Positions 1-64,000 of a stretch of 64,000 bases of DNA are shown in pieces. The position numbers and the translations under genes were made by a program. Under the pieces are notes generated by a model, which was not told where the DNA came from, did not search any database, and saw only the letters and a list, made by a program, of their open reading frames with translations. How positions within the stretch are numbered: the first letter of the stretch is position 1; each line of letters starts with the position of its first letter. This stretch comes from Shigella phage ESh29. The stretch lies in sequence record ON528739; one strand, 5' to 3'.

Positions 1-229
1 AATCAGGAATAGTATTTGTTGCAACTACCTTAATAGTCTTTTGACCGGCAGGTCCTTTTAATACATAATCAAAAGTTGCTTCAGCTCCATCTTGTGGAGC
101 ATCATCTACAGTCCAAGCATATGTAATAGTTCCGCCTCCAGTTTGACCACTGGGTGTAGCAGTAAACTGCTTAGTTTCATCAATAACCCCTGTCGGTGTT
201 TTAGGAGTTATATCAACTGTAAAAGTCAT
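1..229 (-). CDS. hoc: Outer capsid protein Hoc, N-terminal part (gene runs past window start)
   Basis: Reverse-strand translation from the ATG at 227-229 reads MTFTVDITPKTPTGVIDETKQFTATPSGQTGGG..., recognised as the Hoc N-terminus; lies beside inh as in T4. Confidence 0.8.
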   Translation of the reverse strand, partial: MTFTVDITPKTPTGVIDETKQFTATPSGQTGGGTITYAWTVDDAPQDGAEATFDYVLKGPAGQKTIKVVATNTIPD

Positions 230-238
230 AAGTTATCC

Positions 239-919
239 TTATTTTAATGTTACGAAAGAAGAATTGCGTGTTTCACGAATTAAAACTGATCCATCACGAT
301 TAATGTAATAAATTAAGCTAAATAAAGTTTGGTGTGCTGACGCATGTTCAAAACTAGTTGGGTGAGATTTCCAATCCGGAGTTTCAGCAATCCACTGGTA
401 AATCCACCAAGGAACAGTGCAGAATCCTGGATTTTTTCCAATCAGCTGAAGATTCGGACTAAAGTTTTCCGGAAGAGTAAATACAGACGGCTTTTCAGAT
501 TCAATAATCTCAGCTACAGCCTGTTCGAATTTTTCTTCAACAAAAGGAGTATCTTCAATCAAAACATCAGTATTTTCAGGAATTTTATCCGTTTCTACTA
601 CTTCAATTTTAATGTCAGATTTAACCGGAGAATCAATCAGAAGTGCTGCCTCTGGATTGACTTCTTCATCGTCATATTTTAATCCGTCTGCGGCATCAGC
701 AGCATCAATTAAGTCTTTAATAGATAACCCATCAGTCTCTGGCATAGGTTCACTAGCGAGCTTCTGGAGGGCTTCTTCAATATCAGCAACGATATTATCA
801 AAAGATTTATTCTTTTTGACCTTTATACCAAACTGTTCAGCATATTCAGCTAATTTAGCTTTAGCTTCTTTATTATCATCAAGAGCCTTCAGCTCTGCAA
901 TATAATCTTTATCTATCAT
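239..919 (-). CDS. inh: Inh-like acidic protein (inhibitor of prohead protease), 226 aa
   Basis: ORF size and position between hoc and uvsW match T4 inh; acidic composition. Confidence 0.55.
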   Translation of the reverse strand: MIDKDYIAELKALDDNKEAKAKLAEYAEQFGIKVKKNKSFDNIVADIEEALQKLASEPMPETDGLSIKDLIDAADAADGLKYDDEEVNPEAALLIDSPVKSDIKIEVVETDKIPENTDVLIEDTPFVEEKFEQAVAEIIESEKPSVFTLPENFSPNLQLIGKNPGFCTVPWWIYQWIAETPDWKSHPTSFEHASAHQTLFSLIYYINRDGSVLIRETRNSSFVTLK

Positions 920-933
920 AATATTTCCTCAGT

Positions 934-941
934 ATAAATAT
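934..941 (+). promoter_or_regulatory. T4-type late promoter box TATAAATA upstream of uvsW
   Basis: Exact TATAAATA about 29 nt upstream of the uvsW ATG. Confidence 0.55.
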
Positions 942-969
942 AGATATATTTATTACATGGTATTTAGAC

Positions 970-2481
970 ATGACTGACATTAAAGTACATTTTTATGATT
1001 TTAGTCACGTGAGAATTGATTGTGAAGAAAGTACATTTCATGAACTCCGTGATTTCTTTAGCTTTGAAGCTGATGGGTATCGTTTTAATCCGAAGTACAG
1101 ATATGGCCACTGGGATGGACGAATCCGTCTGTTAGATTATAATCATCTTCTTCCATTCGGCTTAGTCGGGCAAATTAAAAAGTTCTGTGATAATTTTGGC
1201 TATAAAGCCTGGATTGACCCACAAATTAACGAAAAAGAAGAATTATCAAGAAAAGATTTTGATGAATGGCTTTCTAAATTAGAAATCTATTCAGGAAATA
1301 AAAGAATTGAACCACACTGGTATCAAAAAGATGCAGTGTTCGAAGGATTAGTTAATCGTCGTAGAATTCTTAATCTTCCAACATCCGCAGGTAAATCTTT
1401 AATTCAAGCTTTGCTTGCACGTTATTATTTGGAAAATTATGAAGGTAAAATTCTTATCATTGTTCCAACAACTGCTCTGACAACTCAGATGGCTGATGAC
1501 TTCGTCGACTATCGTCTATTCAGTCATGCAATGATAAAGAAAATTGGTGGCGGAGCATCAAAAGATGATAAATATAAAAATGATGCACCAGTCGTTGTTG
1601 GTACATGGCAAACTGTAGTAAAACAACCAAAAGAATGGTTCTCACAGTTTGGAATGATGATGAATGATGAATGCCATCTTGCTACAGGAAAAAGTATTTC
1701 ATCTATCATATCAGGTTTAAATAACTGCATGTTCAAATTTGGTCTATCTGGTTCATTACGTGATGGCAAAGCCAATATCATGCAGTATGTTGGAATGTTT
1801 GGTGAAATATTTAAGCCAGTAACGACTTCTAAGTTAATGGAAGATGGACAAGTAACTGAGCTAAAAATTAATAGTATTTTTCTTCGTTATCCTGATGAGT
1901 TCACTACCAAATTAAAGGGAAAAACTTATCAAGAAGAAATAAAAATTATTACGGGGCTTAGTAAAAGAAATAAATGGATCGCTAAATTAGCTATTAAGCT
2001 TGCGCAAAAAGATGAAAACGCTTTTGTCATGTTTAAACATGTATCACATGGTAAAGCTATTTTCGATTTAATTAAAAATGAATACGATAAAGTTTATTAC
2101 GTATCAGGGGAAGTTGATACAGAAACCCGCAATATAATGAAAACCTTAGCTGAAAATGGTAAAGGAATAATTATAGTAGCTAGTTATGGTGTATTTTCTA
2201 CTGGTATTTCAGTTAAAAATCTTCATCACGTTGTTTTAGCGCACGGTGTTAAATCAAAAATCATTGTATTACAAACAATTGGTCGTGTATTACGTAAGCA
2301 TGGTTCTAAAACAATCGCAACAGTCTGGGACCTCATAGATGATTGTGGTGTTAAGCCAAAATCTGCTAATACGAAAAAGAAATATGTTCATTTGAACTAT
2401 CTTTTAAAACACGGCGTTGATCGTATTCAGCGCTACGCAGATGAAAAATTTAATTACGTAATGAAAACAGTTAATTTATAA
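970..2481 (+). CDS. uvsW: UvsW recombination/repair SF2 helicase, 503 aa
   Basis: Walker A (PTSAGKS), DECH box (MNDECHLATG), helicase C-terminal motifs; N-terminus recognised as T4 UvsW. Confidence 0.95.
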   Translation: MTDIKVHFYDFSHVRIDCEESTFHELRDFFSFEADGYRFNPKYRYGHWDGRIRLLDYNHLLPFGLVGQIKKFCDNFGYKAWIDPQINEKEELSRKDFDEWLSKLEIYSGNKRIEPHWYQKDAVFEGLVNRRRILNLPTSAGKSLIQALLARYYLENYEGKILIIVPTTALTTQMADDFVDYRLFSHAMIKKIGGGASKDDKYKNDAPVVVGTWQTVVKQPKEWFSQFGMMMNDECHLATGKSISSIISGLNNCMFKFGLSGSLRDGKANIMQYVGMFGEIFKPVTTSKLMEDGQVTELKINSIFLRYPDEFTTKLKGKTYQEEIKIITGLSKRNKWIAKLAIKLAQKDENAFVMFKHVSHGKAIFDLIKNEYDKVYYVSGEVDTETRNIMKTLAENGKGIIIVASYGVFSTGISVKNLHHVVLAHGVKSKIIVLQTIGRVLRKHGSKTIATVWDLIDDCGVKPKSANTKKKYVHLNYLLKHGVDRIQRYADEKFNYVMKTVNL

Positions 2482-2493
2482 GGGCTTCGGCCC
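2482..2493 (+). promoter_or_regulatory. GC hairpin (GGGCTTCGGCCC) directly followed by TTTGGAG Shine-Dalgarno of uvsW.1
   Basis: Perfect stem with TTCG loop between the uvsW stop and uvsW.1 RBS. Confidence 0.5.
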
Positions 2494-2506
2494 TTTGGAG
2501 AAAAAG

Positions 2507-2737
2507 ATGTTACTAGAATTTAAACAATTTCTTTATGAAGCTTCTATTGATGAATTTATGGGTAAAATTGCCTCTTGTCAAACATTAGAAGGTTTAGAAG
2601 AACTTGAAGCTTATTATAAGAAAAGAGTTAAAGAAACTGAATTAAAAGATACTGATGACATCTCTGTGAGAGATGCTTTGGCAGGAAAAAGAGCTGAATT
2701 AGAAGATTCAGACGATGAAGTAGAAGAAAGCTTTTAA
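2507..2737 (+). CDS. uvsW.1: UvsW.1-like small acidic protein, 76 aa
   Basis: ATG at 2507 preceded by GGAG; track ORF 2495 begins at a TTG; position directly after uvsW. Confidence 0.7.
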   Translation: MLLEFKQFLYEASIDEFMGKIASCQTLEGLEELEAYYKKRVKETELKDTDDISVRDALAGKRAELEDSDDEVEESF

Positions 2738-2746
2738 ATTAAAAAA

Positions 2747-2769
2747 GGCCCAACCAAAAAGGAAGGGCC
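2747..2769 (-). terminator. Rho-independent terminator candidate (minus strand)
   Basis: GGCCC...GGGCC stem followed by a T-run on the minus strand, downstream of the small ORF ending at 2793. Confidence 0.4.
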
Positions 2770-2792
2770 AAAACTATAGACTAAAGGTCACA

Positions 2793-2960
2793 CTATAGCA
2801 AAAGTTGTGTTTCATTTAATTGTTCTTCAGAACTTTCTGAAACTGGTAGTTCTTTAATGTAATTATAGCAAGGCCCAGGATGTACAGGACCTTTGTCTGT
2901 TTCAACAACCAATGCAGAATCGATTGGAGTTTTACAGACAACACAAATCTTATCTGACAT
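2793..2960 (-). CDS. Small conserved protein, 55 aa (T4 uvsY.-2 position)
   Basis: ORF below the track length cut-off, translated by hand (MSDKICVVCKTPIDS...); occupies the gap between uvsW.1 and the next ORF. Confidence 0.45.
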   Translation of the reverse strand: MSDKICVVCKTPIDSALVVETDKGPVHPGPCYNYIKELPVSESSEEQLNETQLLL

Positions 2961-2988
2961 GATTGTCTCCTCTAAATTATATATCTAT

Positions 2989-3213
2989 TTATATAACTCT
3001 CATATGCATATCAATGCCCATATCTTTAGAATAAAAATATTCATCAAGATATCCGGCAAATTTTCCTTTAACATAAAGTACATCTTCACCACATGGGTGG
3101 TCGGCCAGGATACGAATATCCTGACGCTTGAGATTATACTTCTTCATTAAGAATTGAATTTCCGTTTCAAATTCTTCTTCATAATTAAAAGCATCATCAA
3201 TGCTATATTTCAT
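2989..3213 (-). CDS. Small protein, 74 aa (T4 uvsY.-1 position)
   Basis: ORF immediately downstream of uvsY on the minus strand, abutting its stop. Confidence 0.55.
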   Translation of the reverse strand: MKYSIDDAFNYEEEFETEIQFLMKKYNLKRQDIRILADHPCGEDVLYVKGKFAGYLDEYFYSKDMGIDMHMRVI

Positions 3214-3626
3214 TATTTTCCAGCCTCAAATGCTCGCATGTCTTGAATATGCTTAATAGCAAATCCACGTGATTTAATAGCATCAAGAGCTCCACTACAG
3301 AAATCTAATAAAATCCCCCAATACTGCAGCGAGGTATCAACCTTTAAAACATCCTTATCAGCTGATAGAACTGTTTTCATTTCTGATTTCTCGTAACGAT
3401 CCATACTAAATTCATCACCATCTCCTCGTCCCGAGTAGTAGTCTAATTTAGCTTTAAGAGCAACTTTTTTCTGTGCATCAATTCTAAGCATTTCCTTTTT
3501 AATACTTGAATGCTTATTAAGCCATTTACTATATAACATCACATTATTAGCTGCTTCATACTGTAATTTAGTCGAATCTATAAACACATCTTTCTTCAAT
3601 TCTTCTTGAAGATCTTCTAATCTCAT
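3213..3626 (-). CDS. uvsY: UvsY recombination mediator protein, 137 aa
   Basis: Length and sequence recognised as T4 UvsY; synteny. Confidence 0.9.
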   Translation of the reverse strand: MRLEDLQEELKKDVFIDSTKLQYEAANNVMLYSKWLNKHSSIKKEMLRIDAQKKVALKAKLDYYSGRGDGDEFSMDRYEKSEMKTVLSADKDVLKVDTSLQYWGILLDFCSGALDAIKSRGFAIKHIQDMRAFEAGK

Positions 3627-3692
3627 ATTGTTCTCTATTCAATTGTTATTGGATGGACTTAGATTCATTATACCACGTTTATACGTGAAGCA

Positions 3693-4091
3693 TTATACTC
3701 TATTACTGGAAGCCAGTTGCAGTTTTATCTGCTCAATATCATCAGGGTTATCGATGACCGAAAAGCGTATTTCTACTATCAGAGTATAATCATCATAAAC
3801 TGGTATTACATTAACTGCTAATTTATCAATACGTGGCTCGTAGTTTCTTACTGCGCTTTCAATGTTACGCTCAACTGTATCAGCAGTAAGAGGAGTCATA
3901 TTCTCAAAAAGTTGATCAGATAAATCGCATCCAAATTCTGGGTCAAATGGCCTTGACCCTTTCCTGGTTGTAATAATTCCCAAAAGGCTATTTTTAATTG
4001 ACCTTAATCCAAGAGATCTAGAAACGTCTTTGTCCCAATCCATTTTCATTTCTGGGTCGATGTCAGAATAAAGCTTATTAATATTTGCCAT
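3693..4091 (-). CDS. 25: Baseplate wedge protein gp25, 132 aa
   Basis: Length and sequence recognised as gp25; precedes gp26. Confidence 0.9.
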   Translation of the reverse strand: MANINKLYSDIDPEMKMDWDKDVSRSLGLRSIKNSLLGIITTRKGSRPFDPEFGCDLSDQLFENMTPLTADTVERNIESAVRNYEPRIDKLAVNVIPVYDDYTLIVEIRFSVIDNPDDIEQIKLQLASSNRV

Positions 4092-4717
4092 TATAGTAAC
4101 TCAAAGAATTCTTTGAGTCCTCTTATTACATGAGCGTGAGTTTTTCCACACTCTGGACACTTAATTGGAACAGCCAAATAAACAGTAGGCTTTAAAAGCA
4201 TATCTTTTATAGCTACAATATCTGACTCTGTGATGATAGAATATAAATCTTCCAACTCTTTTTCATTCAAGTCTTCAATTGGAATGCTTTCCCCGTTAGC
4301 ATGAATCGTTTCTATACATGATACTATCATGTGGGCTATATTTTTATCATCAAAAATTTTGGGGTAATGGAACTTAATTTTAATGTCACCCAGTGTATAC
4401 CAGAGGTCTTCTGGTGCATCTATTTGCGTATGTAATAGATTTATATGGGTTGGTATTTCAGTTCCACAGGTGCACTTCCAGGAGTTTTCGTGATTAACTT
4501 CCCCAAGAGAATGTGCCCATAAATGAATCAACAAGAGTTCTGATTCTTGGCGGTTTAAATCTTTTGCATTTGTACAGTCTTTGATTAGCTTTTTAACAAT
4601 CTCTTCTACTGAACCATTCTTTTTAGCAGTAATAAGTTCTAGATATTCTTTAAGAGTAAATGCGCGACAATTGATTATTTTAGAACCAACTCTCACATCA
4701 AATTTGTATTCATACAT
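4091..4717 (-). CDS. 26: Baseplate hub subunit gp26, 208 aa
   Basis: Size and synteny (25-26 divergent from 51-27). Confidence 0.8.
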
Positions 4718-4738
4718 ATTTAGCTCCTTTATTTATCA

Positions 4739-4746
4739 TATTTATA
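4739..4746 (-). promoter_or_regulatory. Late promoter TATAAATA (minus strand) for gene 26
   Basis: Plus-strand TATTTATA is TATAAATA on the minus strand, 22 nt upstream of the gp26 ATG. Confidence 0.55.
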
Positions 4747-4750
4747 AATA
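4743..4750 (+). promoter_or_regulatory. Late promoter TATAAATA (plus strand) for gene 51
   Basis: Exact TATAAATA 18 nt upstream of the gp51 ATG; overlaps the minus-strand box. Confidence 0.55.
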
Positions 4751-4767
4751 GAATAAAAGGAGCATCT

Positions 4768-5520
4768 ATGGCAAACATTATTCGTTGTAAATTACCAGAT
4801 GGTGTTCATCGTTTTAAACCATTTACGGTAGAAGATTATCGAGATTTTTTGTTAGTTCGAAACGATATAGAACATCGGTCACCACAAGAACAAAAAGAAG
4901 TAATTGCTGATTTAATTGCTGATTATTTTGGAGACTATCCAAAGACTTGGCAACCATTTATATTTTTGCAGGTATTTGTAGGTTCAATAGGTAAAACTAA
5001 AGTACCGGTCACATTCATATGTCCAAAATGTAAAAAAGAAAAGACAGTTCCATTTGAAATATATCAAAAAGAATTAAAGGAACCTATTTTTGATGTAGCT
5101 AATGTTAAAATTAAATTAAATTTTCCTTATGAGTTTTATGAAAATAAAGCAAAGATGATTACTGAAAATATTCATTCTGTTCAAGTAGATGAAATGTGGT
5201 ATGATTGGAAGGAAATTAGTGAATCAAGTCAAATAGAACTTGTTGACGCCATCGAGATAGAAACATTAGAAAAAATTCTCGATGCAATGAATCCTATTAA
5301 TTTAACATTGCACATGTCGTGTTGTGATAAGTACATTAAAAAATACACTGATATAGTAGATGTGTTTAAGCTATTAGTTAATCCAGATGAGATATTTACT
5401 TTTTATCAAATTAATCACACACTTGTAAAAAGTAATTATAGCTTAAATTCAATAATGAAAATGATTCCTGCCGAGCGCGGATTCGTATTAAAACTGATTG
5501 AGAAGGATAAGCATCAATGA
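4768..5520 (+). CDS. 51: Baseplate hub assembly protein gp51, 250 aa
   Basis: Size and synteny; CxxC pairs (CPKCKK, MSCCDK). Confidence 0.8.
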
Positions 5521-6689
5521 GTATGTTACAACGTCCTGGATATCCAAATCTCAGCGTTAAATTATTTGAGAGTTATGACGCTTGGAGTAATAATAGATTT
5601 GTTGAATTAGCTGCTACTATTACCACATTAACTATGCGTGACTCTCTTTATGGTCGAAATGAAGGAATGCTACAATTTTATGATTCTAAAAACATTCATA
5701 CAAAAATGGATGGAAATGAAATAATTCAGATTTCTGTAGCTAATGCAAACGATATTAATAATGTTAAAACACGAATTTATGGATGCAAGCATTTTTCCGT
5801 GTCAGTAGATTCAAAAGGCGATAACATCATTGCTATTGAATTAGGAACTATTCATTCTATAGAAAATCTTAAATTTGGTAGACCATTTTTCCCTGATGCC
5901 GGTGAATCTATAAAGGAAATGCTTGGCGTAATTTATCAAGATCGTACATTATTAACTCCAGCGATAAATGCTATTAATGCTTATGTTCCTGATATTCCAT
6001 GGACTAGCACATTTGAAAACTATTTGTCATATGTAAGAGAAGTTGCTCTAGCGGTAGGAAGCGATAAGTTCGTATTTGTATGGCAAGACATCATGGGAGT
6101 TAACATGATGGACTATGATATGATGATAAATCAAGAACCATATCCAATGATTGTAGGTGAGCCAACTTTAATAGGTCAATTCGTCCAAGAATTGAAATAT
6201 CCATTAGCATATGATTTTGTTTGGTTGACTAAATCAAACCCGCATAAACGTGATCCAATGAAAAATGCTACTATCTATGCTCATTCATTTTTAGATTCTT
6301 CATTACCAATGATTACTACAGGAAAGGGTGAAAACTCTATTGTAGTGTCAAGGTCAGGTGCTTATTCTGAAATGACTTATAGGAATGGCTATGAAGAAGC
6401 TATTCGTCTTCAGACTATGGCGCAGTATGATGGTTACGCTAAATGTTCTACTGTCGGTAATTTTAACTTGACTCCTGGCGTTAAAATTATTTTTAATGAT
6501 AGTAAAAACCAATTTAAAACAGAATTTTACGTTGATGAAGTTATCCATGAATTATCCAATAATAATTCAGTAACTCATCTTTATATGTTCACTAATGCAA
6601 CGAAACTGGAAACAATCGACCCAGTTAAGGTTAAAAATGAATTTAAAACTGATACTACCACTGAAGAAAGTAGTTCTTCCGATAAGTAA
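5517..6689 (+). CDS. 27: Baseplate hub subunit gp27, 390 aa
   Basis: Size and synteny; ATGA overlap with gp51 stop. Confidence 0.9.
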
Positions 6690-7170
6690 TAAAGAAGTTT
6701 CTATTCCTAAGATGGGTCTTAAACATTATAACATTTTAAAAGATGTTAAAGGTCCTGATGAAAATTTAAAGCTTCTTATTGATTCTATTTGTCCAAATTT
6801 ATCACCGGCAGAAGTTGATTTCGTTTCTATTCATTTGCTAGAATTTAATGGAAAGATTAAATCTCGTAAAGAAATAGATGGTTATACTTATGATATTAAT
6901 GACGTTTATGTATGCCAAAGATTAGAATTTCAATACCAAGGAAATACATTTTATTTTAGACCTCCTGGAAAATTTGAACAATTTTTAACGGTGAGCGATA
7001 TGTTATCCAAATGCTTGCTTAAGGTCAATGATGAAGTTAAAGAAATTAATTTTCTTGAGATGCCAGCATTCGTTTTAAAATGGGCAAATGATATTTCTAC
7101 AACTTTAGCAATTCCTGGCCCTAATGGTCCAATAACCGGAATTGGCAATATTATTGGATTATTTGAATGA
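6637..7170 (+). CDS. 28: Baseplate hub distal subunit gp28, 177 aa
   Basis: Internal ATG ([11 protein letters not shown]...) chosen inside track ORF 6595-7170 to give a T4-like length; start uncertain. Confidence 0.75.
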
Positions 7171-8939
7171 AAAAGCCACAAGAAATGCAAACTATGCGTA
7201 GAAAAGTTATTTCAGATAATAAACCAACACAGGAAGCGGCTAAATCCGCTTCTAACACTTTATCTGGACTTAATGACATATCTACGAAATTGGATGATGC
7301 TCAAGCTGCCTCTGAATTAATAGCTCAAACCGTCGAAGAAAAATCGAATGAAATAGTTGGAGCAATTGATAACGTTGAAAGCGCAGTAAGTGATACTACT
7401 GCCGGTTCTGAGTTAATTGCCGAGACTGTTGAAATTGGCAATAATATCAATAAAGAAATAGGCGAATCACTCGGAAGCAAATTAGATAAATTAACGAATT
7501 TATTAGAACAAAAAATTCAAACAGCTGGAATTCAACAGACTGGAACGAGTTTAGCAGTAGTCGAAAATGCTATTCCTGTTAAAGTCGTCGAGGATGATAC
7601 AGCTGAATCTGTGGGTCCTTTATTACCGGCTCCTGAAGCAGTTAATAATGATCCTGATGCTGATTTTTTCCCTACTCCTCAGCCAATTGAACCAAAACAA
7701 GAGTCTCCAGAAGAGAAGCAAAAAAGAGACGCATTTAACTTAAAATTATCTCAAGCTTTAGATAAATTAACAAAGACAGTTGATTTCGGATTTAAGAAAT
7801 CTATTTCAATTACTGATAAAATATCTAGCATGTTATTTAAGTATACCGTCAGTGCTGCTATTGAAGCTGCTAAAATGGTTGCATTGATAATGGCTGTTGT
7901 TATTGGAATAGACCTACTGATGGTTCATTTTAAATACTGGTCAGATAAATTTTCAAAAGCCTGGGATTTATTTAGCACTGATTTTAAAACTTTCTCAAGC
8001 GAAACAGGAACTTGGGGTCCTTTATTACAAAGCATCTTTGAATCTATTGATGAAATTAAAAAGTTCTGGGAAGCTGGAGATTGGGGCGGATTAACAGTAG
8101 CTATTGTTGAAGGACTTGGAAGTGTTCTTTATAATTTAGGAGAGCTTATTCAATTAGGTATGGCTAAATTATCTGCAGCAATTCTTCGAGTCATTCCTGG
8201 CATGAAGGATACTGCTGATGAAGTAGAAGGAAGAGCATTAGAAAATTTCCAAAATTCTACTGGAGCATCTCTTAATAAAGAAGACCAAGAAAAAGTAGCA
8301 AATTATCAAGATAAACGAATGAATGATGATCTTGGCCCAATAGCAAAAGGATTAGACAAAATTGCGAACTGGAAAACTCGTGCATCTAACTGGATTCGTG
8401 GTGTAGATAATAAAGAAGCATTGACTACTGACGAAGAACGTGCAGCAGAAGAAGAAAAATTAAAACAACTTTCACCGGAAGAAAGAAAAAATGCTTTAAT
8501 GAAAGCTAATGAAGCTCGTGCTGCGATGATTCGTTTTGAAAAATACGCTGATTCAGCTGATATGAGCAAAGACTCGACAGTTAAATCAATTGAAGCTGCT
8601 CATGAAGACCTTAAAAAACGAATGAATGATCCGGATTTAAATAATTCACCAGCAGTTAAAAAAGAACTTGCTTCTAGATTTGCTAAAATTGATGCCACTT
8701 ATCAAGAGCTCAAGAAAAATCAACCTGAAGCAAAACCTGAAACTTCTGCTAAATCACCAGAAGCAAAACAGGTCCAGGTGATTGAAAAGAACAAAGCACA
8801 ACAAGCTCCTGTTCAACAAGCATCTCCTTCAATCAATAATACTAATAATGTTATTAAGAAAAATACTGTCGTTCATAATATGACACCTGTCACAAGCACA
8901 ACTGCTCCTGGTGTATTTGGTGCGACAGGAGTTAATTAA
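7167..8939 (+). CDS. 29: Baseplate hub / tail length determinator gp29, 590 aa
   Basis: Size and synteny; ATGA overlap with gp28. Confidence 0.9.
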   Translation: MKKPQEMQTMRRKVISDNKPTQEAAKSASNTLSGLNDISTKLDDAQAASELIAQTVEEKSNEIVGAIDNVESAVSDTTAGSELIAETVEIGNNINKEIGESLGSKLDKLTNLLEQKIQTAGIQQTGTSLAVVENAIPVKVVEDDTAESVGPLLPAPEAVNNDPDADFFPTPQPIEPKQESPEEKQKRDAFNLKLSQALDKLTKTVDFGFKKSISITDKISSMLFKYTVSAAIEAAKMVALIMAVVIGIDLLMVHFKYWSDKFSKAWDLFSTDFKTFSSETGTWGPLLQSIFESIDEIKKFWEAGDWGGLTVAIVEGLGSVLYNLGELIQLGMAKLSAAILRVIPGMKDTADEVEGRALENFQNSTGASLNKEDQEKVANYQDKRMNDDLGPIAKGLDKIANWKTRASNWIRGVDNKEALTTDEERAAEEEKLKQLSPEERKNALMKANEARAAMIRFEKYADSADMSKDSTVKSIEAAHEDLKKRMNDPDLNNSPAVKKELASRFAKIDATYQELKKNQPEAKPETSAKSPEAKQVQVIEKNKAQQAPVQQASPSINNTNNVIKKNTVVHNMTPVTSTTAPGVFGATGVN

Positions 8940-8947
8940 GGAATAAT

Positions 8948-10042
8948 ATGGCAATTGTTAAAGAAATAACTGCTGATTTAATTAAAAAGTCCGGTGAGAA
9001 AATTTCAGCCGGACAGAGTACTAAATCAGAAGTAGGAACTAAAACATATACTGCCCAGTTTCCAACTGGGCGTGCTAGTGGTAATGACACTACAGGGGAC
9101 TTCCAGGTAACAGATCTATATAAGAATGGATTATTATTTACTGCATACAATATGTCATCTAGGGATTCTGGAAGTCTTAGAACGATGAGATCTAACTACT
9201 CTTCTTCATCTTCGAGTATTTTACGTACAGCCAGAAACACTATCAGTAATACAGTATCAAAACTATCAAATGGACTAATATCAGATAATAATTCAGGAAC
9301 AATAAGTAAAGTTCCTGTTGCAAATATTCTTTTACCTAGATCTAAATCCGATGTTGATACATCATCACATAGATTTAATGATGTTCAAGATAGTCTTATT
9401 ACAAAAGGTGGAGGTACTGCTACTGGTGTGCTAAGCAATATGGCTTCAACCGCAGTATTTGGAGCGCTGGAAAGTATAACACAAGGTATAATGGCTGATA
9501 ATAATGAACAGATTTATACGACAGCCAGAAGCATGTACGGCGGTGCTGAAAATAGAACTAAAGTGTTCACTTGGGATTTGACTCCGCGCTCAACAGAAGA
9601 TTTAATGGCTATTATTAATATCTATCAGTATTTTAACTATTTTTCTTACGGTGAAACTGGTAAATCTCAATATGCTGCTGAAATAAAAGGATATCTAGAT
9701 GAGTGGTACCGTTCTACTTTTATTGAGCCGTTAACTCCAGAAGATGCAGTTAAAAATAAGACGTTATTTGAGAAAATGACATCGAGTTTAACTAACGTTC
9801 TTGTAGTTTCAAACCCGACAATTTGGATGGTGAAAAACTTTGGTGCAACATCTAAGTTTGATGGAAAAACGGAAATATTCGGTCCATGTCAAATCCAGAG
9901 TATCAGATTTGATAAAACACCTAATGGTAACTTTAACGGATTAGCTATTGCTCCAAATCTCCCTAGTACATTTACTCTCGAGATTACTATGAGAGAAATT
10001 ATCACGTTAAACCGTGCTTCTTTATATGCGGGGACTTTTTAA
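8948..10042 (+). CDS. 48: Baseplate tail tube cap gp48, 364 aa
   Basis: Size and synteny. Confidence 0.9.
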   Translation: MAIVKEITADLIKKSGEKISAGQSTKSEVGTKTYTAQFPTGRASGNDTTGDFQVTDLYKNGLLFTAYNMSSRDSGSLRTMRSNYSSSSSSILRTARNTISNTVSKLSNGLISDNNSGTISKVPVANILLPRSKSDVDTSSHRFNDVQDSLITKGGGTATGVLSNMASTAVFGALESITQGIMADNNEQIYTTARSMYGGAENRTKVFTWDLTPRSTEDLMAIINIYQYFNYFSYGETGKSQYAAEIKGYLDEWYRSTFIEPLTPEDAVKNKTLFEKMTSSLTNVLVVSNPTIWMVKNFGATSKFDGKTEIFGPCQIQSIRFDKTPNGNFNGLAIAPNLPSTFTLEITMREIITLNRASLYAGTF

Positions 10043-11007
10043 TGTATTCTTTAGAGGAATTTAATAATCAAGCAATAAACGCAGATTTCCAACGTAATAA
10101 TATGTTTAGCTGCGTTTTTGCAACAACTCCATCAACTAAAAGCTCTTCGTTGATAAGTTCAATTAGCAACTTTTCTTATAATAACTTGGGCCTAAATTCA
10201 GATTGGTTAGGATTAACTCAAGGTGATATTAATCAGGGAATTACCACGCTAATTACAGCTGGCACACAAAAACTGATAAGAAAATCGGGAGTCAGTAAAT
10301 ATCTTATTGGCGCTATGAGTCAGCGTACTGTCCAGAGTTTATTAGGCTCATTTACAGTTGGTACATATTTAATTGACTTCTTTAACATGGCATATAACTC
10401 ATCTGGATTGATGATATACTCTGTAAAAATGCCAGAGAATAGATTATCCTATGAAACTGACTGGAACTACAACTCTCCTAATATTCGTATAACTGGGAGA
10501 GAATTAGACCCTTTGGTTATTTCATTTAGAATGGATTCAGAAGCTTGTAACTATCGTGCAATGCAAGACTGGGTTAACTCTGTTCAAGACCCAGTAACTG
10601 GACTGCGTGCTTTGCCACAAGATGTCGAGGCAGATATTCAGGTTAATCTTCATTCTCGCAATGGATTACCTCATACTGCGGTGATGTTCACCGGATGCAT
10701 TCCAATATCAGTGAGCGCTCCTGAGTTATCATATGATGGAGATAACCAAATAACTACATTTGATGTTACTTTTGCGTATAGAGTGATGCAGGCTGGAGCA
10801 GTTGATAGGCAAGCTGCCCTTGAATGGCTTGAATCTGCTACTATAAATGGTATTCAAAGCGTTCTCGGAAATAGTGGAGGTGTTACTGGACTATCTAATT
10901 CGCTTTCACGACTTAGTAGATTAGGGGGAACTGCAGGAAGCATTTCAAACATTAATACTATGACAGGAATTGTCAATTCGCAAAGTAAAATATTAGGAGC
11001 AATATAA
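10042..11007 (+). CDS. 54: Baseplate tail tube initiator gp54, 321 aa
   Basis: Size and synteny; TAATG overlap with gp48. Confidence 0.9.
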   Translation: MYSLEEFNNQAINADFQRNNMFSCVFATTPSTKSSSLISSISNFSYNNLGLNSDWLGLTQGDINQGITTLITAGTQKLIRKSGVSKYLIGAMSQRTVQSLLGSFTVGTYLIDFFNMAYNSSGLMIYSVKMPENRLSYETDWNYNSPNIRITGRELDPLVISFRMDSEACNYRAMQDWVNSVQDPVTGLRALPQDVEADIQVNLHSRNGLPHTAVMFTGCIPISVSAPELSYDGDNQITTFDVTFAYRVMQAGAVDRQAALEWLESATINGIQSVLGNSGGVTGLSNSLSRLSRLGGTAGSISNINTMTGIVNSQSKILGAI

Positions 11008-11011
11008 TAAT

Positions 11012-11040
11012 GGGGACCTTTCGGTCCCCATATTTTTATT
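11012..11040 (+). terminator. Rho-independent terminator after gene 54
   Basis: GGGGACC-TTTC-GGTCCCC hairpin followed by TATTTTTATTT. Confidence 0.7.
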
Positions 11041-11326
11041 TACGGAATGAAATAAAAGCAGCAACTGAAGCAACTAAACTGTCTTCAATATAAACTTCAA
11101 TTTTTACCGGAGCTTCTGACTCAAATTTACCTGTTACTACACCCTGAAAAATACTTTCAGACTGTTCTGGCTTTGAAAAATTTTCAGAAGGAAAAATTCC
11201 GAACTTTTTATCTGTTCCAAAAATTTTAATAAATTCATCGTAAACTGCTTCATTAAAAGCATTATCAGCAGGAATAACGCCTTCAACTACAAGTTCTTGA
11301 CCTAAAAAGCGTAAAGAAGATTTCAT
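11036..11326 (-). CDS. Hypothetical protein, 96 aa (T4 alt.-3 position)
   Basis: ORF with GAGGAA RBS, downstream of an early-promoter cassette. Confidence 0.5.
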   Translation of the reverse strand: MKSSLRFLGQELVVEGVIPADNAFNEAVYDEFIKIFGTDKKFGIFPSENFSKPEQSESIFQGVVTGKFESEAPVKIEVYIEDSLVASVAAFISFRK

Positions 11327-11357
11327 TTTGTGTTCCTCATGTTATGTCAGTAAGACT

Positions 11358-11387
11358 ACTATAACACAACACGAGGGACTTGTAAAC
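11358..11387 (-). promoter_or_regulatory. Early-promoter-like cassette (GTTTAC -35, 18-nt spacer, TATAGT -10), minus strand
   Basis: Minus-strand GTTTAC at 11382-11387 and TATAGT at 11358-11363; about 50 nt near-identical to the cassette at 27131-27184. Confidence 0.55.
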
Positions 11388-13444
11388 TACATTTTGAACT
11401 TTTTAGACATTCCGTTAATGTTAACCAAAGAAGCTAAGATTTGAGAAACTTCGTTTTCCTCTTCTTTTGATTCTTCTACGAGGAATTGATTAAACCCAGC
11501 CATTGGACGAACTTCACCAGTTTCCATCAAATGGTCGCCATCATATACCGATTCTTCTAATTGTTCAGAAGGAGGAACGATTGTGCCTTCAATTAGATAC
11601 TTGTTATAAGCAGTTTCTTTCATCATGTACGTGCTCACTTTATTAATCTTCAGCAAAATTCCACGCGGTAGAATAACTTCAGCTTCTGATGGAAATCCTG
11701 ATAAATGACCTGGAACGATAACTTTGATTCGCTCAGCTCCTTTAATTACCATACCCACGCTAGTTTCAGCATCTTCATTAGCATATGTAGAATGACTACC
11801 CATATGCATTAAATCTTCGGCATCAACAGAACCTTCTCCTTCACCAGAAAATACTGCGCCGGAATCATCTAGAGCCATATAGTTTTTACCATGCTCACCG
11901 AAGATATTTGGTTTAAGCGATGTGGATACGAAGTTCTTGAAATAGAACATTTTATTTTCAATGTTATGACGCAAAGTTTTAAAGGTAACTTCTTGTCCAC
12001 GGTAAAGTGTAGTTCCTGGAGGAAGAACTGAACCTTTAGCGAATGCAGAATCAAGCGTCTCAATATGTTTAATAGCTCGTTCCATATATTCTTCGCGGGT
12101 AGAATCTGGTTTACCCAAAAGGAACGAGTTCATTTCAACATATGAATCTGCACAATAATCTTCAATTACATCAGATTCAGCTTGAGTTAATCCTTTTGGA
12201 GTTACTTCGGTGCTCGCGTATTCATATGCCTGAGCGGCAGATTCATTAATCAATTTATAAATGCCATTCATGACAAATTGAATAATAGCTGTCTTTTCAT
12301 CTGGCGTAGCTTTAGAACCTTTAACTAAATCATTGATAATTTTCTTAATAACATCAAAGCTATTAGAAATATTAATGTCAGCAAGATCGCTTAAAATTTT
12401 ATCAGTTTTATAATCAAAGAATTCTTTATTCTTTAAATATTCTTGAGAACCTTGATATGTTGTATCGCTCTGCAACTTGATAGATGGATCACGTAAACGC
12501 GCATGGGCTAATGCAATATGATTTCGGAAGCTTTCTAGTTCATAATCGTTAGATTTAAAACGAGAAGCACTTCTCATACCACCGATAGCTCCTTTGCCGA
12601 AGTTTGAACCAATCTGAATAACGCCAGAGTTCATTGGTCCTTCTGCTTTATATACCGGAACTTTAGATTCAAGCTCTTGATATTTCTTAGCAGCGAAGCT
12701 ATCACCCTGAAGTGAAGCATCAACAGTAGAATATTGAGCTTGTGCTGCTAATCGACGACTAATTTTAGTTTTCTGAATAACAGCTTGATCCGTGCGCTTA
12801 TCATTTTCCAAAGCAATAGAAGCAGCAACTGCGACAGCTTTAGGAACAGCATTACCTGTTTTAACGTCTACATAAACATCACCAACCTTTGATTCAACTT
12901 TTGTGAATAACTCAGTTGAAATAGGAGGTACACCTGGAATGTCTTCTAAATTGGCATTTTTACGGTAAACCATAATATATGCGTACTTTTTATCATAATC
13001 CCAGATTTCCTTTAAAAGAACATATCGACCTGCTCCTTTAGTACGTACTAAACGGTCAGCAATAACTTGCATTTGACGAGCAGCGCCATTTGTTTTACTT
13101 TTTAGTACGCGGAATAGGCATGCATCAATTTTATACTGTTTCATTGTTTGAAGAGCAGTATCAAAAACCGCATTAATGACACCAATTGGATTTCCACCCA
13201 AGTTTTTAAGCTTGACTAACGATAATTTCTCGTTGACACCTATCATTACGATATGCATCATTTTGTCGCCTGGCTTAACGTTTTTATTTGTATCACCGCC
13301 AGAGGTGTATGTACAAAATCTAAATCCGGGGAGAACGCTTTCTTCACCGGCTTGAATAGCAAAAATTTGAGGTATTTTATGCTTAGGATTTAAGTTAACA
13401 ACCGGCGCCGAAGCGCCGTCAAATAATTCTGTAATAAGTTCCAT
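11387..13444 (-). CDS. Alt-family mono-ADP-ribosyltransferase paralog, 685 aa
   Basis: N-terminal ~230 aa near-identical to the adjacent Alt; R-S-E motifs present (LYRGQ, FVSTSL, EAEVILPRG, YDGDHLMETGEV). Confidence 0.75.
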   Translation of the reverse strand: MELITELFDGASAPVVNLNPKHKIPQIFAIQAGEESVLPGFRFCTYTSGGDTNKNVKPGDKMMHIVMIGVNEKLSLVKLKNLGGNPIGVINAVFDTALQTMKQYKIDACLFRVLKSKTNGAARQMQVIADRLVRTKGAGRYVLLKEIWDYDKKYAYIMVYRKNANLEDIPGVPPISTELFTKVESKVGDVYVDVKTGNAVPKAVAVAASIALENDKRTDQAVIQKTKISRRLAAQAQYSTVDASLQGDSFAAKKYQELESKVPVYKAEGPMNSGVIQIGSNFGKGAIGGMRSASRFKSNDYELESFRNHIALAHARLRDPSIKLQSDTTYQGSQEYLKNKEFFDYKTDKILSDLADINISNSFDVIKKIINDLVKGSKATPDEKTAIIQFVMNGIYKLINESAAQAYEYASTEVTPKGLTQAESDVIEDYCADSYVEMNSFLLGKPDSTREEYMERAIKHIETLDSAFAKGSVLPPGTTLYRGQEVTFKTLRHNIENKMFYFKNFVSTSLKPNIFGEHGKNYMALDDSGAVFSGEGEGSVDAEDLMHMGSHSTYANEDAETSVGMVIKGAERIKVIVPGHLSGFPSEAEVILPRGILLKINKVSTYMMKETAYNKYLIEGTIVPPSEQLEESVYDGDHLMETGEVRPMAGFNQFLVEESKEEENEVSQILASLVNINGMSKKFKM

Positions 13445-13447
13445 GAT

Positions 13448-15544
13448 TTATCCTTGAACGAACTTGTAAGGCATGTTTGTAATATCTATGCAAGACGCAA
13501 TAATTCCAAGAGATGATTCTACTTTCTGTTTAACGTTTGATGAAACAAATGATGCAAAGTCAACTCTGTCTTCTATTTCAATATCACCTGTCATTGCAAC
13601 TACTTCACCGGTTTCCATTAAATGGTCTCCGTCATAGATTATCGATTCGGTGAGCTCTTCCGTGGTCATAACTTCAGCTTGAATGAGTTTTGTATTATTA
13701 GATGTTGTTCCGTCATTATTAGAAGCATCAGTTATTTTATTAATTTTGACCATCAATCCACGCGGTAGAATAACTTCAGCTTCTGTTGCTATTCCGAGAC
13801 TTCCTGGATATACAACATTAACTTTATGAGCTCCATCAATTGCCCATCCTATTTGAACTTTAACGTATTCAGGATTTTCTTTATACGCTCTTATTTCGTT
13901 TGGATTAATAGTTATTCCTTCTTCATTTTTATCAACTGTTAATTCATTGCGAGCTTCTGGTTCTAAAAGACCAATACCAGCATGTGTGATTCCAAAACGT
14001 CCAAAAATGATAGGAGTTAAAGAAGTAGATACAAAATTTCTGAAGTAGAACACTTTATTTTTAACTAACGCTTCATATATAGGAGCAGTCATACTTTGAG
14101 CACGATAAACTGTAATGCCTTCTGGTATACGGTCACCATTTTCAAAAGCTGAATCTAAGTTATTTATAGCAGATTCAATTTCTTTTTCACTCATTACATC
14201 ATATCGTTCTGGATTGTAACGACCTAAAAGAAGATTATTGATGTCAGTATATCCTGAACCGCAATATTCTCTAATGCCACGCTTTTGTGATGGAGTATAT
14301 TTAGAACCATCGCGGGCAATAGTAATATCAATCATTGGACCAGCACCAATTCCAGAAAAACTGTAAATCATTCGTTTGAGGAATTTAGTTTTTGCTGCGT
14401 TCCAGGAATTTTTAGTTATTTCTTCCCAGACTTCATCTGGTTGTCCTTTACGATTTTTATTATGATTAGCAAGCCATTTATCTTTATAATCTTCAAAGAA
14501 TTGATTTACAGCTGCTGCGTATTTCTCTAAACATTTTATTGAAGTAGTTGGTTCATTTTTAATTGCATTAAAAATTACTTCTTTAATTTTTTCTGAAACT
14601 TCACCGACTTGACTCATTGGAAAGAATTTATAATCATAGTGAAGTTCATCTGCCGTTCCTTCAGCAATAATTTTTGCTGCCTTTGTTTTAGAAGCTAATG
14701 AATTAATTCCAAGCTTCATTTCTTCTGCTTCGGGAATTAAAGGTGCAGTAGCTGGTTTATTAAAATTAGCTGCTGTAGATTCATACTTCTGGAATAATTC
14801 ACTTTCAAATCTAGAAGATTCCAATGACTGACTTTGTGCAATTGCTCTGCGAGAAATTTTAACCTTAACGATTACAGCTTGGTCAGAACGTTTATCATTT
14901 TCTTGCGCAATAGATGCAGCAATTGCCTCATTTTTGGTTACTTGAGCTCCAGTATCTTTATTAATATAAACATCACCGACCTTCGATTCAACTTTAGTAA
15001 AGAGTTCAGTGCTAATTTCTGGAACTCCTGGAATGTCTTCTAGTGATACATTTTTACGATGTATAAGAATATATGCATACTTTTTATCATAATCCCAGAG
15101 TTCCTTAAGAAGGACGTATCTGCCACCTGAACGACTGCGGATGAGTCTATCAGCAATAAGTTGAATTTGTCGAGCTTGACCAGCGGTTTTAGACTTAAGA
15201 ATACGAAGCATGCAGGCATCAATTTTATATTGACGCATTGTTTGCATTGCAACAGTAAAAACTGAATTGATATAATTAATCGGGCTTGGACCAAGACCTT
15301 TTAATTTGGCAATTGAACCTTTAGCAGTTAATGTAAAAGGAACGATATGCATCATCTTATCGCCAAGTTTTAGATCTCGGTTTGTATCACCTCCAGATGT
15401 ATAGGTACATAAACGAAAGCCTGGTTGTTCAATTGCATTATCAACATGAACTGAAAAAATTTGTGGTATTTTCTTCTTTGGATTTAAGTTTGTAATCGGA
15501 AGAGTAGTATCTTCGTCAAATAATTCTATAATGAGTTCCATCAT
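13448..15544 (-). CDS. alt: Alt ADP-ribosyltransferase (capsid-packaged), 698 aa
   Basis: N-terminus MMELIIELFDEDTTLPITNL... recognised as T4 Alt; VYRAQ, FVSTSL, EAEVILPRG motifs; late promoter upstream; between 54 and 30. Confidence 0.85.
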   Translation of the reverse strand: MMELIIELFDEDTTLPITNLNPKKKIPQIFSVHVDNAIEQPGFRLCTYTSGGDTNRDLKLGDKMMHIVPFTLTAKGSIAKLKGLGPSPINYINSVFTVAMQTMRQYKIDACMLRILKSKTAGQARQIQLIADRLIRSRSGGRYVLLKELWDYDKKYAYILIHRKNVSLEDIPGVPEISTELFTKVESKVGDVYINKDTGAQVTKNEAIAASIAQENDKRSDQAVIVKVKISRRAIAQSQSLESSRFESELFQKYESTAANFNKPATAPLIPEAEEMKLGINSLASKTKAAKIIAEGTADELHYDYKFFPMSQVGEVSEKIKEVIFNAIKNEPTTSIKCLEKYAAAVNQFFEDYKDKWLANHNKNRKGQPDEVWEEITKNSWNAAKTKFLKRMIYSFSGIGAGPMIDITIARDGSKYTPSQKRGIREYCGSGYTDINNLLLGRYNPERYDVMSEKEIESAINNLDSAFENGDRIPEGITVYRAQSMTAPIYEALVKNKVFYFRNFVSTSLTPIIFGRFGITHAGIGLLEPEARNELTVDKNEEGITINPNEIRAYKENPEYVKVQIGWAIDGAHKVNVVYPGSLGIATEAEVILPRGLMVKINKITDASNNDGTTSNNTKLIQAEVMTTEELTESIIYDGDHLMETGEVVAMTGDIEIEDRVDFASFVSSNVKQKVESSLGIIASCIDITNMPYKFVQG

Positions 15545-15564
15545 ATCCTCTCTAGTGTTTATTC

Positions 15565-15572
15565 TATTTATA
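15565..15572 (-). promoter_or_regulatory. Late promoter TATAAATA (minus strand) for alt
   Basis: Plus-strand TATTTATA about 21 nt upstream of the alt ATG. Confidence 0.55.
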
Positions 15573-15578
15573 AAATTA

Positions 15579-15597
15579 AAGGCCCGAAGGCCTTTAA
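15579..15597 (-). terminator. Hairpin / terminator candidate between the 62-aa ORF and alt
   Basis: AAAGGCCTTCGGGCCTTT hairpin followed on the minus strand by AATTTTAT. Confidence 0.5.
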
Positions 15598-15782
15598 TAA
15601 TCTATTGGTAAGAGAGTACGATATATTTCAAACTTTGGACCTTTTTCATAAGCATCAAAAGTTTCTGTGAATTTATTATAAGCATATGCATCTACAAATT
15701 CGAGAATGACTTGTGATACAGAAGTAGAAACATCTCCACCTTCTTTTTGAGCAATGACAATTGTTTCTAAGTAAGCTTTCAT
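15594..15782 (-). CDS. Hypothetical protein, 62 aa
   Basis: ORF coupled (ATGA overlap) to the DNA ligase stop. Confidence 0.5.
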   Translation of the reverse strand: MKAYLETIVIAQKEGGDVSTSVSQVILEFVDAYAYNKFTETFDAYEKGPKFEIYRTLLPIDY

Positions 15783-17242
15783 AAACCAGTTACCTCATGA
15801 AAATCGCCAAATACATCTTCGAACGTATTAGCTTTAGTTTTATCTTCACGTAAACGAATCGCAATCGGAAGAAATAATTTAACGTAATCAGTGCGGCCAT
15901 CAGATTTTAACCAACCGTTGCATTCGCACTCTAGAATTTTTCCAATATAATAATTTTGGTTTTCCATAATGCGAGTACGGTCAAGTTCATGCGATTTTAC
16001 GCCGGCTTTATCTTTTAAGCCTGAACCAGCATTTACTTTAATTTTTCCACACTCTGACTCAAGAATAAATCCACCTGCTTTAGTAGGGTCTTTACGGTGA
16101 GGATAAATTCCTACAATTTTTAAATCAACATCAATTACTTCTTTAAATTTATAAAGATTTTTTGAACGAGCATTTTCCCATAATCCATCGATATTTTTGA
16201 GAATAATACCTTCAAGACCTTGGTCAATATACTTTTTATAAACTACCTTAGCTTCATCTAGATTATTTACTAGCTGGTTTTCAATTAAAATTACTTTATC
16301 ATAGCCTGATGTCATTTGTTCTAGTTTAGAAAAACGTACATCATACTTTAAACGAAATGCAGGAAGACCATATATTTCTACTAATGGAACATAGTCCCAG
16401 ACCTGAAACTTCATGCATTGTGCTTCTTTTTCTGAAATGGTTCCCTTTAAAGATTTATTAGCGATTCCATTAGAAGTAGTACGTGATTCAGCTACTTCGG
16501 CGAATTCTTTAGCTTTACTAATTTCAGGATAAGCATCAAAAAGAAAATCTAGGCCTTCTGGCTCCTTTTCAACTTGCTCGTGGTATACCAATTCGCCATC
16601 AATTAACACGCCTTCTGGATGAATCTGGCGGGCTTCAGCGGTCATTTTGATTAACTCTTCCTTAAGAAGATCTAATCCTAGATATTCATTACCAGCTCTC
16701 GATAAAAGACGAACATCATCTAATTCATCACCTCTGACTTCAGCAAAGCACCGAGCTCCATCAGCTTTTAACTGGGCAAAAGCTGGAAATTTGATATTCT
16801 TATTAATGCCTTTTTCATCATAAGAACTTGCCAGCATTTGAGGTTGTTCAGGAATTAAACCTGGCCAAACTTTGTTTGCAATAGATACTGATGCACCACA
16901 TTCAAGGTCTCGCATCATCACCCGACGCAAAACTTCAACATCATCTTTTTTACCGTCAGCAATATATCCAGTTAATTCCTCAATTGCCGCATTTCCGGTC
17001 AATTTCCGAGTAGCTAACGTAAATTCAATGAAGTCAAGCATATCGGTAAGAGTCAACATTCCAAAACTCTGGGTAGCAATACCAGGTTTAGGCCATTTCT
17101 TGATATAATACTGTAACCCACGAGAATAAGTCAGACGATATACTCGTTTAAGCAATTCATTATCTTTATTCTTTTCAAGAATTGCTTGCTTCTGCTTAGT
17201 TGAACCAATAGATGCTATTTCGTTCAGAATTTTAAGAATCAT
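15779..17242 (-). CDS. 30: ATP-dependent DNA ligase gp30, 487 aa
   Basis: Ligase adenylation motif KADGAR; T4-ligase length; synteny. Confidence 0.95.
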   Translation of the reverse strand: MILKILNEIASIGSTKQKQAILEKNKDNELLKRVYRLTYSRGLQYYIKKWPKPGIATQSFGMLTLTDMLDFIEFTLATRKLTGNAAIEELTGYIADGKKDDVEVLRRVMMRDLECGASVSIANKVWPGLIPEQPQMLASSYDEKGINKNIKFPAFAQLKADGARCFAEVRGDELDDVRLLSRAGNEYLGLDLLKEELIKMTAEARQIHPEGVLIDGELVYHEQVEKEPEGLDFLFDAYPEISKAKEFAEVAESRTTSNGIANKSLKGTISEKEAQCMKFQVWDYVPLVEIYGLPAFRLKYDVRFSKLEQMTSGYDKVILIENQLVNNLDEAKVVYKKYIDQGLEGIILKNIDGLWENARSKNLYKFKEVIDVDLKIVGIYPHRKDPTKAGGFILESECGKIKVNAGSGLKDKAGVKSHELDRTRIMENQNYYIGKILECECNGWLKSDGRTDYVKLFLPIAIRLREDKTKANTFEDVFGDFHEVTGL

Positions 17243-17508
17243 TGTTCATCCTTTAGAGTTTGGTTTACAGCTCTATTATAAATCAATTCATCATTAAGCT
17301 CAGTCAAAGACCTGTGGTACGTGGTTCTAACTTTATTTCCTTGCATCCAGTGCTTGACGTAAATGAAACCTTGCTCTACACATTTTTTAAAAATTCGTTC
17401 GTCTTTTTGAGCTCGGAATTCTGGATTGCATCTAAAAAATTGATTTACATGACCGTAATCACGTGTAGTATTACCTTCATTTTCATAAATAGTGTGAACA
17501 ACAAACAT
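17239..17508 (-). CDS. Hypothetical protein, 89 aa (T4 30.1 position)
   Basis: ORF coupled to the ligase start. Confidence 0.5.
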   Translation of the reverse strand: MFVVHTIYENEGNTTRDYGHVNQFFRCNPEFRAQKDERIFKKCVEQGFIYVKHWMQGNKVRTTYHRSLTELNDELIYNRAVNQTLKDEQ

Positions 17509-18347
17509 TAGAATGCTCCTTGGAAAATATTATCACCACCAGTAGGTCTATTATACAAATACTCTATGCCACCAGGTTTAATATAGTTCCATGTCTGAAA
17601 CGGATGTGTCTGATATGGATGATATAGATGATTATAAGGATTAAATCCAGGAGTTCTCCAGGTAGTGTTCCAAGGAAAAGAATCGTTTTTAATCATCTTC
17701 TCAATTACATCTTTTATAACTTTTTCACTATCAAAACTTTCTTTAATTTCCTTCGATGGAAAAAGCTTATTCTCGACATCATTCCATGTATAAACTCGCT
17801 GTGCAGTTTTTGGAATACTGTCACGCTCCCCTCGAGCCATCCAATAAACAGGAACATTTAATATTTCACTCGCGTGATCGCAGTGGTGAGCGAGATCGTC
17901 AATATAACAAATCACGTTATATTTCTCTTTTGCCTTTTTGAACAACTCTTCTTTTGAAGAATCATGACTACACATCAGTACTTCTGAGAAGGCACCAGGA
18001 AAAAGAGCATTCAAATTAAATTGACGATTCAGCAGAGCGTCAATAGAATCACCCAATGCTGTAACAGCTACAAAATTATAATCTTCTTTTAGTTTGTTAA
18101 TTACACACAGGGCATCTTTATATGGAGACAAATAGCGAATAAAATCTGAACGATTATATTTTTCGATTAATTTAACACCAAGTTCTTCATCGCAATTAAA
18201 GAGCTTACCAGGAGAAATAAATTTTTCGTCCTGAATCATTTTTAAAATATGTTCCAACGGAAGATTATATTTTTGGGCAAAATAAGGAAGACCTGATTGC
18301 CAGCTTAAACATACACCATCAATATCAGTCAAAATAGTAGGCTTCAT
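17508..18347 (-). CDS. HAD-like hydrolase-motif protein, 279 aa (T4 30.2 position)
   Basis: N-terminal ILTDIDGV (DxDG) motif; Pro/aromatic-rich C-terminal tail. Confidence 0.55.
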   Translation of the reverse strand: MKPTILTDIDGVCLSWQSGLPYFAQKYNLPLEHILKMIQDEKFISPGKLFNCDEELGVKLIEKYNRSDFIRYLSPYKDALCVINKLKEDYNFVAVTALGDSIDALLNRQFNLNALFPGAFSEVLMCSHDSSKEELFKKAKEKYNVICYIDDLAHHCDHASEILNVPVYWMARGERDSIPKTAQRVYTWNDVENKLFPSKEIKESFDSEKVIKDVIEKMIKNDSFPWNTTWRTPGFNPYNHLYHPYQTHPFQTWNYIKPGGIEYLYNRPTGGDNIFQGAF

Positions 18348-18808
18348 AGAGAGTCTCTTAATAGGTTTAACACATCAATAAATTCAGCTTCGGTTAGTAT
18401 TGTATCATCTTTTGTTAGACCACTAGCCATGCTATGCTTCAAAATTTTTCCTTTCGAGGCTTGTAAGGCATCACGAAACCCCTTGTTTTGAATCGCTGCT
18501 TCAAAATATGCATTTGTGTATAATTCTTTCCACGCCGGGGAGTATCTTGAAAACGGAACTCCGAGCCAGAAGAGGGTCCCACGGTCCTGAGCTCTAGCAT
18601 AATACCTTCCAGCTTGTTGGGCGGCAAGCCCGGATAACCCAAATATACGACGTTGTTGTTCAACATTTTTCACCTTGCACCCTTGGAGGAATCCTTCAAG
18701 ACCTCCAAATTGGATACTATCCATAACAAAAGGCCATTGAGCGAAATTACTTAATGCACATGATGGCCACCTAAAATTGCTTCTAATCTCTAACTCAGAC
18801 ATTTTCAA
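18344..18808 (-). CDS. Hypothetical protein, 154 aa (T4 30.3 position)
   Basis: ORF in the operon-like array upstream of ligase. Confidence 0.5.
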   Translation of the reverse strand: MKMSELEIRSNFRWPSCALSNFAQWPFVMDSIQFGGLEGFLQGCKVKNVEQQRRIFGLSGLAAQQAGRYYARAQDRGTLFWLGVPFSRYSPAWKELYTNAYFEAAIQNKGFRDALQASKGKILKHSMASGLTKDDTILTEAEFIDVLNLLRDSL

Positions 18809-19001
18809 TGCTTATAATTTCAACATCAGCCCAATGACCATAGCAAGGAAGACGAAATTCAACTGGCCAGTTAGGGTCCTTTTCTAATATAATAGACTCA
18901 ACTTGCGGTTCTTCGTGTTCATCAGTATACGGATTTTTATCTGTTACTTTATATGTGACCTTAATGTACTGAATTCCAAAAATCTTATTAATTATATTCA
19001 T
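18795..19001 (-). CDS. Hypothetical protein, 68 aa
   Basis: ORF in the 30.x array. Confidence 0.4.
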   Translation of the reverse strand: MNIINKIFGIQYIKVTYKVTDKNPYTDEHEEPQVESIILEKDPNWPVEFRLPCYGHWADVEIISIENV

Positions 19002-19195
19002 ACTAATTCCTTTAATCCGTAAATAGGAGATAATTCATCGCCCATACGAAGGTCTTCATTTCCATCTACCCAGGAAACAATATAAGCCTCTTTTATTTGA
19101 ATACCACTCCATTTAAATGGAGGTAGAACCTTAGAAATTAATCCAGGTATACCAACTCCCTTTAATTCAACAGTTTGACCTAAAAAGAATTTCAT
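18998..19195 (-). CDS. Hypothetical protein, 65 aa
   Basis: ORF in the 30.x array. Confidence 0.4.
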   Translation of the reverse strand: MKFFLGQTVELKGVGIPGLISKVLPPFKWSGIQIKEAYIVSWVDGNEDLRMGDELSPIYGLKELV

Positions 19196-19515
19196 TAGAA
19201 CCTCATCTGAAAACCGTGCGATTTAACATTACCGCCGCCAATATCAGAAATGTTAATTTCACGCGCAATTGAAGGGTCAATGTCAATTTCACGATTGAGT
19301 TTAGTGATAGCTAAAGTATCGCGCCCATTTACAGTACGGAACTCTAAAGGACAAACCACATCAACGTAGTTTTTAATCGATTCACTGGTAGGCTGCAAAT
19401 GAGCAGGAAGGTCTTTAGGCGCCTTTGAGAAAACAACTTCACAGAAATTTTTGCGGGTATCAAAATAAGTAGTCATAAACATAATATTTTCCTCAGTAAG
19501 GGGCCGAAGCCCCAA
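19195..19515 (-). CDS. Hypothetical protein, 106 aa
   Basis: ORF in the 30.x array. Confidence 0.45.
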   Translation of the reverse strand: MGLRPLTEENIMFMTTYFDTRKNFCEVVFSKAPKDLPAHLQPTSESIKNYVDVVCPLEFRTVNGRDTLAITKLNREIDIDPSIAREINISDIGGGNVKSHGFQMRF

Positions 19516-19520
19516 TTAAT

Positions 19521-19886
19521 TTAGATATCAAATTCGTTAAGAACTACATCAAAGATTGCTTCAAGATGCTCAGGTTTAGCTCTGTTACTCAGAATATGAC
19601 GAATCCAAGTTTTAACCAAAAGCTTGCGATTATCACCATTCCAGCAAGGATGAGTCCCTAAATCGCGTTGACGAAAATCATCATCCAGAGCGATTTTGAA
19701 GTTGGAACCTTCCATCGTGATTGAAACTGTAATACCGTTTTCAAATCGCATATAAACGTAATTAGGAGTCATATACTGATCGATTTCGCATACTGATCCG
19801 TTTTGATGTTTCCAGAGGCAAATAGTATCAATAGAACCTGCAATACCATTAGAAACATATTTACGTTCAAAGTTGATGTAGTTCAT
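19521..19886 (-). CDS. Hypothetical protein, 121 aa
   Basis: ORF in the 30.x array; promoter-like GTTTAC upstream. Confidence 0.45.
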   Translation of the reverse strand: MNYINFERKYVSNGIAGSIDTICLWKHQNGSVCEIDQYMTPNYVYMRFENGITVSITMEGSNFKIALDDDFRQRDLGTHPCWNGDNRKLLVKTWIRHILSNRAKPEHLEAIFDVVLNEFDI

Positions 19887-19954
19887 TTTTATTCTCCAAG
19901 ATGTTTAATTGCGGTACAGGTATATAATATCATATCCTGTACCAAAGTAAACAA

Positions 19955-20218
19955 TTATTTTACTACTTTCCAATGCTGCATGTCAAGTTTACCAACTTTT
20001 TTCATCTTCTCAATTAAGCGTTCGGCACGTTGGCGAGCTGTAACATAATACCATTCACCCAATTCATTTTGTTCAATTTTTCCAACGATTACTGTATTCA
20101 ATTCATAAATCCAACCAGTAAAGAAATTATGAACTTGAATTGTAAAGGTGAAATCTGTTCCCATACCTTCTGTTGTTTCTACTTCAATAATATCACCTTC
20201 AACTGCCATTAAAACCAC
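19955..20218 (-). CDS. Hypothetical protein, 87 aa
   Basis: ORF in the 30.x array. Confidence 0.45.
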   Translation of the reverse strand: MVLMAVEGDIIEVETTEGMGTDFTFTIQVHNFFTGWIYELNTVIVGKIEQNELGEWYYVTARQRAERLIEKMKKVGKLDMQHWKVVK

Positions 20219-20313
20219 ATAGTTTCATCATATTTACCATTGAAGCATTTAGTTTTAACCGCAGCGTTCAGATTAATCGTTTTCATTTTATTCTCCTTTG
20301 TTTGTGTAAGATA

Positions 20314-20343
20314 ATACTATCACAAAGGAGCTATATTGTAAAC
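20314..20343 (-). promoter_or_regulatory. Early-promoter-like element (GTTTAC, 18-nt spacer, TAGTAT), minus strand
   Basis: Minus-strand GTTTAC at 20338-20343, TAGTAT at 20314-20319; AAAGGAG RBS and a 25-codon ORF follow. Confidence 0.5.
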
Positions 20344-20364
20344 AACTTTATGCAATCTTTGGAA

Positions 20365-20392
20365 AATAAAAAGGACTCCCGAAGGAGTCCTC
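20365..20392 (-). terminator. Rho-independent terminator (minus strand)
   Basis: GGACTCC-TTCG-GGAGTCC hairpin followed by TTTTTATTTTCC on the minus strand, just after the 58-aa ORF. Confidence 0.75.
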
Positions 20393-20395
20393 AAC

Positions 20396-20572
20396 TTATG
20401 CTTTCTGCTTACCAAAACGAGAAGCATCATCTCGAAGAACCGCACGTGCTCGGCGCATGATCTTCTCAACAGTTTGATTGATACGAGAGTTCGACCCACG
20501 CTTGTAGCCAGCGCGTTTAGAATCACCAACTTTCTTTTCAACTGCTTTCTTTGCTTTAACTTGTTTTGCCAT
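20396..20572 (-). CDS. Small highly basic Lys/Arg-rich protein, 58 aa
   Basis: ATG at 20572 (MAKQVKAKKAVEKKVGDSKRAGYKRGS...); terminator directly downstream; track ORF 20396-20614 has an upstream alternative start. Confidence 0.5.
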   Translation of the reverse strand: MAKQVKAKKAVEKKVGDSKRAGYKRGSNSRINQTVEKIMRRARAVLRDDASRFGKQKA

Positions 20573-20817
20573 TATAAATTCTCTTTTAAATGAAAATGCA
20601 GGACTTATTGGCATTGCCTGCGCAAGCCCTCAAGGGGAACATAGGTTTTTGGATATTTAACGACCAGGATAACCATAAACCCGTCATCATTCACATTCAA
20701 GAGGTACACCGTAAAACTGCCGGGGTCTTAAAACTATAATGATTCGCAAATCATTAATCAGACAGTTCGACGTCTCCTCGATTTTAGCTCACACTAAGGC
20801 AGTGAATCTCCAATAAA

Positions 20818-21066
20818 TTACTTCAGTGTTACCACAAAGTGACGAACTGCTTTTCGTGCAGCAGAAGCCAGAGGCTTAGCATATTTAAGTTCATCTTTTT
20901 CCTGAAGCTCGGCAGCTAATGCAGTTTGAGCAGGATTCAGATGTTTGAAATAACGCAGGATTTCAAGAGCTTCGGCTTCAACATCAATAGATGCGCCATA
21001 GTTTTCGTGACCATTATTCCATGCGTTTCGTTGCAGTTCAAGAGCGTGTTGTAATTGTTTAATCAT
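20818..21066 (-). CDS. rIII: rIII lysis-inhibition accessory protein, 82 aa
   Basis: 82 aa; position between the 30.x array and gene 31. Confidence 0.75.
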   Translation of the reverse strand: MIKQLQHALELQRNAWNNGHENYGASIDVEAEALEILRYFKHLNPAQTALAAELQEKDELKYAKPLASAARKAVRHFVVTLK

Positions 21067-21213
21067 TTAAAAATTCTCGTTAGAGATTAAAACTCGGTAG
21101 TCACGTTCTTCTGAATTTCATCTTCTTTCGACAGATCTCTCAGTTGTAGACTACCACATAGAATTGTTCGGTTAACTTATTATTCCGACACCCAATTCAT
21201 ATTATTATTTATA

Positions 21214-21549
21214 TCACTTATAAAGACACGGAATAGCTTTATAGTGACAAGTAACAAATTTTTGTTTAATTTCTTTTGGCTGCTTAAGACCCAGAGCTAC
21301 AAAAGGATGCGGAACATTTCGAATTTGACCAACTGGAAGAGAAGTCAAATCACCAACTTCACAGAAACCTTCAGGAACATCAGGACCAACAGAGTGAACT
21401 ACACACAATTCAGGAACTTCACCTTGAACACGTTTACCGATAATAAGTCCTGATTCTGTAACTTCTTCATCACCGGCTTGTGCAGGTTCAGAAACTAAAA
21501 TAACATATTCACCTACAGCACGAATTGGTAGCTGTTGTACTTCAGACAT
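21214..21549 (-). CDS. 31: Co-chaperonin gp31 (GroES analogue), 111 aa
   Basis: 111 aa; sequence recognised as gp31; synteny. Confidence 0.9.
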
Positions 21550-21605
21550 CGTTTTTCCTTTTTGTTAACAGATGAATTAATAATAACAAATAATTCTTAA
21601 AGCAT

Positions 21606-21914
21606 TTATTTACCAATAAATTGGAGTAAATGCTCAACTTTCATACCATTAACGGAAATCAATTTGTTAATAGAAAAACCTCGCCATGCACCAAGTTCAA
21701 CATCAAATACTGGAATCATGTCAGTAGATTCTTTCCGAGTAGATTCAGTCAATTTACCGGTTTGCATGGTTGGCATAAAGTCTGCATCACGAGTACCTTT
21801 CATAGTACGAATAGTACCATCAGACTTTTCAAAAACTACGTTTGAAACACCCATGGACAATTTAGTTTTCAAAATTTCACGAATTGCTACTTTCTGCTCA
21901 GTTGTCAGTTTCAT
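21606..21914 (-). CDS. Hypothetical protein, 102 aa
   Basis: ORF between 31 and cd. Confidence 0.45.
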   Translation of the reverse strand: MKLTTEQKVAIREILKTKLSMGVSNVVFEKSDGTIRTMKGTRDADFMPTMQTGKLTESTRKESTDMIPVFDVELGAWRGFSINKLISVNGMKVEHLLQFIGK

Positions 21915-22151
21915 TTATTTACCTATCACAGTTTTAATATGAGTTGTTCCACGTTCTTTAAGGGTGGAAAGTAATTTTTGGCATTTTTCTAAATCAGATT
22001 TCCAACTATATGGTCTATCAATACTAGTCCAATCAGTTTTATAATACTGTTTCCATTTAGAGAAAAAATATTTCTTATACTCTACTGCAAATGAGATGTT
22101 CTCGTTAGAATAAGAACTAATTGCAGTAAGTTGTACCAAACGAAATTTCAT
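21915..22151 (-). CDS. Hypothetical protein, 78 aa
   Basis: ORF between 31 and cd. Confidence 0.45.
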   Translation of the reverse strand: MKFRLVQLTAISSYSNENISFAVEYKKYFFSKWKQYYKTDWTSIDRPYSWKSDLEKCQKLLSTLKERGTTHIKTVIGK

Positions 22152-22732
22152 TATTCACCACAGAATTCGTTGATATTTTCCCAGTTTAACTTATTCAAGT
22201 TTTTCTTAGGAACATTAAACACTTCAATACCCGCATTTCGCAGAATATCATCCCAGCCAGGTTTATTTTTATCGTATGTTTCACAATAAACCAACTTTTT
22301 AATTCCAGATTGAGCTATTGCTTTTGCACAATCTGGACAGGGAGAAAGTGTTACATACATAGTAGCACCTTCAATTGAAGAACCATTTCGTGCAGCAAAC
22401 AAAATCGCATTTAGTTCAGCATGAATTTCATTTTTAGACGACCATTCAGAGTGAGCGCTACGGTGTTCTTTCGCCAAGACAAAACGATCAGTTGAACCAA
22501 ATGATACACACTCAGGCTTATGACCTTGAATGATAGTATGTTTAGGTTTATTCAACAACCAACCTTGCTCGGCAGCATAATCACAGCAGTTCACACCACC
22601 GGCAGGCGAACCATTATACCCAGTAGAAATAATACGTCCATTCTTTTCAATTACTGCTCCTACCTTCCAGGAGCAACATTTGGATTCTTGTGATACTAAA
22701 TATGCAATTTGAAGTACTGTACTCGCTTTCAT
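22151..22732 (-). CDS. cd: dCMP deaminase, 193 aa
   Basis: Cytidine/dCMP deaminase zinc motifs HAELNA...PCPDCAKAI; T4 Cd length. Confidence 0.9.
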   Translation of the reverse strand: MKASTVLQIAYLVSQESKCCSWKVGAVIEKNGRIISTGYNGSPAGGVNCCDYAAEQGWLLNKPKHTIIQGHKPECVSFGSTDRFVLAKEHRSAHSEWSSKNEIHAELNAILFAARNGSSIEGATMYVTLSPCPDCAKAIAQSGIKKLVYCETYDKNKPGWDDILRNAGIEVFNVPKKNLNKLNWENINEFCGE

Positions 22733-23067
22733 TTCATAATCACCAGATAAGCAGATTTAGCAGTTTCAACACGATAAATTTCGTGACGAAGTTTAGTTAT
22801 ACTTTTAATAACAGAACTAATTATATTCTGCCCATCTTTAAAGCGGTTTTTCTTGTCAATAAAAATTGCGCCAACCATCTTTTTGTGAAGCTCAACTGGA
22901 TACTTCGTCACAATAATAGCATCATACACAGAAGGATGAATACTATTCACTAGAGTGTCATTCATTAAAGTTATTCTAATGAACTTTGCTGTTTCAGAGT
23001 CAAGCGCTCTATGATCGCCAGTATCATTTTCAAGACAATTATCAATTATATCAGTTAAATTCATCAT
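22729..23067 (-). CDS. Hypothetical protein, 112 aa
   Basis: ORF in the array between cd and pseT. Confidence 0.45.
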   Translation of the reverse strand: MMNLTDIIDNCLENDTGDHRALDSETAKFIRITLMNDTLVNSIHPSVYDAIIVTKYPVELHKKMVGAIFIDKKNRFKDGQNIISSVIKSITKLRHEIYRVETAKSAYLVIMK

Positions 23068-23300
23068 AGTACGCCATACACCCTTTGTGCTTCAACTAAT
23101 CCATCAAAATCCAGTTTAAGATGCGATATTTGATCGCCATCACCTGGATTCACAATTACTAATACTGAACGAGGAGTTTCGGTAATAACACGAACCGATG
23201 TTTCAGGAAATCGTTCAGAAACCTTATTTACCAATTCCTGAGCAAATAGTTTAACTTTTTCTTGGAATTCTTTAACAGTAATTGGTTTTTCGCTTAGCAT
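23064..23300 (-). CDS. Hypothetical protein, 78 aa
   Basis: ORF in the array between cd and pseT. Confidence 0.45.
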   Translation of the reverse strand: MLSEKPITVKEFQEKVKLFAQELVNKVSERFPETSVRVITETPRSVLVIVNPGDGDQISHLKLDFDGLVEAQRVYGVL

Positions 23301-23821
23301 GTTGATCCCAGCTCCATACTTTCAACGTTTTTAACTAATTTGACAGAAACTAATTCGGCATCTTGAGTAATCATTACCGGACCTTCTTCATACTCTTCAA
23401 GATATTCTAGAGCTTTCTTTTTAGCTTCTTCCTTCGTATCAGTTTGAGCATAGATATAAAACATACAACCAGTAATACCTACTACTTTCCACTTAATTTC
23501 TTTATCAGTTTTAATTTCAAATTTACTGACAGAATCATCTTTTTGAACTTCTTCGAAAAAAGAATATTCTAACATATAAGCAATTGAAAATAACGGGCTA
23601 ACTTTATAGGATTCGCCCATTACATCAACAGCTTTATACCAACAGTCATCAATTTCGCGTTTAATGCTAATAACATTTTTCGCAGGATCTATTTTTACTT
23701 TAAATGAATTTTCCCCAATAAACTGGGCAATTCGTTTATTAGCCCCGCAAGTTTCATTAAAAATATCTTTATATCCAGCTTTAAAGCGATAAACTTTATC
23801 TTCTTCAAACCATTCGCTCAT
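23294..23821 (-). CDS. Hypothetical protein, 175 aa
   Basis: ORF; early-promoter-like GTTTAC-N18-TATTAT at 23851-23880 upstream. Confidence 0.45.
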   Translation of the reverse strand: MSEWFEEDKVYRFKAGYKDIFNETCGANKRIAQFIGENSFKVKIDPAKNVISIKREIDDCWYKAVDVMGESYKVSPLFSIAYMLEYSFFEEVQKDDSVSKFEIKTDKEIKWKVVGITGCMFYIYAQTDTKEEAKKKALEYLEEYEEGPVMITQDAELVSVKLVKNVESMELGSTC

Positions 23822-23882
23822 TTCAATTTCCTCATTTGTTTGGTAGAGCTATAATATCACAACTCTACCGTAAAGTAAACCA

Positions 23883-24158
23883 TTAAATCGCTTTGAATTC
23901 CGCAGTTTGAGATTCAAAGCGAATGTCGCCTTTGATAACTAGCTCAGCATCAAGACCGAATACGACAATGATATGCGCTGAACCTGGATACAACGTGATG
24001 GCAACAGAATCCACCTGGTCTGGAAGCAAAGTATTCAATACATGAGTCACTTGAGCATGGATTCGAAGCTCAGCTGCATTATCAAGTTTTTCAAACATAT
24101 TATTAGCGATAATTTGGCTAAACACTACTTCTACGATTTTAGAGTAAGTCGGAAACAT
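23883..24158 (-). CDS. Hypothetical protein, 91 aa
   Basis: ORF in the array between cd and pseT. Confidence 0.45.
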   Translation of the reverse strand: MFPTYSKIVEVVFSQIIANNMFEKLDNAAELRIHAQVTHVLNTLLPDQVDSVAITLYPGSAHIIVVFGLDAELVIKGDIRFESQTAEFKAI

Positions 24159-24160
24159 AT

Positions 24161-24353
24161 TTACCTCACATAATTTTCTTCAAGCCAATCGATAACATCC
24201 AAAGCATTATCAAATATTGCGCCATCGACTTTATCTTCTGTTTCATAATCAAGAACATCTAAACCTACTCTTCCGTTAACAATAGGCCATAGACAGAATA
24301 GGTATTTCTTTTCTTTTTCAATTTTATCACAAAGACGATAAATCTTTTCTAGG

Positions 24354-24361
<8 letters not shown>
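24161..24361 (-). CDS. Hypothetical protein, 66 aa
   Basis: ORF in the array between cd and pseT. Confidence 0.4.
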
Positions 24362-25755
<1,394 letters not shown>

Positions 25756-25983
25756 TTATTTTTTCTCAACCAATGATTGAATATAATCATGCAGGTCTTT
25801 AGATGCTTTACCCCATTTATTTTGATATTCATTTTTGAGATTAGCGCGTGATTGAGCTAATAAAACATCATTAGTTGGAGGTAAAGATTCTAATCGTTGA
25901 ATCTGTCGTCCATAAATCATTGCAGCCATCTCGGATTCATAAATTAATCCTTTTAGATGTTCAAATTGATACCATGAAATCAT
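25756..25983 (-). CDS. Hypothetical protein, 75 aa
   Basis: ORF between the spanin genes and pseT. Confidence 0.45.
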   Translation of the reverse strand: MISWYQFEHLKGLIYESEMAAMIYGRQIQRLESLPPTNDVLLAQSRANLKNEYQNKWGKASKDLHDYIQSLVEKK

Positions 25984-26279
25984 TTACATTTATCCTCTTT
26001 TAGCTCTTGACGATAATAACATATCATAGTTTTCTGGTCATGTACATATCGTTTTACATCATTAAGCCAAATACGAAATTCCTGGGAATCTTCAAATGGC
26101 ATACCAACCCAAGCTTTACCATCAATAACTTTAACTTGCCAAGATAGTTTAGCTTCGTCATATGACTTTATTTGTACAGGCCAATTAGGATGAACTGTTT
26201 CTTTCTTTACTTCTAGAGGCTTTGTAGAACAACCAACTAGAAGACCAATAGATAATATTACTGCAGATAATTTAATCAT
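25980..26279 (-). CDS. Outer-membrane lipoprotein, o-spanin candidate, 99 aa
   Basis: Signal peptide with lipobox (MIKLSAVILSIGLLVGC); directly follows an i-spanin-like gene. Confidence 0.6.
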   Translation of the reverse strand: MIKLSAVILSIGLLVGCSTKPLEVKKETVHPNWPVQIKSYDEAKLSWQVKVIDGKAWVGMPFEDSQEFRIWLNDVKRYVHDQKTMICYYRQELKEDKCK

Positions 26280-26629
26280 TTAGAAAGGTCCTGGATGTCT
26301 TCTGCGAACTTGTTGAAGGAGTTGTTGATTTGTTTTTCAACCAATCCTGGCTTACGAGCCACCACATCCGCCTTCTTTGCATCTTTGCGCAGTTTTTCAT
26401 TTTCACGCTCAATAGCAGCAATTGCCTCACGATTTTTAGTATTCATCGCATCAATATAATTATACTGAATTCGCAAATTATTTAATGCTAAAGCGTTTTC
26501 ATTGGCTGTTTTTGTAATTTCAGTAACTGATGTTTCTAATCTTTCTACCTTATTTTTTAAAATAATAGATGTTCCGCCAAATGCTATTACAAGTAATAGC
26601 AATCCAGCTGTAAAATTACTTACATGCAT
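26276..26629 (-). CDS. i-spanin candidate (N-terminal TM helix plus coiled coil), 117 aa
   Basis: Hydrophobic N-terminus (FTAGLLLLVIAFGG) followed by a charged helical region; paired with the downstream lipoprotein. Confidence 0.6.
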   Translation of the reverse strand: MHVSNFTAGLLLLVIAFGGTSIILKNKVERLETSVTEITKTANENALALNNLRIQYNYIDAMNTKNREAIAAIERENEKLRKDAKKADVVARKPGLVEKQINNSFNKFAEDIQDLSK

Positions 26630-27126
26630 AAAGTTTTAATAACCTCTATAATATCGTCTTGAGAAAGACCGTTAATTAAAATATGGTGTTCAGCCGGAGA
26701 TTTAGAAATTTTAAAGCATGCCGCAACATCTTCTGCCATATCCGATGCGCTACGATTTGGATTACTAATTCCAAGACGATGCTTTCCAGTCAAAGGATTA
26801 ACGATGATATAGCATTTGCAGCTATTGATATGAACATTAGGTTGAGTCTGATTAATGAATACTTCACACTCATACTTAGCGAGTTGATTTTCTAAAAAGA
26901 CTTTCATCTCTTCAACCGCATCAGGAAGCATATCACGGGCTTGCTCAAGACGACGATTTCGATATTCTTTAATGGTCGTTTTCCGCTTGACTTGCTTAGC
27001 TAAATCTTTCTTAAGATCAGTGATATATCCAACTCGACGATTTCCTTTGAATACAGAAATCCCATCTGTAGTATCACCGTATGCTTCAACGACCATTTCA
27101 GTAGTAATAAGCTGTAAATCCATCAT
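26620..27126 (-). CDS. alc: Alc, inhibitor of host transcription, 168 aa
   Basis: Size and position between rnlA and the spanin/pseT block; early promoter upstream. Confidence 0.65.
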   Translation of the reverse strand: MMDLQLITTEMVVEAYGDTTDGISVFKGNRRVGYITDLKKDLAKQVKRKTTIKEYRNRRLEQARDMLPDAVEEMKVFLENQLAKYECEVFINQTQPNVHINSCKCYIIVNPLTGKHRLGISNPNRSASDMAEDVAACFKISKSPAEHHILINGLSQDDIIEVIKTLCM

Positions 27127-27154
27127 AAAGTCCTCATGTTATGTCAGTAAGACT

Positions 27155-27184
27155 ACTATAACACAACATGAGGGACTTGTAAAC
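27155..27184 (-). promoter_or_regulatory. Early-promoter-like cassette (GTTTAC, 18-nt spacer, TATAGT), minus strand, upstream of alc
   Basis: About 50 nt near-identical to the cassette at 11337-11387, including the 5' leader and GAGGA RBS. Confidence 0.55.
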
Positions 27185-27187
27185 AGC

Positions 27188-28775
<1,588 letters not shown>

Positions 28776-28802
28776 AATAAAATGGGCCTTGCGGCCCACT
28801 CC

Positions 28803-29981
28803 TTAAAAATATTTTTTAAAACTCATCATAACTTTATCATCAACATCATTATCAATCTGTGCTACAAGATAAGATGATAGTTCTACTTCTTGTGGCGCGG
28901 ATTGAACATTATCAGAATTAAGATATTCACGAATCCAAGGATACGGATGTTTAACCGGAGCATCGGTAATTGGGCATGGAAGACCACACTGTTTCATACG
29001 AGATACGGTTAAGTAATCAATAAAGCTCCACATGCTATTTGTATTTAATCCAGGAACATCACCATCTTTAAATAAATGAACTGCCCAGTCTTTTTCTTGA
29101 CGGTTAACTTCCATGAAAATATCAACTGCTTCTTGTTCACACTCTTGAGCAATTTTAACCCATTCATCGCCATCAGTACCAGATTGAAGTTGACGAATAA
29201 TATATTGTGTACCTTTAAGATGAAGCTGCTCATCACGTGCAATGAACTTCATAATCTTGGCATTACCTTCCATGATTTCCATGTTTTTATGGAAGTTAAA
29301 GGTACACGCAAAGGATACATAAAAACGAATAGCTTCTAATGCATTAATAACGTGCAAACAGAGGTAAAGAGATTTCATTAGCTCACGCTTCCAATATGTC
29401 TCATGCTCAATAGCATCTTCAATAACGTCTTCGTCTGCATTAATTTCTTTTTGGTATTCGATATCAGCTTTAGCGTTTTCCCAATAACGAGTTTTAATCA
29501 GAACATCATCATAATAACGTCCAATGGATTCAGCACGTTTCATAATAGCTTCATCTAATACAATTTCATCAAATACCTTCGATGGATCAGTATAAAGATT
29601 TCGCATGATATGAGTATATGAACGACTGTGAATAGTTTCACTAAAAGTCCATGTAGCAACCCATGTATCAAGGCTTGGGTCTGAAATTAATGACATAAGT
29701 ACAGCAGATGGCGCGCGACCCTGAATGCTATCTAAAAGTGATTGATACTTCAAGTTGTTAGTAAAAATATTTTGCTGATACTGAGGAAGCTTATTAAACT
29801 GCGCAGCATCCATCATTAAGTTTACTTCTTCAGGCCGCCAGAAAAATGACAATTGCTTTTCGGTCAAATCTTCAAAAACTTTATGGCGTTGAATATCATA
29901 ACGCGCAATACCAAGACCTGAACCAAAAAACATAGGTTCTTTTAAAACATCAACTGGATTTGTATTAAAAACTGTAGACAT
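28803..29981 (-). CDS. nrdB: Ribonucleotide reductase small subunit, 392 aa, uninterrupted
   Basis: Class I RNR beta-subunit iron-ligand region; continuous ORF, no intron; start at MSTVFNT gives a TAATG overlap with mobE. Confidence 0.9.
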   Translation of the reverse strand: MSTVFNTNPVDVLKEPMFFGSGLGIARYDIQRHKVFEDLTEKQLSFFWRPEEVNLMMDAAQFNKLPQYQQNIFTNNLKYQSLLDSIQGRAPSAVLMSLISDPSLDTWVATWTFSETIHSRSYTHIMRNLYTDPSKVFDEIVLDEAIMKRAESIGRYYDDVLIKTRYWENAKADIEYQKEINADEDVIEDAIEHETYWKRELMKSLYLCLHVINALEAIRFYVSFACTFNFHKNMEIMEGNAKIMKFIARDEQLHLKGTQYIIRQLQSGTDGDEWVKIAQECEQEAVDIFMEVNRQEKDWAVHLFKDGDVPGLNTNSMWSFIDYLTVSRMKQCGLPCPITDAPVKHPYPWIREYLNSDNVQSAPQEVELSSYLVAQIDNDVDDKVMMSFKKYF

Positions 29982-30712
29982 TAATTTTTCCTCTTTAAAA
30001 TTCTGCCGCGTTTCCAACCTGGCGGTATAATATCATCTTTACCTATAAGCGTGCATTCACTTCCATTATTAATCCATTTCTTACCGCGGATTCCTTTATA
30101 ATCTCTTGGTTGTATTTTGTCAAACTTTGCATCAAGTTGATATGCCCATCGAAATCCATAGGCATATTGAAATTTACCCTCAGCACAATATTTGATATTT
30201 GACCCGTTTCCATTAACTGACCTGGACGCTGCGGCAATAGAGTGAAAGGTTTCTATGAAATCCCCATCTAATGAGAATTTATGTATTTCGATAGATGGGC
30301 ATGCATACCTATTCACGTTTGATACATGTTGTTTAGTTTCGTTTTTATGATGCTTGCCTAACATTCCTCTAGGATGAGGATTATTTTTCCAATATTTCTT
30401 AAAGAAATCAGAATTAGCTTTAGCAAATAATTTTCTGTGCAAGCTATACAATCTGTTATTAATTCTATTACCAGCTTTATCTGTTGCCATTAACGTTAAC
30501 GCAGAGGCAAGACCAAAATGGCCTTCATTTATCTTGCATAGTAATAGATGCGCTATAAAATGTTCTCTAGCTGTTAATTCAACTAAATTTTCTTTATCAT
30601 CAGAACCTCCCATGCATTTAGGGACTATATGATGTGTCTCTTTATACTCGGATAAATGTTCCCGAGCCTGAGCTCGGGAAATTAGGTCATTATAGATTTT
30701 TTGATAATTCAT
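29981..30712 (-). mobile_element. mobE: Free-standing HNH homing endonuclease between nrdA and nrdB, 243 aa
   Basis: HNH motif HHIVPKCMGGSDDKENLVELTAREHFIAH; lies exactly between nrdA and nrdB with 1-nt overlaps at both ends, as T4 mobE. Confidence 0.8.
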
Positions 30713-32976
30713 TACAATTTACACGCTGCACAATCGTCGGCTTTAGGAGTTTCTATTTCATAATCATCAGTACCAGAACCATCACGGGTATTATGATAAT
30801 AGAAATTTTTAATGCCATAATACCATCCGTATAACATGTCATCAATCATTATTGACATTGGAACCTTTCCTTTTGGAAAAATCTGCGGGTCATAGTATGT
30901 ATTCGCTGAAGCTGATTGACATACCCATTTCAGCATAATAGCTACCTGCGTAAGATAAGGTTTATTACCTTTCTTAGCTAATTTCCACGTATAATCATAT
31001 AGGTCTATGTTATGCTCAATATTGGGCACGACTTGATTAAAGGAGCCCTCTTTTGATTCTTTAACAGAGACTGGTCCACGTGGAGGCTCGATACCGTTTG
31101 TACTGTTAGAAACTTGGGAAGATGACTCACATGGCATAAGTGCTGATAATGTGCTATTACGGATGCCAAAGAGCTTAAGGTCTTCCCGCAGCGCCGACCA
31201 GTCACAAACGTATTTTGGAGATGCGATTTGGTCAATCTTTTTATTGTACCAGTCGATAGGTAATTCGCCTCGAGACCAACGAGTGTCTGAATAATATTCG
31301 CAAGGTCCTTTTTCTTTTGCGAGCTTAATGGATGCTTTAATGAGTCCATACTGTAATCTCTCAAATAGTTCATGTGTTAAATCATTAGCATCTTCATAAG
31401 AAGCAAAGTTACTTGCCAGCCAAGCTGCATAGTTGGTAACACCTACACCGAGGTTACGACGCTTTTTAGCTTTTTCTGCTTCAGGAACTGGATATCCTTG
31501 GTAATCCAACAGATTATCAAGAGCACGAACTTGAACTTCTGCCAATTCATTAATTTTATCTTGGTCTTGCCAGTCAAAATTATCTAGTACGAATGCAGAG
31601 AGAGTACACAATCCAATTTCAGCATCAGGACTATTCACATCATTTGTTGGAATAGCAATTTCACAGCACAAGTTACTCTGGCGAATAGGTGCCTTTTCAC
31701 GAATAAACGGAGTATAGTTATTCGTATTATCAATGAACTGCACATAAATCCTTGCTGTTCCTGAGCGTTCAGTCATGAGTAATTCAAACAGTTCACGGGC
31801 TTTAATACGCTTTTTACGAATATTAGGGTCTTTTTCTGCGGCTTCGTATAATTCACGGAAACGGTCTTGGTCTTTAAAATAAGAATAATAAAGCTCGCCA
31901 CCCATTTCATGCGGACTGAACAAAGTAATGTAATCGTTCTTTCCAAAACGTTCCATCATCAAATCATTCAGCTGAACACCATAATCCATATGACGAATGC
32001 GGTTTTCTTCTACGCCTTTGTTATTTTTCAAAACGAGAAGATTTTCAACTTCCAAATGCCAAATAGGATAATAAGAAGTAGCAGCGCCGCCACGAATTCC
32101 ACCCTGTGAACATGATTTAACTGCAGTCTGAAAATGTTTCCAAAAAGGAATAACACCAGTATGACGCACTTCACCCATTCCAATCTTAGAACCTTCGGCA
32201 CGAATCATACCAACGTTAATACCAATTCCAGCGCGTTTGGAGATATATTCAACAATTGAAGCAGAAGCCTTATTGATAGACTTTAATGAATCACCTGCTT
32301 CAATAACAACGCATGAACTAAACTGCCGAGTCGGAGTACGGCAACCAGCCATAATAGGAGTTGGCAGTGAAATCTGTCGAGTAGATACTGCTTCATAAAA
32401 ACGAATAACATGTTTTAATCTATCAACAGGTTCATCTTGATGCAATGCCATTCCAATAGTCATAAATGCAAACTGCGGAGTTTCATAAATTTGACCAGTG
32501 GTTTTATCTTTAACTAGATATTTTTCTTTTAATTGCATCGCCCCGGAATAAGTAAATTCCATATCCCGTTCGTGCTTAATTTTTGATTCTAAAAATGTAA
32601 TTTCTTCAGCAGAATATTTTGACAACAGTTCAGGGTCATATTTACCTTCATTTACACAGTAAGAAATATGGTCAATAAATGAACGTGGTTCATACTGCCC
32701 GTAAACATGTTTACGAAGAGCGAACATTAAACAGCGTGCAGCTACATATTGGTAATCAGGCTCTTCAACTGAAATAGAATTCGCAGCAGCCTTAATTACA
32801 ATAGTTTGAATGTCATCAGTTGTCATTCCATCACGGAGATATGATTTAATATTTTCATATAATTCATAAGGATCTACAGATGTTCCTTCAGCTGCCCAAG
32901 ATAAAACTTTAATAATTTTTTGCGGGTCAAAGCTCTGAGAAACACCACTACTTTTGATAACATTAATTAATTGCAT
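30712..32976 (-). CDS. nrdA: Ribonucleotide reductase large subunit, 754 aa
   Basis: Class I RNR alpha features (ATP-cone N-terminus, C-terminal CAACKL tail); T4 NrdA length. Confidence 0.95.
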   Translation of the reverse strand: MQLINVIKSSGVSQSFDPQKIIKVLSWAAEGTSVDPYELYENIKSYLRDGMTTDDIQTIVIKAAANSISVEEPDYQYVAARCLMFALRKHVYGQYEPRSFIDHISYCVNEGKYDPELLSKYSAEEITFLESKIKHERDMEFTYSGAMQLKEKYLVKDKTTGQIYETPQFAFMTIGMALHQDEPVDRLKHVIRFYEAVSTRQISLPTPIMAGCRTPTRQFSSCVVIEAGDSLKSINKASASIVEYISKRAGIGINVGMIRAEGSKIGMGEVRHTGVIPFWKHFQTAVKSCSQGGIRGGAATSYYPIWHLEVENLLVLKNNKGVEENRIRHMDYGVQLNDLMMERFGKNDYITLFSPHEMGGELYYSYFKDQDRFRELYEAAEKDPNIRKKRIKARELFELLMTERSGTARIYVQFIDNTNNYTPFIREKAPIRQSNLCCEIAIPTNDVNSPDAEIGLCTLSAFVLDNFDWQDQDKINELAEVQVRALDNLLDYQGYPVPEAEKAKKRRNLGVGVTNYAAWLASNFASYEDANDLTHELFERLQYGLIKASIKLAKEKGPCEYYSDTRWSRGELPIDWYNKKIDQIASPKYVCDWSALREDLKLFGIRNSTLSALMPCESSSQVSNSTNGIEPPRGPVSVKESKEGSFNQVVPNIEHNIDLYDYTWKLAKKGNKPYLTQVAIMLKWVCQSASANTYYDPQIFPKGKVPMSIMIDDMLYGWYYGIKNFYYHNTRDGSGTDDYEIETPKADDCAACKL

Positions 32977-33293
32977 AAGTCCTCAACTTGAAAATCGTCT
33001 TTAAACAATCGGTTAACTATATGAGCTATTATATCACCATGACACGGCTTTGGTTTACATGTGCATCCTAGCCTCATTCCACACAAAGGCTCTAAATGTG
33101 CTTTAGTTATTTCTCCGGATTTAATTCGACGTATAAAATCTTTTTTGAATAATTCAATGGCAGCCTCCCGGCTGCCAGCATCTTTACCGACGTAATTTCC
33201 CCAAAATGTACCACGGTGAATATTAACATCAAAGTCGGATTTATATTTATTCACTACCTGACATAGACGGCCGGCGCGGCGATAATTCGTCAT
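32967..33293 (-). CDS. Cys-rich hypothetical protein, 108 aa (nrdA.1 position)
   Basis: ORF between td and nrdA; cysteine cluster [17 protein letters not shown]. Confidence 0.5.
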
Positions 33294-33522
33294 ATTGTTT
33301 TTCCGTTAAAACAGTAATATCATAGTAACAATCTGAAGAAGTTTTAACTGTAGAAATTTTATTATCAAAATACTCACGAGTCATTTTATGAGTATAATAT
33401 TTTTTGCCATAAATGATAATAGGCTGATTTGGTCCTGGAACTTCTAACTCGCTTGGATTAGGAAGTGTAAAAAGAACTACACCAGAAGTATCTTTAAATC
33501 GTAAAATCATATATCCTCGCAA
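33247..33522 (-). CDS. Hypothetical protein, 91 aa (nrdA.2 position)
   Basis: ORF between td and nrdA. Confidence 0.45.
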
Positions 33523-33533
33523 TTAAATTAAAA

Positions 33534-34393
33534 TTATACCGCCATTTTTCCTTTCAAGACACCGTGGGACTGATAATCTTTGAGAACGAAATCTTTAGGC
33601 CTGAGTTTAAGAACATATTCCAATTGTTCTTTAGTAGAAAGATAGCGGAATTTATAAGGCAATCCGCCTATTACCAGTTCACAAAGCTCTTTAGGTTCAC
33701 GACGTAAAATTTCTTTACATTGTTCTACGTGATTCATATAGATATGAGTATTACCGCCAGAAAATATCAAATCTCCAGGAATAAGATTACACATCTTAGC
33801 TACAATATGAACTAACGCAGCATATGATGCAATATTAAATGGAAGACCAAGAAAAACATCTACTGATCGTTGATACCACTGCAAATCCAAATAGCCATTA
33901 CGCACATTAAACTGATAGAACATATGACAAGGCGGTAATGCCATATATTTAAGTTCAGCTGGATTCCACGCAGAAACAATTTGTCGCCTATCATTCGGCA
34001 GTTTTTTAATACGATCAATAACTTCTACAATTTGGTCTACACCGCCAAAATCACGCCATTGTTTTCCATAAATTGGACCAAGTTCACCGCTATGGTATCC
34101 TAAATCTTTTGCTTGATTTTCGTAATTTTCATCCCAGACTGTTTTGCCTTGAATTAATGAATCATGCTGAATTAATCGTAAATCATTGACATTTGTGCTT
34201 CCCGATAAAAACCATATTAGCTCAGCAATGCAAGCTTTCCAGGCAAGCTTCTTAGTCGTTACTGCAGGAAAACCTTTAGTTAAATCCCAGCGTAATTTAG
34301 TACCGAACAAAGCAATTGTTCCTGTGCCTGTTCGGTCATCGGTTTCATAACCGTTTTCCAGGATATCTTTAATTAAAAATTGGTATTGTTTCA

Positions 34394-34394
<1 letters not shown>
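33534..34394 (-). CDS. td: Thymidylate synthase, 286 aa, uninterrupted
   Basis: Sequence recognised as T4 Td including the active-site region (LPPCH); start set at MKQYQ; continuous ORF. Confidence 0.95.
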
Positions 34395-35422
<1,028 letters not shown>

Positions 35423-35426
<4 letters not shown>

Positions 35427-35782
35427 ATTATCTCCAATTGAAAAGGGTCATGAGCATATCCGCTAGCGTCAATCATTTTAACTAAAGTTACCATTCCTCT
35501 GTTAACTGCTTGCGCGATTTCATCAAAAACTTCGTCACTATCATCGTAAAGGTCATTAAAAAGTTCTAATACGTTCTTCTGAACTTTTAATTTACGGCCG
35601 ACAATTTCGCCTACAGTAAATTCGTTTCCGCCAAATCCACCGAAAAACTTAATTACACCAGTTAACTGGCTTTCACGGGAATCTATGTCGTATGATAAAT
35701 TAATAAAAGCCGTCCCAGGCGCGGTTTTAAGTTGGCAACGAATTTTTACTTGGGTAATTCCAGTTATATGAATGTTAGACAT
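35423..35782 (-). CDS. Hypothetical protein, 119 aa
   Basis: ORF upstream of frd. Confidence 0.45.
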
Positions 35783-35792
35783 AATATTTTTC

Positions 35793-36035
35793 TCAAACAG
35801 ACTTTTTCACAATTTTCCAATCAGCTTTAAACTGATCAACATCAGAATGATAAATCCAGAATCCTGCGCTTTCTCCATCCTCATAAAGAGGGCATCCATC
35901 GCATTCATCTTCCCATCCCATATCACGTAAAAGATGTTCAGCTTTTTCAACAAGTTCAGAATCTTTACCGATGATATTAAAATACCATTTACCTCTAACT
36001 TCTGAATCTTTAATACTCTGACGTTGTAATCTCAT
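35793..36035 (-). CDS. Hypothetical protein, 80 aa
   Basis: ORF with AGGAGAAT RBS. Confidence 0.45.
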   Translation of the reverse strand: MRLQRQSIKDSEVRGKWYFNIIGKDSELVEKAEHLLRDMGWEDECDGCPLYEDGESAGFWIYHSDVDQFKADWKIVKKSV

Positions 36036-36144
36036 TTTATTCTCCTTAGCAAGCTTTAATCAAAAGGTATAAGCAAACTAACATAACTACTGCCATAATA
36101 TAAGGTGCGAACATTTTCTTTTCTCCATTAGTTTTGATAGGGTA

Positions 36145-36174
36145 ATAGTATCACACTACTACCCTTCTGTAAAC
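36145..36174 (-). promoter_or_regulatory. Early-promoter-like element (GTTTAC, 18-nt spacer, TACTAT), minus strand
   Basis: Minus-strand GTTTAC at 36169-36174 and TACTAT at 36145-36150. Confidence 0.5.
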
Positions 36175-36554
36175 TACTTTTTGAAAGTTTTTCGCAAAAG
36201 TTCAATGATTTCGTCTACATTGTTTTCGTCAACAATGCAATGAATTTTTGTTACGCCAGAAACCTTGTCTTTGACTTCATCTTCTTCAGAAGTCGGTTCT
36301 TTATACTCACGAAAACAATGAAATTCATCTTCGCAAATTTCTAAAAGTCTATCTTTGAGGTAAAAATGTTTTCCATTTGCGCATTCAATGTGTTTTACTG
36401 CTTTAAATCCATTAGCAAAGAAAACTTCTTTAACTTCAAACCACCCGCCATTTTCTCGAATAATTTTAACTATTGACGCGTTGGATCGTGGGCTATAATT
36501 AATAAATGTATCAATAAGTCTTGGAACAAGTTCATACTTTTTGCCAATATACAT
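36174..36554 (-). CDS. Hypothetical protein, 126 aa
   Basis: ORF between gene 32 and the frd-upstream array. Confidence 0.45.
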   Translation of the reverse strand: MYIGKKYELVPRLIDTFINYSPRSNASIVKIIRENGGWFEVKEVFFANGFKAVKHIECANGKHFYLKDRLLEICEDEFHCFREYKEPTSEEDEVKDKVSGVTKIHCIVDENNVDEIIELLRKTFKK

Positions 36555-36598
36555 TACGTTTTCCTCATTTTAACGGGGCTATAATAGCCCCTTGATAA

Positions 36599-36826
36599 TT
36601 ATTGTTCAATCAGTCCCATGTAAAATTCTGCGTCTTCAGAATCCATACCATCACAATATTCATTGGCCATAAAGCGGGTGAGGTCTTCAAGAGGACCTTC
36701 AATAACGATTTGAATACTCCAAAACTTAGAATCTTGTACGCTTGTGATACTAAGTTCAGGATAACGATTACGAATAATTTCTTCAATATATTCAAAATCA
36801 ACGATGTCAATATCAACTTTAGCCAT
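36599..36826 (-). CDS. Hypothetical acidic protein, 75 aa
   Basis: Start set at the second ATG (MAKVDIDIV), which has an AAAGAGGAAAA RBS; track ORF 36599-36847. Confidence 0.45.
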
Positions 36827-36869
36827 ATTATTTTCCTCTTTAATCATCAGCAGTATTGCCGATAGTTGT

Positions 36870-36899
36870 ATAGTACCACAGTCCTTGTGGTATGTAAAC
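36870..36899 (-). promoter_or_regulatory. Early-promoter cassette with ACCACA...TGTGGT dyad in the spacer, minus strand
   Basis: Minus-strand GTTTAC at 36894-36899, TACTAT at 36870-36875, A/T-rich upstream region; about 50 nt identical to the copy at 56997-57047. Confidence 0.55.
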
Positions 36900-36920
36900 C
36901 GTTTTGTGAAAAAATTTTTG

Positions 36921-36949
36921 AAATAAAAAAGGGGACCTCTAGGGTCCCC
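36921..36949 (-). terminator. Rho-independent terminator after gene 32 (minus strand)
   Basis: GGGGACC...GGTCCCC hairpin followed by TTTTTTATTT on the minus strand. Confidence 0.7.
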
Positions 36950-36971
36950 AATTAATTAGTAATATAATCTA

Positions 36972-37880
36972 TTAAAGGTCATTCAAAAGGTCATCCAGGT
37001 CTGTGTCATCAGCACTAGATGAACTGCCAGAGCTTGAGCTCATAAAATCATCTTCAGTTTTTGTATTGAAGTCATCAACATTGAATGCATCCAAATCATC
37101 AGCAACTTTATCAGCTTTCTTAGCGGCAGTCGCTGCGGCACCACCCATAGCAGCAGTTCCCATAACTTGACTGAACTTAGTGCTCAGTTCTTCAAACGAT
37201 TTGAATTTGTCTTTAGAAGTCATTTCAGAAAGGTCAACCATTTGTTCGAACAGTTCTTTCTGGAAAGATTCATCGTCAATGTTTGGAATCGCAGATTGAT
37301 TCAGGAATTTAGATTCGTCGTAGTTACTAAAACCAGAAACTTGTTTAACTTTCAGTACAAAGTTAGCACCTTCCCACGGACAAGTTACATCAACCGGAGT
37401 TTCACCCATTTCAACATCAACTGCAATCATTGCGTTGATTTTATCCCAGATTTTCTTACCGAAACGGTATTTAAATACTTTACCTTCGTTTTCTGGAGCA
37501 GCTGGGTCTTTTACAACAAGAATGTTAGCCCAGTAAGAAGTTTTACGTTTAACAAGACCGTACTCTTTATTGTCAGTGTTGTACAGATCATTTTTACTGA
37601 TATACTGACATACTGGACAAGAATCGTAATCACCGTGGGTAGATGAACAGTTTTCAATATACCATTTACCATTTTTCTTGAAACCGTGATTTACAAGAAT
37701 TGCGAATGGTGCTTGTTCATCATTTTTAGACGGAAGAAAACGAATTACTGCTTGACCGTTACCCGCATTGTCGAGTTTCAGTTTCCACTCGCCTTTATCT
37801 TCAGAAGAAAAACCACCTTTATTTCCAGCCAGTTTAGCCATTTGTGCAGCGAGTTCAGCAGTAGATTTACGTTTAAACAT
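36972..37880 (-). CDS. 32: Single-stranded DNA-binding protein gp32, 302 aa
   Basis: Sequence recognised as T4 gp32, including the acidic Ser/Asp-rich C-terminus. Confidence 0.95.
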
Positions 37881-37979
37881 TTTTATTTCCTTTTTAATTT
37901 AATTAACAGTTGGTGCTATGACGATGTATGACCTCATAGCTGGTCAGTGAGATAATTATAATCTATTTATAATAAGCAA

Positions 37980-38633
37980 TTAATACTTACAAGATTTCAC
38001 AGTTTCAATGAAAACTTTTTTAGCTTCCTGCGAATCGATATTTAAAATTTTTCTATAAGCCTTTAACTTTATAGAATAATTGTTCCAAACTAAATTATCA
38101 GTCTGTTCATCATGTTTATCGATTATATTTAAAAACGAATCAAGCAAGATAAACGTCTCAAACGAAATTATATTCGATTGAAGTAGTTTAAAAATATAAC
38201 TTGATTGGACTTTTGGATTATACTCAAAGATTTCTTTAAAAGCAGAAACTTCAACTTTTTTACTAAAATAATAAATGTTGCGAATATCTTCTTCAAACTT
38301 AAATTTAATTTGCTTTAAGCGTCCGATATATTCACGATAAAACACAAGTGCATCAGCGTCAGAGATATCACCAATCCAAGCATCTTGGTTAGCAACAAGA
38401 TTGCTTATAAAGATTAAAGCAAGTTCCTTTAATTTATATTTTTCTGATAACTTCTGGAAAAAATACTTATCCCTTCGCTTTTGATAAGCGGCATCAGACA
38501 CCCGCATGCACCAATTATACTTAATAACATCATACTTTCCATTCATATGCTGTTTTATCATTAAGTATAATTTATAAACTGATTTACCATCAATGTATCT
38601 TTCACCACCAGCAGGCATGCGGAGTTTAATCAT
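37980..38633 (-). CDS. 59: Helicase-loading protein gp59, 217 aa
   Basis: Sequence and length recognised as T4 gp59. Confidence 0.9.
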   Translation of the reverse strand: MIKLRMPAGGERYIDGKSVYKLYLMIKQHMNGKYDVIKYNWCMRVSDAAYQKRRDKYFFQKLSEKYKLKELALIFISNLVANQDAWIGDISDADALVFYREYIGRLKQIKFKFEEDIRNIYYFSKKVEVSAFKEIFEYNPKVQSSYIFKLLQSNIISFETFILLDSFLNIIDKHDEQTDNLVWNNYSIKLKAYRKILNIDSQEAKKVFIETVKSCKY

Positions 38634-38968
38634 AGCAGAAAATCTAATGTATTAGTTTTTTCACAACGAACAACAGAAGGACGTAAAAGATTTTCGTCAA
38701 TAGCTTCTGACTGAATTTTTTCAATTATACCCGAAGGAATAAATTTAGCAAATTGAGTTTCAGGAATAGAATTTTCTTCCAAGAATGCTGTCGTAGCTTC
38801 AAGATAACTCATTCCAAACTCTTCTACCATTTTTTCAATAATAAATCCATTTTCTTGGCGGTCAAGAAGCTTTGCAATTTCATCCTTTTCTTTCTTAATT
38901 GAAAGTTCTTTTTCTGAAAGACCGGTCTCATCGACCGGACGAATATCATTTAGAGAAAACTGTGTCAT
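38630..38968 (-). CDS. 33: Late transcription co-activator gp33, 112 aa
   Basis: Start set at MTQF (track ORF begins 3 codons earlier); synteny 59-33-dsbA. Confidence 0.8.
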   Translation of the reverse strand: MTQFSLNDIRPVDETGLSEKELSIKKEKDEIAKLLDRQENGFIIEKMVEEFGMSYLEATTAFLEENSIPETQFAKFIPSGIIEKIQSEAIDENLLRPSVVRCEKTNTLDFLL

Positions 38969-39215
38969 AAAGTTCAACTACCTCTTCAGTTTCAGCTTCA
39001 AACACATCACGGTTATCTTTATGATACAAAGCTAACAGACGATTAAACATCTTACCATCAACGCCAAGTTCATCTTTGGCACGAATTCGAATATCTTTAA
39101 TCAATTCATTATAACCAGAAATTTTCAGTTTATGATCAGATGCTTCTTTAATAAATTTAGCCAAGTCTTCACCATGGATAGCTTCATCAAATTCAACCAT
39201 TTCTTTTTTAGCCAT
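38946..39215 (-). CDS. dsbA: Double-stranded DNA-binding protein DsbA, 89 aa
   Basis: 89 aa; synteny. Confidence 0.8.
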   Translation of the reverse strand: MAKKEMVEFDEAIHGEDLAKFIKEASDHKLKISGYNELIKDIRIRAKDELGVDGKMFNRLLALYHKDNRDVFEAETEEVVELYDTVFSK

Positions 39216-39223
39216 TATTCACC

Positions 39224-40141
39224 TCAAAATTCATTAATGCTATTAGTTAATTTAGAAAGACCCGCTTTTACAAAATATGAATAAATTTTGCCACGCGGTG
39301 GTAATTTATATGAATTATAGTAATTCACAATGTTTGAAGCAATATTATCAGGAATATAATCAAAATCAATTAGAACTAAATTTTCTTTATAACGATTATA
39401 TTCAGATTCTGTGAGAAGCACCTTAGCTTGCTCACGGTCATTAGCAATAGCTTCAACAATAGAGGTTTTCATTGAAGGAGTTCGTTCACCTTCAACTCTA
39501 GTAAACCAAAAGTCAGATCGTACTTTAACTGAAGCAACGTTATCCTTTTTGTCGCCTTTAAGGATTTTAGTCATACAGTCAATTTCAGCAGAACCGCTTT
39601 TAATTTTAACCCATTTCTTGTGCATCGGTGACCATTGCTTAACATTTGGGTATTTGTGAAGTTGAGTAAAGTCACCATCCGACGAAATGATTAAAATCTT
39701 GTGTCCTTCTAAAGAGAACTTTTTAACAAGAACAGCGATATGATCATCTGCTTCATACTTATCAATATCCATAACGATGTATGGCATATAAGCTTTCAAT
39801 TCATCTATAACTTTATGACTGGATTCAAAATAACCTTCCCAGTCCCAAGTAGATTCTTCTCGTGCTTTTCCGCGGTTTTTCTTATAATAATAAGCGAAAT
39901 CACGACGCCAGTATCCAGATTTCGCGTTATCAATACACAATACAATTTTAGTGTATCCAAGGGTTTTTGCTTTTTTAACATTGAACTTAATTGAGTTCAA
40001 TATCAAATGACGAACCATTGATAAATTAATTTTTTCTTTATCTGGGAAGTTTACCAGAGCAGTTGAAAGCGCAATCTGACTAAAGTCAATAAAGCAAATT
40101 CCTTCTTTGTAATCTTCATCCAGCATCATTTCTAAATCCAT
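39224..40141 (-). CDS. rnh: RNase H (5'-3' exonuclease, FEN-like), 305 aa
   Basis: Start set at MDLEMM (track ORF begins 5 codons earlier); synteny. Confidence 0.85.
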   Translation of the reverse strand: MDLEMMLDEDYKEGICFIDFSQIALSTALVNFPDKEKINLSMVRHLILNSIKFNVKKAKTLGYTKIVLCIDNAKSGYWRRDFAYYYKKNRGKAREESTWDWEGYFESSHKVIDELKAYMPYIVMDIDKYEADDHIAVLVKKFSLEGHKILIISSDGDFTQLHKYPNVKQWSPMHKKWVKIKSGSAEIDCMTKILKGDKKDNVASVKVRSDFWFTRVEGERTPSMKTSIVEAIANDREQAKVLLTESEYNRYKENLVLIDFDYIPDNIASNIVNYYNSYKLPPRGKIYSYFVKAGLSKLTNSINEF

Positions 40142-40170
40142 ATGAACCTCGTTCAATTAGTGAGATTTCT

Positions 40171-40200
40171 ATTATATACTATCTAAATCTTAAAGTAAAC
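40171..40200 (-). promoter_or_regulatory. Early-promoter-like element (GTTTAC, 18-nt spacer, TATAAT) for rnh
   Basis: Minus-strand GTTTAC at 40195-40200 and TATAAT at 40171-40176. Confidence 0.55.
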
Positions 40201-40203
40201 AGG

Positions 40204-40211
40204 TATAAATA
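40204..40211 (+). promoter_or_regulatory. Late promoter TATAAATA upstream of gene 34
   Basis: Exact TATAAATA 34 nt upstream of the gp34 ATG. Confidence 0.6.
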
Positions 40212-40245
40212 CTTATTATTGAAAACACAATAGGAGCCCGGGAGA

Positions 40246-43200
40246 ATGGCCGAGATTAAAAGAAAGTTCAGAGCAGAAGATGGTCTGGACGCAGGTGGCG
40301 ATAAAATAATCAACGTAGCTTTAGCTGATCGTACCGTAGGAACTGACGGTGTTAACGTTGATTACTTAATTCAAGAAAACACAGTTCAACAATATGATCC
40401 AACTCGTGGATATTTAAAAGATTTTGTAATCATTTATAATAATCATTTTTGGGCAGCAACGGATAATATTCCAAAACCTGCTGGAAGTTTTAATAGAATT
40501 CGTTGGAAAGAATTACGTACTGATGCTGTATATACGACCGTATCATCTGGACCATATCAATTAAAATCCGGAGAAGCAATTTCAGTAGATACATCAGTTG
40601 GTAATGACATTGAGTTTACTTTACCACCTTCTCCGCTCGATGGAGAAACAGTAATAATTCAAGATATCGGTGGAAAACCTGGTATAAATCAGGTTAAAAT
40701 AAGTTCTTCAAATCAGAGCATTGTTAATTTTAGAGGTGAACAAGTACGTTCAGTTTTAATGACTCATCCAAAGTCACAGATGATATTCATTTTTAATAAT
40801 CGTTTGTGGCAAATGTATGTTGCTGATTATAGCAGAGAAGCTGCAATTGTTACTCCATCGACTGCATATCAAGCACAATCTAATGATTTTATCGTGCGTA
40901 GATTTACTTCCGCAGCGCCGATTAATATTAAACTTCCGAGATTTGCTAATCATGGCGATATTATTAATTTCGTTGATTTAGATAAATTAAATCCACTTTA
41001 TCATACAATTGTCACGACATATGATGAAACAACTTCAGTACAAGAAGTTGGAACTCATTCCATTGAAGGCCGTACATCGATTGACGGTTTCTTGATGTTT
41101 GATGATAGTGAAAAATTATGGAGATTGTTTGACGGGGATAGTAAAGCACGTTTACGCATTATAACGACTAATTCAAACATTCGTCCAAATGAAGAAGTTA
41201 TGGTATTTGGTGCGAATAACGGAACAGCCCAAACAATTGAGCTTCAGCTTCCAACTGATATTTCTGTTGGTGATACTGTTAAAATTTCCATGAATTACAT
41301 GAGAAAAGGACAAACAGTTAAAATCAAAGCTGCCGGTGAAGATAAAATTGCTTCTTCAGTTCAATTGCTGCAATTCCCAAAACGTTCAGAATATCCGCTT
41401 GAAGCTGAGTGGGTTACAGTTCAAGAATTAGTTTTTAATGGTGAAACTAATTATGTACCAGTTTTGCAACTTGCTTATATAGAAGATTCTGATGGAAAAT
41501 ACTGGGTTGTACAGCAAAACGTTCCAACAGTTGAAAGAGTCGATTCTTTAAATAATTCTACTAGAGCAAGATTAGGCGTAATTGCTTTAGCTACACAAGC
41601 TCAAGCAAATGCTGATTTAGAAAATTCTCCGCAAAAAGAATTGGCAATTACTCCAGAAACGTTAGCTAATCGTACTGCTACTGAAACCCGCAGAGGTATT
41701 GCAAGAATAGCAACTACTGCTCAAGTAAATCAGAACACCACATTCTCTTTTGCAGATGACCTTATCATCACTCCTAAAAAGCTGAATGAAAGAACTGCTA
41801 CAGAAACTCGTAGAGGTGTTGCTGAAATTGCTACGCAGCAGGAAACTAATACAGGTACTGATGATACTACAATCATCACTCCTAAAAAGCTTCAAGCTCG
41901 TCAAGGTTCCGAATCATTATCTGGTATTGTAACTTTTGTATCTACCGCAGGAGCTACTCCAGCTTCTAGTCGTGAATTAAATGGTACGAATGTTTATAAT
42001 AAAAACACTAATAATTTAGTTGTTTCACCTAAAGCTTTGGATCAGTATAAAGCTACTCCAACGCAACAAGGCGCAGTAATTTTAGCAGTTGAAAGTGAAG
42101 TAATTGCTGGACAAAGCCAAGAAGGATGGGCAAATGCGGTTGTAACGCCAGAAACGTTACATAAAAAGACATCAACTGATGCAAGAATTGGTTTAATTGA
42201 AATTGCTACACAAAGTGAAGTTAATACAGGAACTGACTATACTCGTGCAGTCACTCCTAAAACTTTAAATGACCGTAGAGCAACTGAAAGTTTAAGTGGT
42301 ATAGCTGAAATTGCTACGCAAGTTGAATTCGACGCAGGCGTCGACGATACTCGTATCTCTACACCATTAAAAATTAAAACCAGATTTAATAGTACTGATC
42401 GTACTTCTGTTGTTACTCTATCTGGATTAGTTGAATCAGGAACTCTCTGGGACCATTATACCCTTAATATTCTTGAAGCAAATGAGACACAGCGTGGTAC
42501 ACTTCGTGTAGCTACACAAGTTGAAGCTGCTGCAGGAACATTAGATAATGTTTTAATAACTCCTAAAAAGCTTTTAGGTACTAAATCTACCGAATCGCAA
42601 GAAGGTGTTATTAAAGTTGCAACTCAGTCTGAAACTGTGACTGGAACGTCAGCAAATACTGCTGTATCTCCAAAAAATTTAAAATGGATTGTGCAGAGTG
42701 AACCTACTTGGGCAGCAACTACTGCGATAAGGGGCTTTGTTAAAACTTCTTCTGGTTCATTAACGTTTGTTGGTAATGATACGGTAGGTTCAACACAGCC
42801 ATTAGAATCATATGAGAAAAATAGTTATGCAGTATCACCATATGAATTAAATCGCGTATTAGCAAATTATTTGCCATTAAAAGCAAAAGCTGTAGATAGT
42901 AATTTATTAGATGGTCTAGATTCGCTCCAGTTCATTCGTAGGGATATTGCGCAGACGGTTAATGGTTCACTAACCTTAACGCAACAAACGAATCTGAGTG
43001 CCCCTCTTGTATCATCTAGTACTGCTACGTTTGGTGGATCAGTTTCGGCAAATAGTACATTAACTATTTCTAATACTGGAACGGCAACTCGTCTGATTTT
43101 TGAAAAAGGACCTCAAACTGGAACAAACCCGGCTCAAACGATGACTGTCAGAGTGTGGGGAAATCAATTTAGTGGGGAATCAGACACAACACGTTCTACA

Positions 43201-44115
43201 GTATTTGAAGTTAGTGATGAAACGTCTAGTCATTTTTATTCTCAGCGTAATAAAGCTGGAAATATAACATTTAATATCAACGGTACAGTAACACCGATAA
43301 ATGTTAATGCTTCAGGAACATTGAATGCAAATGGTGCTGCAACATTTGGTAATTCAGTCACTGCAACTGGTGAAATTATTTCTCGAAGCGCAAATGCTTT
43401 CCGTGCTATTAACGGAAATTATGGTTTCATTGTTCGCAATGATGGATCAGTAACGAATTTTATGCTTACTGCATCGGGTGATCAGACTGGTGGATTTAAT
43501 GGATTACGTCCTTTAGCTATTAATAATGCATCTGGTCAAGTAACGATTGGTGAAAGCTTAATAATTGCCAAAGGCGCTACTATAAATTCAGGTGGTTTGA
43601 CTGTTAACTCGAGAATTCGTTCTCAGGGCACTAAAACATCTGATTTATATACCCGCGCACCAACATCTGATACTGTAGGATTCTGGTCAATTGATATTAA
43701 CGATTCAGCCACTTATAATCAATTCCCTGGTTATTTTAAAATGGTTGAAAAAACTAATGAAGTGACTGGACTTCCATACTTAGAACGTGGTGAAGAAGTT
43801 AAATCTCCTGGTACATTGACTCAGTTTGGTAACACACTTGATTCACTTTACCAAGATTGGATTACTTATCCAACGACCCCAGAAGCACGTACCACTCGCT
43901 GGACGCGTACATGGCAGAAAACTAAAAATTCTTGGTCAAGTTTTGTTCAGGTATTTGATGGAGGTAACCCTCCTCAACCTTCGGATATAGGAGCAATCCC
44001 ATCTGATAATGGAATAATAGGTAATCTTACTATTCGTGATTTCTTACGAATTGGTAATGTTCGCATTATTCCTGACCCAGTGAATAAAACTGTTAAATTT
44101 GAATGGGTTGAATAA
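40246..44115 (+). CDS. 34: Long tail fibre proximal subunit gp34, 1289 aa
   Basis: Length and position first in the 34-35-36-37-38 cassette; repetitive beta-rich sequence. Confidence 0.9.
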   Translation: MAEIKRKFRAEDGLDAGGDKIINVALADRTVGTDGVNVDYLIQENTVQQYDPTRGYLKDFVIIYNNHFWAATDNIPKPAGSFNRIRWKELRTDAVYTTVSSGPYQLKSGEAISVDTSVGNDIEFTLPPSPLDGETVIIQDIGGKPGINQVKISSSNQSIVNFRGEQVRSVLMTHPKSQMIFIFNNRLWQMYVADYSREAAIVTPSTAYQAQSNDFIVRRFTSAAPINIKLPRFANHGDIINFVDLDKLNPLYHTIVTTYDETTSVQEVGTHSIEGRTSIDGFLMFDDSEKLWRLFDGDSKARLRIITTNSNIRPNEEVMVFGANNGTAQTIELQLPTDISVGDTVKISMNYMRKGQTVKIKAAGEDKIASSVQLLQFPKRSEYPLEAEWVTVQELVFNGETNYVPVLQLAYIEDSDGKYWVVQQNVPTVERVDSLNNSTRARLGVIALATQAQANADLENSPQKELAITPETLANRTATETRRGIARIATTAQVNQNTTFSFADDLIITPKKLNERTATETRRGVAEIATQQETNTGTDDTTIITPKKLQARQGSESLSGIVTFVSTAGATPASSRELNGTNVYNKNTNNLVVSPKALDQYKATPTQQGAVILAVESEVIAGQSQEGWANAVVTPETLHKKTSTDARIGLIEIATQSEVNTGTDYTRAVTPKTLNDRRATESLSGIAEIATQVEFDAGVDDTRISTPLKIKTRFNSTDRTSVVTLSGLVESGTLWDHYTLNILEANETQRGTLRVATQVEAAAGTLDNVLITPKKLLGTKSTESQEGVIKVATQSETVTGTSANTAVSPKNLKWIVQSEPTWAATTAIRGFVKTSSGSLTFVGNDTVGSTQPLESYEKNSYAVSPYELNRVLANYLPLKAKAVDSNLLDGLDSLQFIRRDIAQTVNGSLTLTQQTNLSAPLVSSSTATFGGSVSANSTLTISNTGTATRLIFEKGPQTGTNPAQTMTVRVWGNQFSGESDTTRSTVFEVSDETSSHFYSQRNKAGNITFNINGTVTPINVNASGTLNANGAATFGNSVTATGEIISRSANAFRAINGNYGFIVRNDGSVTNFMLTASGDQTGGFNGLRPLAINNASGQVTIGESLIIAKGATINSGGLTVNSRIRSQGTKTSDLYTRAPTSDTVGFWSIDINDSATYNQFPGYFKMVEKTNEVTGLPYLERGEEVKSPGTLTQFGNTLDSLYQDWITYPTTPEARTTRWTRTWQKTKNSWSSFVQVFDGGNPPQPSDIGAIPSDNGIIGNLTIRDFLRIGNVRIIPDPVNKTVKFEWVE

Positions 44116-44123
44116 GAGGTATT

Positions 44124-45239
44124 ATGGAAAAATTTATGGCAGAGTTTGGACAAGGATATGTCCAAACGCCATTTTTATCGGAAAGCAATTCAGTAAGATA
44201 TAAAATAAGCATAGCGGGTTCTTGCCCGCTTTCTACAGCAGGACCATATGTTAAATTTCAGGATAATCCCGTTGGAAATCAAACATTTAGTGCAGGTCTT
44301 CATTTAAGAGTTTTTGACCCTTCTACAGGAGCATTAGTTGATAGTAAGTCATATGCTTTTTCTGCTTCAAACAATACAACATCTACCGCTTTTGTCAGTT
44401 TCATGAATTCTTTGTCAAACAATAGACTTGTTGCTATATTAACTAGCGGAAAGGTTAATTTTCCTCCTGAAGTGGTATCTTGGTTAAGGGGAGCAGGAAC
44501 TTCAGTTTTTCCATCAGATTCAGTATTGTCAAGATTTGACGTGTCATATGCTGCTTTTTACACTTCTTCTAAAAGAGCTATCGCATTAGAGCATGTTAAA
44601 CTAAGTAATAAAAAAAGCACAGATGATTATCAAACTATTTTAGATGTTGTATTTGATAGTTTAGAAGACGTCGGAGCTACAGGATTTCCTAAAAGAACAT
44701 ACGAAAGCGTTGAGCAATTTATGTCTGCGGTTGGTGGAATTAATAACGAAATTGCGCGATTGCCAACTTCAGCTGCTATAAGTAAACTTTCTGACTACAA
44801 TTTAATTCCTGGTGATGTTCTTTATCTTAAAGCACAACTATATGCTGATGCTGATTTACTTGATCTTGGAACTACAAATATATCTATTCGTTTTTATGAT
44901 GCATCAAATGGATATATTTCCTCGACCCAAGCTGAGTTTACTGGGCAAGCTGGGTCTTGGGAATTAAAAGAAGATTATGTAGTTGTTCCTGAAAATGCAG
45001 TAGGATTTACGATATATGCACAAAGAACTGCTCAAGCAGGTCAAGGCGGAATGAGGAATTTAAGCTTTTCTGAAGTATCAAGAAATGGCGGCATTTCAAA
45101 ACCTGCCGAATTTGGCGTCAACGGTATTCGCGTTAATTATGTCTGTGAATCGGCTTCACCTCCAGATATAATGGTACTTCCTACACAAGCCTCTTCTAAA
45201 ACTGGCAAAGTGTTTGGGCAAGAATTTAGAGAAGTTTAA
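44124..45239 (+). CDS. 35: Long tail fibre hinge protein gp35, 371 aa
   Basis: Size and synteny. Confidence 0.85.
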   Translation: MEKFMAEFGQGYVQTPFLSESNSVRYKISIAGSCPLSTAGPYVKFQDNPVGNQTFSAGLHLRVFDPSTGALVDSKSYAFSASNNTTSTAFVSFMNSLSNNRLVAILTSGKVNFPPEVVSWLRGAGTSVFPSDSVLSRFDVSYAAFYTSSKRAIALEHVKLSNKKSTDDYQTILDVVFDSLEDVGATGFPKRTYESVEQFMSAVGGINNEIARLPTSAAISKLSDYNLIPGDVLYLKAQLYADADLLDLGTTNISIRFYDASNGYISSTQAEFTGQAGSWELKEDYVVVPENAVGFTIYAQRTAQAGQGGMRNLSFSEVSRNGGISKPAEFGVNGIRVNYVCESASPPDIMVLPTQASSKTGKVFGQEFREV

Positions 45240-45244
45240 ACTGA

Positions 45245-45268
45245 GGGAGCCTTCGGGTTCCCTTTTTC
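45245..45268 (+). terminator. Hairpin / terminator after gene 35
   Basis: GGGAGCC-TTCG-GGTTCCC followed by TTTTTCTTT. Confidence 0.6.
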
Positions 45269-45270
45269 TT

Positions 45271-45278
45271 TATAAATA
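45271..45278 (+). promoter_or_regulatory. Late promoter TATAAATA upstream of gene 36
   Basis: Exact TATAAATA 23 nt upstream of the gp36 ATG. Confidence 0.6.
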
Positions 45279-45301
45279 ATATTAAAATAAAGGGGCATAT
45301 A

Positions 45302-45952
45302 ATGGCTGATTTAAAAGTAGGTTCAACTGTAGGTGGATCTGTCATTTGGCATCAAGGAAATTTTCCATTGAATTCAGCCGGTGACGATGTACTCTACAAA
45401 TCATTTAAAATATATTCAGAATATAATAAACCACAGGCAGCTGATAACGATTTCGTTTCTAAAGCTAATGGTGGTACTTACACCGGTCCAATTACTATTA
45501 ATTACGGGGTAAATAGTTATCTTCAATTAAGTAATAATGAAACCCCCATTCGAATTCGTTCTGGTGGCGGTACCGGTAATACTCTTGTAGTTGGCGGCTC
45601 TTCCGGCGGTATTAGTTTTAGACCTGCAGGTAGTGAAATCACTACTGGACAAATTACTATTACGCCAGAAGGTTTGACAACATTTACCAGGGCTGTAACG
45701 GCTCCATCGGTAACTGTTACATCTACTCCTTCCGCAGCATCTGATGTTACTCGCAAAGATTATGTTGATGGAGCAATAAATACTGTTACAGCAAATGCAA
45801 ACTCTAGGGTATTACGCTCTGGAGACACTATGACAGGAAATTTAACTGCGCCAAACCTTTTTTCACAGAATCCTGCATCTCAACCTTCACACGTTCCACG
45901 ATTTGACCAAATCGTAATTAAGGATTCTGTTCAAGATTTCGGCTATTATTAA
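45302..45952 (+). CDS. 36: Long tail fibre distal connector gp36, 216 aa
   Basis: Size and synteny. Confidence 0.85.
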
Positions 45953-45960
45953 GAGGACTT

Positions 45961-48927
45961 ATGGCTACTTTAAAACAAATACAATTTAAAAGAAGCAAAA
46001 CTGCAGGTCAACGTCCTGCTGCTTCAGTATTAGCCGAAGGTGAATTGGCTATAAACTTAAAAGATAAAACAATTTTCACAAAAGATGACTCAGGTAGTGT
46101 TATAGAATTAGGTTTAAAATATGGAGGAACAATTGATGGTTCTTTAACTGTTAATGGAAGCATAATTGGAAATTTAACAGGTAACGCTGCAACCGCAACG
46201 AAATTGCAAACACCTAGGAAAATTAATGGTATATCTTTTGATGGGTCAAAGGACATTACCCTAACTCCATCTGACATAAATGTCAATAGCACAACATTTA
46301 TAAAAAATAATGGCGAATTACCTACTAATGCTAATTTAGATGAGTATGGGCCCATTGAAGAATATCTTGGTGTTTGGTCGAAATCTACTTCAACAAATGC
46401 GCAACCAGCAAATAAATTTCCAGAAGAAAATGCCGTAGGTGTACTAGAAGTATTTGTTGCCGGCCAATTTGCTGGCACTCAGCGTTATACTGTAAGATCT
46501 GGTAACGTCTATATTCGTTCCTTATCTGCTAAATGGAATGGCGTCGATGGTCCATGGGGTCCGTGGCGCAATATTCAAACTGGCACACGTCCACTATCAA
46601 CTACGCTAGACTTGAATACTTTGGGTGATGCTTCTCATTTTGGGTTATGGCGAAATAGTTCAAGTGCCATTGCAACATTTTCTCGAAATTACCCAGAAGA
46701 AGGTGGTCTCGCGCAAGGTCTTTTAGAAATTTATGAAGGCGGTAACTATTCTCGTACACAACGTTATACTACCCGAATGGGTGTTGTATATGTTCGTTGT
46801 CTTGCTGGCGCATGGGATCCAGAAGCTCCGAATTGGGGAGAGTGGCAACAAGTAGGTATGGTTACTCCCAGCACATTCTATGACGGAGATCTGAATGATT
46901 TTAAAACTCCTGGGTTATATAATATTTTAGGCACTGATGCCGTTATTAACTGTCCTACCGGTGAAGGTTTGCCGACTGTTATTGTTGGTTTGCTGGAAGT
47001 TAAACAGCGTGCTTCTGGCGGTGCTATTTTCCAAAAATTTACTACTGCCGGAACGGGTGCAACTACTCGCGATCGTATTTTTGAGCGTGCATATACTGGT
47101 GGTGTGTGGGGTGCATGGAACGAAGTATATACATCTTATTCTTTGCCAATTACTTTGGGTATGGGTGGTATTAAAACTCAATTAGCGGAGCTAGATTGGC
47201 AAACATTTGATTTTGTTCCTGGTAGTATGTTTAGCGTTCCTTTGAACAAAATAAAGAACATGCCAGCAAATATGAATTGGGGTACGATTGACGGAAACTT
47301 GGTTATGTTTTCTGTCGGTCCTAGCGAACACACCAGCACAGGACGTACTGTTCAGGTTTGGCGTGGTACTGTATCCCAGACAAACTACCGTTATTTTGTC
47401 GTTCGTGTGTTCGGTAATTCTGGAAATAGAACTTGCACAGTTCGCCGTGTTGTTCTTGAAGACGGATCACATACTTGGACTGCTCAACAAGATTTTAATG
47501 GTGCTGTTAGCTTTGGTAGTTCAACAACGTTTAAATCAACTACAACATTTAATACAGAAGTTAAATTTCGCTCATTGAATGCATTCCGTATGTATGGCGG
47601 AAAATTTGGTACATTTTTACGTAATGATGGAGAGAGTCTTTATATTCTTTCCACCGACGAAGATGATCAAGATGGAAACTTTAATACAAATAGACCTTTC
47701 CGTTATGAATTAAGAACTGGTGATGTTACTTTGGGTGGTGTTAGTGGTGCTAACGTTTTAAAACTAAAACGTGATTCTCTCACCGCATTTTTTGGCGGTG
47801 ATATTAATATGAAAGGCTTGCTGACTTTTGACGCCGGACGTTTAGGATCACGAGATTATTTTAAATTTAACCATTGGGGTGATAGTAATAATGCTCGTGA
47901 TAACATCATCCAGTTAGAAGATAGCAAAGGCGTTCATTTTTCCACTGAACGTACTTTAGCGACTGGTGCAATTAAGACTAAATTTTTTGGTGAAGTTGAA
48001 TCCGATGGACGATTGATTATTAAACGTCCGGGTGATTCTATTGTATTATCAGCACCTGCTAGTAATTCTTTGCATATTCGTGGTGACGTAGACGGGACTG
48101 GTAACTGGTATATTGGTAAGGGTGGTGATGATAATGGATTAGCGTTCTATAGTTATGCTACTAATGCTGGTGTATACATTACAAACGCAGGAGATATCTC
48201 GCTAAGTCCAAAGGGTGCCGAAATGGCTCAGGTCAATAACGTTCGATTATATGTTCATGGTGAACGTTGGACCGCTAGTCAACCAGGTGATTGGGGTAGT
48301 CAGTGGCAAGTGGAAGCGCCAATATTCGTCGATCATGGTTATGTTTCACAGGATTGTTATTATCCAATTATTAAAGGAAGAAGTGTAATCACCAATCAAG
48401 GGTTTGTAACTGCCGTCGATCTTGGTATTCGTCGTGTCCCTGACAATTGGGGGCAAGCAATTATTCGTGTTGGATCTGCAGAGGCTTCACCAGCGGCTGG
48501 ACACCCTAACGCGGTATTTGAATTTCATTACGACGGTACTTTCTATTCTCCTGGTAATGGTAATTTTAACGATGTGTATATTCGTTCCGATGGTCGACTT
48601 AAGATCAATAAAGAAGAGTTAGAAAACGGAGCACTTGAAAAAGTATGCCGACTGAAAGTTTATACATACGATAAGGTTAAGTCTATTAAAGATCGTAGTG
48701 TTATTAAACGTGAAGTTGGTATTATTGCTCAGGATCTTGAAAAAGAATTATCAGAAGCTGTATCTAAAGTTGAAGTTGATGGATCTGATGTTCTGACAAT
48801 TTCTAACTCCGCTGTGAATGCTCTTTTAATTAAGGCCATTCAGGAAATGAGCGAAGAAATTAAAGAATTGAAAACGCCTTTCTTCACTAAAATTGCTCGC
48901 AAAATTGGTAAATACTTTAAATTCTAA
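45961..48927 (+). CDS. 37: Long tail fibre distal subunit gp37, 988 aa
   Basis: Size and synteny; followed by a glycine-rich gp38. Confidence 0.9.
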
Positions 48928-48959
48928 CAACAAGGGGCATTGCCCCTTTGGAGAAAATT

Positions 48960-49760
48960 ATGGCAGTAGTTGGTGTTCCTGGTTGGATTGGAAGTTCATC
49001 CGTAAATGAAACAGGACAACGATGGATGAGTCAAGCGGCTGGTCAATTAAGATTGGGTGTTCCTTGCTGGATGAGCCAATTCGCCGGACGCTCAAGAGAG
49101 ATTATTCATACCGTAACAGCAAACCATAACTTTAATGGTCAATGGTTCCGCGACCGTTGCTTTGAAGCTGGCGGTGCACCCATTGTATTCAATATTGTTG
49201 GTGATATCGTTTCTTATTCTAAAGATGTGCCACTTTTCTTTATGTATGGGGATACGCCTAATGAATATGTTGTTCTTAATATTCATGGTGGTGTTCATAT
49301 GTGGGGTCGTGGTGGTAATGGTGGATACACTCACTCAGGAGGCGACGGTAACGGTACACAAGGCGGTCATGTTATTCAAAATGATATCGGTGGACGGCTT
49401 CGTATTTGGAACTATGGTGTTATAGCTGCTGGCGGCGGCGGCGGCGGTGGTATTGCATATCGTCCACACTCAGGGGCAAACTGGCAAGATATCGGTGGCG
49501 GTGGTGGTCGACCTTTCGGTGGTGCTGGCGGTGGCGGTTATTCCGGTGGTGCTGCTTCGTATGAAGGTCCGGGTGGTGGTTATGACTATGGTAACGCACA
49601 CTCCGGCGCTGGTGGTAATGCTGGTGCTGCTGGTCAGAATGCATGGTCTGACGGCGGTAAAGTTCTTAAAGTTGGTGTTGGTGGTGCGTCTGGTCATGCA
49701 GTGTTTGGGTCTTCTCCAACTTGGGGTGCTGTTGGAACAATTTACGGACCAAGAGTATAA
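48960..49760 (+). CDS. 38: Tail fibre tip adhesin gp38 with glycine-rich motifs, 266 aa
   Basis: ATG at 48960 after GGAG (track ORF 48948 begins at TTG); several poly-Gly blocks separated by variable segments. Confidence 0.8.
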
Positions 49761-49791
49761 TTTTGAATAAATATCCTTAAAAGGAGGGTCT

Positions 49792-50448
49792 ATGGCAGCA
49801 CCTAGAATATCATTTTCGCCCTCTGGTATTCTGTTGGGTGTTCTAGATCGCTTGTTCAAAGATAATGCTACCGGGAAAGTTCTTGCTTCCCGGGTAGCTG
49901 TCGTAATTCTTTTGTTTATAATGGCGATTGTTTGGTATAGGGGAGATAGTTTCTTTGAGTACTATAAGCAATCAAAGTATGAAACATACAGCGAAATTAT
50001 TGAAAAGGAAAGAAATGCACGCTTTGAATCTGTCGCCCTGGAACAACTCCAGATAGTTCATATATCATCTGAGGCAGACTTTAGTGCGGTGTATTCTTTC
50101 CGCCCTAAAAACTTAAACTATTTTGTTGATATTATAGCATATGAAGGAAAATTACCTTCAACAATAAGTGAAAAATCACTTGGAGGATATCCTGTTGATA
50201 AAACTATGGATGAATATGCAGTTCATTTAAATGGACGTCATTATTATTCCGACTCAAAATTTGCTTTTTTACCAACTAAAAAGCCTACTCCCGAAATAAA
50301 TTACATGTACAGTTGTCCATATTTCAATTTGGATAATATCTATGCTGGAACAATAACCATGTACTGGTATAGAAATGATCATATAAGTAATGACCGCCTT
50401 GAATCAATATGTTCTCAGGCGGCCAGAATATTAGGAAGGGCTAAATAA
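49792..50448 (+). CDS. t: Holin T, 218 aa
   Basis: Length, single N-terminal TM segment, position after gene 38. Confidence 0.9.
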   Translation: MAAPRISFSPSGILLGVLDRLFKDNATGKVLASRVAVVILLFIMAIVWYRGDSFFEYYKQSKYETYSEIIEKERNARFESVALEQLQIVHISSEADFSAVYSFRPKNLNYFVDIIAYEGKLPSTISEKSLGGYPVDKTMDEYAVHLNGRHYYSDSKFAFLPTKKPTPEINYMYSCPYFNLDNIYAGTITMYWYRNDHISNDRLESICSQAARILGRAK

Positions 50449-50721
50449 TTATTTGTTTGTATACATTTCTAGATATCGATATACACCCTCAAAACCCTCA
50501 TTGAATTCGTCGATGAGGGTTTTCTTATCTTCTTGGGTTAATTCAGAAACAATTTTACGGAATGAATTCTGATTTAACTTTCTACCTTCATGCGTTACTC
50601 CAATCTCATTCAGAAATGCAATAAAATTAGCACGATTCTCAACAATATCTTCTCTGGAAAATTTAATCAAAATAGACGCAACAGTAATAATTTCACGAAC
50701 TGTATCAATATTTTTATTCAT
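50449..50721 (-). CDS. asiA: Anti-sigma-70 protein AsiA, 90 aa
   Basis: Sequence and length recognised as AsiA. Confidence 0.9.
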   Translation of the reverse strand: MNKNIDTVREIITVASILIKFSREDIVENRANFIAFLNEIGVTHEGRKLNQNSFRKIVSELTQEDKKTLIDEFNEGFEGVYRYLEMYTNK

Positions 50722-50733
50722 TAACTATACCAC

Positions 50734-50886
50734 TCAATTAGTTGACTTTGTTATAATATCATCAGACGCTTGATTTGTAAACTGGTCTGTGTTATTTTCT
50801 TCAAAAATTTTTTCTACGAATTCCTTGAACGACTCGCGTTCCTGAGCTACATTATGCTCGATTACCATTTCAAGATTATGACTCAT
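50734..50886 (-). CDS. Small hypothetical protein, 50 aa
   Basis: Hand-translated ORF below the track cut-off; ATGA overlap with the arn stop. Confidence 0.35.
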   Translation of the reverse strand: MSHNLEMVIEHNVAQERESFKEFVEKIFEENNTDQFTNQASDDIITKSTN

Positions 50887-51161
50887 TCGAAATAATCTTC
50901 AATTTCGTAATCATGGACGTAAATCATTATAGTTTTTAATACATCATCAATACTTTTTCCTGGAGCTGGAATTACGTAAAAATATCCTGCTTTTGAGAGG
51001 TCTTTATAAGTTCCAACCAAGAAATCATTATTCTCGAGATGTAATTCTTCAACTAATTCATTAACAATTGAACAGTATAAATTTGGTAGAAACTTATATA
51101 GCTTTTCTAGAATATCAATTTTGATTGTATATTGAACCACAGATTGAGAATCAATAATCAT
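50883..51161 (-). CDS. arn: Arn-like anti-restriction protein, 92 aa
   Basis: 92 aa and adjacent to asiA as in T4; sequence identity not verified. Confidence 0.55.
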   Translation of the reverse strand: MIIDSQSVVQYTIKIDILEKLYKFLPNLYCSIVNELVEELHLENNDFLVGTYKDLSKAGYFYVIPAPGKSIDDVLKTIMIYVHDYEIEDYFE

Positions 51162-51244
51162 AGACCTTCCCCTTATGTTTCTGTTTGCGATTAGATTCTT
51201 TAAACGCTTTCTTCTTATCCTTATGAACAGAAGCTTTATTAAAA

Positions 51245-51463
51245 TTATGTTTTGCGACTAAATTGTTCATAGTGCTGAATTACCTCTCTCAAACATTTGC
51301 ATGTGAATGAAAACTTTTTAGCTACACCACATTCAAATATGTGTTCTCTTAAATCACGTGTATCAGTATATCCCATCTCAACGATAAAATGCCGTATTAG
51401 ATTTTTATCTTTATCATTGAGAGAATTAAAATAATCAGATTTTGAATTAATTTCCCTGGCCAA
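51245..51463 (-). CDS. Hypothetical protein, 72 aa
   Basis: ORF between arn and motA. Confidence 0.4.
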   Translation of the reverse strand: MAREINSKSDYFNSLNDKDKNLIRHFIVEMGYTDTRDLREHIFECGVAKKFSFTCKCLREVIQHYEQFSRKT

Positions 51464-51743
51464 ATTGAATCACCTTCAACTGACGTTTTAACTCTTTTAT
51501 CATCTCTTCGTTCATCGCAATATAAAGATCGCGTAAAGCAGGTTTTAACATTCCATTTACTGGAGAACTAAATGGACATACATAATCTTTTCCTACGAGC
51601 TTTTTAGTGAATTCCATATCACAAAACTGAAATGCAGGTTCATTAGCATAAATTCCCCAATTGGTTGACATCATTTTATTGGCATATTCCAATGCTTGGA
51701 TTTGATTCGTAATTCCGTCAATTTGAAACTTTTTAATATTCAT
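51447..51743 (-). CDS. Hypothetical protein, 98 aa
   Basis: ORF between arn and motA. Confidence 0.4.
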   Translation of the reverse strand: MNIKKFQIDGITNQIQALEYANKMMSTNWGIYANEPAFQFCDMEFTKKLVGKDYVCPFSSPVNGMLKPALRDLYIAMNEEMIKELKRQLKVIQFGQGN

Positions 51744-52204
51744 TAGTAAAGGTCCTCAGAGTAAAGTTCTTTTTCACTACCACCACGTTCAATACGTACT
51801 TGTCCGGCGTAAGTTGCAATAATCATTGCTTCTTCACGTGTCCAATAATTACTATATTGGTCAATAAACCCTTGGTCATCATCACAAACTTGTTGAGTAA
51901 CTAATTGAGGTTTAACTACATCTAAAACTTCTGCCATATCTTTAGAATAATGACGAGCACCTGGAATAATAAGAGTTCGTCCATCTTTTAATTTAAAACG
52001 GTTGGCTGCACAGACAATTCGTCGTTGATACTTTTGGTTTTCATCCCAATATGCAGTCTGCCAACAGATTTCAGGAACTTCTTTCAGAATATCTTCTTCT
52101 GTGCATTTATAACCATGCGCTTTAAATTTTTCAACAAGACTTTCTGGAGTTTCACGAGATAAAGGAACATTCAGCATTTTTAAACGATTAATAAATGGGT
52201 TCAT
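51743..52204 (-). CDS. Hypothetical protein, 153 aa
   Basis: ORF between arn and motA. Confidence 0.45.
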
Positions 52205-52530
52205 TTAAACCATCCTTTAATACGCTGCCACAAAGTTTTCTGTTGAGCTTTGTTAACACCAATTGAGCGAATAACTGGTTGAGATTCCTGGAATTCTTTA
52301 TAATCAGCAAGGTAAATTTCGTAAGCTGCATCTGTAAAGGAACTTATCGCTGCCATAAAATTATTGCGAATACCTACTAGAGCATCTTTACTTTCACGAA
52401 TAATCATGTATTTACCAGTCTTAATCTTTACGATAGTTCCAAGATAAGCTCCATGGTACCAAATATCCCAACCCTCTTGAGTAGGTTCTGCGCAACGACG
52501 AAGTTCATTAACAATTTCTAACTTGTTCAT
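52201..52530 (-). CDS. Hypothetical protein, 109 aa (motA.1 position)
   Basis: ORF directly downstream of motA. Confidence 0.45.
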
Positions 52531-52540
52531 TATTTATTCC

Positions 52541-53176
52541 TCACAGTTCAGATGCTACAGTGATTACTGCTTCAATGTTTTCTGCCGAGCGTTTAATGTC
52601 AAGATACACATTACCGTTTTTAGCGATTTTACAAGACATTCCGATATCAGTAAATTTCTGAATATGATGTTCCATCATTTTATATCCAAAAATTCGCATA
52701 TTTCCATTATTGTTAATTTCAAAATTGCGAATTCCGTGAGTGCGTTTTTCTAAAATAGCAAGATAGTTACTGCGGTAAGTTTCAACCTTTTTAAGAACAA
52801 ATCCATTTTCATCTAAAAGTTTTAACATGAAGTCTTTATCTTCTTCCATATCGGAAGTAATCTCGCGAGCTTTACGAGTTGCTCGTTTTTTCAGCAGTTC
52901 CGGAGCATTTTCCTGTGCATATAAAGTTGCTGCGTTTGAAATAATATCCTGAGCTTCACCAGTAATGATTAATCCATCACCTGATTTCTCCACCAGGCCT
53001 TTTTTAATCAATACCCCAATATTACTATTAACTACTGCGTTACCTAAATCTGGATGCACCTCACGAACTTCTGCAGCTGTAATGAAATCTTTCTTAGCAA
53101 TGGTAATTAAAATCGCAGCAGTTTTTTCATTCAGAACATCGTTAGAAGCTTTGATGATGTAAGTTACTTTAGACAT
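52541..53176 (-). CDS. motA: Middle-transcription activator MotA, 211 aa
   Basis: Sequence and length recognised as T4 MotA. Confidence 0.9.
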   Translation of the reverse strand: MSKVTYIIKASNDVLNEKTAAILITIAKKDFITAAEVREVHPDLGNAVVNSNIGVLIKKGLVEKSGDGLIITGEAQDIISNAATLYAQENAPELLKKRATRKAREITSDMEEDKDFMLKLLDENGFVLKKVETYRSNYLAILEKRTHGIRNFEINNNGNMRIFGYKMMEHHIQKFTDIGMSCKIAKNGNVYLDIKRSAENIEAVITVASEL

Positions 53177-53217
53177 TTTCTAATCTCCGTAATTCTGTAT
53201 CAGTAGTTGATAGTTGT

Positions 53218-53247
53218 ATAGTACCACAGTATGCTTTGGTTGTAAAC
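53218..53247 (-). promoter_or_regulatory. Early-promoter-like element (GTTTAC, 18-nt spacer, TACTAT) for motA
   Basis: Minus-strand GTTTAC at 53242-53247 and TACTAT at 53218-53223; shares the TGTGGTACTATACAACTATCAAC block with other copies. Confidence 0.55.
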
Positions 53248-53265
53248 CGGTTTGTGAAAAAATTA

Positions 53266-53294
53266 AAATAAAAAGGGAGAGCCGAGGCTCTCCC
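53266..53294 (-). terminator. Rho-independent terminator (minus strand) after gene 52 and the small ORF
   Basis: GGGAGAGCC...GGCTCTCCC hairpin followed by TTTTTATTTT on the minus strand. Confidence 0.7.
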
Positions 53295-53299
53295 TAAAA

Positions 53300-53449
53300 T
53301 TACTGCATGACTGTGATAACTGTCATGATAACACGTTGAATTCCGAACGCAAGAAGACCTCCTGCTACGGCTGGAACAACGCCTAAACCCGCCAGTAAAA
53401 TGCTACCAGATACTAATGCAGCGCTTGTAATACCTATGAATGGACTCAT
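53300..53449 (-). CDS. Small hydrophobic membrane peptide, 49 aa
   Basis: Hand-translated ORF (MSPFIGITSAALVSGSILLAGLGVVPAVAGG...); ATGA overlap with the gp52 stop. Confidence 0.4.
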   Translation of the reverse strand: MSPFIGITSAALVSGSILLAGLGVVPAVAGGLLAFGIQRVIMTVITVMQ

Positions 53450-54774
53450 TTGATTTCCTCTAAATCTTTGATGTATTCTGTAACTACATCAGTATTTTTC
53501 CAATATTCGTTTTCTTCTTTTTTAGCTTTAGCTTCTTCAGCAAGTTTCTTTGCTTCGTCGGAAGTCATATGAAAAATATTCATTCCAACTAGTTTATCAA
53601 CATAAGAAGAATACATATCAATTTTAGAAAGTTCTTCGGTCAGTTCTTTACGAGTTTTACCCTGTACAACGATTTCACCTGAAATTACTTTCTTAATGAA
53701 ATGTGCCTTGGCAAAGGCTAAACGAAAAGCGGACTCAGTTTCTTTAATTTTGTTATCAATTCGTTTTTGGACATAAGTTTTACGAACTTCGACGAAGTCT
53801 TTGATTAAATCAACTACGTTATCGTAAACTTGTAGCTTTCCTTTCTCATTAATAACCGTAATATTCTGAGAACGACGCTCAATCAGTCCGAAGTCTTTCA
53901 TAATTTTTGCATGGCGTTCTTCTTCGTTATCGCTCAAAGAATATTCTTTACGGAATTTAACTTTAAATCCAAACCCGTGCTCACCACAAGCATCATCCCA
54001 TGTAATGAAGCCTTTATCTTCAAGTGGGTCTAAGATTTTACTCACATAAGTTTCACGATCATACTTATACGGAATCTCAGTGATATGCATTTGAGTTCGT
54101 GAAGTAAACTTATATGTTCCACGAATTTCATATTGCCCATCAATTTCAACGACTTCACCACGAAATTCTGGGAATTCTACCTTCGGTTTAGTTACTTTCT
54201 TTCCTTGAAGAGCTTGTAGTACAGCTTTCTTGACAGAAGAAACACTATGAGGAAGAATGTAAGTTGCATAACCAGTTGCAATACCGGAAACACCGTTAAG
54301 AAGAACAGTAGGAATAATAGGCAAATAGAAAGCAGGCGGAATGTGTTCTTTATCTTGATGTACCGGAGCATATTCAGTATCTTTATATACGTTATAGAAA
54401 TTTTTACTTACACGAGCAAAAATATAACGACTTGCCGCTGCTTTTTGAACGGTACGAGAACCAAAGTTTCCTTGACCATCTAACAAAGGAAAGTTATTAT
54501 TCCAAGCGTTAGCCATCAAAGCACCTGCGTCTTGTGCAGAGTTTTCGCCATGATGATATCCAAGGTCCGCTACACCACCTGCAATAGAAGCAAGTTTGTG
54601 AAACTTATCTTTATTTCCTCGTGCCAAATCAAGAGCTCGAGCAATAACAAATCGTTGGACTGGCTTAAATCCGTCAATCATATTTGGGATAGCACGATTT
54701 TCAACCGTGTACATAGCATAAGCCAATGCTTCATTATCAATGATACTTTTTAAATCGCGATTATTCAGTTGCAT
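53446..54774 (-). CDS. 52: DNA topoisomerase II medium subunit gp52, 442 aa
   Basis: GyrA-like breakage-reunion domain; T4 gp52 length; synteny. Confidence 0.9.
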   Translation of the reverse strand: MQLNNRDLKSIIDNEALAYAMYTVENRAIPNMIDGFKPVQRFVIARALDLARGNKDKFHKLASIAGGVADLGYHHGENSAQDAGALMANAWNNNFPLLDGQGNFGSRTVQKAAASRYIFARVSKNFYNVYKDTEYAPVHQDKEHIPPAFYLPIIPTVLLNGVSGIATGYATYILPHSVSSVKKAVLQALQGKKVTKPKVEFPEFRGEVVEIDGQYEIRGTYKFTSRTQMHITEIPYKYDRETYVSKILDPLEDKGFITWDDACGEHGFGFKVKFRKEYSLSDNEEERHAKIMKDFGLIERRSQNITVINEKGKLQVYDNVVDLIKDFVEVRKTYVQKRIDNKIKETESAFRLAFAKAHFIKKVISGEIVVQGKTRKELTEELSKIDMYSSYVDKLVGMNIFHMTSDEAKKLAEEAKAKKEENEYWKNTDVVTEYIKDLEEIK

Positions 54775-54778
54775 AAAT

Positions 54779-54919
54779 TTACCATACTAGTGAATGTAGT
54801 GCCATAATAACATCAGAAATGAAAAGCACGACTTGAATTAATCCGAACATTACTCCATAATATAGTGCTGCCAATAAAACAGCAAGGGCTAATGAATAGC
54901 CCAAGATTTTCTTAATCAT
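54779..54919 (-). CDS. Small hydrophobic membrane peptide, 46 aa
   Basis: Hand-translated ORF (MIKKILGYSLALAVLLAALYYGVMFGL...) ending 4 nt before the gp52 start. Confidence 0.35.
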   Translation of the reverse strand: MIKKILGYSLALAVLLAALYYGVMFGLIQVVLFISDVIMALHSLVW

Positions 54920-55070
54920 TAGTAGATAACAACACAAATGTTAAATATGCACACATACCCTGAGCTAAAGCTTGCGAAAACACACTGCTAGCATCGATAC
55001 AGATAGTTAAAACACATGCTACTATCCAACAAATAAATGAAATAACTCCTAATAATTTTGCGATATTCAT
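54912..55070 (-). CDS. Small hydrophobic membrane peptide, 52 aa (ac-like)
   Basis: Start at MNIAKLL with GAGGAG RBS (track ORF 54912-55100); one TM segment; resembles the adjacent 51-aa peptide. Confidence 0.4.
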   Translation of the reverse strand: MNIAKLLGVISFICWIVACVLTICIDASSVFSQALAQGMCAYLTFVLLSTND

Positions 55071-55080
55071 AATATTCTCC

Positions 55081-55236
55081 TCAACTATTTTTAGAACCAA
55101 TGTACGCGAATAATGATAAAATCGCTAATACGCCCTGAGCTGATGCTTGCAAAAATACTGAAGTTTCTCCAGTTATTACTGTTCCGATGCATAAAAAGAA
55201 CCAACAGAAAAAGGCTATACCGTGAACAAATTTCAT
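55081..55236 (-). CDS. Small hydrophobic membrane peptide, 51 aa (ac-like)
   Basis: Hand-translated ORF (MKFVHGIAFFCWFFLCIGTVITGE...); position between 52 and stp as T4 ac. Confidence 0.4.
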   Translation of the reverse strand: MKFVHGIAFFCWFFLCIGTVITGETSVFLQASAQGVLAILSLFAYIGSKNS

Positions 55237-55243
55237 ATTTTCC

Positions 55244-55324
55244 TCACTGGCGTCCGAAGACGCCTTTGGTTTTAAGATTGTTACGATAGAACTGCATCAC
55301 ATGTTCGTTATGGAAATTACTCAT
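55244..55324 (-). CDS. stp: Stp peptide, 26 aa
   Basis: Hand-translated [26 protein letters not shown], recognised as T4 Stp; TAATG overlap with the ndd stop. Confidence 0.8.
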
Positions 55325-55782
55325 TAATATGCCTGCAAAACAAATTTAAAGTTATCAGCCAACATACGGTTCATTTCTTCAAGTGTTTGATACTCAGAAT
55401 GATGATTACGAGTAAACGCTAAAGCTAACTGACCTTTTCCAAATCCCGTCGTCAGAGGTTTCATCTTAGAAGCAGGCAGATAAAACACTGTGTATGGAAC
55501 ATTATTATTTGCAATAGTATGAGCAAGCTGAGACCGGCGTTGACGAATATGACTTAGAACTGCGCTGAATCCTTGCTTAGAACGCTGATTACCTACATAA
55601 AATCGTGCAGACACACATGGATTACTAAATGGACGACCATCTAATTTACTTACTAAAAAGTAAAATCCAGGTTTAGATAAAATATCTTTATGCGGAGTTC
55701 CTAAAAACCATTCACCACCCTTGATTGTACCAATGACAGTAGCGCCTGCGTTGTTCAGATCAGTAACAGTCATATATTTCAT
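55324..55782 (-). CDS. ndd: Nucleoid disruption protein Ndd, 152 aa
   Basis: Start set at MKYMTVTD inside track ORF 55324-55830; sequence recognised as Ndd; synteny. Confidence 0.8.
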
Positions 55783-55842
55783 TTTAATTTCCTCTAAATT
55801 ATTTTCTACTCCAAGGCCGCATGAATACACACGGCCATTAAA

Positions 55843-56058
55843 TTAATCGTCGCAGTCGACGCTCAATTCCCAAAACTCTTCTACAGTATAAGTTTCAGTA
55901 TCATTTTCAATACAGAAACGTTCATTACTATTATTTGCTAAAGTAGCATTAACTGTCGGTTTCTCGCTAGTGCTCTTAAGAGGTGAAATGCGAATTAACT
56001 GATCGCCGTTATCTAAACAGAAAATTTCACCAACTTTTACATCTTTAAAGATTTTCAT
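55843..56058 (-). CDS. Hypothetical protein, 71 aa
   Basis: ORF between denB and ndd. Confidence 0.4.
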   Translation of the reverse strand: MKIFKDVKVGEIFCLDNGDQLIRISPLKSTSEKPTVNATLANNSNERFCIENDTETYTVEEFWELSVDCDD

Positions 56059-56173
56059 AATTCACCTCAAGGAGTATAAAATCCAAATGCAGTTGTTGAC
56101 CATCCCATCCAATACGGGAAATTTGCGCCAATGTAAAACATGAGAATATAAAACCAACCGCTCAGCAAATTCA

Positions 56174-56392
56174 TCATTTTACACCATTCCAAATTGTTTC
56201 AACCACAGATTTTAAACCATTTTGATGAATATCCATTCCGACTACTGCCATCAAATAGATTCCAACTACAACTGAACCTAGCGCAAAAATCAGCATGAAA
56301 ATGAATAAAGCCGGAAAAATATTATCGAAAAACCATTCAATAAATGTAAAAGCACTGCGTTTACGCTTCATATTTTCCTCACATAAATCCAA
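56174..56392 (-). CDS. Hypothetical membrane protein, 72 aa
   Basis: ORF with two hydrophobic segments. Confidence 0.4.
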   Translation of the reverse strand: MDLCEENMKRKRSAFTFIEWFFDNIFPALFIFMLIFALGSVVVGIYLMAVVGMDIHQNGLKSVVETIWNGVK

Positions 56393-56492
56393 AGTAAACG
56401 TTTAATACATCAATCATTAAAACGATTGGGAATATACTCAAAACTGTTAGTATTATAACTACATTCCATATAGCTTTAATAATCTTTTTCAT
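56379..56492 (-). CDS. Small membrane peptide, 37 aa
   Basis: Start at MKKIIKAIW with GGAGGAA RBS; the longer track ORF 56379-56588 would read through a promoter cassette. Confidence 0.35.
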   Translation of the reverse strand: MKKIIKAIWNVVIILTVLSIFPIVLMIDVLNVYFGFM

Positions 56493-56520
56493 TTTCTGTT
56501 CCTCCGTAGTTGATAGTTGT

Positions 56521-56550
56521 ATAGTACCACGGAAGAACAGTCTTGTAAAC
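56521..56550 (-). promoter_or_regulatory. Early-promoter-like element (GTTTAC, 18-nt spacer, TACTAT), minus strand
   Basis: Minus-strand GTTTAC at 56545-56550 and TACTAT at 56521-56526, followed by the conserved ACAACTATCAACTAC leader. Confidence 0.5.
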
Positions 56551-56766
56551 AACTTTTTAAAAATATTCGTAATAAATGTGAATACCAACTACTACCGCTG
56601 AAACCTGTGCAACCCACCACGCACAAGCAATAAGTACAGAATTCAAAATTTTCATAATAACCTCATCACAAAAGTAAATGTTAAACAAATTACTGGAATA
56701 CTAATTAACCAAACAAAACACCACCATAGTGAACTCATAGTTCAATCTCAACGATTTTCATTTTAC

Positions 56767-56973
56767 TCAATAATCCGCTAAAAGATCAACGATTGCATCA
56801 CGAAGACACTTATTCGCAATACGTTTAAGAGCAATTTCAGTTTCTGAAGCATTTTGAATAATCATTGAATTCAATTCAGCCTCAGCAAACTGAAGTTCTT
56901 TAACTAATTCAGCTTTATATTTTCCTTTCCCTTTCTTAGCTTTTGCTCGTTTTAGTTCAGCTGTAGTAAACAT
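56767..56973 (-). CDS. Hypothetical basic protein, 68 aa
   Basis: Start at MFTTAELKRAK (track ORF 56767-57072 reads through a promoter cassette). Confidence 0.4.
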   Translation of the reverse strand: MFTTAELKRAKAKKGKGKYKAELVKELQFAEAELNSMIIQNASETEIALKRIANKCLRDAIVDLLADY

Positions 56974-57007
56974 TTTATTCTCCAAATCCGTATCAGTTGA
57001 TAGTTGT

Positions 57008-57037
57008 ATAGTACCACAGTCCTTGTGGTATGTAAAC
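57008..57037 (-). promoter_or_regulatory. Early-promoter cassette with ACCACA...TGTGGT dyad, minus strand
   Basis: About 50 nt identical to the cassette at 36859-36909. Confidence 0.55.
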
Positions 57038-57053
57038 CGTTTTGTGAAAATTT

Positions 57054-57611
57054 TTAAATGGAAAGATACCATCCGTTGTAGTTGCTTTTTCTTACAACCT
57101 TACGAAGGTCTTCTCTATCACCGATGAACTTCGGAGTGTACTGGATGACACCTGGATGAATTTCTTTAGTGTTGAATATAATTATACAGTCAGCGACTTG
57201 ATGATTTAGAATGGGCCCTAGATTTATTCCAGAACCATATGGATACTCTCCGCCGCATCCTGTTGTTACAGAAATCCAACGTGAGTCAGTTTGATGTGTT
57301 TTGACTTCTACTCGAAGCCCGCAATATTTTGGATGTGCTAAAACATCCCATGCATATGTATACGGGTCATTAACATCCTCTTGGCCTTTGTTAACATACC
57401 CGCTTAGCCAATCTGCTACCACATACTCGGCATACACAGCGATACGACATCTTTCGATAACTTCTGCCTTATCCTGATTTGGATTTTGTTTTAAAGAGTA
57501 TCTTGCAGTATCAGCAATTTTGACCTTCATTTCACTGGTCAAATCACTGTTCGATAGGGTAAATGTCGGAATCTGAAATAGTCTCTGTAACCCCGGATTC
57601 GTTTTCTGCAT
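57054..57611 (-). CDS. denB: Endonuclease IV-like protein, 185 aa
   Basis: Size and position between rIIB and ndd match T4 denB; start uncertain because it overlaps the upstream ORF by 68 nt. Confidence 0.55.
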   Translation of the reverse strand: MQKTNPGLQRLFQIPTFTLSNSDLTSEMKVKIADTARYSLKQNPNQDKAEVIERCRIAVYAEYVVADWLSGYVNKGQEDVNDPYTYAWDVLAHPKYCGLRVEVKTHQTDSRWISVTTGCGGEYPYGSGINLGPILNHQVADCIIIFNTKEIHPGVIQYTPKFIGDREDLRKVVRKSNYNGWYLSI

Positions 57612-57873
57612 TTAGACTTTCCTTTTTACCGATGAGATAAGCGTTATACACTTTAAGAGTACCATAGTAAATTCGATCATTTTCATCTAAAGAATTATGA
57701 TCAAGTTCATCGAGATTATTTTTGTCCATGACTATAACATCATTACAGTAAAGAACTCCAAGTTTTTCGTGACCAAACTCTAATTTATTACAATACACAA
57801 TGTTAGCGTGATGATTACCATGTAAAGAAATTTCTTTCATGTCGGAATCACCGATATTCATACAATAAATCAT
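57544..57873 (-). CDS. Hypothetical protein, 109 aa
   Basis: ORF upstream of denB. Confidence 0.4.
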   Translation of the reverse strand: MIYCMNIGDSDMKEISLHGNHHANIVYCNKLEFGHEKLGVLYCNDVIVMDKNNLDELDHNSLDENDRIYYGTLKVYNAYLIGKKESLNAENESGVTETISDSDIYPIEQ

Positions 57874-57904
57874 AATTCACCTTAAAACAAAAGGGCCGAA
57901 GCCC

Positions 57905-58099
57905 TTATTTAAATTGTTCAATTCTTTTCTCTAAACAATCTGCATAAGATTTCATTGAGATAAACTGTGAAAGCAGTAATTCTTGCTCAACTGCACTAAC
58001 CGTTAGAAACTTTGCGCTTTCTAAAAATTTACTAAGTGCATTAATTTTGAGCATTAGTTGATCGTATTCTTCTTTTACTCGTGCTTGATAACCTAACAT
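57905..58099 (-). CDS. Hypothetical protein, 64 aa
   Basis: ORF flanked by GGGCCGAAGCCC hairpins. Confidence 0.4.
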   Translation of the reverse strand: MLGYQARVKEEYDQLMLKINALSKFLESAKFLTVSAVEQELLLSQFISMKSYADCLEKRIEQFK

Positions 58100-58127
58100 A
58101 ATTTTCCTTAGTTAAGGGCCGAAGCCC

Positions 58128-59066
58128 TTATTTAAATTGTTCAGTAACGTCTTCAACTACTTCGTATTGGCAGGTACGCATTTTAGCATCGTTGTAATCA
58201 ATCGGAATTGATACTACATCACGTGGATGTACTTTAACTTTTACAACTCGGCTGGTTGAACTACCAAAGTGACGAATATAAGATTTAGAACACACATGCA
58301 GACCACGAGAACAAGTTTGTGTATCATCATCATTTACGCGAGTACGTGGCATTTTAACTACTTTACCCGGACTGTTATCAAAGGTATTTGAGTGACAGTC
58401 AAAGTAGTTGTCACGAACTACTTTCCAAGCATAGAAGTAACCATCTTCTGTAATTTCAATATCATTTGCTACCAAGAAATCAAAGAGTCGAGATACCGCT
58501 TTTTGACTTGGGTTTTCCAACAGATTTTCCAAGAACGGAAAATAAAATTCAAAGTTTTCACCTTTTTCCATCGAGTCAAGAATACGATCAACCAGACCAG
58601 ACCGTAATTCAATATTTTGATAGAACAAGCTTCCACCTTCAATTCGAACATCGCCGGAAATATATTTTTCAACAGCGCGACGAACATTAATTTTTTGTGC
58701 CGCTTCTTCCAACTTATCCGCTACAAGCAGATTAAGAATTTCCTGGAAGTTTGAATGAGTATTAGGAGTTGCGTTATAAGTTACACCATCAACAGTAATC
58801 GAAATGAATTTTTTAGATGCATTCCAAATAATGTCAGATTTAGCAACTGGAGCAATAACTGCATCGCTATTAACTTTAACTGTAATATCACCGCTAATAG
58901 TAACTTTAGAGCGTTTAGCTTCTTCAGCATTTTTCAAAACACGACGGATTGTGTCAACCGATACACCTTGCCAATCAGCCAATTCCTGTTGGGTGTAATT
59001 ACCACTTGAATACAATTTAACAATTTCAGCTTGTTCGTTTTTGGTCAGGCATTTAATATTGTACAT
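58128..59066 (-). CDS. rIIB: rIIB protein, 312 aa
   Basis: Length and position directly downstream of rIIA. Confidence 0.85.
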   Translation of the reverse strand: MYNIKCLTKNEQAEIVKLYSSGNYTQQELADWQGVSVDTIRRVLKNAEEAKRSKVTISGDITVKVNSDAVIAPVAKSDIIWNASKKFISITVDGVTYNATPNTHSNFQEILNLLVADKLEEAAQKINVRRAVEKYISGDVRIEGGSLFYQNIELRSGLVDRILDSMEKGENFEFYFPFLENLLENPSQKAVSRLFDFLVANDIEITEDGYFYAWKVVRDNYFDCHSNTFDNSPGKVVKMPRTRVNDDDTQTCSRGLHVCSKSYIRHFGSSTSRVVKVKVHPRDVVSIPIDYNDAKMRTCQYEVVEDVTEQFK

Positions 59067-59077
59067 AATTTTCCTTA

Positions 59078-61255
59078 TTAGGCCGCAAGGGCCTTCATAG
59101 TTTTAGCGATTTGGGAAACTTCATCATCGCTTAAAGAATTGCGATAACCAATGAAGTCGGAAACAATACGGAATTTCTTGGTAAACTCAGCAACCATTTT
59201 ATCACTATTTTTTGAAGCATTACGTGATAATTCATCAAAGAGATTAGTTACTGTCCAGATATCATGACCGATGGTATCTTTTCCACCGTTGAAATATACA
59301 CCCTGTAATGAACTAACCATATTAGCGAGTCGTGTATATTCTTCAGAAACTTCATCTACGCTGAAGTACTTCATCATAAAATCTAGCTCAGGATACTTGA
59401 TAATTTTATCAATATATCGTTTAGCTGAACTTGAATAACCTACATACTTATCATAATCTACATCATCAAAAGCATCTACATATAAATCACGCAAAGCTTC
59501 AAAAATACATTGGCACTGACCGAGTTCTTTTACCTTTTTCTGTAAAAGCGGACGAATAACATAAAATTCATTAATGCCAATAAGATTAGCCATACGAATC
59601 AAAATATTCATAGATGGATGACAAAGCGATGTAGTACCATCCATAGAGAAAATATCAGAACGATGCATATACGCTACATAACCAGTAATTTCATCTGCTT
59701 CTGACGTAAGTGTAAATAGTTCCTCTTTTTCCCATCGCCCATCTTTAATTTCAAACTTAAATGCTGTAGCAGCTTTAGGACGAGGAGCTTTACTTTTAAC
59801 TACCTTTGGAATATAGCTTTTAACTAAAGCTTCAATTTCTGACAAATAATGAATGTTAACTTCATCGCTTTCAAACATCGCCATAATATCAGGAAGCAAA
59901 TCAATCTGCGATTCTACTTCTGGATTAATAAACAGAAGACGCTCGTTGTGATGAATATTCAAAGTGTTATTAAATTCACTATCATCTAACGCATGCGCTA
60001 ATCCACGGACAATATTAACACGATTTTTAATATTATCAATAACAATATTAATTTTTGTTGCATTAATACCAAACAGACGATAACTTGATGCAACGGCTGA
60101 AGTTTCATGGCTTTGCTTAATGCGTTTCAGTCGAGGGTCAAGATTTACTTCATACACCACGCCTGCATTGCATAACTTACTGTCAGGTTCAAACATGCTC
60201 TGCATCTTTTTATATGACAGATTTTTAGTCGTGAATTTGACTGAATTACTAATCATATAATCTCGAGCAGAATACCCCATCTTCATCAATTCACGATATG
60301 TATGACGAGGAGATGTAGATTCTTTAAATCGTTTTACATCTTCATTAAATGCTTTCTCACTGAGTTCTTTAACTCGTTCAATAATATTTTTGCGAGTGCG
60401 ATCGTCCAGTGAAAGAGCTTCGCGTGATGGAGCAATATCCAGTGAACCCATTGGAAACTTAATGTAATTCACTTCATTGCGAATGCTTAGCCAGTTACGG
60501 TCTCTAATAACACCATCGATAGGATAAACAATACCGCCATAGATAGCATATAATCCACCGCGATCAGGCCAGTATCTTTCTGGATTTACACCGTAATAAT
60601 CATCAAAATCCGGAAAATAATCAATTTCGCGGTCAAGACCATTAATGATAGCCAAATCTTTGAACGGTCGCATGATATAAGAAACTTCATAAGCAAAGTT
60701 TCTAAAGTCTTTTTCTTCAACTGGAACTACGATTTCAATACCAGTTTTATCATCTGGACCCATTTCTTTCACAAATGTAGGTTTAATTTGTGGACCATCG
60801 CCATCCATGTAAGCTACATAACCACGAATTTCACCTTTATGATACGAAGTAATACTAAATGTATCAGTATAACTAAACGGAGATTTAGAACCTAAACCAA
60901 ATCCGCCAATGAAATCGTTAGATTCAGCCTTAGATGAACTGAAGTATGAATTATACAAACCAGGAGAATTATCATCACCCTGAATATCAAAATCACTCAT
61001 ACCCGGACCAAAATCTCGGCAAACAAATCGTGGATCTAAACGTCCAGGAACTTGAATGATAAATTTTTCAGGATTTTCATTGAGAGCATGGGCATCAATC
61101 ATGTTGGTAATCAATTCACGGACTACTGCGCGAATTTTGTTTGTATACAAATCAGATGATAAGATTTTAAATACTTTAGGAGATGCTGTGATGCTAAATG
61201 CCTTTGATTTAGAACCATTACCAAGAATTGTTTCTTTTTCAGTGGTGATAATCAT
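59078..61255 (-). CDS. rIIA: rIIA protein, 725 aa
   Basis: Length and GHKL-type ATPase-like N-terminus; synteny with rIIB and 39. Confidence 0.9.
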
Positions 61256-61265
61256 AATTTCCTCA

Positions 61266-61469
61266 TTAATTCATATTACGCTTAATAACTTCAGCAACTT
61301 CTAGTAGTTCGTCTTTAGTTGCGGTGTCGGATTGAATTTTATCTCTAATATCTTTAAAGCGGTTTTTAAATTCTTCGGCTTCTCCCATATCGAAAAAGCG
61401 TTGAATGATTCTATATTCTCGATGAACTGCTTTATCAAAAAGTTCTAAATTTACTTTATATGATTTCAT
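61266..61469 (-). CDS. Hypothetical protein, 67 aa (rIIA.1 position)
   Basis: ORF between gene 39 and rIIA; early promoter upstream. Confidence 0.5.
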
Positions 61470-61494
61470 TCCAATATCCTCATTTGCCCAATTA

Positions 61495-61524
61495 ATTATA
61501 CCACATCCTTGTGGTAAAGTAAAC
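61495..61524 (-). promoter_or_regulatory. Early promoter (GTTTAC, 18-nt spacer, TGGTATAAT) with ACCACA...TGTGGT dyad
   Basis: Minus-strand GTTTAC at 61519-61524 and perfect TATAAT at 61495-61500 with an extended -10 TG; overlaps the gene 39 stop. Confidence 0.6.
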
Positions 61525-63344
61525 TACTGGCTCATCCATTCTTTACGAAGGTCAGCATTATCTCCCATGAGCATTTCAAAAAGCTCTTTCCAGTTCTCAG
61601 GAAGTTTAACAACATCATATACTGGATTTTGAATCATCTCACGATATTCAGATTTTTCCAAAGAGCCAAGTCCCTTAATATAACGGATGCTATGTTTAGG
61701 TAGAGTATCTTTGGCACTCTCATATTCAGCCACTGTATAAAACCATTCTTGTTTTTTACCGACCTGAGCGATGATTACAGGAGTTTTGACAAAGCGAATT
61801 CGTCCTTGCTCAAACAATTCTGGCCAATTACTAAAAAATCCGAGCAGAGAAGGATAAATGCTTCCTAGACCATCATGGTCAGCATCAGTCATAATAGCGA
61901 TATTATGATAATTCAAGTTTTCAGCTTTTTCACCGAGAACTAATCCAGTGATTGCGCAAATATCAAACAATTCTTTGTTTTTAAGCATATCAGCATATGA
62001 CATACCCCAACTGTTGAGAACTTTACCGCGCAATGGATAACCACCATGAAGTTCTTTATCACGAACATCAATAAGATATCCGATAGCAGAATCACCCTCA
62101 GTCAAGAAAAGAGTAGTGTCAGCATCTTTACCGCAAAGATTCGCTTTAATGTGTTTATGAACCTTAGCTTTAGAAGCCTTTTTAGCTGCTTTAGTTTCTG
62201 CTGCCTTTTCTGCCGCCAATTTACGAGCCAAAGCAGCTTCAATAATCGGCATTAGAATTGCTTCATTATTTAGAATAGCACGTGAAATCTTTTTAGCATC
62301 AAGTTGAATATGACTACGGATTTCACCAAATGGAGAAGTCAAACGCTCTTTAGTTTGAGAATCAAATCGCATGTTTTTCATATCACGGACAAACATAACG
62401 ATAGTCAAACATTCTTTAACGCGTGCTTTAGTCACATCAATTTTGAACTTACGTTTGATTTGTGGAATAAGGTCTTCACAAATATCATCCATAACACAGT
62501 CAATGTGATGGCCACCATTCTTAGTGTGAATGTTATTCACATAAGTTAATTGACGAAAACCATCCGGTGAACGACCAACCGCAATAGAGCAATTTTCTTG
62601 TTCTTGAACGATAGCATGTTCATCATATTGGCGTGCATATTTCTTAAAATTGCCCTGAACCTTTTTACCATTAAAGGTAAATTGAATATCAGGATAAACT
62701 ACTGCAAGTGTCTGGAGACGATCTAGTGTAATGTCAAGATAAACTTGGGACAGCTCATTAGTTTCAAATGACATAAAATCAGGAATGAAAGTAACACGAG
62801 TTCCTTTCCATTTTCCAGGAATAGTTTCCCATGATTTATTTTCCATGCCATTTGAACAACGAACTACAATATTATTTTGACCATCACCAGTTTCACCGAC
62901 AAACATCACAGAAAAAATGTTTGTCAAACTAGAACCAACACCATTCATACCACCGGTGACACGTTCTTTATCATCACCAAAGTTACCACCTGCTTTTGGA
63001 ATAGTCCAGGCAGCAACAGGACCAGGAATTTCTTCACCAGTAGGTGTTTTGACCATCGCTTGTGGAATACCGCGACCGTTATCTTCAACTGTTACTTGAT
63101 TGTTTTTAATAGTAACATTAATTTTATTTGCGAATTTAAACTTAGTACGAATACCTTCATCTACTGAGTTATCGATAATTTCATCAATAAGCTTAACAAG
63201 ACCAGGTACATACTGAACACTTTCCCATTTACCAAACAGAAAGCGCTCATGCATTTCATTAGCAGAAGAGCCAATATACATGCCGCTACGCTTTTTGATA
63301 TGTTCAATATCGCTCAGAATTTTAATTTCATTCTTAATCATCAC
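61524..63344 (-). CDS. 39: DNA topoisomerase II large subunit gp39 as a single 606-aa ORF (covers the T4 39 plus 60 equivalents)
   Basis: GHKL ATPase and TOPRIM-like regions in one continuous ORF. Confidence 0.9.
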   Translation of the reverse strand: MMIKNEIKILSDIEHIKKRSGMYIGSSANEMHERFLFGKWESVQYVPGLVKLIDEIIDNSVDEGIRTKFKFANKINVTIKNNQVTVEDNGRGIPQAMVKTPTGEEIPGPVAAWTIPKAGGNFGDDKERVTGGMNGVGSSLTNIFSVMFVGETGDGQNNIVVRCSNGMENKSWETIPGKWKGTRVTFIPDFMSFETNELSQVYLDITLDRLQTLAVVYPDIQFTFNGKKVQGNFKKYARQYDEHAIVQEQENCSIAVGRSPDGFRQLTYVNNIHTKNGGHHIDCVMDDICEDLIPQIKRKFKIDVTKARVKECLTIVMFVRDMKNMRFDSQTKERLTSPFGEIRSHIQLDAKKISRAILNNEAILMPIIEAALARKLAAEKAAETKAAKKASKAKVHKHIKANLCGKDADTTLFLTEGDSAIGYLIDVRDKELHGGYPLRGKVLNSWGMSYADMLKNKELFDICAITGLVLGEKAENLNYHNIAIMTDADHDGLGSIYPSLLGFFSNWPELFEQGRIRFVKTPVIIAQVGKKQEWFYTVAEYESAKDTLPKHSIRYIKGLGSLEKSEYREMIQNPVYDVVKLPENWKELFEMLMGDNADLRKEWMSQ

Positions 63345-63410
63345 TTATCCTCGTTTGGTTTCGGGAATATTATACTCCGGTAATCATAAAGCTAAAGGCC
63401 CGAAGGCCTT

Positions 63411-63680
63411 TTATTTAAAACGAATAGTCGAATCCTTGAAGAATAGTCCAGAACATACTGTTCCTTCTACTTTCTGCCCAGTAGGTCCAATAGCACGAAA
63501 TCCAGTACGCTGGAAATCATTTTCAGAGCAACCGAACCAATTATATCCAGTGATTTCAATATTAGTAAAACCACTTGAAGACAAAACTTTGGTTGCATTA
63601 TCAGCATCAGTACATCCTATTAAAGACACTGCTAATACTAATGCTGCGATAGAACGATTAATATATTTCATAATTTTCAC
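63411..63680 (-). CDS. Predicted lipoprotein, 89 aa
   Basis: Signal peptide with lipobox (ALVLAVSLIGC), three further Cys. Confidence 0.5.
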   Translation of the reverse strand: MKIMKYINRSIAALVLAVSLIGCTDADNATKVLSSSGFTNIEITGYNWFGCSENDFQRTGFRAIGPTGQKVEGTVCSGLFFKDSTIRFK

Positions 63681-63922
63681 TTAAATTTAATGGCTTGAAG
63701 AAGACTAATAACTCTCAAGCGGCTTCTTTCATCTTTAACTGTAAAGGAAAGAGGGTCACCAGATTTCATAGTGATAGTGCATTCAAAATCAAAATCTTCG
63801 GGAACTTCTTCGAATAGATTAAATTCTTCATCATATATTAGAACATTACTCTGAAAACTGTGAAGAATTTTTCCGTCATTTCCAGATGCTGTACTAATCA
63901 TTGTAACGTTATTACCTTTCAT
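63677..63922 (-). CDS. Hypothetical protein, 81 aa
   Basis: ORF coupled to the lipoprotein gene. Confidence 0.4.
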   Translation of the reverse strand: MKGNNVTMISTASGNDGKILHSFQSNVLIYDEEFNLFEEVPEDFDFECTITMKSGDPLSFTVKDERSRLRVISLLQAIKFK

Positions 63923-64000
63923 ATCTTCAACGATAAATTCGCTTGTAGATATTACATTACTAATAGAACCATTCCTATAAATAGCAGAAAATAGATATTT

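Follow-up and report, generated by a model that had tools for sequence, protein, structure and literature searches.

Repeated early-promoter cassettes and their surroundings

The window (the whole 64,000-nt stretch of DNA analysed here) comes from a T4-like phage of the genus Tequatrovirus, with a top DNA identity to known phages of 97.7%. A string search of the window finds exact copies of the 52-mer GATAGTTGTATAGTACCACAGTCCTTGTGGTATGTAAACCGTTTTGTGAAAA in two places, 36861-36912 and 56999-57050, and there were no matches to it in 100 dinucleotide-preserving shuffles. The repeated block described in an earlier note on this DNA is real, with two exact copies, but the positions given there (36859-36909 and 56997-57047) are shifted, the true ones being 2 nt rightward. 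An independent repeat search of the window places both copies in a four-copy family (36857-36927, 53205-53275, 56508-56578 and 56995-57065).

Read on the minus strand, both exact copies run through an A/T tract, TTTTCACAAAACG, GTTTAC, ATACCACAAGGACTGTGG, TACTAT and ACAACTATC. Copy 1 (36861..36912, minus strand) is an early-promoter cassette flanked by the gene 32 terminator on one side and the frd.3 homologue on the other; its UP-like TTTTCACAAAACG is accompanied by a -35 element GTTTAC (36899-36894), an 18-nt spacer (36893-36876), a -10 element TACTAT (36875-36870) and a predicted +1 near 36863. Directly upstream is the intrinsic terminator of gene 32 (36931..36949, minus strand), consisting of GGGGACCCTAGAGGTCCCC and then a T run, and terminator and promoter together make up one terminator-plus-early-promoter unit of the PeSL (promoter-early stem-loop) type. 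Copy 2 (56999..57050, minus strand), likewise an early-promoter cassette, starts 17 nt past the denB stop and lies upstream of a small variable ORF; here the -35 is at 57037-57032, the -10 at 57013-57008 and the predicted +1 near 57001.

Three further members of the promoter group are found on the same strand, and a scan for GTTTAC/TAnnnT confirmed all of them where the earlier note had placed them. The early promoter at 61495..61524, which has a perfect TATAAT, is upstream of rIIA.1/rIIA; its GTTTAC shares bases with the TAG that ends an unsplit gene 39 (ORF 61524..63344), and its sequence equals T4 positions about 2458-2429 with no differences. The member at 53218..53247 carries a different spacer allele (C, AACCAAAGCATACTGTGG) with no strong dyad and is preceded by a terminator at 53295-53274. 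Finally, the spacer of the member at 56521..56550 (allele E, AAGACTGTTCTTCCGTGG) pairs with the downstream Shine-Dalgarno region and not with itself.

The claim that these sites are a family of minus-strand early promoters was borne out, with GTTTAC, extended -10 and conserved start region all present. A perfect GTTTAC occurs at 36899, 57037, 61524, 53247 and 56550, and a generic sigma-70 scan recovers the same sites as TTTACA-17-TACTAT (36898, 57036, 56549 and 53246) or TTTACT-17-TATAAT (61523), with a TG before the -10 and a 17-bp spacer at all five. When the window was searched with the pattern GTTTAC, 17-19 nt, TAnnnT, 12 of the 13 minus-strand sites with perfect matches were in the 18-nt register; the 18-nt spacing, which the earlier note gave for all ten minus-strand promoters it had located, holds for those 12 but not for site 19952, which has 17. 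The figure of 18 nt is in fact the canonical 17 bp, since the T4 convention begins the -35 one base earlier (GTTTAC instead of TTTACA); for the same promoters Comeau et al. give the consensus TTTACW-N17-TAYWAT (PMC4122927). T4 early promoters belong to the UP/-35/TGn/-10 class with extra consensus positions (Hinton 2010, PMC2988021), their consensus being GTTTAC-N14-gtggTAttaT (Hinton 2010, PMC2988021; Miller et al. 2003 via GenBank notes), and the window cassettes share every element of these promoters in the same geometry.

Two parts of the earlier description have to be amended. It had given all copies an A/T-rich upstream region and a common leader. Sites 1 and 2 and the 53247 promoter are indeed preceded by an A/T-rich UP element, AAAAATTTTTTCACAAAAC, but the 61524 copy, sitting on the gene 39 stop codon, has neither such an element (the sequence before it, gene 39's 3' end, is 60% A+T) nor the ACAACTATC start region. 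Moreover, the leader at site 1 reads ACAACTATCGGC and not ...CAAC. A "TATC" near the predicted start is generic among T4 early promoters, so that the ACAACTATC "leader" is mostly discriminator plus start-site consensus and not a leader.

These cassettes also have orthologues among annotated promoters. The site orthologous to copy 1 is annotated in phage SA21RB as a T4-type early promoter, as is site 2 in the same annotation. The denB-downstream copy is orthologous to T4 site 167086, from which it differs by one base, and GenBank X75802 annotates a promoter with -35 and -10 signals at this T4 orthologue of site 2; the rIIA.1-upstream copy is orthologous, and identical, to T4 2458. From this orthology it seems probable that the window copies are active as promoters. 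The promoter-family reading is correct, and it is already known.

The spacer dyad and the T4 early-promoter consensus

The ACCACA...TGTGGT dyad that had been reported in the spacer is indeed there, but its true extent is one bp longer, giving 7+7 bp arms, TACCACA-N5-TGTGGTA. In both exact copies it reads TACCACA-AGGAC-TGTGGTA (36874..36892 in the spacer of copy 1; 57012..57030 in that of copy 2), and the 3' arm is made up of the TGn and the first two bases of the -10. The TATAAT promoter upstream of rIIA.1 has the same arms around a 4-nt loop (TACCACA-AGGA-TGTGGTA, 61499-61516). A further relative, the fifth dyad of this kind, reads TTCCACA-TGGAG-TGTGGTA with CTAT directly after it. It lies at 28343..28361, immediately after the stop codon of the gene before it (denA in T4), in a putative middle promoter that precedes rnlA and has a MotA box (TGCTT); this MotA-box-type promoter is absent from the published list of mapped middle promoters. 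The arms are separated by N5 at sites 1 and 2 and at rnlA, and by N4 at rIIA.1 and nrdC.5. The similarity of the loops (AGGA, AGGAC, TGGAG) argues for common descent of these dyads, and not for independent selection of two half-sites.

The earlier note had allowed that the dyad might simply be part of the generic T4 early-promoter consensus. We therefore assembled the T4 genome, listed 38 minus-strand early-promoter candidates and built a position matrix from the 36 that are in the 18-nt register. The TA at -12 and -11 is invariant in this matrix, and the positions before it are strongly biased (T-17 in 23/36, G-16 in 23/36, T-15 in 29/36, G-14 in 32/36 and G-13 in 18/36); a TGn is present in 29 of the 36 promoters and the exact TGTGGTA in seven. 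The matrix consequently identifies the 3' arm, TGTGGTA, as the generic T4 extended -10. The positions of the 5' arm (-29 to -23), in contrast, carry only 0.08-0.5 bit, and CCAC is found there in only 3/36 T4 early promoters, all of them with the dyad-type spacer (type B, below). The suspicion of a generic consensus is therefore justified for the 3' arm but not for the 5' arm TACCACA: one half of the dyad is generic promoter consensus, the other a spacer sequence specific to a lineage.

The pattern CCACR-N3-7-YGTGG occurs four times in the T4 genome, each time in a promoter spacer beside an upstream stop codon: upstream of rIIA.1 (2458), of nrdC.4 (50973) and of ndd.6 (167086), and in the MotA-box-type promoter upstream of rnlA (137497-137511), whose window counterpart is the dyad at 28343-28361. 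This confinement to stop-adjacent promoter spacers in T4 is a hint of selection.

Several simple identities for the dyad were considered and rejected. An intrinsic terminator would need a U tract, and none is present (the tail is CUAUACAACUAUC); the terminator scan calls the neighbouring true terminators and not the dyad. Inspection by eye also disposes of a resemblance to CRP sites, as the half-sites TGTGA/TCACA are oppositely oriented, and of a LacI/GalR-type operator around GTAAAC, for which the resemblance is too poor. By the same means, a divergent plus-strand promoter using the mirrored TGTGGTA appears unlikely, both at sites 1 and 2 (where the hexamer would be TATGTA, without the essential -7 T) and at 61499-61516 (TGG-TAAAGT with a poor -35).

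Spacer types and their exchange among cassettes

To the cassettes of T4 and of two annotated phages we added those recovered from IMG/VR and a metagenome collection with the pattern GTTTAC-N18-TACTATACAACTATC. The 82 cassettes gathered in this way, 68 of them unique, fall into about six (at least six) discrete spacer types: A, CATAAAGCTTTATG; B, the dyad type TACCACA-N5-TGTGGTA; C, AACCAAAGCATACTGTGG; D, ATCCCTGTTCTTCCATGG; E, AAGACTGTTC[CT]TC[CT]GTGG; and F, TTTCCGTTTGAGCTGTGG. The flanks of the cassettes are near-invariant, and one spacer type turns up at several loci. The same spacer types precede different downstream ORFs and the same ORF is preceded by different spacers; in alignments of the frd.3 locus across phages the spacer can be A, B, C or D while the surrounding sequence is almost identical. 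Spacers have thus been shuffled among paralogous cassettes.

Within the T4 set, intra-spacer repeats of 6 bp or more are present in 3/36 spacers against 0.31 expected (P about 0.003), although the three, one of type A and two related ones of type B, are not independent; this observation is a counterpoint to a neutral reading of the dyad.

The two loci that carry the 52-nt repeat behave differently in this respect. At the denB junction the spacer is B in 9/9 contexts seen, though the downstream ORFs vary. Given this constancy and the varied spacers at frd.3, the most economical interpretation is that the B type belongs originally to the denB junction and reached frd.3 as a copy. Such an unvarying spacer at denB (9/9) also counts against a neutral dyad. 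In T4 itself the frd.3 spacer is AAGCATAAAGCTTTATGG, whereas the window's frd.3 promoter has the denB-downstream spacer instead; the B spacer is found at frd.3 also in a metagenomic genome (L038). The T4 frd.3 spacer (type A) is a different but perfect 14-bp palindrome at the same position, and this too counts against neutrality. RNA and DNA folding give it no stable hairpin.

The denB-downstream spacer of T4, ATACCACAAGGACCGTGG, is one base off that of the window: T4 has a C at -18, which leaves the innermost pair of the stem mismatched (A.C), while the window has a T there that makes the dyad perfect. The imperfect C variant is present in 308 phage records versus 142 for the cassette with the perfect T variant, and ten of these 142 likewise contain two copies, so the arrangement in the window is not unique. 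SholemSchwarzbard, which ranks second in closeness to the window over the site 1 region, is one of the two-copy records. The exact cassette is also carried by phage PST, the subject of the PeSL paper (PMC4122927).

That such sequences recombine is not new. Repeated early-promoter cassettes are recombination substrates in T4-type phages (Arbiol et al. 2010, PMC2839356; Comeau et al. 2014, PMC4122927), PeSL-mediated exchange has been located in the ndd.4/.5 region that adjoins site 2 (Comeau 2014 Fig. 6A, PMC4122927), and T4 recombination uses homologies as short as 6-10 bp (PMC9391042).

Readings of the dyad and likeness to known systems

We consider it rather probable that the repeated blocks are paralogous T4-type early promoters with a gene-converted spacer, and that the dyad has no function of its own and is most likely not an operator. 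The blocks are paralogous copies of early promoters transcribed by the host sigma-70 RNA polymerase, their parts being a near-consensus UP, a TTTACA -35, a 17-bp spacer, a TGn, a TAYWAT -10 and a conserved start region. We infer that the 52-nt duplication arose by gene conversion, in which the spacer type downstream of denB would have been copied into the frd.3 promoter; the probable crossover sites are the stretches of ~20 bp that flank the spacer and are identical in all family members. The dyad is a trait of one spacer type, with a 3' arm (TGTGGTA) presumably kept by polymerase contacts and a 5' arm (TACCACA) that four or five promoters would share by descent. An independent function of the dyad seems improbable.

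Inverted repeats much stronger than that of the B spacer are present in many T4 early promoters, with the 5' arm in the spacer and the 3' arm just past the -10 or in the 5' UTR. At least seven contiguous pairs of this kind are formed in 14/36 T4 early promoters (the longest having 14) against an expectation of 1.0, obtained by pairing spacers with the downstream regions of other promoters, and a permutation maximum of 6 (n=2000). As sense RNA, 16 of the 38 T4 early-promoter regions fold with z < -2, in comparison with 9% of random-window controls (mean z -2.04 vs -0.36 for random T4 windows, P=2.7e-5). The window itself has a 15-bp helix at 56496-56540 (-22.8 kcal/mol, z -5.0), one of several, along with T4 62797, 65413 and 136336, that cover a Shine-Dalgarno sequence. 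Since the 5' arm is missing from transcripts initiated at such a promoter, the fold is open to read-through RNA alone. Among these embedded hairpins the B dyad could represent a weak and compressed case.

An RNA hairpin is the main rival, though in our judgement a fairly unlikely one. Read-through RNA (from denB, gene 39, nrdC.5 and denA) would fold a 7-bp hairpin past the stop codon, to act as an attenuator or 3'-end stabiliser; it would be a compressed PeSL stem-loop where a separate terminator lacks room, with promoter-initiated transcripts free of it. The excess of repeats and the better-than-random folding just described speak for this, as do the G.U pairs in several of the helices (T4 20612 and 136336; window 56550), which point to RNA. 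Every native B-type site adjoins an upstream stop codon and has no terminator, the stem is retained while the loop varies between 4 and 5 nt, one natural variant (L054) turns a C-G into a U.G pair, and terminator-prediction software flagged the dyad in SA21RB. Perhaps also relevant is that embedded hairpins are found in 2/7 promoters with an upstream terminator versus 22/31 others, which is a trend only (P=0.08). However, the dyad folds weakly as RNA (-8.4 kcal/mol, z -1.5, with 21/200 shuffles folding equally well), the B-type promoter regions do not stand out when folded (z -0.4 to -1.3), and the stem has neither a U tract after it nor a call from the terminator scan. A strong terminator already stands upstream of the promoter at site 1, and promoter function constrains the 3' arm regardless. 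Furthermore, the majority version is mismatched (A.C) and another variant (L055) breaks two pairs without compensation; the four B-type variants found in IMG/VR and metagenomes, too few for a statistical covariation test, include no compensatory change in the stem (one A.C, one U.G, one double uncompensated break), and no Rfam family matched anywhere in the window. It is because the B hairpin is weak and shows no compensatory evolution that we do not regard the hairpin as the best explanation.

The proposal of the earlier note, that a dimeric phage or host DNA-binding protein on TACCACA/TGTGGTA would occlude polymerase and so shut off a subset of early promoters, we consider very unlikely. It has some attractions: going by the sequence and general knowledge, the centre of the dyad falls near -20, so that a protein bound there, between the -35 and the -10, would block polymerase; it is present in 4-5 promoters per genome and at no other site in T4; the shut-off of early promoters is still unexplained (PMC2988021; PMC3014915); and T4 offers a precedent in the I-TevI operator within its own promoter region (PMC2988022). 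Nevertheless, the proposal was not borne out. The half-sites are separated by N5 in some copies and N4 in others, a variation that rigid dimers rarely tolerate; one half-site is the generic extended -10, which is found also in promoters that have no other half; the commonest allele is mismatched (the 308 records against 142); in two natural variants the dyad is weakened and no second change makes up for it; and at frd.3 the spacer has been freely swapped for three unrelated ones in other, viable phages. With the dyad in only about 3 of about 38 T4 early promoters, it would give no account of general shut-off, and no candidate binding protein was identified. In Mosigvirus, Dhakavirus, Gelderlandvirus and Tegunavirus, which are other T4-like genera, neither promoter nor dyad follows gene 39; DNA homology ends there at the gene 39 stop codon, and the junction has unrelated hairpins and ORFs. 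The sequence does not appear to call for a binding protein at the dyad, and an operator there has little support. Slightly less probable still is that the dyad is a small cruciform or quasi-palindrome that aids cassette recombination or is the by-product of templated (quasi-palindrome) mutation. Quasi-palindrome (templated) mutagenesis is well documented in T4 rII; folding as single-stranded DNA is somewhat more stable for the dyad than for shuffles (z -2.3 and -3.3, with -5.6 kcal/mol at z -2.3); and the spacer is the very unit exchanged between cassettes. The 14-bp palindrome of T4, having no stable hairpin, would also fit perfection by mutation and not selection for stability. But a stem of 7 bp with its 5-nt loop is not long enough to extrude efficiently as a cruciform, the long identical flanks explain the exchanges without any special site, and spacer types C, D and F shuffle equally well without a dyad. 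A broader possibility, improbable in our estimation if not quite to the degree of an operator, is that the spacer dyad, the T4 14-bp palindrome and the spacer-to-5'UTR repeats of ~40% of the promoters together constitute an unformalised regulatory layer, be it RNA gating/attenuation that distinguishes read-through from promoter-proximal transcripts or the binding of an unknown factor that aids early shut-off. The finding would matter more if a factor proved to bind the dyad or if the dyad gated read-through RNA, and the natural spacer alleles at one locus are ready-made isogenic test constructs.

As matters stand, most of what the finding offers is confirmation of what was known already, namely how T4 early promoters are built and that repeated promoter cassettes serve as recombination substrates in T4-like phages. 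With respect to operators that overlap promoters, such as that of T4 I-TevI (PMC2988022), the window dyad is similarly located where a bound protein excludes polymerase, but it differs from these and from dimeric operators in having no fixed half-site spacing, a half-site that is a core promoter element, and variants that are imperfect and uncompensated. Hairpin gating is known for the T4 late genes e, soc, 49 and I-TevI (PMC3014915; PMC2988022), and A/T-rich stem-loops have been noted at internal-protein loci (PMC2839356). As in those cases of a promoter inside a hairpin, the helices of many T4 early promoters have their 5' arm upstream of the start site; however, the published cases are of late (or middle) promoters and concern late genes, whereas those considered here are early promoters. 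The window dyad departs further from this type of gating, for both its arms are upstream of the -10/+1 boundary, it touches no ribosome-binding site and it is weak.

There is also a close likeness to the PeSL cassettes. Both these and the window units are repeated composites of a stem-loop/terminator, an A/T-rich tract, an early promoter (TTTACW-N17-TAYWAT), a Shine-Dalgarno sequence and an ATG, and both are found in hyperplastic regions beside variable small ORFs, with copies that recombine. Site 1 matches the PeSL layout, with a terminator (36949-36931), an A/T tract, a promoter and an SD/ATG, while at site 2 the sole stem-loop is the spacer dyad. The stem-loop of the PeSL papers, however, is just upstream of the promoter, whereas the inverted repeat of the window is within the spacer. 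Those papers also stress the insertion and deletion of ORFs; in the window, by contrast, a spacer of 16-18 nt has been replaced between cassettes and the gene content is unchanged. What the window adds to the known systems is a clean case of two promoters, 20 kb from each other, between which nothing but the 16-18-nt spacer has been swapped.

Inverted repeats embedded in early promoters

An inverted repeat is embedded in approximately 40% of the early promoters of T4. Its 5' arm lies within the -35/-10 spacer, and its 3' arm is found in the 5' UTR or just past the -10, frequently covering the Shine-Dalgarno sequence. Inverted repeats of at least 7 bp occur at 14 of the 36 T4 early promoters, where 1.0 would be expected, and the mean RNA fold z-score of these promoter regions is -2.04 (-0.36 for random T4 windows). 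The T4 promoters with such a spacer-to-downstream repeat include those with GTTTAC at 65799, 57990, 20612, 73939, 66498, 62797 and 65413, as well as 136336, 123093, 8218, 7215, 133331 and 129918, among others; in the window, the early promoters at 19952, 23880, 36174, 20343, 27184 and 11387 follow the same pattern. Several of these helices contain G.U pairs and there is one compensatory change between paralogues (T4 57990 vs 20612), both of which point to RNA. The helices could form only in read-through transcripts.

In the window, the early promoter at 56550 has the spacer CTGTTCTTCCGTGGT, which forms a 15-bp helix (56496-56540, minus strand) with the downstream ORF's ribosome-binding region, ACTACGGAGGAACAG. 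The helix has an MFE of -22.8 kcal/mol (z -5.0), and none of 200 shuffled sequences folded equally well. At other loci with a spacer of the 56550 type, the pairing with the downstream region is gone. A second family of repeated early promoters, with 54-nt copies that are 98% identical, occupies 11334-11387 and 27131-27184 and reads GTTTAC AAGTCCCTC[A/G]TGTTGTGT TATAGT AGTCTTACTGACATAACATGAGGA; its spacer pairs imperfectly, G.U pairs included, with the downstream Shine-Dalgarno region, and its T4 copies are those at 136336 and 123093.

Palindromes and other repeats

A perfect 14-bp palindrome, CATAAAGCTTTATG, lies in the spacer of T4's own frd.3 promoter (T4 146853-146866; 1853-1866 of L003, a T4 stretch) and in that of a second T4 promoter (55362-55375). 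Centred at about -20.5, it is unchanged in 10/10 contexts recovered, forms no stable hairpin and is not present in the window. A palindromic region lies at 19903-19952 of the window, with promoter-like hexamers on both strands (minus, GTTTAC-17-TATTAT; plus, GTTTAA-19-TATCAT) that enclose an inverted repeat of 8-11 bp, GGTACAGG...CCTGTACC. Separately, an exact 30-nt direct repeat, AAGGGCCGAAGCCCTTATTTAAATTGTTCA, occurs at 57891-57920 and 58114-58143, 223 nt apart; the copies, each containing one bidirectional terminator-like hairpin, sit on either side of a small ORF between denB and rIIB.

Promoter-like elements at gene ends

Upstream of rnlA, starting straight past the stop of the preceding gene (denA in T4), there is a MotA-box-like TGCTT, 15 nt and TACTAT (window 28343-28390, minus strand; T4 137497-137530). 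This element, which contains a B-type dyad (a TACCACA...TGTGGTA-like inverted repeat), looks like a middle promoter; among the T4 middle promoters listed as mapped in 2010, none belongs to rnlA.

The window carries gene 39, which encodes the large subunit of topoisomerase II, as one undivided ORF of 606 aa (61524-63344), whereas T4 has separate genes 39 and 60, with mobA and 60.1. The TAG stop of the window gene is overlapped by the GTTTAC of an early promoter, and this same overlap, 'TAGTTTAC', recurs at the stop of T4 nrdC.5.

Follow-up and report, generated by a model that had tools for sequence, protein, structure and literature searches.

The gene that follows gene 37 in the long-tail-fibre locus of Shigella phage ESh29 raises the question whether it encodes a receptor-recognising adhesin or only an assembly chaperone, and what its runs of glycine codons contribute to its variation. 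The locus was analysed within a window of 64,000 nucleotides of DNA from this phage (ON528739), and all coordinates given here are window positions. The reading frame of gp38 runs on the + strand from an ATG at 48960 to a TAA at 49758-49760 and encodes 266 residues plus the stop. The end of gp37 lies at 48927, thereby confirming the 266-aa protein after gp37 that was described in an earlier sequence-only reading of this DNA. The ORF finder had given a longer version starting at an in-frame TTG (48948). This TTG is not the start of gp38, because a Shine-Dalgarno GGAG read in the sequence (48950-48953, +) lies 6 nt 5' of the ATG and the CDS in the Ox2 GenBank record (X05675) starts at the same ATG.

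The gene order 34-35-36-37-38-t is that of the canonical T-even long-tail-fibre cluster. gp34 (40246-44115), gp35 (44124-45239) and gp36 (45302-45952) are followed by gene 37 (45961-48927, +), and the holin gene t (49792-50448, +; Pfam Phage_holin_T, 1.6e-116) completes the canonical arrangement 37-38-t; the neighbours of the cluster also include an asiA-like gene encoded on the other strand. The 12-kb locus showed no more than 96% identity to any phage record in the collection, and all of its good matches were Tequatrovirus. Over aa 58-112, gp35 (44124-45239) also matched the Pfam family ILEI with an E of 7e-8, which exceeds the gathering score; ILEI is the interleukin-like EMT inducer, FAM3/PANDER-like, a surprising assignment for the hinge protein of a tail fibre.

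The product of gene 37 is the distal long-tail-fibre subunit of 988 aa (PHROG 1699, 5.8e-222), the trimeric partner capped by gp38, and it showed Pfam matches to Gp34_trimer and Peptidase_S74. The Peptidase_S74 match (aa 876-934) indicated a predicted C-terminal intramolecular chaperone of 113 aa (aa 876-988; 48586-48924, +). The motif DVYIR^SDGRLKI is present in gp37, with SDGRLK beginning at aa 876, and an identical motif is aligned to the autocleavage site of S16 in PMC7917993. Autocleavage is thus predicted between R875 and S876, releasing 113 residues as in S16.

The T4 late-promoter motif TATAAATA was found on the + strand at 40204-40211 and 45271-45278, just 5' of genes 34 and 36, a placement that fits late co-transcription of genes 36-37-38. 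This reading is only suggestive, because the motif occurs 12 times across the window, which is not above chance. A GC-rich intergenic hairpin (AAGGGGC-ATT-GCCCCTT; 48932-48948, +), identified by folding, occupies the interval from the gp37 stop to the gp38 ribosome-binding site. Its stem is conserved and its loop variable in Ox2, T6, EcNP1 and G29, and an analogous hairpin is present in the same gap in T4. The folding z-score of the hairpin is only -1.4 and no T-run follows it; neither a terminator nor a sigma-70 promoter was found between genes 37 and 38. The Rfam and tRNA scans of the window gave nothing.

The composition of gp38 divides the protein into two parts, with 36% glycine in residues 115-266 versus 12% in residues 1-114. 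All four glycine blocks quoted in the sequence-only reading were located in the translation, namely GGGGGGG (aa 158-164, nt 49431-49451), a block of 18 residues (aa 180-197, nt 49497-49550), GPGGGYDYG (aa 203-211, nt 49566-49592) and GAGGNAGAAG (aa 216-225, nt 49605-49634). Runs of GGN codons lie at 49431-49451, 49494-49508, 49527-49538 and 49572-49580. The first of these consists of five GGC codons followed by two GGT codons, and Tandem Repeats Finder reported a perfect (GGC)5.7 at 49431-49447. The description of the DNA near 49430-49520 as made of GGC and GGT codons is therefore accurate, as such codons dominate 49431-49538. Reading frames in other phases within gene 38 (e.g. 49447-49770 on the + strand and 49470-49859 on the - strand) were set aside as by-products of the stop-poor, GGN-rich DNA.

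The family assignment of gp38 was consistent across profile, sequence and structure searches. Both Pfam adhesin models were matched above their gathering scores: GP38 (PF05268) gave 3.9e-66 and 223.5 bits (cut-off 25) across all 218 positions of the profile, and Gp38_N (PF21721) gave 3.2e-19 and 69.1 bits (cut-off 25) over aa 1-42. PHROG 2056, annotated as 'tail fiber protein; host specificity', was matched at 8e-108. Among PDB sequences, gp38 matched 9V85, the PP01 gp38 receptor-binding domain, at 2e-61 and 6F45_D, the S16 gp38, at 1.7e-43. An AF2 model of gp38 was built on 54 homologues with the Ox2 row left out and had a mean pLDDT of 87. The glycine-rich segments of the model were neither helix nor strand, yet their pLDDT was mostly above 90. 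The N-terminal 46 residues were of low confidence (pLDDT 49-74), which is expected because gp37 is absent from the model. Foldseek of this model against the PDB returned 9V85_C (E 5.5e-25, TM 0.87 by target, rmsd 2.6 A) and 6F45_D (E 1.9e-20, TM 0.74-0.80) and no other fold with E < 1. The predicted structure thus combines an attachment domain, a beta-helix and a polyglycine-II sandwich.

The modules of the protein were delimited using two separate alignments, one of 119 homologues and the other of 54 diverse homologues. The N-terminal attachment domain (aa 1-46; 48960-49097, +) was defined by Gp38_N and by conservation and carries the Trp prongs W9, W22 and W37. In the 119-homologue alignment W9 and W22 are invariant or nearly so and W37 is conserved; all three tryptophans are therefore retained, and in S16 three N-terminal Trp residues dock gp38 into gp37 (PMC6851490). 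The beta-helix domain follows (aa 47-115; 49098-49304, +), where the AF2 strands had pLDDT > 90 and the fold matched 9V85 and 6F45_D. The first glycine-rich motif, GRM1 (GRGGNGG, aa 116-122; 49305-49325, +), has G116, R117, G118, G119 and G121 invariant. It is followed by the hypervariable segment HVS1 (aa 123-134; 49326-49361, +), which has high column entropy and a length of 7-15 aa across the 119 homologues, and by a conserved beta-helix rung (aa 135-156; 49362-49427, +) in which G135, G136, I139, N141, G144, L147, I149, N151, G153 and I155 are invariant among the 54 homologues.

GRM2 (A-GGGGGGG, aa 157-164; 49428-49451, +) has a glycine run encoded by (GGC)5 GGT GGT. HVS2 (aa 165-178; 49452-49493, +) occurs in 64 distinct versions and has column entropies of 2.1-3.0 bits, with the exception of the single, mostly gapped column A173; close relatives differ here at 169, 172 and 174. 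GRM3 (GGGGGRPFG, aa 179-187; 49494-49520, +) is identical in 101 of the 119 homologues. HVS3 (aa 188-215; 49521-49604, +), assigned from entropy and length in the 119-homologue alignment, contains further semi-conserved glycine sub-motifs, which fits the count of ten PGII helices in the S16 crystal structure (PMC6851490), and varies among close relatives at 188, 191, 193, 212 and 214. GRM4 (GAGGNAGAAG, aa 216-225; 49605-49634, +) was recognised by its glycine conservation, G222 and G225 being invariant and G216, G218 and G219 nearly so among the 54 homologues; all five positions had near-zero entropy in the 119-sequence alignment. HVS4 (aa 226-240; 49635-49679, +), taken from the same alignment, shows a recurrent S230Y/H among close relatives. 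GRM5 (aa 241-250) and a conserved C-terminal strand (aa 251-266) complete the protein (49680-49757, +; alignment conservation).

The glycines invariant in the 54 diverse homologues were G116, G118, G119, G121, G159-162, G181-183, G187, G190, G205, G222 and G225, and such conservation of glycine columns is far from chance. Across the 119 sequences, GRM1 to GRM5 had near-zero entropy versus 2-3 bits and variable length for HVS1 to HVS4. This is the arrangement of five motifs and four hypervariable segments that Trojet et al. 2011 reported (PMC3157838). Two of the quoted blocks (aa 180-197 and GPGGGYDYG) cross the classical GRM/HVS borders. In the S16 structure the GRMs supply the polyglycine-II helices of a three-layer sandwich, from which the HVSs extend as distal loops (PMC6851490). 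The evidence for a role of the variable segments in host range comes from genetic and structural work in the literature (PMC3157838, PMC12032242, PMC6851490 and bioRxiv 10.64898/2026.04.02.716166).

The closest characterised relative is the gp38 of Ox2 (X05675, CAA29158), an OmpA-recognising adhesin studied by Henning's group. It has an equal length of 266 aa and is identical at 257 of 266 residues (97%) with no gaps, and it shares the GRM/HVS layout and the slot between gene 37 and t. Six of the nine substitutions fall in aa 52-83, where the window protein is T6-like; the others, from window to Ox2, are N174K in HVS2, G193R in HVS3 and A257V. The gp38 proteins of EcNP1 (QCQ57225.1) and vB_EcoM_Nami (QXV73326.1) are 100% identical to that of the window, and the exact protein was present on 20 contigs, deposited for EcNP1, Nami and others. 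The EcNP1 gene is 98.5% identical, with 11 nucleotide differences that are all silent, 5 of them in Gly codons. The T6 gp38 (AXN58309), which binds Tsx, is virtually identical over the N-terminal 121 residues and 100% identical in DNA over 49160-49280, but over the whole specificity domain (49322-49730) the two genes carry different alleles, with 32-73% nucleotide identity. PP01 gp38 (9V85) and the S16 tip (6F45) have the same three-domain fold with 58% and 42% identity, respectively; their HVS loops differ from those of the window protein and both bind OmpC.

Among database records, vB_EcoM_G5211 (MK327947; L017, 301-1100) was seen to have a 1-nt deletion in a GGG triplet (window 49055), resulting in a frameshift after residue 32 and two annotated ORFs; this frameshift is a sequencing error or marks a pseudogene. 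The record is classed as Krischvirus, yet its gp38 is Ox2-type and adjoins gp37. A near-identical gp38 gene (94% nt) was also found in a record named Pseudomonas phage PsgM02F, and a T6-like gp38 cluster under the source name 'Bacillus cereus'; both names are probably host mislabels or assembly contamination.

The likeness to both Ox2 and T6 was resolved by comparing the window at the sites where these two phages differ. All 22 informative sites in 49160-49247 were T6-type, and more than 200 informative sites in 49322-49748 were Ox2-type. Between them lies a 74-nt tract (49248-49321, +), identical in the window, Ox2 and T6, which codes for the last part of the beta-helix and for GRM1. The exchange must therefore have occurred within this interval, as the sequence is T6-type upstream and Ox2-type downstream. 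EcNP1 and G29 carry the same pattern, so the mosaic is a feature of the clade and not peculiar to the window phage. Natural and laboratory exchanges swap the whole specificity cassette through conserved flanks (PMC3157838), and the mosaic of the window fits such exchanges. Recombination at the conserved motifs had already been proposed by Tetart et al. 1998, as cited in PMC3157838 and PMC12032242. A fine-scale mosaic was also observed over 48170-49250, which covers the 3' end of gp37 and the 5' half of gp38, with alternating blocks of 100% identity within about 1 kb, namely to Ox2/EcNP1 at 48290-48380 and near 48500, to G29 at 48590-48770 and to T6 at 49160-49280.

The exchange of segments inside the specificity domain was assessed by a coarse typing of HVS alleles across 119 homologues. 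At this resolution the Ox2-type HVS1-4 set travels as a block in 44 sequences, and no four-gamete violation was detected between adjacent HVS types, while three were detected between the N-terminal type and HVS1. Shuffling of single HVSs between the internal GRMs was dismissed, there being no such violation between adjacent types. For the same reason the typing does not mark the internal GGN runs (49430-49520) as places where natural crossovers are frequent, although a recent engineering study did recover an exchange from HVS2 onwards. The proposal that the GGN runs favour recombination was thus sustained for one crossover interval that includes GRM1, but not for the HVS sets, which move as a block.

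The first alternative to be weighed against the adhesin is that gp38 acts only as an assembly chaperone of the T4 type that is absent from virions, with the receptor-binding site on gp37. The window gene occupies the slot of T4 gene 38 and shares its name with the T4 chaperone (NP_049864), and some GenBank records label such genes 'distal long tail fiber assembly catalyst'. However, T4 gp38, a protein of 183 aa that is not a virion component, is unrelated in sequence, and BLASTP against it gave nothing, the best E being 3.5 over 7 residues. The window protein belongs to the adhesin Pfam families and fits the adhesin crystal structures. Its partner gp37 is strongly similar to T4 gp37 only across the first 66 aa and, instead of the T4-type C-terminal half, carries its own intramolecular chaperone (Peptidase_S74). 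The chaperone identity, which the sequence-only reading had named as the outcome opposed to its own, was dropped because of the lack of similarity to T4 gp38; sequence and fold effectively refute it and make it exceedingly improbable. The T2-type receptor-recognising adhesin, in turn, was borne out by both Pfam models, the solved gp38 structures, the predicted fold and the 97% identity to Ox2. The protein shows every defining feature of the T2/Ox2-type adhesin family that can be examined in sequence and no departure from the family. The region 48960-49760 is accordingly taken as the Tequatrovirus gene 38, encoding an Ox2-type monomeric adhesin that caps the gp37 trimer, with a probability of roughly 0.93 for identity and mechanism together, and from this we infer its presence in the virion.

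If gp38 is such an adhesin, its receptor may be OmpA or another surface component. Because the specificity domain is Ox2-type, the receptor is most likely OmpA, Ox2 being a classical OmpA phage that binds OmpA loops (PMC12032242). High identity to Ox2 is no guarantee of the same receptor, since single gp38 substitutions can shift it; in Ox2 gp38 they are reported to move it from OmpA to other targets (Drexler 1989/1991, as cited in PMC12892980), and Ox2 is reported to need more than one host factor (Trojet et al.). The C-terminal domain has three residues unlike those of Ox2 (N174 versus K, G193 versus R, A257 versus V), two of them in HVS2 and HVS3, and these could accordingly favour OmpC, OmpX-like proteins or LPS. 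At positions 174 and 193, however, the window carries the consensus of the Ox2 clade, that is the residue present in most of ten distinct Ox2-type C-domains, and it is Ox2 itself that departs from the others. FL08 and AV119, which are experimentally OmpA-dependent, have the same HVS type with nearly identical HVS2-4 and share N174 and G193 with the window; the HVS1-4 alleles are thus common to OmpA-dependent adhesins. A search of the available literature for the named Ox2 host-range mutants Ox2h5, h10, h12 and h20 found nothing. Judged from these allelic likenesses, OmpA is the probable receptor, and a receptor other than OmpA appears rather unlikely.

The sequence-only reading had also held that the GGN runs are prone to slippage, and this idea can be taken in a stronger sense, in which the runs form a functional hypermutable, contingency-like tract where slippage alters the number of glycines and hence the host range. 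The perfect (GGC)5 run in GRM2 is in favour of it, but this uninterrupted run was found only in the window, and the 41 related phage records with an Ox2-type GRM2-HVS2 segment mix GGC and GGT codons and so break it. When these 41 records were compared for length, the segment was unchanged in 40. The one exception is Yersinia phage PYps5T (MT828552; L016, 301-1104), isolated on Yersinia pseudotuberculosis, which has exactly one extra GGT in GRM2, giving 8 glycines, with the insertion after window position 49433. This host cannot be attributed to the extra glycine, because three other residues also differ (R46K, S230Y and T260A). An extra glycine was also present beside G211 in HVS3 of the metagenomic relative P0002. 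Against these cases, none of the 119 family representatives had an insertion in GRM2, where gaps were confined to a small number of shortened sequences; no deletion of GRM2, GRM3 or GRM4 was recovered in T6 (PMC3157838), and the glycines form a tightly packed PGII lattice (PMC6851490).

The diversity at fourfold sites was then considered for the C-terminal domain of 21 distinct Ox2-type genes (the window and 20 relatives). The mean pi was 0.189 for Gly runs of at least three codons, 0.092 for other Gly codons and 0.058 for other fourfold sites. This 2-3 fold excess of silent C/T variation in the Gly runs (Mann-Whitney p = 0.0017; Fisher p = 0.017 for segregating sites) comes from a small sample without phylogenetic correction and is a hint only. 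GRM2 was a hot spot of this silent variation. The Hudson-Kaplan minimum was 23 events in 801 nt, with three successive incompatibilities between the adjacent codons 159-162. Such mutually incompatible neighbours suggest recurrent change, and since the events are spaced 3 nt apart, recurrent C/T mutation was considered more plausible than separate crossovers, which were rejected. The overall excess of silent variation could reflect recurrent mutation or short-patch conversion. A strictly functional contingency tract is very unlikely on this balance. Somewhat less so, though still quite unlikely, is the milder view that the GGC/GGT runs of GRM2, GRM3 and aa 190-193 are genuine hot spots through slipped mispairing, mostly toggling silently with an occasional gain or loss of glycine that contributes to host-range change; if true, an 8-glycine GRM2 as in PYps5T would shift the presentation of the HVS loops and contribute to such a change. 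The data hint rather at a glycine tract that is somewhat mutable in DNA, with surviving change nearly all silent and the glycine number strongly constrained, in keeping with the packing of the PGII lattice and with the unrecovered GRM deletions in T6. The claim of slippage was therefore upheld only as far as one natural +GGT variant in GRM2 and elevated silent variation are concerned, and not for the glycine number, which is fixed in 40 of the 41 relatives.

For the adhesin, a mechanism can be proposed by homology to S16, PP01, T2, T6 and Ox2. gp37 would trimerise with the aid of its own C-terminal intramolecular chaperone, which would then cleave itself off after R875 (DVYIR^SDGRLK) and bare a flat hydrophobic tip. 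The N-terminal domain of gp38 (aa 1-46; Trp 9, 22 and 37) would plug into this tip, while the beta-helix (aa 47-156) would bear two long excursions whose glycine-rich motifs are expected to pack as polyglycine-II helices in a three-layer sandwich. This sandwich would display the hypervariable segments as distal loops that bind the outer-membrane protein. The glycine runs would thus be structural, with their length held by selection, and their DNA may serve as conserved islands for homologous exchange with other gp38 alleles, in which silent C/T changes recur.

The finding is correct but ordinary, because the identical protein is already in GenBank. The family, the GRM/HVS design, the structure, the receptor logic and the recombination idea were all published between 1987 and 2026, so that the biology is already known and not new, and the checks suggested earlier, by alignment with T2, T6, K3 and Ox2 and by host-range mutants, are largely in the literature already. 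Two small additions are hinted at, namely the concentration of silent variation in runs of Gly codons and one natural one-codon expansion of GRM2. The recognition of an Ox2-type allele permits the receptor, here OmpA, to be predicted from sequence alone. This matters because host range in T2-type phages is determined mainly by gp38, which is also a target in the engineering of therapeutic phages.

Follow-up and report, generated by a model that had tools for sequence, protein, structure and literature searches.

The analysed window is a stretch of 64,000 nucleotides from Shigella phage ESh29 (ON528739), a phage of the T2/T4-like Tequatrovirus type. Between arn and motA lie four open reading frames of 72, 98, 153 and 109 amino acids, all on the minus strand and all with the sizes and coordinates given in a preliminary description of this DNA. 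That description could not assign them; orthology to T4 and T2 identifies them as the named genes arn.1, arn.2, arn.3 and arn.4 (Table 1). Their products share 94–100% identity with the T2 and T4 proteins, and order, orientation and overlaps are conserved. The region has 97% identity to T2 and occurs in 669 phage records, every open reading frame of the block falls in a separate PHROG family of its own, and both early RNA and protein have been detected for the T4 orthologues. Together, these observations show that arn.1–arn.4 are real, expressed and conserved accessory genes, not chance open reading frames. The genes are not new, as they have been on the T4 map for decades, and no function has been assigned to arn.1–arn.4 or ndd.1–ndd.6 in the literature up to mid-2026. 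The sole characterised gene of the block is arn. A conserved 39-aa open reading frame with a DUF7230 match had been overlooked; it is annotated in T2, not in T4, and is kept in nearly all T4-like loci examined.

Table 1. Features of the arn and ndd regions, in window coordinates
Feature	Position	Strand	Details
Early promoter cassette ahead of 68-aa gene	57003..57037	-	Exact GTTTACA-N14-TGGTACTATACAAC
68-aa soluble helical protein (T2_273)	56767..56973	-	T2 match
Small hydrophobic peptides ndd.2-ndd.6	56067..56738	-	Direct reading of the sequence; PHROG matches
ndd.6	56652..56738	-	
ndd.5	56557..56655	-	
Early promoter cassette ahead of ndd.4	56516..56550	-	Exact GTTTACA-N14-TGGTACTATACAAC
ndd.4	56379..56492	-	
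Fused ndd.3/2a, 65 aa	56174..56371	-	DUF7248, E=4.8e-20
ndd.2	56067..56177	-	
ndd.1, 71 aa, acidic, soluble	55843..56058	-	PHROG match
Early promoter cassette upstream of motA	53213..53247	-	Exact GTTTACA-N14-TGGTACTATACAAC
motA, middle-transcription activator, first gene of the operon	52541..53176	-	98-100% identity to T2/T4 MotA
arn.4, intact 109-aa form	52201..52530	-	GAGG ribosome-binding site; start 10 nt past motA stop
arn.3, 153 aa	51743..52204	-	
arn.3 codons 1-43, N-terminal helical module, T4-type diverged allele	52076..52204	-	PADLOC PD-T4-9_B match
arn.3 core domain (PF26092 / PHROG 839 / VOG0507)	51743..52075	-	
arn.2, 98 aa	51447..51743	-	1-nt overlap with arn.3 stop codon
ArcZ sRNA pairing site CCAGGGAAAT	51450..51459	-	3' end of arn.2, codons 2-5 of arn.1
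arn.1, 72 aa	51245..51463	-	TTG start; AAGGTGA ribosome-binding site; 17-nt overlap with arn.2
39-aa basic open reading frame (DUF7230)	51151..51270	-	Pfam E=1.2e-11
arn, McrBC inhibitor	50883..51161	-	T2/T4 orthology

The best explanation of this layout is a single early operon that runs motA, arn.4, arn.3, arn.2, arn.1, the 39-aa open reading frame, arn and asiA.1. Its genes are translationally coupled, and their junctions are overlaps of 1–26 nt or a 10-nt gap. One transcript running from arn.4 to arn has been reported in T2; given the gene overlaps and the absence of promoters inside it, we take the unit to begin at the motA promoter and to include asiA.1. A scan of the whole window gave four exact copies of GTTTACA-N14-TGGTACTATACAAC, compared with zero expected by chance, and no copy inside the arn block, where a search for MotA boxes also gave no middle promoter. 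The repeated unit has the GTTTACA -35 element, the extended -10 element TGGTACTAT and the conserved start region of the T4 early cassette. The copy upstream of motA follows a stem-loop at 53274-53295, and no other promoter-like element was found from which motA through asiA.1 could be transcribed. The genes arn.1–arn.4 share their transcript with arn, whose product acts against McrBC.

Promoter-early stem-loop cassettes of T4-type phages were reportedly described by Arbiol et al. in 2010. The repeated early-promoter units flanking small variable open reading frames in the window resemble them, and a stem-loop likewise precedes the motA copy and the one that follows gene 32. In contrast to such cassettes, no stem-loop was detected at the two copies in the second set of genes between ndd and denB, where two cassettes serve about eight genes. 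Each gene of this second set had been credited with its own early-promoter cassette, which is correct ahead of the 68-aa gene and ndd.4 and fails for the others. The cassette of the 68-aa gene shares an identical 52-nt stretch with the one after gene 32 (approximately 36865-36916).

The long readings of arn.1 (72 aa) and arn.4 (109 aa) in the preliminary description are better than the reference annotation of T4 and T2, in which the genes are shorter (43 and 68 aa, respectively). Homologues of arn.1 in diverged genera are full length (66–75 aa) with ATG or GTG starts, and in them the internal Met of T4 arn.1 is replaced by Leu. Additionally, all four substitutions in the supposed arn.1 intergenic region are at synonymous third positions (4/4). 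The arn.4 gene is intact in 38 of 41 T4-like loci (~107–120 aa, ATG start, GAGG ribosome-binding site), and residues 1–45 are the best-conserved part of its product. Unlike in the window, where it is intact, arn.4 is truncated in T4 and T2, by loss of the start codon in the former and by a frameshift in the latter, two independent inactivations. T4 and T2, the strains of most screens, carry broken arn.4 alleles. In T2, arn.2 was identified as an ArcZ target by RIL-seq. The pairing site CCAGGGAAAT is the exact reverse complement of nucleotides 65–74 of E. coli K-12 ArcZ, its position agrees with the reported T2 site, and its sequence is the same in T2 and T4. The published ArcZ/RNase E "intergenic region" is arn.1 coding sequence, and the experiments on arn.1 and its annotations are all based on the truncated 43-aa model.

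The second set had been listed as proteins of 71, 72, 37 and 68 aa. Three of these stand, as ndd.1, ndd.4 and T2_273, respectively; the "72 aa" protein is a 65-aa DUF7248 gene, and ndd.2, ndd.5 and ndd.6, read directly from the sequence, had been overlooked. This 65-aa gene is a single ndd.3/2a in the window, unlike in T4, where it is split. The 68-aa gene is also absent from T4 and occupies a variable slot, in which BASEL phages have an 87-aa gene. Early protein has been detected for ndd.1 in T4. Most products of the second set are hydrophobic peptides of 28–65 aa. The T4 deletion sa-delta-9, which spans 52.1 to denB and includes ndd.1–6, is viable and produces phage at half the rate of the wild type, and loss of the region abolishes the stimulation of phosphatidylglycerol synthesis by T4. 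The peptides ndd.2–ndd.6 most likely modify the inner membrane and do not inhibit defence proteins in the cytoplasm.

Genetic evidence from T4 and Bas37 shows that arn.1–4 are not needed for growth on laboratory hosts or on two uropathogenic strains. Three recent genome-wide screens reported no phenotype for these genes. Transposon and knock-down screens in K-12 gave no phenotype for arn.1–4 or the ndd genes, and insertions in arn.1–4 had no fitness effect for T4 in the UPEC isolate CFE299 or for Bas37, in which arn.4 is intact, in CFT073. The McrBC inhibitor Arn is encoded in the same operon, and databases often label the neighbouring proteins "anti-restriction nuclease" as well. We found no sequence similarity between Arn and the Arn.1–Arn.4 proteins: their tblastn positions are separate and non-overlapping, they belong to different PHROG families, and no cross-matches to Arn occur. 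We therefore reject the label as propagated annotation. While arn is restricted to close Tequatrovirus relatives, Arn.4, the Arn.3 core and the 39-aa open reading frame are conserved across genera far more widely, a distribution that is unlike that of strain-specific anti-defence cargo.

Searches of Pfam, NCBIfam and PDB sequences with all ten open reading frames found only DUF7248 and DUF7230, and Arn.1, Arn.2, Arn.4, ndd.1 and the 68-aa protein had no significant profile or fold match in PADLOC, Pfam, NCBIfam or PDB. For Arn.4, Arn.2, Arn.1 and the 39-aa protein, our assignment goes no further than small host-interaction proteins with early expression. Arn.3 matches PHROG 839 at E=4.9e-74, and PF26092 is a precomputed assignment on its homologues, the model being missing from the Pfam copy that we searched. 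The AlphaFold2 model has short N-terminal helices followed by a separate core domain, and the ~95-residue family core contains the motifs AAN...RH...QGFxDQ...R..A...LxSExLY. The core is a large phage-only family without a solved structural analogue, and is found in T4-like, Ackermannviridae, rV5-like, phiKZ-like and Campylobacter phages. Its presence without the N-terminal module in many other large phages suggests that it has a function of its own. Both the core and the module are essentially absent from plasmids. Pfam scans of ten long members and of 146 members gave no recurrent fused domain, and neighbourhood clustering around 36 homologues outside the T4-like phages gave no recurrent partner gene. 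Foldseek against viral models matched only uncharacterised phage proteins, with a few hits named "large polyvalent protein" (E 4e-3 to 5e-2); the Arn.3 family is absent from the polyvalent-protein paper. A "C-N hydrolase superfamily" label on a Kuttervirus homologue was rejected as unsupported, as its sole candidate cysteine is not conserved.

Over its N-terminal ~31 residues, Arn.3 appears to be a homologue of CmdA, the antitoxin of the prophage-borne toxin–antitoxin–chaperone defence system CmdTAC; the shared segment is the N-terminus of CmdA, and the relationship is reported here as new. PD-T4-9 is CmdTAC, with the antitoxin as its second gene, and the PADLOC profile PD-T4-9_B matched 15 of 71 members of the Arn.3 family over positions 1–31 of 77 (best E=1.2e-9). 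Sister alleles matched this profile at E=1e-9 to 5e-6, whereas the match of the window allele is weak (E=0.0028 over residues 4–28). Pairwise evidence comes from Lelliottia, which encodes a complete CmdTAC (A, B and C matches at E 2e-90, 4e-34 and 5e-56); its CmdA is 63% identical to Bas36-type Arn.3 over 30 aa (pairwise E=1e-9). The window allele has 12–13 of 31 identities to CmdA (~40%) and no pairwise BLASTP match, and the homology of this T4-type allele to CmdA is inferred by transitivity. The module is a sharply bounded island of divergence, with 63–75% nucleotide identity compared with 95–98% in the flanks; between the window and Bas36, the values are 63% in the module and 96–98% in the flanks. 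Such localised divergence is as expected for a putative arms-race interface.

CmdA is reported to start with two helices and to continue as an unstructured tail with an LAA degron at its end, and its sequences are reportedly highly diverse. The short helices predicted for the N-terminus of Arn.3 resemble the N-terminal pair of CmdA. The C-terminal chaperone-addiction region and LAA degron of CmdA have no counterpart in Arn.3, as the PD-T4-9_B matches stop at position 31 of 77. Unlike CmdA, Arn.3 continues after the module into a folded phage domain of ~110 residues and ends in SEDLY; the true CmdA sequences end in QAA. Nor is the gene context shared, as Arn.3 adjoins arn.4 and arn.2 instead of genes for CmdT and a SecB-like chaperone, and its gene belongs to a lytic phage, whereas that of CmdA belongs to a P2-like prophage.

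The preliminary description had put the unassigned open reading frames forward as candidate anti-defence factors. This idea has partial, unproven support for Arn.3, through its CmdA-like module, and is not supported for the other open reading frames. It is favoured by the transcript shared with arn and by the localised divergence of the Arn.3 module; the lack of phenotypes in the screens, the restriction of T4 by CmdTAC, the wide conservation of Arn.4, the Arn.3 core and the 39-aa open reading frame, and the hydrophobic nature of most second-set peptides weigh against it. The earlier case rested only on position among host-takeover genes. Arn.3 may be a two-part conflict protein, in which a CmdA-type two-helix segment is fused to a phage-specific domain. 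The N-terminal segment would most likely act by binding a CmdT-type ADP-ribosyltransferase toxin, and the stable phage domain would replace the chaperone-dependent, ClpXP-degraded tail of CmdA, so that the toxin would stay neutralised after infection-triggered degradation of the real antitoxin. Individual Arn.3 alleles would each be tuned to different toxin variants. Taken as a whole, the operon identity with Arn.3 as a CmdA-like conflict protein is the best explanation that we can offer, and we hold it tentatively. The full modular model is more doubtful still: a degradation-proof CmdA toxin-binding end, discrete alleles exchanged among T-even phages and matched to CmdT toxins, a PF26092 core giving stability or a second activity, and a T4-type allele that targets a CmdTAC other than that of ECOR22.

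Phage-encoded substitutes for antitoxins are known, including T4 Dmd against RnlAB/LsoAB and the pseudo-ToxI RNAs. The logic proposed for Arn.3 would be the same, i.e., a stable stand-in for a labile antitoxin that keeps an abortive-infection toxin silent. Dmd shows no sequence relationship to the antitoxins for which it substitutes, whereas the Arn.3 module would be homologous to one. The cases also differ in that the role of Arn.3 is putative and that T4, whose N-terminal allele is that of the window, is unprotected against ECOR22 CmdTAC. If true, a lytic phage would have a stabilised homologue of part of a defence antitoxin, which would explain the escape of some T-even phages from CmdTAC. 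The link to CmdA turns a vague anti-defence idea into a specific experiment with defined partners.

T4 is strongly restricted by ECOR22 CmdTAC, and both T4 and T6 are restricted by CmdTAC of strain O112ab:H26. Among BASEL phages, every one of the seven that carry the T4-type allele is restricted, like T4 itself, and the two BASEL T-even phages that escape, Bas35 and Bas38, both carry the CmdA-like allele class. Escape was therefore seen with two of four CmdA-like alleles and none of seven T4-type alleles (Fisher p ~0.11). However, similarity to CmdA as such does not predict escape; we reject this idea, as the two most CmdA-like BASEL alleles (Bas36 and Bas46, 17–20/31 identities) are in restricted phages. 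The escape mutants of T4 against CmdTAC map to alt.-3, not to arn.3.

It is possible, although we consider it unlikely, that the arn block serves host takeover or nucleic-acid and nucleotide housekeeping instead of counter-defence. Arn.4, the Arn.3 core and the 39-aa protein would then be conserved auxiliaries that large virulent phages use in their early programme, the core a small enzyme or ligand-binding domain, and the likeness to CmdA a reused generic helical peptide. The order motA–arn.4–arn.3–orf39–asiA is indeed kept in many Tevenvirinae genera without arn, and in some genomes Arn.4 (75–84%) and Arn.3 (72–74%) are more conserved than MotA (34–52%) and AsiA (~52%). The broad phage distribution of the core fits as well; in Kuttervirus it adjoins topoisomerase II subunits, an exonuclease and a phosphatase, and its invariant polar residues (R84, H85, Q111, D115, R123, Q135 and E150) resemble a catalytic or binding site. 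The lack of a conditional phenotype in defence-rich hosts points the same way. Nonetheless, the core matches no fold or family of any enzymatic class, no neighbour gene recurs beside it across lineages, and the independent inactivation of arn.4 in T4 and T2 fits an accessory role better. This explanation also fails to account for a 30-residue stretch with 63% identity to a defence antitoxin and for the bounded allelic divergence. The module might instead act on the phage's own Alt, ModA and ModB, as a folding aid or temporary inhibitor like CmdA for CmdT, or the transfer might have been reversed, with a prophage antitoxin borrowing a T-even peptide. CmdA is needed for the accumulation of soluble CmdT as well as for its neutralisation, T-even phages encode three ADP-ribosyltransferases, and the module occurs across Tequatrovirus and Mosigvirus regardless of CmdTAC sensitivity. 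We regard this as highly improbable: CmdT is of the diphtheria-toxin class (H-Y-E/D/Q) whereas Alt, ModA and ModB are of the R-S-E class, so a shared binding surface is not expected, and the Arn.3 homologues of many T4-like phages lack the module.

For the second set, it is quite conceivable that ndd.2–ndd.6 and their neighbours are membrane-acting peptides that alter the envelope, e.g., phospholipid synthesis, superinfection or lysis timing, and have no part in anti-defence. The single-helix hydrophobic character of the 28–65-aa peptides, the sa-delta-9 phenotype (viability, halved phage production and lost phosphatidylglycerol stimulation) and the non-essentiality of these genes agree with this, as does the detection in T4 of early RNA and no protein. 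However, the lipid phenotype belongs to the whole deletion and is mapped to no single gene, and a membrane location is compatible with counter-defence, as membrane-acting defence systems exist. Furthermore, ndd.1 and the 68-aa gene product are soluble, and the 68-aa gene occupies a variable, promoter-flanked slot typical of accessory cargo.

The N-terminal module of Arn.3 (codons 1–43) resembles, over about 31 residues, the antitoxin of the CmdTAC defence system. Window Arn.3 matched the PADLOC profile PD-T4-9_B weakly (E = 0.0028, residues 4–28), and the profile was matched by 15 of 71 Arn.3 family members with a best E value of 1.2e-9; all ten members tested individually matched it, always at profile positions 1–31 of 77. 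PD-T4-9 is CmdTAC, whose second gene encodes the antitoxin CmdA, reported to consist of two N-terminal helices and an unstructured tail with a terminal ClpXP degron, the tail being held by the SecB-like chaperone CmdC. Release of CmdA from CmdC is brought about by the T4 capsid protein; the freed CmdA is degraded, and the ADP-ribosyltransferase CmdT then modifies mRNA. Scanning genomes with the N-terminus of Arn.3 recovered a complete CmdTAC in Lelliottia wanjuensis adjoining P2-like portal and terminase genes, and its CmdA is 63% identical to Bas36-type Arn.3 over 30 residues (E = 1e-9). The apparent homology between Arn.3 and a defence antitoxin is new, specific and statistically sound, the window allele being of the weak-match type, and it gives Arn.3 a testable mechanism. 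The preliminary description had proposed the unassigned ORFs of this region as candidate anti-defence factors; that interpretation is generic and already voiced in the literature, and it now gains a specific CmdA homology for Arn.3, while most of the other ORFs have negative screens only.

Two classes of the module allele are in circulation, a CmdA-like class present in most clusters as well as in other genera, and a diverged T4-type allele carried by the window, T4, T2 and T6. Between the window and Bas36, nucleotide identity is 63% in the module and 96–98% in arn.4 and the arn.3 core, and this module divergence looks like a recombinational allele swap. Of the 12 BASEL Tevenvirinae, only Bas35 and Bas38 escape restriction by the CmdTAC of ECOR22, and our allele comparison covered 11 of the 12 (all but Bas44). 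Both escapers belong to the CmdA-like class and have in common a linker insertion, YT(E/N)YTEEDVL. The T4-type allele occurs in seven of the BASEL phages, and these are all restricted, as T4 is. Restriction also affects Bas36 and Bas46, whose alleles are nearest to CmdA. With escape in 2 of 4 CmdA-like and 0 of 7 T4-type phages (Fisher p about 0.11), a link between the CmdA-like allele and CmdTAC escape is suggestive at best, and the escape of Bas35 and Bas38 could equally stem from capsid differences. T4 mutants that escape CmdTAC have been mapped to alt.-3, and T4 is without protection from the one CmdTAC tested in depth.

The remainder of Arn.3 is a core domain with a minimal length of ~85–95 residues, in which R84, H85, Q111, G112, F113, D115, R123, Q135, S149, E150 and Y153 are among the invariant or nearly invariant positions. 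The core profile retrieved 3356 clusters at 50% identity, 1337 of them at E ≤ 1e-10. It was present in 1615 of 50,697 phage records, including T4-like, Ackermannviridae, rV5-like, phiKZ-like and Campylobacter phages, and in 1 of 72,556 plasmids. Scans of family members and neighbourhoods found no recurrent neighbour gene or fused domain; in Kuttervirus, the core gene comes after the topoisomerase II genes. A single member (in alignment A4) carries a fused ribosome modulation factor domain (Pfam E = 9.4e-6).

The region shares 97% identity with phage T2 and matches 669–843 T-even-type records; its genes were named after their annotated counterparts in T2 and T4. The minus strand carries, in order, motA, arn.4, arn.3, arn.2, arn.1, a 39-aa ORF, arn, asiA.1 and asiA, beyond which lie 52, ac, stp, ndd, ndd.1–ndd.6, a 68-aa gene, denB and rIIB. 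The preliminary description was largely correct in its observations: its positions for the four ORFs between arn and motA are exact, and each is a genuine gene with phage protein family matches (E 1e-39 to 1e-74). A gap of 10 nt separates motA from arn.4, followed by overlaps of 4, 1, 17, 26, 11 and 4 nt, and a sequence search found neither an early-promoter cassette nor a Mot-box middle promoter within the arn block. The T4 orthologues of arn.1–arn.4 yield early RNA; among the proteins detected in T4, Arn.2, Arn.3 and Arn.4 fall in the early class and Arn.1 in the middle class. The 39-aa ORF is intact yet unannotated in the T4 reference, is kept in nearly all T4-like loci examined, and is more widespread than arn.

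Coordinates of features in the window and in comparison loci
Feature	Sequence	Position	Remark
Early-promoter cassette	window	53213-53247	upstream of motA, after a stem-loop; sole cassette for motA and the arn block
arn.4	window	52201-52530	compared with the two loci below
arn.4	L002	7628-7957	
arn.4	L001	7699-8026	
arn.1	window	51245-51463	TTG start, ribosome-binding site AAGGTGA
ArcZ pairing site, 10 nt	window	51450-51459	exact complement of E. coli ArcZ nucleotides 65-74
39-aa ORF (DUF7230)	window	51151-51270	very basic; overlaps arn.1 and arn
DUF7248 membrane-protein gene	window	56174-56371	
Cassette heading the ndd.6-denB slot	window	57003-57054	
Post-gene-32 cassette	window	36865-36916	
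Diverged region of Bas38 AugustSocin	L090	6354-7220	
Additional ORF of Bas35 WilhelmHis	L089	6841-6996	51 aa
Complete CmdTAC, Lelliottia wanjuensis	L100 (NZ_JASSOQ010000025.1)	2410-3637	

A comparison of 79 viral loci showed that many Tevenvirinae genera retain the gene order motA-arn.4-arn.3-(arn.2)-(arn.1)-orf39-asiA. The genes arn and asiA.1 are confined to close Tequatrovirus relatives. Several genomes show stronger conservation of Arn.4 and Arn.3 than of MotA and AsiA. In Bas38, arn.2 and arn are 55% and 48% identical to the window at the nucleotide level, and motA, arn.4 and the arn.3 core are at 97%; therefore, the distal half of the operon exists as distinct alleles. The additional ORF of Bas35 lies between arn.4 and arn.3 and is absent from the window, T2 and T4.

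The preliminary description was also right to read arn.1 and arn.4 as 72 and 109 aa, against 43 and 68 aa in the reference annotation. Homologues of arn.1 in diverged T4-like phages are 66–75 aa long, start with ATG or GTG, share the N-terminal motif DYFNSLN, and have Leu at the internal Met of T4 Arn.1. Upstream of the internal ATG, all four substitutions among T2, T4 and the window are synonymous third-position changes. On this comparative evidence, arn.1 is predicted to encode 72 aa from the TTG, not 43 aa. A 2026 preprint reported one T2 transcript spanning arn.4 to arn, in which the host sRNA ArcZ pairs with arn.2 +285 to +294 and shields the RNA from RNase E. The corrected gene model places the reported ArcZ site in arn.1 codons 2–5, and the preprint's 70-nt "intergenic region" and RNase E site would be within the arn.1 coding sequence.

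Residues 1–45 are the most conserved portion of Arn.4, and an intact ORF of ~107–120 aa with an ATG and GAGG is present in 38 of 41 T4-like loci. T6 is intact, whereas in T4 the ATG has become ATA and T2 has a 2-bp deletion, with which a second T2 assembly agrees. Judged from these sequences, separate mutations in the T4 and T2 type strains have cost Arn.4 its conserved N-terminal 41 residues, and the missing helix and strands are required by the predicted Arn.4 fold. Screens in T4 and T2 therefore test a crippled allele. According to the preprint, the functions of arn.1–4 are unknown. CRISPRi-ART knock-downs in T4 scored arn.1–4 and ndd.1–3 without fitness effect, and the HIDEN-SEQ transposon data consulted list arn.1–4 and ndd.1–6 of T4 as non-essential. 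On its sheet for the UPEC isolate CFE299, the log2 fold changes of arn.1–4 stayed between −0.08 and +0.07 (adjusted p = 1), with dropouts of −4.8 for nrdC.1 and −5.3 for pseT. In the Bas37 data consulted, where arn.4 is intact, all four genes are likewise non-essential (log2FC 0.03–0.18, K-12 versus CFT073).

The second set of ORFs, between ndd and denB, reads as a cassette, a 68-aa soluble gene, ndd.6 (28 aa) and ndd.5 (32 aa), then a second cassette, ndd.4 (37 aa), the DUF7248 gene, ndd.2 (36 aa) and ndd.1 (71 aa), and its products are mostly hydrophobic single-helix peptides. The sa-delta-9 deletion, which takes out ndd.1–6 and neighbours, is viable and abolishes the T4 stimulation of phosphatidylglycerol synthesis. 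The DUF7248 gene is a single 65-aa ORF in the window and BASEL phages and is split into ndd.3 and ndd.2a in T4; the T4 reference therefore appears frameshifted. The ndd.6-denB slot is empty in T4 and holds 68 aa in the window and T2 and 87 aa in BASEL phages. Its heading cassette is identical over 52 nt to the post-gene-32 cassette; this identity and the differing cargo of the slot suggest cassette-mediated gene shuffling.

Follow-up and report, generated by a model that had tools for sequence, protein, structure and literature searches.

The locus at positions 53,300 to 55,324 of the window, by which is meant the whole 64,000-nucleotide stretch of Shigella phage ESh29 (record ON528739) that was analysed, was found to be the early-gene block usual for a Tequatrovirus, ndd–stp–ac–52.1–52–motA.1, encoded on the minus strand and closed by an intrinsic terminator. 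Its sole departure from T4 was the presence of two Ac-family genes in tandem at the ac locus, referred to here as type A (52 aa, adjoining 52.1) and type B (51 aa, adjoining stp). As an account of the locus as a whole, a standard early block carrying an old tandem B–A pair was considered highly probable.

The order of genes on the minus strand was motA.1, gene 52, 52.1, the two Ac-family peptides and Stp, and all the ORFs of an earlier note on this DNA were present where it had placed them, with a peptide of 49 aa downstream of gene 52 and peptides of 46, 52 and 51 aa upstream of it. The intrinsic terminator (53274..53295, minus strand), a 9-bp GC-rich stem followed by a T run (AGGGAGAGCCTCGGCTCTCCCT then TTTTATTTTA), is located just 3' of motA.1 and upstream of the motA promoter region, and is predicted to end the ndd-stp-ac-52.1-52-motA.1 transcription unit. 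Directly after gene 52 and before this terminator lies motA.1 (53300..53449, minus strand), named as such in T4, which encodes a Gly/Ala-rich and very hydrophobic peptide of 49 aa (MSPFIG..., GRAVY 1.60) matching the profile of phrog_3487 over 49/49 positions (E = 2.2e-31). Its ATG overlaps the stop codon of gene 52 (ATGA). Gene 52 itself (53446..54774, minus strand) encodes the 442-aa medium subunit of DNA topoisomerase II and is gene 52 in both the T4 and Geo annotations. The 46-aa membrane peptide of 52.1 (54779..54919, minus strand; MIKKILGY..., phrog_3595, T4 52.1) matched PF24129 (DUF7396) over 46/46 positions, scoring 79.6 bits where the gathering cut-off is 27 (E = 1.9e-22).

Shine-Dalgarno sequences of the GAGG type were observed 6 to 8 nt upstream of three of these ORFs, namely motA.1 and both ac copies. 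The ATG of 52.1 falls within the last codons of ac-A (ATGATTAA, an 8-nt overlap), and as it overlaps the upstream stop and 52.1 has no Shine-Dalgarno of its own, translational coupling of 52.1 is probable. In comparison with gp52.1 and MotA.1 of T4, the versions in the window gave full-length family matches and had the same positions and the same overlaps, but differed by a few conservative substitutions. Both may be regarded as conserved, putatively membrane-borne micro-proteins, with start/stop overlaps that suggest translational coupling to gene 52. Direct evidence of translation was not found in the literature on motA.1 and on T4 ribosome profiling or small-ORF data.

Each of the five small ORFs matched a curated phage family over its full length, with E values from 1e-21 to 1e-31. 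Because every one of them did so, chance ORFs could be excluded on sequence grounds, in agreement with the view of the earlier note that the small peptides are real genes. The four hydrophobic peptides had GRAVY values of 1.15 to 1.73 by hydropathy analysis. They are not, however, unannotated genes: motA.1, 52.1, ac and stp are four named genes of the T4 reference, the ac pair is annotated in several GenBank records, and there is no unannotated gene at the locus, all of its ORFs belonging to described T4 families.

The 26-aa peptide was correctly recognised as Stp. The gene (55244..55324, minus strand; phrog_6763) encodes a hydrophilic product (GRAVY -1.03) that matched PF08133 (Nuclease_act) over 26/26 positions (E = 2e-21) and is identical to T4 Stp at 26/26 residues. 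Its upstream neighbour is ndd (55324..55782, minus strand), encoding the nucleoid disruption protein (PF06591, E = 1e-94), the stop of ndd overlapping the start of stp by one base. As in T4, stp is situated between ndd and ac, and no difference from T4 Stp was seen in the window. Conservation of Stp is limited to its first 18 residues (PMC3014915), and the conserved N-terminal 18 residues expected of Nuclease_act are present. In T4, Stp is an inhibitor of type IC restriction (EcoprrI) and an activator of the anticodon nuclease PrrC (PMC3014915). The tRNA-repair genes that had been placed in the same window were confirmed by domain matches, pseT at 24551-25456 having the kinase and the phosphatase domain of PNKP and rnlA at 27188-28348 the T4 Rnl1 domains. 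Stp would act here as in T4, with inhibition of type IC restriction tripping PrrC, and PseT and RnlA, encoded in the same window, may then repair the damage. Within the last stp codons, folding revealed a C(UUCG)G tetraloop hairpin (55249..55264, minus strand; GGCGUC-UUCG-GACGCC, MFE -12.2 kcal/mol, z = -2.1), which ends 5 nt short of the GAGG in the Shine-Dalgarno of ac-B.

That the window holds one ac-family gene more than T4 was borne out by alignment, which revealed a 166-nt insertion containing the 51-aa gene. The 51-aa peptide had been assigned the position of T4 ac; it does lie next to stp, but it is the 52-aa peptide that aligns to T4 ac. Since type A (54912..55070, minus strand; MNIAKLL...) shares about 98% nucleotide identity with T4 ac in this alignment, and since the insertion carries the 51-aa gene, the T4 ac orthologue is the 52-aa peptide adjoining 52.1 and not the 51-aa peptide; the extra gene relative to T4 is type B (55081..55236, minus strand; MKFVHG...), adjoining stp. 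Type A corresponds to T4 Ac with one extra Thr three codons before the stop, with three synonymous and no nonsynonymous differences, and T4 Ac (gene ac, NP_049877; PF26944 Phage_T4_Ac; phrog_2501) is flanked by the same genes and overlaps 52.1 in the same way. In profile matches to phrog_2501, type A gave E = 3.7e-25 over residues 1-51 and type B gave E = 4.9e-26 over residues 1-50. Neither ac peptide matched Pfam, as the Pfam set searched lacked the Ac model, and the PHROGs together with the precomputed PF26944 label were used instead. By database search, type A was present in 459 phage records and type B in 92.

The likeness of the 52-aa and 51-aa peptides was likewise substantiated as paralogy, with 17/40 identities by BLASTP (E = 6e-10) and membership of both in phrog_2501 at E of about 1e-25. 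The suggestion that the extra copy is a duplication thus held as regards paralogy, but not as regards a recent event. Only 36% amino acid and 54% nucleotide identity remains between A and B, and synonymous sites are saturated (dS 1.27). Because of this divergence, A and B are not the products of a fresh duplication, but two old lineages (paralogs or alleles) of one family standing side by side. Compared with T4 Ac, type B belongs to the same family and has the same invariant residues and predicted two-helix hairpin, but is only 36-37% identical, has a TGET loop (TGETSVFLQASAQG) in place of IDAS, and is absent from T4. The loop of type B, TGETSVF, is typical of the family; its TGE(T/S)SVF form also occurs in Mosigvirus and Klebsiella T4-like phages, and a GE(T/S/I) loop resembling that of B was present in every outgroup Ac peptide (Mosigvirus HX01, Jiaodavirus Kpn6N, P0009 and P0014), IDAS being found in A alone. 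In a neighbour-joining tree of nine 50-aa peptides, too weak to tell duplication from allele merging, A grouped with P0009, a single-copy gene in another T4-like contig whose product is 53% identical to A, and B grouped with Mosigvirus Ac.

A word-indexed protein search returned only seven relatives of the Ac peptides, and a profile search run exhaustively against 1.84 billion representatives yielded no more than about four further clusters. Bacterial Ac relatives were not found among those 1.84 billion representatives, and two long proteins at E of about 1e-4 were rejected as low-complexity noise. The Ac family therefore seems, on these searches, to be confined to T4-like enterobacterial phages.

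The 10 nucleotides between B and A (55071..55080, minus strand) hold the Shine-Dalgarno of ac-A (TTGAGGAGAATATT-ATG on the coding strand) and resemble the spacer between stp and ac (GTGAGGAAAAT-ATG). Direct repeats of the two spacers (repeat D3) bound the 166-nt unit that is absent from T4. The B–A junction was found at 95-100% identity in 50 GenBank records of Escherichia, Shigella, Yersinia and Citrobacter phages, in which the tandem is often annotated "acridine resistance (x2)". Given this junction and the existing annotation, the tandem ac pair is no artefact, nor is it new, being in GenBank already. The pairs of ECML-134, Sf22, vB_Eco_Geo, Aplg8, PST and PhiZZ6 have the same B–A order, the same junction and an identical B protein, with no relevant difference from the window at the ac locus. 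Over 24 kb, however, the best database match reached an identity of only about 95% to the window's phage, which is therefore a different mosaic isolate.

The position of the ac genes between ndd/stp and 52.1–52 was the same in the window, in T4 and in the other loci compared, and four layouts were distinguished among Tequatroviruses. The T4 arrangement, stp–A, accounts for roughly 370 records and the RB51 arrangement, stp–B, for roughly 40; the stp–B–A of the window was found in 50 and the stp'–A of T2 and T6 in roughly 39. These counts are approximate, as they derive from BLAST coverage classes of database matches and not from inspection of genomes one by one. Direct checks showed that RB51, Sf23 and phage 212 carry type B and no other ac gene, and the type-B-only status of RB68, RB32 and RB33 is inferred from annotation and matches. 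In the T2/T6 layout, the stp of T2, T6 and fFiEco06 closes with 31 nt that exactly match the 3' end of B together with the junction. An in-frame deletion has fused codon 19 of stp to the last codons of B, so that the Stp C-terminus of T2, T6 and about 35 further records (…KNFGILGFKNS in the T2/T6 form), which differs from that in the window, derives from a relic of a lost B copy.

An initial possibility was that the pair arose by a recent tandem duplication in the window's phage, the 51-aa gene being the original ac and the 52-aa gene the new copy. The two genes are indeed adjacent, homologous and of the same size, and the 166-nt unit is flanked by similar Shine-Dalgarno/start repeats. However, the saturated divergence of A and B contrasts with flanking stp and 52.1 genes that are about 93-100% identical to those of T4, RB5, RB51 and Sf23, the T4 ac orthologue is the 52-aa and not the 51-aa copy, the same tandem and junction exist in 50 other records, and a B relic is found in T2 and T6. 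The A/B divergence and the shared junction together refute a recent duplication, which was accordingly held to be very improbable. An assembly or collapse artefact, for which nothing speaks beyond the small size of the second copy, is refuted in turn by the junction at 95-100% identity in 50 independent GenBank records from different laboratories and hosts, and was given practically no credence; the absence from independent assemblies that the earlier note had named as grounds for abandoning the duplicate ORF was not encountered.

It is possible, though we lean against it, that unequal or illegitimate recombination between A-only and B-only phages merged two alleles, in which case the T4-type and RB51-type loci would be ancestral and not deletion products. 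Single-copy loci of both types share identical flanks and the ATGATTAA overlap with 52.1, a single-copy A-related form (P0009) exists in another T4-like contig, T-even genomes are mosaic, and the junction looks as if a duplicate of the stp/ac spacer had been attached behind the AAAAAT of B. Several positions nevertheless distinguish the junction from today's stp/ac spacer (GTGAGGAAAATATG versus TTGAGGAGAATATTATG), and a merging event would therefore not be recent; furthermore, T2/T6-type loci clearly descend from the tandem, so deletion from the tandem does occur. Such merging differs from the preferred explanation, an old tandem B–A pair in a standard early block, in the order of events only, and ancient tandem duplication followed by losses fits the data as well. 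It was also considered whether type B in tandem phages is a redundant gene in the course of being lost, effectively a young pseudogene with no functional contribution. Most Tequatroviruses are without B, B has been destroyed by deletion at least once (the T2/T6 type), phages can do without ac, which is disrupted in the records of laboratory T2 and T6, and the dN/dS of B alleles (0.41-0.54, only moderate constraint) is higher than that of type A. In the tblastn matches listed, however, type B aligned over its full length, the best match being at least 99% identical in 39 records and 95-99% in 8 more, and a 100% identical protein was present in many records; type B also has a strong Shine-Dalgarno, retains all six invariant residues, and has no second ac gene beside it in RB51-type phages. 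Decay of B was consequently judged unlikely. The dN/dS values are consistent with purifying selection on type A, type B, 52.1 (0.12 versus phage 212) and stp (0.12, like 52.1), the type B copies of tandem phages being too alike for a selection test within that group.

What the Ac peptides do is best approached from T4, in which genetics and a 2025 preprint show that acridines accumulate, through the action of type A, in cells that are infected or express it, and in which the substitution G38R in Ac confers acriflavine resistance (10.1101/2025.06.30.662393). On the basis of phenotypes and a predicted structure, it was proposed that Ac obstructs AcrAB-TolC efflux (10.1101/2025.06.30.662393; also cited in PMC13250531), and the ESMfold model of type A was likewise a two-helix hairpin (10.1101/2025.06.30.662393). 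An AlphaFold model of type B gave a helical hairpin with helices at residues 2-22 and 27-50 (pLDDT 78), and both Ac peptides are predicted to consist of two hydrophobic helices of about 20 residues and a short polar loop, forming a membrane hairpin. Comparison of the type B model with the PDB using Foldseek gave no significant match, a 50-residue hairpin being uninformative for fold searches, and a profile search of PDB sequences with Ac was also without a significant match. Each Ac may thus form a two-helix hairpin in the inner membrane, with both termini, each marked by a Lys, in the cytoplasm and with the short acidic loop and conserved SVF-QA-AQG stretch facing the periplasm.

Type A would then obstruct AcrAB-TolC, as the preprint proposes, and lead to acridine accumulation. 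In the family alignment, type B retains all six family-invariant residues (W, T, V, Q, Q and G) as well as the SVF-QA-AQG motif, including the Gly of AQG that corresponds to G38 of T4 Ac. Because every one of these residues is kept, type B would be expected to have the same kind of activity, perhaps with another partner or host range. No test of the effect of type B on acridine sensitivity was found in the literature searched. In terms of action, Ac invites comparison with the AcrZ-type modulators of RND efflux, which are likewise inner-membrane peptides of about 50 aa, AcrAB-TolC being the proposed target of Ac also. AcrZ, however, has a single transmembrane helix, whereas two are predicted in Ac. 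With this difference in helix number and no sequence or fold relationship found, membership of Ac in an AcrZ-like family was rejected.

For genome annotation these results carry little weight, as the families are described in T4 and GenBank already contains the tandem pair. They do account for a polymorphism already known at the Stp C-terminus of T2 and T6, which is what remains of an ac paralog lost by deletion. A further reading, which we regard as rather doubtful, is that the T-even ac locus was originally a non-redundant B–A module, acting for example on different RND pumps or in different hosts, or as a heterodimer, and that the textbook phages carry decayed versions of it. If this were true, T4 would retain only the derived A, RB51 only B, and T2 and T6 A together with a B relic in Stp; phages of the window's type would show the reference state intact, and only half of the system would be captured by the classical ac phenotype. 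The preprint, the one recent functional study of Ac, drew its survey from BLASTN matches at 93-100% identity and covered type A alone (10.1101/2025.06.30.662393), so that a second lineage, more widely conserved and still carrying the functionally critical Gly, was missed. The assignment of the two copies matters for the use of ac as an acriflavine counter-selection marker in Tequatroviruses other than T4, since phages that carry both B and A, or B without A, may respond in another way.

The window was found to be a portion of a Tequatrovirus (T4-like) genome. Matches to the 2.2-kb region came from 741 phage records, of which 497 showed 95-99% identity, the top match being 97.8%; as the best match in a 24-kb comparison reached only ~95% identity, the window phage is a distinct mosaic isolate. 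The block annotated ndd, stp, ac, 52.1, 52 and motA.1 in the T4 reference lies on the minus strand and here consists of ndd (55324-55782), stp (55244-55324, 26 aa; PF08133, E = 2e-21), a 51-aa (55081-55236) and a 52-aa (54912-55070) hydrophobic peptide, termed Ac types B and A (each phrog_2501, E about 1e-25), 52.1 (54779-54919, 46 aa; DUF7396, PF24129, E = 2e-22), gene 52 (53446-54774) and motA.1 (53300-53449, 49 aa; phrog_3487, E = 2e-31), followed by a strong intrinsic terminator (53274-53295). The Stp peptide is identical to that of T4, and GRAVY values of the four hydrophobic peptides were 1.15-1.73. The small peptides, Stp, pseT (24551-25456) and rnlA (27188-28348) of the earlier note were all present, every small ORF having a full-length curated family match. 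The locus is real but ordinary, consisting of four named T4 micro-genes and an Ac paralog that is already public.

The cluster of membrane micro-proteins was also seen to reach well past these genes, upstream of ndd, where the T4 ndd.1-ndd.6 region (55843-56740, minus strand) holds more small ORFs, several of them hydrophobic peptides of 30-70 aa (e.g., 56174-56392, 56379-56588 and 56557-56688). Directly downstream of motA, a 109-aa ORF (52201-52530, minus strand), whose matching gene is annotated in phage Geo as an anti-restriction nuclease, occupies the slot of T4 arn.4 (68 aa), a local mosaic difference from T4.

Alignment with T4 revealed a single 166-nt insertion in the window, which starts just past the stp/ac Shine-Dalgarno sequence and ends at the ATG of the 52-aa gene. 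The latter differs from T4 ac by three synonymous and no nonsynonymous changes and one extra Thr codon, a variant also found in PP01, which stays acriflavine-sensitive (10.1101/2025.06.30.662393). As the 52-aa gene aligns with T4 ac, the extra gene is type B, adjoining stp, and the earlier assignment of the 51-aa peptide to the position of T4 ac is reversed. Nor is the duplicate peculiar to one assembly: a 120-nt probe spanning the B/A junction, the spacer between the two genes, had matches of 95-100% identity in phages of Escherichia, Shigella, Yersinia (PST) and Citrobacter (PhiZZ6), 50 records in all, several with two annotated "acridine resistance" genes. Type A DNA was present in 459 phage records and type B DNA in 92. 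Among the tblastn matches listed for B, which were full-length, the best match was at least 99% identical in 39 records and 95-99% identical in 8 more. Some 50 public genomes already carry paralog B, often as an annotated gene. In RB51, Sf23 and phage 212, type B is the sole ac gene, ending in …ND before the stop and overlapping 52.1 through ATGATTAA, as type A does in T4; from annotation and matches, RB68, RB32 and RB33 appear to be B-only too.

The recent duplication implied by the earlier note is wrong: A and B share only 18 of 49 residues (36%; BLASTP, 17/40 identities, E = 6e-10) and 54% of nucleotides, with dS about 1.3, and only a 47-nt core coding SVF-QA-AQG holds 72% identity, whereas stp and 52.1 match their T4, RB5, RB51 and Sf23 counterparts at about 93-100% identity. 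Types A and B may have split as alleles in different lineages, to be joined later, since the related protein P0009 is closer to A (53% identity) than to B (44%) and is single-copy. In the tandem-type phage T4_ev151, B (P0003) has an N-terminal half like the B-only alleles (YG..FFCWSFLFAG) and a C-terminal half equal to that of the B copy in the window, suggesting recombination among B alleles.

Searched exhaustively with a profile, 1.84 billion representative proteins yielded only about seven Ac clusters, all of ~50-aa peptides; the family name (PF26944, Phage_T4_Ac) comes from one precomputed label. The single Ac proteins of Mosigvirus HX01 and Klebsiella Jiaodavirus Kpn6N have the loops TGETTVF and TGETSVI, and those of P0009 and P0014 are GES and GEI, whereas IDAS occurs in type A alone; the B loop is therefore family-typical and the classical T4 Ac the most derived member. 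In distant T4-like phages, stp is replaced by an unrelated hydrophobic peptide of ~51 aa (1055-1210 of the Kpn6N locus; about 745-902 of the Logan SRR8048111 contig), and the ndd–ac slot seems to be an exchange hotspot for micro-protein genes.

The acriflavine phenotypes in the literature are confined to the type A gene of T4: its knockout and its point mutation give resistance, expression of Ac sensitises E. coli, and obstruction of AcrAB-TolC was proposed (10.1101/2025.06.30.662393) and restated as an assumption in a 2026 PNAS paper (PMC13250531). B is predicted to form a helical hairpin (helices 2-22 and 27-50, pLDDT 78), and the Lys at both ends and acidic loop suggest that both Ac termini would be cytoplasmic. 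As B keeps all invariant residues (W12, T19, V27, Q30, Q34 and G35, numbered as in B), it may act like A; G35 aligns with T4 Ac G38, whose substitution G38R confers acriflavine resistance (10.1101/2025.06.30.662393).

GAGG Shine-Dalgarno sequences precede ac-A, ac-B and motA.1, and the start codons of 52.1 and motA.1 overlap the preceding stops, suggesting translation coupled with gene 52. The exclusively synonymous changes in type A and the dN/dS values of 52.1 and stp (0.12) and of type B alleles (0.41-0.54) argue for coding constraint; a literature search for translation of B, 52.1 and motA.1 found no direct evidence. A C(UUCG)G tetraloop hairpin (GGCGUC-UUCG-GACGCC, -12.2 kcal/mol; 55249-55264, minus strand) lies within the final stp codons, directly 5' of the ac-B ribosome-binding site, and is kept in T4 and RB51 but deleted from T2/T6-type loci. 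In tandem and T2/T6-type phages the ac-A Shine-Dalgarno sequence is GAGGAG (55071-55080), including GGAG, the RegB endoribonuclease motif, while GAGGAAAA precedes ac-B (55237-55243) and T4 ac. Post-transcriptional control of the two genes may possibly differ.

T2, T6 and fFiEco06 belong to a further class of about 39 records, whose stp (419-505 of the T6 locus, 423-506 of T2, 566-652 of fFiEco06) agrees with that of T4 over 18 codons and continues as …N FGILG(S/F)K(NS/K)-stop. The last 31 nt of this stp and the spacer (GGTTCTAAAAATAGTTGAGGAGAATATTATG) equal the type B 3' end plus the B/A junction in the window (together, compare 55071-55110), so these loci descend from a B–A tandem through an in-frame deletion in which stp was fused to the B tail. 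This explains why conservation of T-even Stp is limited to its first 18 residues, the C-terminal 8 codons being largely dispensable (PMC3014915). In T4, type A sits behind a B-type upstream region (hairpin and GAGGAAAA), a layout that could be either a second, precise deletion between Shine-Dalgarno/start repeats or the pre-tandem state. Type A is itself broken in the records of laboratory strains T6 (MH550421; 259-408 of the locus; +1 G frameshift after AQGM, giving …WCIFNICVVI-stop) and T2 (LC348380; 253-410; TCA-to-TAA nonsense at about codon 11), and the gene can evidently be dispensed with and is readily lost. Only small points are new, namely the family-typical loop of B, the four locus layouts (stp–A, stp–B, stp–B–A and stp'–A) and the origin of the T2/T6 Stp tail, by which the polymorphic Stp C-terminus of T2, T6 and ~35 other records is the relic of a deleted ac paralog.
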